From contig OZ024740.1 of NCBI GenBank assembly GCA_964016885.1, positions 441,998,001-442,062,000 of the forward strand: a stretch of DNA of 64,000 nt, in the 5' to 3' direction. This document shows positions 1 to 64,000 of this stretch, piece by piece; within the stretch, counting starts at the first letter, position 1, and each line of letters opens with the position of its first letter. The translations under genes and the position numbers were made by a program. Below the pieces are notes generated by a model, which ran no database searches, had not been told where the DNA came from, and worked only from the letters and a program-made list of their open reading frames with translations. This stretch comes from Eledone cirrhosa. Taxonomy: Eukaryota.

Positions 1-289
1 GTGTGTGTGTGTGTGTATAAGTGTAATAAATGATTAAGTATTGTATATGATTGAACAATATATATCGTAGTCAGCATATGTAGACTATTATAATAAATAC
101 AGAAACATATGTTAAAGCAAATAAATTCCTAATATCTTCACACCGACGTTTTATTTTTCTTGGTGCAATACATGCTTGTATATATATCTAAATATATATA
201 TCATCATCATCATCATCATCATCAACGTTTAACGTCCGTGTTCCACGCTTGCATGGGTTTGGACGGGGGTAGTCCCACTTGAGGCAAGA

Positions 290-326
<37 letters not shown>

Positions 327-722
327 ATACTTGGGAGGGTCATATTTGTGTAATATTGCCAGAATTAATAACCGAACACACTAACTGTTTGGTTCGTTTT
401 CGCTTCTGTGTCTTTTATATCGGTTAATTTAATTTATTCGGTCCTCAATGTTGCCATTGACTGACCAACGGTCAAAAATACAGATACAATATAGACACAA
501 ACACATATATATAGTCTATCAAGTTCTTTCGTTGCACATCTGCAACATCGTCAGTGGTGCTATTGTTTCCTCCCGTTGCATTGTATGTCTACGCCATCTT
601 TATTTAGTCTGTTTATATATTTATTTATTTGTTCTGTTTTTTTTTGTCTTCTTTGCGCAAGCGTTTGCGTGTGTGTATAGTGTTTTGTTTGATGTGTGTT
701 CGTGTTTGGGTGACTGTGAATT

Positions 723-787
<65 letters not shown>

Positions 788-1078
788 ACATCAGAATGAG
801 CTTTCCTGTTAACTTTTAATTTGGAAGATGGCCTCAACAATATATTTTTATACAATACTGTCCTTTCCATAAATTATGCCATAAATCAACATTAGTTCTA
901 ATTGTTTAATAATAATCTTTTTAAAACAAATGATTAGAAATAATGGTTGTGTAATTTCCTTTTCTGAATTTCCAAATGCTCGTTTCTTTACAAGTAATAA
1001 TATCAGACTTAATCATAAAGATCTGTTCTCACTAAAACTACATCAATTGTCTGGCCTTAATTTGATTCTTTTACTTAC

Positions 1079-44967
<43,889 letters not shown>

Positions 44968-45069
44968 AGTTTAATCTGCAAATAGAAGAAACATTTTTTT
45001 AAAGTTTAATGATGTTTGTGTTAGGTTCAATAGGTAAAATTTATGCAAAAAAAAGGAGAGAGAGAGAGA

Positions 45070-45155
<86 letters not shown>

Positions 45156-46684
45156 TTAAAGGATCTCCGTCTGTTTCAATAATGAGTGTTTTAGTTGTTC
45201 TGTCAACCGAAAGACTGAGAGTTACGGCCCTTTATGGTCTGAGTCCAAATCCCGCCAAGGTTAACTTTGCCTGTCATCCTTACGGGGTCGATAAAATAAA
45301 GTACCAGTAATACACTAGGATAATTGCTGGCCTTGTGCCAAAAGTAGAAATAATTATTCCTTCCAGAACCATTCATAGCCTTTATGTATTTCTCGGTGAG
45401 GAGATTCAACGTAACATTGTAAATAACATGACAGGCTCTTTGAATTACAAGTAGAGACCATCTGACTGGTACAGTCAAAATATCGGAAGCGGCGTTAATA
45501 TCAGACGATCGTTAAAGAAGAGGGTTATCTTCAACTAAAAATAGAACCAACTCTTATCACCTGGATGCGGCCCGGCCCCTTTAGAGTATATGCCGAAAGA
45601 TTTGCTTGAGGGTGAGGGTAGAGGGTTTTTCTCTGACGACCTGATATCCAGCTCTCCTGAGTTTCTTATCACTGACTCAAGGAGAATTTACCTCTTACTT
45701 TCCTATAATCGCTACCTATGAAGATTTTCCATCATTTGTTGACCTTTTATTGCTTTAATTATTGGCCTGCAACCATGTTTAGAGACTGTCTACCATACCA
45801 AACACCGTATATTCTCTAGCATGTACATTATCGCCTTCGCAAACAGTTGCTTGTCTTCCTGTCCTCTACATTGAGAGCCGTGGTACCGAGGTTTGTGGTC
45901 GGGGCGACTAAATTGAAGGCGGAGAACATGTCATGTCCCAAATAAAGGATTTATCTCCTTCGAAAGAGAAGAGAGGAATTCCATCAGGGTGTTTGCAGTC
46001 ACCCGAGGCCTACTGGCTCCAGTTGTAAAAAATATCATATTGGAAAAAAATTCATTCAGTCAATTTATCACTATTAATTCTTTACGATTCTCTCAGATAT
46101 TTGCCGTCTGACAGTCGCAGATATTTCTTTCCATTCGAAGGGGGTAGATCCCTCATCTGAGACGCCACATGTTGTGACACGTTCTCCACCTCCAACTTAA
46201 TCGACCACAAACCCCGGTACTGAGGCCGGCAATGCAGAGGAAAAGAAGACAAACAAATACCGGTGATTGACCGACCCCTTCCTCATCTCACCGGTCGTCA
46301 TGGAGACCTCAGGCGTACTTGGACTCCATATTGCCGAGCTCCTCCGCAAGATTGTTAGCAGCCCGTCTGGGGGGGAGTTCCCCATGAGGTGGGGTGGCTG
46401 CTGCATTGGGTGTCGCTAGACATTGTCTGCGGAAATCATATTGCAGTCTTGTCCGTGGGGTGTAGCCCCAAAACTGCCGCGCCCTATGCCAGAGCACCCC
46501 CCTCTTTCCCCCTCCCATTCTTCTGTGACCCTAGAGCCCTTGCCTTTCCCTTATTTTCCTATTTTTAAATATCAATAAAGTTATTATGAGTTGTTGTTTT
46601 TTTCAATGGAGAAATAAGCAAACTTAAGCTACAGTATCACAACAAGTTCCATTGACCCCTATTTCAGCTACAGTCGTACCACTA

Positions 46685-46800
46685 TTTCAGCTACAGTATC
46701 ACAACAGACTAAGTTTCAGCTACAGTATCACAACAGACTAAGTTTCAGCTACAGTATCACAACAGACTAAGTTTCAGCTACAGTATCACAACAGACTAAG
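46685..46800. repeat. 29-bp tandem repeat x4
   Basis: tttcagctacagtatcacaacagactaag. Confidence 0.9.
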
Positions 46801-47814
46801 GGAATCATCGTCTGTTAAATTACTGCCAATACCATTCTCTTCCGCTCCTTATAGATTCATATATTTCTGGTTAAATATGAGCTCAGTGAACATTCTGTAT
46901 TCAAAATAGATTCCTTTGGCGAAAATCATTTTTTTTTTCATTCAACAGGTTTAAATTGGAACAAGAAAAGAAAATGAAGCAATTAATCCCTTACCTAACA
47001 GACGTTAACTTAAAAAATGTATCCCATCAAATGGAAATTATTTTTAGGTTGGACTTTTTAGAAAACATTATACGCCATCTTGTAAACGAGTAAACACTGA
47101 TTGCCCTAGTTATTTCATTGTCGTATATAATAAGATGGCTGAATGGAGACGGTGTTTTATAAAAAGTAGCTAATAAATTATTTCAAACCCGTTCTAAGCG
47201 TTGTCTTGTGTTTCTGAAAAGACGCGTTACTACATGTGACTGAGTTGACATCGCCTGAAAATATTCAAACATTTAGATCACGTCTCTAAATAACATACAT
47301 TCCAACGGTATAATTGTTTCTACTTTTGGCACAAGGCCAGCAATTATCCCAGTGTATTACTGGTACTTTATTTCATCCCATAAGGATGAAAGGCAAAGTT
47401 AACCTCGGCGGGATTTGAACTCAGACCATTAAGGGCCGTAACTCTTTGCTGCAAAGCATGGCGTCCGACCCTCTCCCGATACTGCCAATCCACCGCCCTT
47501 GCAACTCATTATTCCAACAGAATGAGTTGCTTTAATGAATATTGGTGTCTAACTTATGTTAAAATGGCACAAATGAAGATTATGTGGCATGCATGCCTTG
47601 CTGATTGCCATTTATGGATTTATATAATGACGTTGCCTGAAGAGAAAGAGCAGCGCCCATGAGCCTCTGTCGAGATGTGGGAGACTGGTGAGAGGAAATA
47701 AAGAGTTTATCCTTCAGTCGAAAACCTGATCCGAATGAGACAGAAACAAACACCATAATGCATTGTTTTCTCGATTTACCTATTCTTCCATCTCAAGCAT
47801 ATACACACGCACGC

Positions 47815-47850
<36 letters not shown>

Positions 47851-48143
47851 GTACATACACACACATGTATATATACATATATACACACACACATATATAT
47901 ATATATATATAAGAAAAGAGTAAGGACCCTGACGGGTGAGCTCTGGCCGTTTCGACAGCTAAATCCGAACTATGTATATATATATACATGTACATACACA
48001 CACATATGTATATATATATGTGTGTATATATATACATATACATATACACACACACATATACATATACACACACACACAAATATGCACACATATATACACA
48101 CACACATATACATATACACACACACACAAATATGCACACATAT

Positions 48144-48271
<128 letters not shown>

Positions 48272-48402
48272 AATCGAAAATGCAACTGGAATCGTGTTTT
48301 TTTAAAAATATATATTTATTTGGTTCCTCTACCGGTTTCGCAGTTCTTCTGCTTTTCAAAAGTAGAGTTGAGATGGAGAGTCTGTGGTTTTTCTCACATC
48401 TG

Positions 48403-48443
<41 letters not shown>

Positions 48444-49009
48444 CTATATATATATATACATACACACACTCACACACACACACCTATATATATATACATA
48501 CACACACTCACGCATTCTTTTATTGTTTTACTGGTTTCAATGATCTACGGCCATGCTGGGTCATCACTTTCGAGGAGTCCAGTCGATCATATCGACCCCA
48601 GTAGCTGGTTGTACCAAACCTGCAATTTACTCTATCGCTCATGGTAGTAAACATAAATACAGTTACATAGGGCATTGTTCAACCCATGGCAATGGAAGAA
48701 GATATTTGCTGAAGGGGTCAAGCAGGAGGACTGACCTCTAAACCATAGGGTTACAAAATGGCCTCCTTAATATTCTATGGTATCAGCCCTTAACTGTTGA
48801 TGCAGACGTAGGGTCTATGAAGCGGAACCCATCCCTCTCCAGGTCTGAACACCAGAGAAAGAGAGAAAAGAGGAAGAATCGACCCCAGTACATTACTGGT
48901 ACCTTATTTATCGCCCTCGAAAGGGTGGATGGCAAAGTTAACCTCGGTGCGATTTGAAGGAAGGACACAGAGAGCTAAAACGAATGCCGCAAATTATTCT
49001 TAATTGGCG

Positions 49010-49163
49010 GCCAAATATATATTGCCTGATGAGCCTGTGTAAAACAGGCGAAACTCCGCCAAATATATATTGCCTGATGAGCCTGTGTAAAACAGGCGAA
49101 ACTCCGCCAAATATATATTGCCTGATGAGCCTGTGTAAAACAGGCGAAACTCCGGAGTAACAA
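49010..49163 (+). ncRNA. Tandem triplicated hammerhead ribozyme core (48-bp unit x3)
   Basis: CTGATGA-GCCTGT-gtaaa-ACAGGC-GAAA x3; the last copy has palindromic stem III ACTCCGGAGT and a GTA triplet at 49157-49159. Confidence 0.8.
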
Positions 49164-50779
49164 GACTCACTATTTAGCCTTAATAAAATGAATGTGCATG
49201 TGTATTTATGTGTGTGTGTATGTGTGTATATGTGTGTATGTGTATGTGTATGTGTGTATGTGTGTTGTGTGTGTATATGTGTGTGTATGTGTGTATATAT
49301 ATGTATGTGTATGTATGTATGTGTATGTGTGTGTAAACAAACAGAGACAGAAACATGGATTCATGAGAACAATTTCTAATATATCGATTTTAGTTATGTA
49401 AATATTTGATTAGTTTCATTGATACAAAGATATGTGTTTATTGGAGAGTGTGTGTGAATATATGTGTGTGTAGTGGAGTGTGTGTGTGAATATATGTGTG
49501 TGTAGTGGAGTGTGTGTGTGAATATATGTGTGTAGTGGAGTGTGTGTGTGAATATATGTGTGTGTAGTGGAGTGTGTGTGTATGAATATATGTGTGTGTA
49601 GTGGAGTTTGTGTGTGTGAATATATGTGTGTTTTGGAGTGTGTGTGTGTGTGAATGTATGTGTGTGAATGTATGTGTGTGTGTGTGTTTTGAGTGTGTGT
49701 GTGAATGTATAAGTGTGTGTGTTAGTGAATGCCTGTGTGTGCGTGTTGGAGCGAATGTGTGTTTGTTGGAGTGTGTGTATATGAGTGTGTGTATGTGTGC
49801 ATGTGTTGGAGTATGTGTGTATATGAGTGTGTGTGTGCATGTGTTGGAGTGTGTGTGTATGCGTGTGTGTCTGTTTAAATCGTTCAACTGATATCAGCAA
49901 TACGACTGACTTTTTCTCGATACGTGTGATCGATATGTTTGATCGATATGTCTGATCGATATGTCTGATCGCTATGAGTGATCGATACGTGTAATCGATG
50001 TGTATCGTTGCCGTTATCAGCCGAGGTGTCAACCTCAATGACTCAAGACAACGAAAAGACGTTACTTGATCTGCCAGATATCACCACCAAATCTCTCTCA
50101 AATCACACTGAATCGTCTTTATAAAAACAAAAGAGCAAATACGTTATATAATACTGTCCTAGGTACTAAACGGGATGGTCACGGTTGGAACTTAATTAGT
50201 GAAATGTCTGCTCATTCGGTCAGGCTTGACTCTCGACTAGACGACAATAATAATACCGACTGTTCCTATTTTCATACTTAAATATATATTTACCCTCACA
50301 CAGAGACAGACAGACAGATAGATATATCAGAACAAATACTATATCAACGAACCAACATTGCTAAGGTGTGTACTGGAGGATGAAGGAAAACAATATATAT
50401 GTATACATATATATATATATGTGGGGGAGGGGTGGGAGGAATAGAAAGAGAAGGAGAAGGGAATATGAAACTAAATGGCGCGAAGTTGAAAGTTCCTGAT
50501 ATCTAGCGAAGAACTGATCTTATTGGCTGAATTTGTTGAAGTACAATTTGTAGTTCTCGGCAATACAGTAGCAACTTGATCAGAAGACGTGAAAATAGGA
50601 GTTTTACTGGGATCTTCAGAATATGGAACAAAGGCCATAGAATCTAGAACGAGGTGGGACACCGTACAGCAGAGTTAACCTATACAACGCCCTTGATTAC
50701 CCAGTCGCAACCTCAGAATTGTGAGTCCTAATATTGGAAATGCATTAATTACGTCATCTAGTGATGTCATTACAAGACA

Positions 50780-51000
50780 GACATAGAAATACATCGATTG
50801 AGAAGCTCTTGATATCACATACAGCAAGAAGGAAGATACTGAAATGGATCGATCGTGTAATAAGGTCACCCAATAACTAGGTAGTATTAACTTTCTGCCA
50901 AGGTTTCTCAAACAAAAGACCACGTGGTAGACCACATAAGACATGGTACTCTCATATCGTCTAATAGTTGAAGACAAGATGTGGTCTAGCTGGCAGAAGG
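50780..51000 (+). pseudogene. Highly decayed LINE C-terminal fragment
   Basis: RRKILKWIDRVIR...KRPRGRP resembles the RTE L.W.GHV.R...RPRGRP motif. Confidence 0.5.
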
Positions 51001-51155
51001 GGACGAGCTGCCAGAAAAGAAAGGGCAGCAGCAACGAACTCCCTCCTACATCAATGGCCAGACAACACAGGCTGGATATAGAAAGAGACGCAATAAGAGC
51101 GGTACTCCAGCATGGCCTCAGTCGGATGGCTGGAACAGGTTAAAGAGTAAAAGAG

Positions 51156-51282
<127 letters not shown>

Positions 51283-51378
51283 TGAAACTGGGCCATTAAA
51301 GTATCTATAGAGTTTATGCGGAATAAAATTGCAAAAAAGTTTCTAGTCCGACCATCTGTTTCTTTTAATCAATGTATG

Positions 51379-51444
<66 letters not shown>

Positions 51445-51450
<6 letters not shown>

Positions 51451-54400
51451 TATAGTTATGTATACACTGTATACAACTATAAACAGGAAAGGTCAGTAAT
51501 TTATTACTACCTTATTATCAGTAAGAAAAAATAGCTCAATGTAAATACATGAGATGTGTTACAGAGGTGGAATATAAATTACACAATAATTAAAGCTATG
51601 TTCAAATCATTTTATTGCTGGCAATCGTTTCTTCCAAACTATTGTTTGGAATCATCGGAGCAGTAGCAATGTTTGTACATATAATTAACCTTCTATTCAA
51701 CTGAACAATCATATAGATACATGGATATTAAAGTTGTCAACAGTTTCGTATTTACAAGGTGAAATGGATGCGACATAGATTACAAGAGAATTATAGAATA
51801 ATTAACATTACAAATTAAAAATTAAAAATTAAAAATTAAAAATTAAAAATTATAAAGGTACAGAGTGGAATGCAAGCGACAGAGATTATAAGGGAATAGT
51901 ATAACAATTAAAGAGGCATTAAGGTAGAAAGTTACTCGTAAAACGAGGAAACTAGCAGTACATATGCAAGCGTAAAGAGAGTGCAATGCATCAGTCATAT
52001 ACAGGAAGGAAACAAGCAATGGAATTAGGCATATATAATTTTTTGCAAGGCAAAGGTATCACATGAAATAAGCATATCAGGCAAAGCTGTTTTTGTATTA
52101 AAACTATGGCTTTATGGTGGATGTAGTGTGACTGTTGTTTCTGTAATGTTCAAATGTATATGTGCTGAGAGTATCAATGTTATTGTTAACTTTTCCATTA
52201 GATTGGCTATGTTTTATTTTAGTGAATGTTTTTAATCAGTCACAGCCCTGGATTATATACCGGTCCTATTATATTGCTATCAGGGGTTCAAGTTTCTGTG
52301 GAGTGATTTTACTAACGGTTTAATTTCCGGAAGTGAGTTTGATCTATATTAAAGGGAGCTAATACGAAAGGGGAGGTAACTAGCGATTACATTGTATATG
52401 ATAGGAATTAAAAAAATGTAAAGTTGTTTACAGCTCCAATCTGCTAAAATCTTTGTGTTGATATACATTATATTATAAGTGAATCCCTTTTATATAATGC
52501 TATTAGTTTATATTTAATTTTGAATAGAATCTATTTTCCTATAATACATTAAAGGTCTCATTATATTGTTATCTATTCCTTACTTAATAAAGTATAAGAA
52601 AGTTACAGGAAAAAAATGTATAGTTGTTTACAGGTCTAATTAGTTAAATCTCTTGTGCTATTAATATACATTATATTATGTTATAAGTGAATCCCATATA
52701 TATAATGCTATTAATTTATGTTTAATTATAAATATAATTTATTTTTCTATACTACATTAAGTGTCTCATCATATTATCTATCCATTACTGAATATAATAT
52801 AAGCAAGATATAGTGGTTATATTAAATGGTGTTAGCTTTGTGTTTATTCTAAATGGTTATTGTATAGTATAAAGTTAGAGAAAAAAGGAGTTAAGTAGAG
52901 TGATGAGCTGATCAAAGAGTGAGATGATGTGGAGGTACTTATATGCCGATAATACCTAAAGTTGAGGTGTTAATGGTGGTGAGGAATTCAGATCTGACAT
53001 TGTTATATATTAGCAGCTAGGTTTAAAGCTATGAAAAGAGTGTCGCTGGTAGTGCTGGCACACTGTAAAAAACCTCTGATTTTCTATTTAGGAGGTCTAG
53101 CTTAGAATAGATTATTGTTCGGGTCTCTAGAAGACAGGGGTTACATAATTGATTAGGTGGTTTATACGGTGCGGCCCTATCTACTATCTCCCATTGAAGT
53201 GTATATGGTCTATTCCAAGTTTTCAGAGAGTGTATGTAGTTAGATAAAGAAGTGGAGTTGGCTAGATTGCGATTTTTGAAAGTGTGGAGATACGAGTCTT
53301 GAAGCAGTTTGAAGTTGAACCTATATATGTTTTAGAAGAGTTGTTTGTGTTGACCGTGCATGAGTAAATGATGTCTTTGATTAAGCAATTTTTACCTAAG
53401 GGGCAAGATCTATTTGTTCTACAGTTACAGTTATTCTGTTTGTTTGCTTGCCGGTTACTATGATGTGTAGATGCTTGGTTGTTAGGGATAGCATTAGGGT
53501 AATGATGTTTGTCGTTCACATTGTTATTAATTTCATTAGTGTTATTATCATTATTATTATTGCAACAAGAAATCTCTGGTACTATGTTGCCCTGTAAGTT
53601 TACCTCCTGCTGTGATTTAATTAGTTGGAAATAATTATTAATCTTCCTTTTATTACTACTAGCTATATGGTATGCGATGTTAGGTGTGATAGAGTAAGAG
53701 ATTTTAATGGTATTTTTATTGATAAGATTATGGTATCTGTGGCCGTCTGGGAAGTTCTTTTCTAAGATTGAGAAGAAAGCCTTCGGTAAGTTGGTAGAGA
53801 TGTTTAGATTGAAAAGGGGGTTGAAGAATGTATTAGTTCTTCTTCTAGTTTTGTTTTTTGTAATTTTATTTGAAGTATTGTTTATATTTCTGTTTATACT
53901 ATTATTGTGGTGTTTATTCTGGTGCGAGTTAAGTTTGATATTACCCTTTGTATTATAGTTATAGTGACTAGTACTTTTATTATTTTTCCTCATGGCCATA
54001 TTGTGAGAAATAATGTTGTAACTAGGTGATTTTTTAGGTAGAAATTTAATCTCATTTTATGTCCTGATCAAGCTAAGGCCTCATTATAGTATTGGGAATT
54101 ATTGTTAAATATGGTTTCGTTATATGATAGATTAGAGATTCTATTTGATATTCCTTTAGTAATTGAGTTTAATATAGATTTAGGGTGGTTAGAGTTGATA
54201 TCTACGTAAAGTAGTTTTTCGTTTGGTTTATGGAAGGGTGTATATATTTTAGAGTCCAGGTAAAGGGTAACATCAAGGAAGTTAACGTGTTTAGTGTTTT
54301 TATCTAAAGTGATACTAAGTTGTAGTTTTTGAAAATTTTATGTAATTGTTTCCTGGTTCTTTCTATATTAAATTTGTTATAGTCAATAAGAAGTAGTGCA

Positions 54401-54836
54401 TCATCGCGGTATAAACCAACATCGAGGTAGGGTAGTTTCTTATGAATTTTATTTAAGAGATATAGGCCGACCAAATCGGTGACCTGCGCGAGTCACTAGA
54501 TCCCATAGTTATGTCAAAGTTGTTATGTGTAGCCTTGCGGGTCCATAATTGATCTTCAAAAGTAATTATGGGTTTTCGGGACGCAAGGATGACATCAATT
54601 TGGGATCTAGTAAGGTCACTATTGTTCATGGCCATAATTAATGCCTTATTTAATAGGATAGGAGAAATAGAGGTGTAGTATGAATTAATATCAAATTGTA
54701 TAAATTTGTTATTTTTATTCTCTTTAATATCATTGAACCATTCAATAACGTCACCAGTATTCCCACTGGTTAAGATATATTTAATGCTTAAATTGTGGGA
54801 TGATTTTATATAATATTTTCTTGCTGATAATTCCAA
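51445..54836 (-). mobile_element. 5'-truncated, frameshifted Penelope-like element (RT, Cys linker, GIY-YIG, long 3' region)
   Basis: FIQFDINSYYTSI, FDITMGS, GLYRDDAL, NFLDVTL, SNHP, CNCRTNRSCPLGKNC, IIYSC...TYIGST; both ends abut (TA)n. Confidence 0.9.
51615..51665 (-). ncRNA. Degenerate hammerhead in the 3' region of the Penelope-like element
   Basis: TGCT-CCGATGA-TTCCAAAC-aata-GTTTGGAA-GAAA-CGATTG-CC-AGCA; the core variants suggest it is inactive. Confidence 0.6.
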
Positions 54837-54842
54837 TATATA

Positions 54843-54940
<98 letters not shown>

Positions 54941-55039
54941 TCTACCTACGGGTTGAGTAATTTAAATGTAGTTACCCTACGACACCACCGGGGAACCTAC
55001 ACACACACTCAAATATACATATATATATACATGTATATA

Positions 55040-55120
<81 letters not shown>

Positions 55121-55125
55121 ATTCA

Positions 55126-55213
55126 GGACACCATATGACACCACATGACACCACATGACACCACATGTCATCACATGACACCACATGACACCACATGACA
55201 CCACATGACACCA
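55126..55213. repeat. 10-bp tandem repeat (cacatgacac)
   Basis: Direct tandem copies. Confidence 0.9.
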
Positions 55214-56682
55214 CGCGAACACTTTAGAAGGCATTGCTTTTGTTTTTGTTTTCAGTTTAGTCTAGATTGCATTCATGATCCCGTCACTCCTGGGGAGTCA
55301 TAGGGACGCCATATTGAACGACGGCATCTCTAGAGGATTTTTAAACCTGGCCGAACCCATCTCCTCTCCAGGTCTGAATACAGCAGATTTCATCCAGAGA
55401 ACGGTAGAGAGAGTGAGAGAATTGAAGTGAGAAAGAGATATAGAGGAAGAATCGACCCCAGTATTAGACTGGTACTGTTTTATCGACCTCGAATGGATAA
55501 AAGGCAAAGTTGACTTCGGCAGTATTTGGACTGAAAGAACAGAGAACCGGAAGGAATAGCACAAAGTATTTTATCCAACGGTTTAACGACTCTGCTAATT
55601 CGCTGCTTTTTAGCCTAGATTACTTCTCCCAATTATGTCCACGATATACTGCTAAGATAACAGGATCTACAAATGACATGCAGCAAATTATTTGTTAGGT
55701 TGAAAACTGAAATTATATTTTAAATTATAATAGCAACGAAGAAAGAAACGATATCTAATCATATATAACTAGAAAGTTCTGGAAAGTTCTGGAAAGTCTG
55801 CTGCTAAAATCTGGCATTGGAATAGAAAGGACCTACATCGGTTTCGACGATGAGTGTTTCAGTTGTTCTATCAACGGAACTGTCTGCTCGTGAAATGAAG
55901 GTAGAGGGGGCTGAGCATGCCACCTGTACTCTTAACATTTTCAGTGTGTGACAAAGTTGGCCTTTTGAATTACAGGTACAATCCATCCGACAGGCTTCCG
56001 TACTATCACCGTCCACCCAGTTTCACCCACAATATTTGGGTTGACCAAAATATCACTCGGTGGGATTGAAATTTCTTGTGAAACCCCAGAATTGGTGTCT
56101 TATTTTCTGAAGTTCCAGTTTCTCCTTCTCTAACGAGATCAATGGACTGAAACAGTGAGAGATTCCACAGCTCTTCAATATTCTCCCTCAAAATTAGTGG
56201 GAGGCAGACAGAATATCTAGAGCCATTGCGATATTTGTTCTGGATATTTATATTTTGAGTTCAAATCCTACCCAGGTCAACTTTGCCTTTCATCCTTCCA
56301 GTGTGGCGAAAATGAAGTACCACTCAAGTACTGGAGTTGATTTAAACAACTTTGCCCAACCACACTCCACCCACATTTTCTGGTTTTGCGTCTAAATTAG
56401 AAATCAACGTTCTCCCACAGAACATAATGAATTTATCAAGAATGGATGTTAACATTTTCATACAGAATCTGGACTTCCTGCCCTGTACAGTCCTTGATAG
56501 ACTTACATCAGGACAGGAAACACAGACAAACCTAAGTCAAAGTCAGTCGTTCAGCAAATACTGCAAACCAGACTGAAATAGCTTGAGCCAGGTACAGAAT
56601 AGAAATATATATAAGATTCTACGAATGTATACACATAGGTGGACACAAATACATATACGCACACATGTTCACACACACACAC

Positions 56683-56735
<53 letters not shown>

Positions 56736-56740
<5 letters not shown>

Positions 56741-56880
56741 ATAAGAAACGGAGAATCAGTGGTGCGATTTCAGAGTCAGGTTCGATCCTCGCATCGATCG
56801 TACCTCTAGTTGGTCGCCAGAGAAACGATTCTAATAAATTCTAATTCGTCGCACCACTGATTCTCCGTTTCTTATGTGAT
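56736..56880. repeat. 32-bp perfect inverted repeat flanking an 81-bp spacer
   Basis: atcacataagaaacggagaatcagtggtgcga / tcgcaccactgattctccgtttcttatgtgat. Confidence 0.9.
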
Positions 56881-56955
56881 ATATATACTCTGCTCTGTAA
56901 GAGCATCGAGTGCTCAAACGGTCCACTGCTTACGGACACTTTTAAGCATCCCACA

Positions 56956-57007
<52 letters not shown>

Positions 57008-57211
57008 AATATTTATACTTATATATGTTTAATATACAACTATAAATATGGAGGGTAGTACTAAGTACTAACCGGTTACTGGTATAAGAAAAGGCTCAAT
57101 GCAAATTATCAAGTGTTTTACAGAGCCGAGATACAAAGTGTTAAAACAATCAAATCTTAGTTTAATACATTTATGTATTAAACTAAGATTTAATTGTGTT
57201 AAAACTTTGTG

Positions 57212-57279
<68 letters not shown>

Positions 57280-57977
57280 CATGTATATGTATATATTAAA
57301 GTCCGCTATTGTCAAATTATCATAAGTGGCAGTTACAATAACAACAGAAATAATAATAAACAAGATGACTAACCTGTAAATTAAAAGGCCAGCTTGGATT
57401 GTGTTGAGCAAGTAGTCGTGTTGTGTTATGAAAAGATAGCAGAGCTCTGTTATATTTATATGTGATTTAGTTTTGACGTGGCAACAGCAAACATATCCGT
57501 CAGACTATTGGATGGACGACAGAACGATATTATCTAGAGAGATAAAGCGATGAGTAGAATGATGGATGGGTGGCAGGCTGGCTGGTTGGTTAAATCGCTT
57601 GATAGATAAGTAGATGATGATGATGATGATGACGTGGGCGGCGACGGTGTAGTCCTAGCTACTGTTTCTTCACCTCTCTTTGTTTTATTCATATTCGGAT
57701 TTTTTATTGCGTTCTTTTTTTTTACTTATCGTCCGCCAAAATCCTGTTTCGCTCCACCCCACGCCACCCTATTTCACCTCATGCCACCCAACCACCACTC
57801 CACCTCACCCCACCGTACCGCACCGCACTCGACCCCACCCGACCCCACCTCCGCCCAACCAATCACCACCCCACCCCACTTCACCCCACCTCGTTCTCAA
57901 TTTTGTTCTGCTTGTCTCATTCTGATTTTTTCTCTCTTCTTTTTTCGTGTCACTGTTACCTCTTCTCCTATCACCCC

Positions 57978-58068
<91 letters not shown>

Positions 58069-59774
58069 ATCTATCTATCTGTTTCTTACATGTGACCATC
58101 GTGTGTATTTGAGCTGCTCTCTTCTAGAAATGGTTCCATTGTTACGCCACAGACACGAGGTCACTACAGATGTAAAATGATGGTGTATCTTCAATTAGAT
58201 CTACTGCAGCGCGTGTTTAGGTGATTGGTACTTTATTTTATCAACCTTGGAAGGATGAAAGGCAAAATTGATTCCCGCAACATTTGATCTCAGATGCGAC
58301 ATGAACCAATGTGCGGTGCTCTACATATTCTGCCAATATACCACACCCATTATCTTAACTCATACTGTTGGAATTCTTATAATTTTATCTTTAATGCTGA
58401 TTTTTTTTAGTTAATCAATTAATTTTAATTGCGAGTAGAATGCAAATCAATACCGATCCGAATCGATCTTTATAGGCAATAATTAAGCTTAGTTCTGCAA
58501 TTGATGCCAAGAAAATAACATAATCTATATTTTTGCTTTTCATTACAAAGAATGTTTGCATTAAACATGAAATATAAAACTTAATATTTTCCTCATTGTC
58601 TCCAATAATTATCCAGTTGTTATTGCAAGTATTGAGGGATGCTTCTGGAATATTTATAAAAGATTTCATTTTATTTTTAATCCAATTTTAAAACCAATCA
58701 TCAGAATACTAAAGGTTAGAGACTTTATCCTGAAGCCAGCATCAGGTTGTAACCAAAACAGAATCTACTTATGCGGTTCCCAACCTTTACACTATTAAAA
58801 ACCCATTTTATTTTGAATACTTTCTGTTAGGAACTGGAATACACATTTACTCAGTTCACTTTGGAACTATAGGAACAATATAAAAATATAATTCACTTTG
58901 TGAATGGATGTTGGATCATAATGTTGTGGGTTCCATTCATGGCTTGTGTGTTGTGTTCTTGAGCAAAACACTTCATTTCACGTTACTCCAGTATATTCAG
59001 CTGAAAATGAGTACCAGCAATAGTTGTGGGTTTAACCATGCGATGGACTGGCGTCATATCCAGGGGAGGGGGAGTCTTTTACTCTCAGTCGCTTCACGCC
59101 ATGAAACCGGGATAAGCACCGGCTTCATGTACCTCCGGATTTGATAAGGACTTTAGATTTTATCATTTACTTTGGAACTTAGGAGGTATGTGGAATTATA
59201 GTTCTCTAGCGAACTTCATTATTTGAGAGAGTCCTAGGACGGTGGATTGGCAGTACCGGTAGAGGGTCGGACGCCATGCTTTGCAGCATAGAGTTACGGC
59301 CCTTTACGTTCTGAGATCAAATCCCGCCTAGGTTAACTTTGCCTTTCATCCTGACGGGGTCGATAAAATAAAGTACCAGTCTCGCACTGGGGTCGATTTA
59401 ATCGACTTTCCCCTCTCCCAGAATTGCTGACCTTGTGCCTATATATGAAAACAATATTTGAGGGAGTCCTGGGGTAGAAATGGCTACTAACTTTAGGCTT
59501 GGTTATTTAACATGGTGGAGGATATTTCATACAATATTTAGGATCGGCTTTCATCCCTCCGGATGTTGTTAAAGTGTAGGACAAAATGCCTTCCGATATT
59601 TGTTTCAGTTGTTTGCGCTCCAAGTCTACAGAGGTGACCTTTGATTTCACTCTGCCAGGGTCGATATCAAAAACGGTGGATTGGTGAAGTTGTTAGAGCG
59701 TCGGAAAACATCACTTTCAGTAACTGTCTACGCATTTTACATTCGAGAACAAATCCTCAGTGACCTACTTGGGT

Positions 59775-60115
59775 GATAGATTTAATCAGGTACCCAGTTT
59801 AACACCATCATCTGGTCCTTCAGTGATATTTTTAATCGGGTACCCGGTTTAACATCATCTGGTCCTTCTGTGGTAGATTTAATGAGGTACCCAGTTTAAC
59901 ACCATCATCTGGTCCTTCAGTGATAGATTTAATCAGGTACCCAGTTTAACACCATCATCTGGTCCTTCAGTGATAGATTTAATCAGGTACCCAGTTTAAC
60001 ATCATCTGGTCCTTCAGTGATAGATTTAATCCGGTACCCAGTTTAACACCATCATCTGGTCCTTCTGTGGTAGATTTAATGTGGTACCCATTTTAACACC
60101 ATCATCTGGTCATTC
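59775..60115. repeat. 47/50-bp minisatellite, about 7 copies
   Basis: gatagatttaatcaggtacccagtttaacaccatcatctggtccttcagt. Confidence 0.92.
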
Positions 60116-60548
60116 GGTACCTTTAATGGAGTCTATTGCAAGCCTTCGAACCAAGTCCCCACAGTGAGGGCACTTTTCTCTTTCAGGGACCTTGAAAATA
60201 ATCATAGACTCTACCCTTGACTAATTATTTAAAAGAGGTGGGGAGTACGATAAAATACGTACCAGTGATATACTGAGGAGTGGTTCAGTTGCTTATATCC
60301 GTCCCCTATTGATATATAGCCTTGTGCCACTTTAAGAAATAATTATGTCAACCCTGATTCTCGAAGATTCTCTTGAGAATTCCTGAAGTATTTATTTATT
60401 TATTTATTTATTGTTTGTTTAACATTTTCTTGAACCAGAAAAAGTTCTACTTTGGGGAAAGAGTAAATGGTAATTCCATTTCTCTGTAAAAGTACATTCC
60501 ATTGTATATAAAGGGAAAAAAACAGGATGATCAACTCCAGCTACTTCC

Positions 60549-60655
60549 CGTCTCCCTAACAGATGTACCCTTCTCCCTAACAGATGTCCCCTGTCTCCCT
60601 AACAGATGTACCCTGTCTCCCTAACAGATTTACCCTGTCTCTCTAACAGATGTAC
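60549..60655. repeat. ~22-bp tandem repeat
   Basis: ctccctaacagatgtaccctgt. Confidence 0.88.
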
Positions 60656-60840
60656 ACTTTAGCTATAAAGCCACAACTTAGAAATGATATTTGGCCGAAA
60701 AGATATTTTCCTTAAGATATTTCCTACGCCAGTATTCTATTGATACTCATATATAACACTTCATATATTGTATGTATGTATGTGTATAACACTTCATATA
60801 TTGTATGTATGTATGTATGTATGTATCAGTAATGACGGTA

Positions 60841-60873
<33 letters not shown>

Positions 60874-61011
60874 CGTGTAAGTAAGTAGAGTAGCGTGTTT
60901 GTGTGTTTGTTGTATGTATGAGTGTTGCTGTGTGCGCGCATATGTATGCGTGTGTGTGTATGTCGTACGTATAAGTGTCAATAAGTGATTTTTTTTTTTT
61001 TTTTTTTTTTT

Positions 61012-61316
61012 GCGCGGGGACATAGAAATAATCGGGCTGGATGCCCGATCGCGCAGTTAAACCACTGGGAGTGAAGAACCCCTAGCCCTTGTCAGGGTAT
61101 TCTTCTAGGAGAAGGCATCTCAGGAAACTGGGTTAACTCCGATATAAAACCTGCGGCTCAGTAGTTACCGATGATGTTGATCTTTTCTTCTTTTCGGGTT
61201 ATAGCTACTGTCGCTCAGAGAGTGGGATTGGCTCAGTGCACAGTCTTTCCTCACTTTAAAAATATTCGTCACGCACAAGCATTGCACGAGTGCATTAATA
61301 ATTATTAATAGTGTAC

Positions 61317-61358
<42 letters not shown>

Positions 61359-61360
61359 TA

Positions 61361-61391
<31 letters not shown>

Positions 61392-64000
61392 CTCCCAATT
61401 CAATGATGTTCCAGAACAATGTAAACGAGATAATTGCCAATTTGGGTTCTGGAACAAAAAAGATCATTGGCAATAAGGGCAGGGGCCCCAAGTTATCACA
61501 ACCTGGGCCCGCCCGTCATCGTGCCATTGTAATAGAGCCAAACAGGGCATTTAGTCTTGGCTGCTGGAACGTACGGACGCTGCTTGACAGGGATTCTTTG
61601 GAGCGTCCTGAACGAAGGACCGCTCTTGTTGCAAAGGAGCTTCGACGTTACGATCTTGACATCGTGGCTTTATCTGAGACGAGGTTAGCTGGAGATGGTC
61701 ATCTTACGGAATTTTGTGGAGAATATACATTTTTCTGGAAAGGAAGAGATGAAGGAACCAGAAGAGAAGCTGGGGTAGGATTTGCTGTTAAGACTGTACT
61801 GGTGAATAAATTAGAAGAATTCCCAGTAGGAATTAGTGAGCGTCTTATGTCCATGAGAGTTCCGCTGGACAAGGGAAGATATGCTACCCTGGTGAGTGTG
61901 TATGCTCCAACTATGAATTCTGTCGATGAGGAAAAACTGTCCTTTTACCATGCCTTGAAAGGTGTTCTAAGAAATATCCCTCAGGCAGACAAAGTCATCG
62001 TGCTTGGTGACTTTAATGCTAGAGTGGGTAGGGATTTTAACACATGGAATGTAATCGGAAGGCATGGGGTGGGAAAGTGTAACAGCAATGGTATGCTCTT
62101 GCTGCAGATGTGTGAGGAGCTGGATCTGTGTGTTACCAACACCATGTTCCAACAAAAGAACAAATTCAAGACCACATGGATGCATCCTGCATCTAAGGAA
62201 TGGCATCTTTTGGACTACGTCCTAGTCAGGATGCGTGACAGACAGGATGTGCAGTGTGTTCGTGTTCTTCGTGGAGCTGAGTGCTGGACGGACCACCGCC
62301 TGGTACGCGCAAAAGTGGATCTAATCACCAAACGTAAAATCCGGGCTTCTGGTGTTACCCTGCCCAAAAGATTGAATGCTGCTCGTCTTAAGGATAAAAA
62401 TGTGAAGAGGACATTGGAAGAAGAGATGCAGGCTGCAGATCTTGGTGAGGATTGGCCGACCCTTAAAAAGTCGGTTTATGATGTAGGCAGACGTGTTCTG
62501 GGATTGGTGCAGAGAAAACATCAGGACTGGTTTAATGAGAATGATGTACATATAGAAGACTTGTTGGCTGATAAGAGGCGTGCTCTGTCACGCTACTTGA
62601 CGGCAAAACCACAGGAGAGGAATACGTTGCATGAGGAGCTCAGGGATGTAAAATCACGTGTTAGGCGGAGTCTTTCTCAGATGAAGGATCAGTGGTGGAG
62701 TGAGAAGGCTGATGAGATACAAACTGCGTCTGATTGCAATAACACAAAGCTGTTGTACAGTCTCTTGCGTGGGGTTTATGGACCGTCTTCTTCTCTGGTG
62801 ACACCGCTTCGCAGCAAGGATGGCAAAGAACTTCTTCGTGACTCACAGGGAATTCTACGAAGGTGGCGAGAGCACTTTGATGATCTTTTGAATCAGCCGT
62901 CTGTCGTCAGTGAAGATTTCCTCAATCTCATTCCGGAAAGTCCTGTGAAAGTAGCTCTCGCAGAACCTCCGACGCTTGTGGAGGTTGCAGTGGCTATTTC
63001 GAAGCTGAACAGTGGAAGATCTCCAGGTATGGATGGCATACATGCTGAGCTCCTACAATATGGTGGTGAGAGACTCCTGCAACATCTTCACTCTCTGTTT
63101 GGAAGGATATGGGCTAATGAATCCGTGCCTGAGGACTGGAGAGATGCAGTAATGGTGGTCTTGTACAAGGGAAAGGGTAACAGGAATGATTGTGGGAACT
63201 ACAGAGGTATATCATTGCTTTCTGTCGTAGGGAAAGTTCTATGTAGGGTGCTTCTGGACCGTCTGCTGACACACATTGCAGATTGTGTCCTTCCTGAAAG
63301 TCAATCTGGTTTTCGTGCTGGACGCGGCACTACTGATATGATCTTCTCAGCTAGACAGCTCCAGGAGAAGTGCATTGAACAGGGCTTGGATCTGTATCAG
63401 GTTTTTGTCGATCTGACAAAGGCTTTCGATACTGTCAACAGGGATGCATTATGGAAGGTTCTCCAGAAACTTGGTTGCCCTGATAAGTTCCTTGCTTTAG
63501 TTAGGTCTTTCCATGACGACATGAAGGCTTGGGTTAATGTCGGAGGTAACATGTCGGAGCCTATCTCAGTAAAAAATGGAGTGAAACAGGGGGATATTCC
63601 AGCACCGACCCTGTTTGCCATATACTTTGCAATGGTTTTCTGTATTGCATTCAGGAATTGCGAGCATGGTGTTTACATCCGATATCGAACCTCAGGCAGC
63701 ATATTTAACATCAGGCGCTTTGCTGCGAAGACAAAAGTATTTACATCAGTCATAAGAGACTTCTTGTATGCAGATGATTGCGATCTTGTAGCGCACACAG
63801 AGAGTGATATGCAGCACATTTTGAATGTATTTTCTGACGCTTGCACTGCCCTGGGTTTGACTGTCAGTCTCAAGAAAACCGTCGTCATGTACCAACCTGC
63901 CCCTAGTAAGCAGCACACTGAACCAAACATCTATGTGTATGGCAAACGACTTGGAGTGGTTGATCAGTTTGTCTACCTGGGAAGCACTGTCAATCGATAC
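61012..64000 (+). mobile_element. Apparently 5'-complete, young RTE LINE
   Basis: GC-rich structured leader after a T-run, containing a ctaggagaagg motif resembling RTE 5' UTRs, followed by the intact ORF. Confidence 0.9.
61403..64000 (+). CDS. RTE-clade (BovB-like) LINE ORF: APE endonuclease and reverse transcriptase, open to the window end
   Basis: Translated by hand, 866 codons with no stop: CWNVRTL, VALSETR, VYAPT, GDFNARVG, WTDHRLV, NYRGISLL, QSGFR, FVDLTKAFD, GVKQG, YADD, FVYLGS. Confidence 0.96.
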   Translation, partial: MMFQNNVNEIIANLGSGTKKIIGNKGRGPKLSQPGPARHRAIVIEPNRAFSLGCWNVRTLLDRDSLERPERRTALVAKELRRYDLDIVALSETRLAGDGHLTEFCGEYTFFWKGRDEGTRREAGVGFAVKTVLVNKLEEFPVGISERLMSMRVPLDKGRYATLVSVYAPTMNSVDEEKLSFYHALKGVLRNIPQADKVIVLGDFNARVGRDFNTWNVIGRHGVGKCNSNGMLLLQMCEELDLCVTNTMFQQKNKFKTTWMHPASKEWHLLDYVLVRMRDRQDVQCVRVLRGAECWTDHRLVRAKVDLITKRKIRASGVTLPKRLNAARLKDKNVKRTLEEEMQAADLGEDWPTLKKSVYDVGRRVLGLVQRKHQDWFNENDVHIEDLLADKRRALSRYLTAKPQERNTLHEELRDVKSRVRRSLSQMKDQWWSEKADEIQTASDCNNTKLLYSLLRGVYGPSSSLVTPLRSKDGKELLRDSQGILRRWREHFDDLLNQPSVVSEDFLNLIPESPVKVALAEPPTLVEVAVAISKLNSGRSPGMDGIHAELLQYGGERLLQHLHSLFGRIWANESVPEDWRDAVMVVLYKGKGNRNDCGNYRGISLLSVVGKVLCRVLLDRLLTHIADCVLPESQSGFRAGRGTTDMIFSARQLQEKCIEQGLDLYQVFVDLTKAFDTVNRDALWKVLQKLGCPDKFLALVRSFHDDMKAWVNVGGNMSEPISVKNGVKQGDIPAPTLFAIYFAMVFCIAFRNCEHGVYIRYRTSGSIFNIRRFAAKTKVFTSVIRDFLYADDCDLVAHTESDMQHILNVFSDACTALGLTVSLKKTVVMYQPAPSKQHTEPNIYVYGKRLGVVDQFVYLGSTVNRY

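What the first reader, a model, noticed from the sequence alone, without database searches (positions are those of the whole stretch)
49010..49163. Head-to-tail triplication of a hammerhead catalytic core
Seen: an exact 48-bp unit x3 with CTGATGA, a perfect 6-bp stem II and GAAAC. Only the third copy keeps the palindromic stem III (ACTCCGGAGT) and the GUA triplet, and its first stem I pair is a C-A mismatch. Inference: either slippage or repeated template jumps during reverse transcription. The extra cores could act as cis enzyme strands on the single cleavage site and remove the need for intermolecular dimerisation.
Basis: partly seen in the sequence, partly recalled or inferred. Interest (0 to 1): 0.72.

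Follow-up and report, generated by a model that had tools for sequence, protein, structure and literature searches.

The report
Broken hammerhead remnant turned minisatellite
A cut-short, probably inactive self-cleaving RNA motif, likely left by an old Penelope-type jumping gene, sits here as three identical 48-base copies (two in a near-identical block nearby), most likely through an ordinary DNA duplication after it inserted.

Summary
In detail: three identical 48-bp units at 49010-49153, and only the third has the stem III palindrome and the GUA site. The junction is also in read-derived contigs of one sample. A 99%-identical block 189 kb away has two units, and a non-ribozyme 29-bp array in the same block varies 4 versus 6, so the unit behaves as an ordinary VNTR. 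The hammerhead is a 5'-truncated end of an abundant old repeat that reads as the pseudo-LTR of a Penelope-like element. Each unit holds 12 nt of non-element flank and private substitutions (0 of 40 other copies parsed), so the duplication likely came after insertion; template jumps are unlikely. The extra cores can give a 6-bp cis stem III, as proposed. But every core shares the same broken stem I (3 bp plus C-A at the cleavage site; -0.3 versus -5.3 kcal/mol), and the modelled active fold never exceeds about 1%. No other core multimer was found in the genome. The scan had not noted this sequence on other DNA. Ordinary: a transposon-derived minisatellite.

The parts
49010..49057 (+). Unit 1: 12 nt non-element flank, 4 nt remnant of the stem I 5' strand, core, stem II, GAAA, 5' half of stem III; no cleavage site of its own
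49058..49105 (+). Unit 2, identical to unit 1; the block copy 189 kb away has one unit fewer
49106..49153 (+). Unit 3, identical; it runs on into the rest of the hammerhead
49149..49158 (+). Palindromic stem III (CCGG loop variant, 5 of 42 parsed family copies; CCAG in 15 of 42). The right end of the repeat lies at its centre
49157..49159 (+). GUA triplet; predicted cleavage after A49159; the only NUH site in 48900-49300 with more than 2 bp of stem III beyond pair 15.1
49160..49165 (+). Stem I 3' strand ACAAGA; its normal 6-nt partner is cut down to TTGC by 5' truncation
49160..49193 (+). 3' end of the Penelope-like pLTR fragment; 34 nt past the site, in the family's commonest 3' end class (28-36 nt, 15 of 29 copies), followed by (TG)n
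49001..49021 (+). Non-element spacer ending in ATATATA; holds a palindrome with 5-bp arms (49004-49014) whose centre is the left end of the repeat
48860..49000 (+). Fragment of a separate abundant short interspersed repeat (101 hits in 188 fetched loci; homology ends at or before 49000)
41719..51226 (+). Block of about 9.5 kb present twice in the assembly (second copy G000:C1:441850764-441860137, same strand); 28 substitutions in 4044 unique bases; segmental duplicate or second haplotype, not resolved
46685..46800 (+). Internal control: perfect 29-bp array of non-ribozyme DNA, 0 bp microhomology, 4 copies here and 6 in the second block

Best explanation
This is a transposon-derived minisatellite: three identical 48-bp units (two in a near-identical block 189 kb away) built on a 5'-truncated hammerhead that likely comes from the pseudo-LTR end of an old Penelope-like retroelement, likely duplicated at DNA level after insertion and likely inactive. 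Step 1 (family anatomy shown, mechanism inferred): a short cDNA covering only the hammerhead and about 34 nt downstream inserted between an ATATATA stretch and (TG)n, cut off inside stem I. Step 2 (inferred): the copy picked up private substitutions. Step 3 (inferred): a near-blunt tandem duplication took 12 nt of flank plus 36 nt of ribozyme, probably by break or staggered-nick repair, since the junction has 1 bp of microhomology. Step 4 (copy-number difference shown): slippage or unequal exchange changed the number, now 2 or 3. If transcribed, the RNA is predicted to fold mostly into unit-to-unit hairpins and to cleave little or not at all.
For: Copy number 3 versus 2 in the two block copies; the neighbouring arrays vary the same way (29 bp 4 vs 6; 26 bp 113.7 vs 115.9). 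The core-to-core junction pattern matched 3 times in the genome, all in these two loci; a family-type junction pattern matched 0 times. The flanks exist only twice. Family: 68 distinct copies in 60 loci; U-A at 2.1/1.1 in 31 of 42 parsed, C-A in 3 of 42. The window's loop variant and flank occur in 0 of 40 parsed copies. The family extends some 500-900 bp upstream. In L152 a degraded YIG-type endonuclease frame is followed on the same strand by that region, a hammerhead 90.5% like the window's over 74 nt, and (TG)n. 13 of 29 copies have family motifs of an inverted copy within 200 nt upstream, a Penelope hallmark (PMC8557442). Stem I duplex -0.3 versus -5.3 kcal/mol in an intact copy. A mismatch at 1.1 lowers cleavage at least 500-fold according to a review (PMC3138052, passage; same direction in PMC8495972). 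Even intact metazoan PLE hammerheads cleave weakly as dimers or trimers (PMC4209133).
Against: In the folding model the 3x form partly compensates. Core 1 reaches an active-fold probability of 1e-6 to about 1e-2 over 35 boundary choices, overlapping intact single copies (6.7e-4 to 1.8e-3 in three properly constrained controls; 7.7e-10 in a fourth) and mostly above the 2x form (1e-8 to 6e-5 for starts up to 49010, but up to 1e-2 when cut at 49020). The model ignores tertiary contacts and protein help; a Penelope hammerhead was found to be protein-assisted (PMC11167929). Both repeat ends sit at the centre of 5-bp-arm palindromes (background 1% per position), which the neutral account does not predict; this was noticed after the fact. 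The Penelope assignment of the parent rests on motif reading: Pfam gave GIY-YIG for 1 of 5 fragments, below cut-off and possibly from a sister family, and nothing for the related 897-aa frame. No intact parent was found. Only 2 of 30 endonuclease loci hold the hammerhead itself within 1.5 kb. No single-unit ancestral allele was seen. Genome searches score only the best candidates.
Confidence: 0.8

Rival explanations
1. The repeat arose during insertion through repeated template jumps of the reverse transcriptase on the element RNA.
For: Penelope-like elements make complex tandem and inverted junctions (PMC8557442). The family does so here: 13 of 29 copies have an inverted neighbour. The right end lies at the tip of the stem III hairpin.
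Against: Each unit includes 12 nt that are not element sequence and the same private substitutions; 0 of 40 parsed family copies share them. No donor locus with this flank exists besides the second block. Copy number differs between two 99%-identical blocks. No family-type head-to-tail cores were found.
Confidence: 0.07
2. The triplication restored self-cleavage in cis: units 2 and 3 pair with each other, core 1 is left free to dock on the single GUA site, and the locus cuts a host transcript.
For: A 6-bp cis stem III forms (-8.2 kcal/mol). Core 1 of the 3x form has the highest modelled probability among the arrangements at the first boundary tested (2.6e-3, against 1.8e-6 for 2x and 4e-5 for the last unit alone). 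The core is canonical, with G10.1-C11.1.
Against: Stem I is 3 bp with C-A at the cleavage site for every core. The probability swings over four orders of magnitude with the boundaries and never exceeds about 1e-2. Copy number varies like that of neighbouring non-ribozyme arrays. No exon or host gene was identified nearby (one search lists long ORFs only, so small exons are not excluded).
Confidence: 0.06
3. The multimer is an assembly artefact.
For: No read-derived piece spans the whole stretch. The one sample found may be the assembly's own. The second block could be an unmerged haplotype.
Against: All three runs hold a 78-base contig (49029-49106), exactly one 48-word cycle at word length 31, which contains the unit junction. 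Only 29 letters lie on its left, under the tool's 31-letter rule for bridging. Its depth is 1.79, 1.99 and 2.37 times the flank; expected 1.90 for a 2+3 mix, 2.40 for 3 only, 1.40 for 2 only. The sample carries both block versions at position 50553.
Confidence: 0.03
4. The 48-bp unit is a nascent miniature retrozyme that is cut into monomers, circularised and reinserted.
For: Tandem hammerhead repeats are the layout of animal retrozymes (PMC7229834), and earlier notes report such families in this genome (untested).
Against: The unit has no cleavage triplet, no 3' half of stem III and no 3' strand of stem I, so monomers cannot be released. It is 48 bp against 150-450 bp in the paper. It is confined to one duplicated block.
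Confidence: 0.01

Closest known systems
Minimal type I hammerheads in pLTRs of metazoan Penelope-like elements (Cervera and de la Pena 2014, PMC4209133; parts 1-2 of 4 read, supplements not seen)
   Same: Type I topology, 6-bp stem II with G10.1-C11.1, short palindromic stem III, mostly found as solo motifs of truncated elements or as close inverted pairs.
   Different: This copy has lost most of stem I and has C-A at 2.1/1.1. Its core half is tandemly repeated together with flank, which the parts read do not describe.
Transposon-derived minisatellites / VNTRs (review PMC9659126, 12 of 14 passages read: about 7276 human minisatellites from TEs, any region of the TE)
   Same: A short part of a dead element amplified head to tail, with variable copy number.
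   Different: Only that the amplified part happens to be a ribozyme core plus 12 nt of flank.
Double-hammerhead structures of ASBVd, newt satellite 2 and axolotl retrozymes (PMC6466107, PMC7229834; passages read)
   Same: A second core supplies a longer stem III within one RNA.
   Different: There both hammerheads are complete, each with stem I and a cleavage site. Here there is one site, three cores and no adequate stem I.
Animal non-LTR retrozymes (PMC7229834 passages; bioRxiv 10.64898/2026.07.22.740005, part 1 of 5 read)
   Same: Tandem repeats that carry hammerhead sequence related to Penelope pLTRs.
   Different: Retrozyme units are 150-450 bp with a complete hammerhead in each unit and are dispersed; this unit is 48 bp, incomplete and at one duplicated locus.

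Membership tests
Type I hammerhead ribozyme (functional) | Conserved core CUGANGA ... GAAA and NUH triplet | tested here: met
   core in all three units; GUA at 49157-49159 once
Type I hammerhead ribozyme (functional) | Stem II with G10.1-C11.1 | tested here: met
   GCCUGU/ACAGGC
Type I hammerhead ribozyme (functional) | Stem III, as monomer or double hammerhead | tested here: met
   3 bp as monomer, 6 bp from core 1 or 2 in cis, 10 bp between two molecules
Type I hammerhead ribozyme (functional) | Stem I of 4-6 bp paired up to the cleavage site | tested here: not met
   3 bp with C-A at 2.1/1.1, -0.3 kcal/mol; intact family copies have 6 bp
Type I hammerhead ribozyme (functional) | Self-cleavage | not testable with these tools
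   needs in vitro transcription
Penelope-like element pLTR fragment | Hammerhead near the 3' end, downstream of an endonuclease frame on the same strand | tested here: met
   L152; upstream pLTR part also downstream of the frame in L142, L146, L149 (5 of 30 loci counting the query locus L138)
Penelope-like element pLTR fragment | 5' truncation, adjacent inverted copies, insertion at microsatellites | tested here: met
   26 of 29 copies start within 9 nt of the core; 13 of 29 with an inverted neighbour; (AT)n, (TG)n flanks
Penelope-like element pLTR fragment | Parent ORF with telomerase-like RT and C-terminal GIY-YIG | tested here: inconclusive
   Only broken endonuclease frames of this family were found. 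They are 43% identical over 72 aa to the C-terminal part of an 897-aa genomic ORF whose RT and GIY-YIG motifs I read by eye from own knowledge. Pfam 0 hits for that ORF; GIY-YIG below cut-off for 1 of 5 fragments
Non-LTR retrozyme | Complete hammerhead in at least two consecutive units | tested here: not met
   units lack the triplet and both 3' strands
Non-LTR retrozyme | Dispersed arrays, unit of 150-450 bp | tested here: not met
   48 bp, two loci of one duplicated block
Non-LTR retrozyme | Expression as linear and circular RNA | not testable with these tools
   no RNA holder listed
Transposon-derived minisatellite (VNTR) | Head-to-tail unit of 10-100 bp taken from a transposable element | tested here: met
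   36 of 48 nt are family sequence
Transposon-derived minisatellite (VNTR) | Variable copy number | tested here: met
   3 versus 2 between block copies; variation between individuals not tested

The most novel reading that the evidence does not exclude
A copy-number-gated ribozyme. A chance triplication re-arms a dead Penelope hammerhead in cis: units 2 and 3 sequester each other and core 1 docks on the single GUA site, so the 3-unit version self-cleaves and the 2-unit version does not. A VNTR step would then switch RNA cleavage on or off.
Probability: 0.07. Interest if true: 0.55.

Novelty: new member of a known kind. Interest (0 to 1): 0.15.

Why it matters
As most likely read, it matters little. 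It is one of many minisatellites in a genome full of Penelope-type hammerheads, and it warns motif scanners that tandem cores are not always retrozymes. It does show one plausible first step by which a pLTR fragment enters a tandem array. If the 3-unit form did cleave and the 2-unit form did not, it would be a natural case of a many-core, one-site hammerhead switched by repeat number. That is cheap to test.

Tried and rejected
Rfam at gathering score: nothing. A type III reading suggested by weak Hammerhead_3 matches was rejected: the two other candidate sites in 48900-49300 (48966, 49179) give only 2 bp of stem III and also start stem I with a mismatch. Trans targets for the extra cores: 8 NUH sites on the window's + strand have at least 3+3 bp, the best 4+4 bp, none convincing; the - strand part of that script crashed and was not repeated. 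Expression: no RNA holder listed; this is no evidence either way. Segmental duplicate versus haplotype: the non-duplicated stretch laid for comparison was all high-copy repeat, so single-copy depth could not be read. Walking to the parent: the first 84 bp of the L066 query and the GIY-YIG element in L114/L115/L136/L137 belong to other repeats nested in the family. A Pfam family search could not run. The control part (22 unrelated loci) was largely cut from view; the visible rows were microsatellite matches only. In one search the stem II constraint failed for three controls (L009, L012, L006) and was only 1 bp for L017, so these four of nine were dropped. In one search, 26 of 68 copies had no parsable core and a few parsed rows are out of register. 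Literature: searches listed no paper whose title or abstract start describes core-only hammerhead multimers. No primary paper on the 1.1 mismatch was found; two reviews were used.

Full report
Observation. The repeat is as described: period 48, 3.0 copies, 100% identity, 49010-49154. A unit is 12 nt of flank, TTGC, CTGATGA, a perfect 6-bp stem II, GAAA and CTCC. The palindrome (49149-49158), the GUA triplet (49157-49159) and the 3' strand of stem I follow only unit 3, and C2.1 faces A1.1. The core pattern is found 5 times in the window against 0.49 by chance. Rfam gives nothing at gathering score and only weak Hammerhead_3 matches. The window comes from a 3.0-Gb animal assembly. That it is a cephalopod rests on my recall of the repeat landscape and on earlier notes; it was not tested.

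Is it real? A second locus 189 kb upstream on the same contig has the same flanks and two units. It lies in a 9.5-kb block present twice, with 28 substitutions in 4044 unique bases; the flanks occur only at these two places. Three runs of one sample each hold a 78-base contig over 49029-49106, one full 48-word cycle containing the junction. It has only 29 letters left of the junction, under the tool's 31-letter rule, and the sample may be the assembly's own. Its depth is 1.79, 1.99 and 2.37 times that of flank contigs; a 2+3 mix predicts 1.90, three units alone 2.40, two alone 1.40. At 50553 one run shows the second block's base and two show the window's, so both versions are in the sample. 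Whether they are duplicates or haplotypes is unresolved; either way the unit number varies.

What the hammerhead belongs to. The last unit plus its tail matches an abundant repeat at about 80-96% (55 matches among 40 of 222 candidates scored). In 60 loci there were 68 distinct copies, 42 with a parsable core; 31 of 42 have U-A at 2.1/1.1, 3 have C-A, and many form a 5-6 bp stem I. Of 29 copies found with the hammerhead itself, 26 begin within 9 nt upstream of the core and 13 have motifs of an inverted copy just upstream. Fifteen of the 29 end 28-36 nt after the cleavage site; the window's copy begins 4 nt upstream and ends 34 nt after. Longer copies extend 500-900 bp upstream at 65-85% identity. 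Further upstream lie broken frames with CNC..CPL, YIG.T and LSKYIW motifs. In L152 such a frame is followed by the upstream region, a hammerhead 90.5% like the window's, the same 3' end and (TG)n. One fragment is 43% identical over 72 aa to the C-terminal part of an intact 897-aa genomic ORF, which I read by eye as RT followed by GIY-YIG. Pfam and PDB gave no hit for that ORF, its 335 homologues are essentially unnamed, and Pfam GIY-YIG appeared below cut-off for 1 of 5 fragments. The layout matches published Penelope-like elements: hammerhead in the pLTR, solo and inverted copies, 5' truncation, microsatellite bias (PMC4209133 parts 1-2 of 4; PMC8557442, 12 of 20 passages). I call the parent Penelope-like with fair but not full certainty.

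How the repeat arose. Homology to the upstream short interspersed repeat ends by 49000 and homology to the family begins at 49022, so the first 12 nt of each unit are neither. The stem II loop variant and this flank occur in 0 of 40 other parsed copies, yet all five units in the two blocks share them. Jumps of a reverse transcriptase on element RNA would not copy host flank, and would not repeat private changes unless a donor locus carried them; none was found. So the duplication likely followed insertion. The junction has 1 bp of microhomology, a poor substrate for a first slip. Break or nick repair is a known source of small tandem duplications (PMC8355091, seen only as a search listing with the abstract start). 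Once two units exist, slippage or unequal exchange can change the number (own knowledge). The same block offers a control: a perfect 29-bp array of non-ribozyme DNA with 0 bp microhomology has 4 copies here and 6 in the second block. Minisatellites from any part of a transposon are well known (PMC9659126, 12 of 14 passages). One thing is unexplained: both ends of the repeat lie at the centre of palindromes with 5-bp arms. The background is 1% per position; 2 of 61 partly redundant perfect tandem stretches in 745 kb scored so, the other with 37 registers tested per side. This was noticed after the fact.

Could it cleave? But all cores carry the same stem I arm, 3 bp behind a C-A mismatch (-0.3 kcal/mol, against -5.3 for an intact copy). 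The AU-rich 5' parts of the units pair with each other (-7.8 kcal/mol), as in the minimum-energy fold. Over 35 boundary choices, constrained folding gives core 1 of the 3x form 1e-6 to 1e-2, core 2 at most 4e-5 and core 3 at most 1e-5. The 2x form gives 1e-8 to 6e-5 for starts up to 49010, and up to 1e-2 when the first unit is cut at 49020. Intact single copies with valid constraints give 6.7e-4, 1.5e-3, 1.8e-3 and 7.7e-10, and one natural copy with the same C-A mismatch gives 2.4e-5. So triplication lifts the best fold only to the level of intact monomers. A minimal PLE hammerhead tested in vitro showed no cleavage as a monomer and low cleavage as dimer or trimer (PMC4209133; its supplementary figure S6 was not seen and may bear on this). 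Reviews state that innermost mismatches hurt most, at least 500-fold at 1.1 (PMC8495972 and PMC3138052, passages). Against this, the model has no tertiary or protein terms, and one PLE hammerhead cleaves only with its protein (PMC11167929, parts 1-2 of 4). Nothing is known on expression.

Comparison and verdict. It works like a VNTR on dead transposon DNA. It resembles double hammerheads only in geometry (PMC6466107, 10 passages). It fails the retrozyme tests: units are incomplete, 48 bp and not dispersed (PMC7229834, 12 of 25 passages; bioRxiv 10.64898/2026.07.22.740005, part 1 of 5). Eight paper searches listed nothing on core-only multimers, which more likely reflects triviality than novelty. 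The scan's earlier notes hold no look-alike and nothing nearby; the hammerhead notes for this genome concern units of 310-600 bp. Verdict: real, a new member of a known kind, interest 0.15. The bold reading, a ribozyme switched by repeat number, stays open at about 7%.

Noticed in passing
family copies L003-L020 and L037-L053 (G000): 5' ends cluster sharply: 26 of 29 copies begin within 9 nt upstream of the core, at the start of stem I, where long copies read TTAG|TTCTTGT after a pyrimidine-rich tract. This could be a transcript start, a 3' splice site as described for Drosophila virilis Penelope (PMC4209133), or a reverse-transcriptase stop. With two 3' end classes (28-36 and 89-102 nt past the site), these short copies may be 'strong-stop'-like cDNAs from internal initiation (PMC11167929). 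The sample is biased to better-conserved copies.
   Followed up: partly
window 49004-49014 and 49149-49158: Both ends of the duplicated unit lie at the centre of short palindromes (5-bp arms; background 1% per position). Unexplained; a possible hint of hairpin- or nick-directed duplication.
   Followed up: partly
window 15341-15365 (+): Another hammerhead core of a different family (similar cores in L003 and L019), with its own pyrimidine-rich upstream tract.
   Followed up: no
window 22206-22231 (-): A third hammerhead-core-like motif of yet another sequence type.
   Followed up: no
window 53262-54056 (-): Stop-free frame of 264 aa, 44% identical over 190 aa to the linker and GIY-YIG-like region of the 897-aa genomic ORF in L188: a fragment of a younger Penelope-like family.
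   Followed up: partly
window 41719-51226 and 57056-60806: Block duplicated 189 kb upstream at about 99%, with further collinear pieces at 87-95%; segmental duplicate or unmerged haplotype near the contig end.
   Followed up: partly
L115 752-1300, L136, L137: A separate, younger Penelope-like element (GIY-YIG and RYVDD motifs, its own hammerhead-like core, long inverted arrangement) nested beside copies of the studied family.
   Followed up: no
L142 3119-3330, L046, L086: Other small tandem amplifications of dead-element DNA: a 31-bp array from the same pLTR family (L142), a 13-bp duplication starting at GAAAC in one family hammerhead (L046), and 29- and 57-bp arrays from short interspersed repeats (L086). 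They support a general tendency to minisatellite formation.
   Followed up: no
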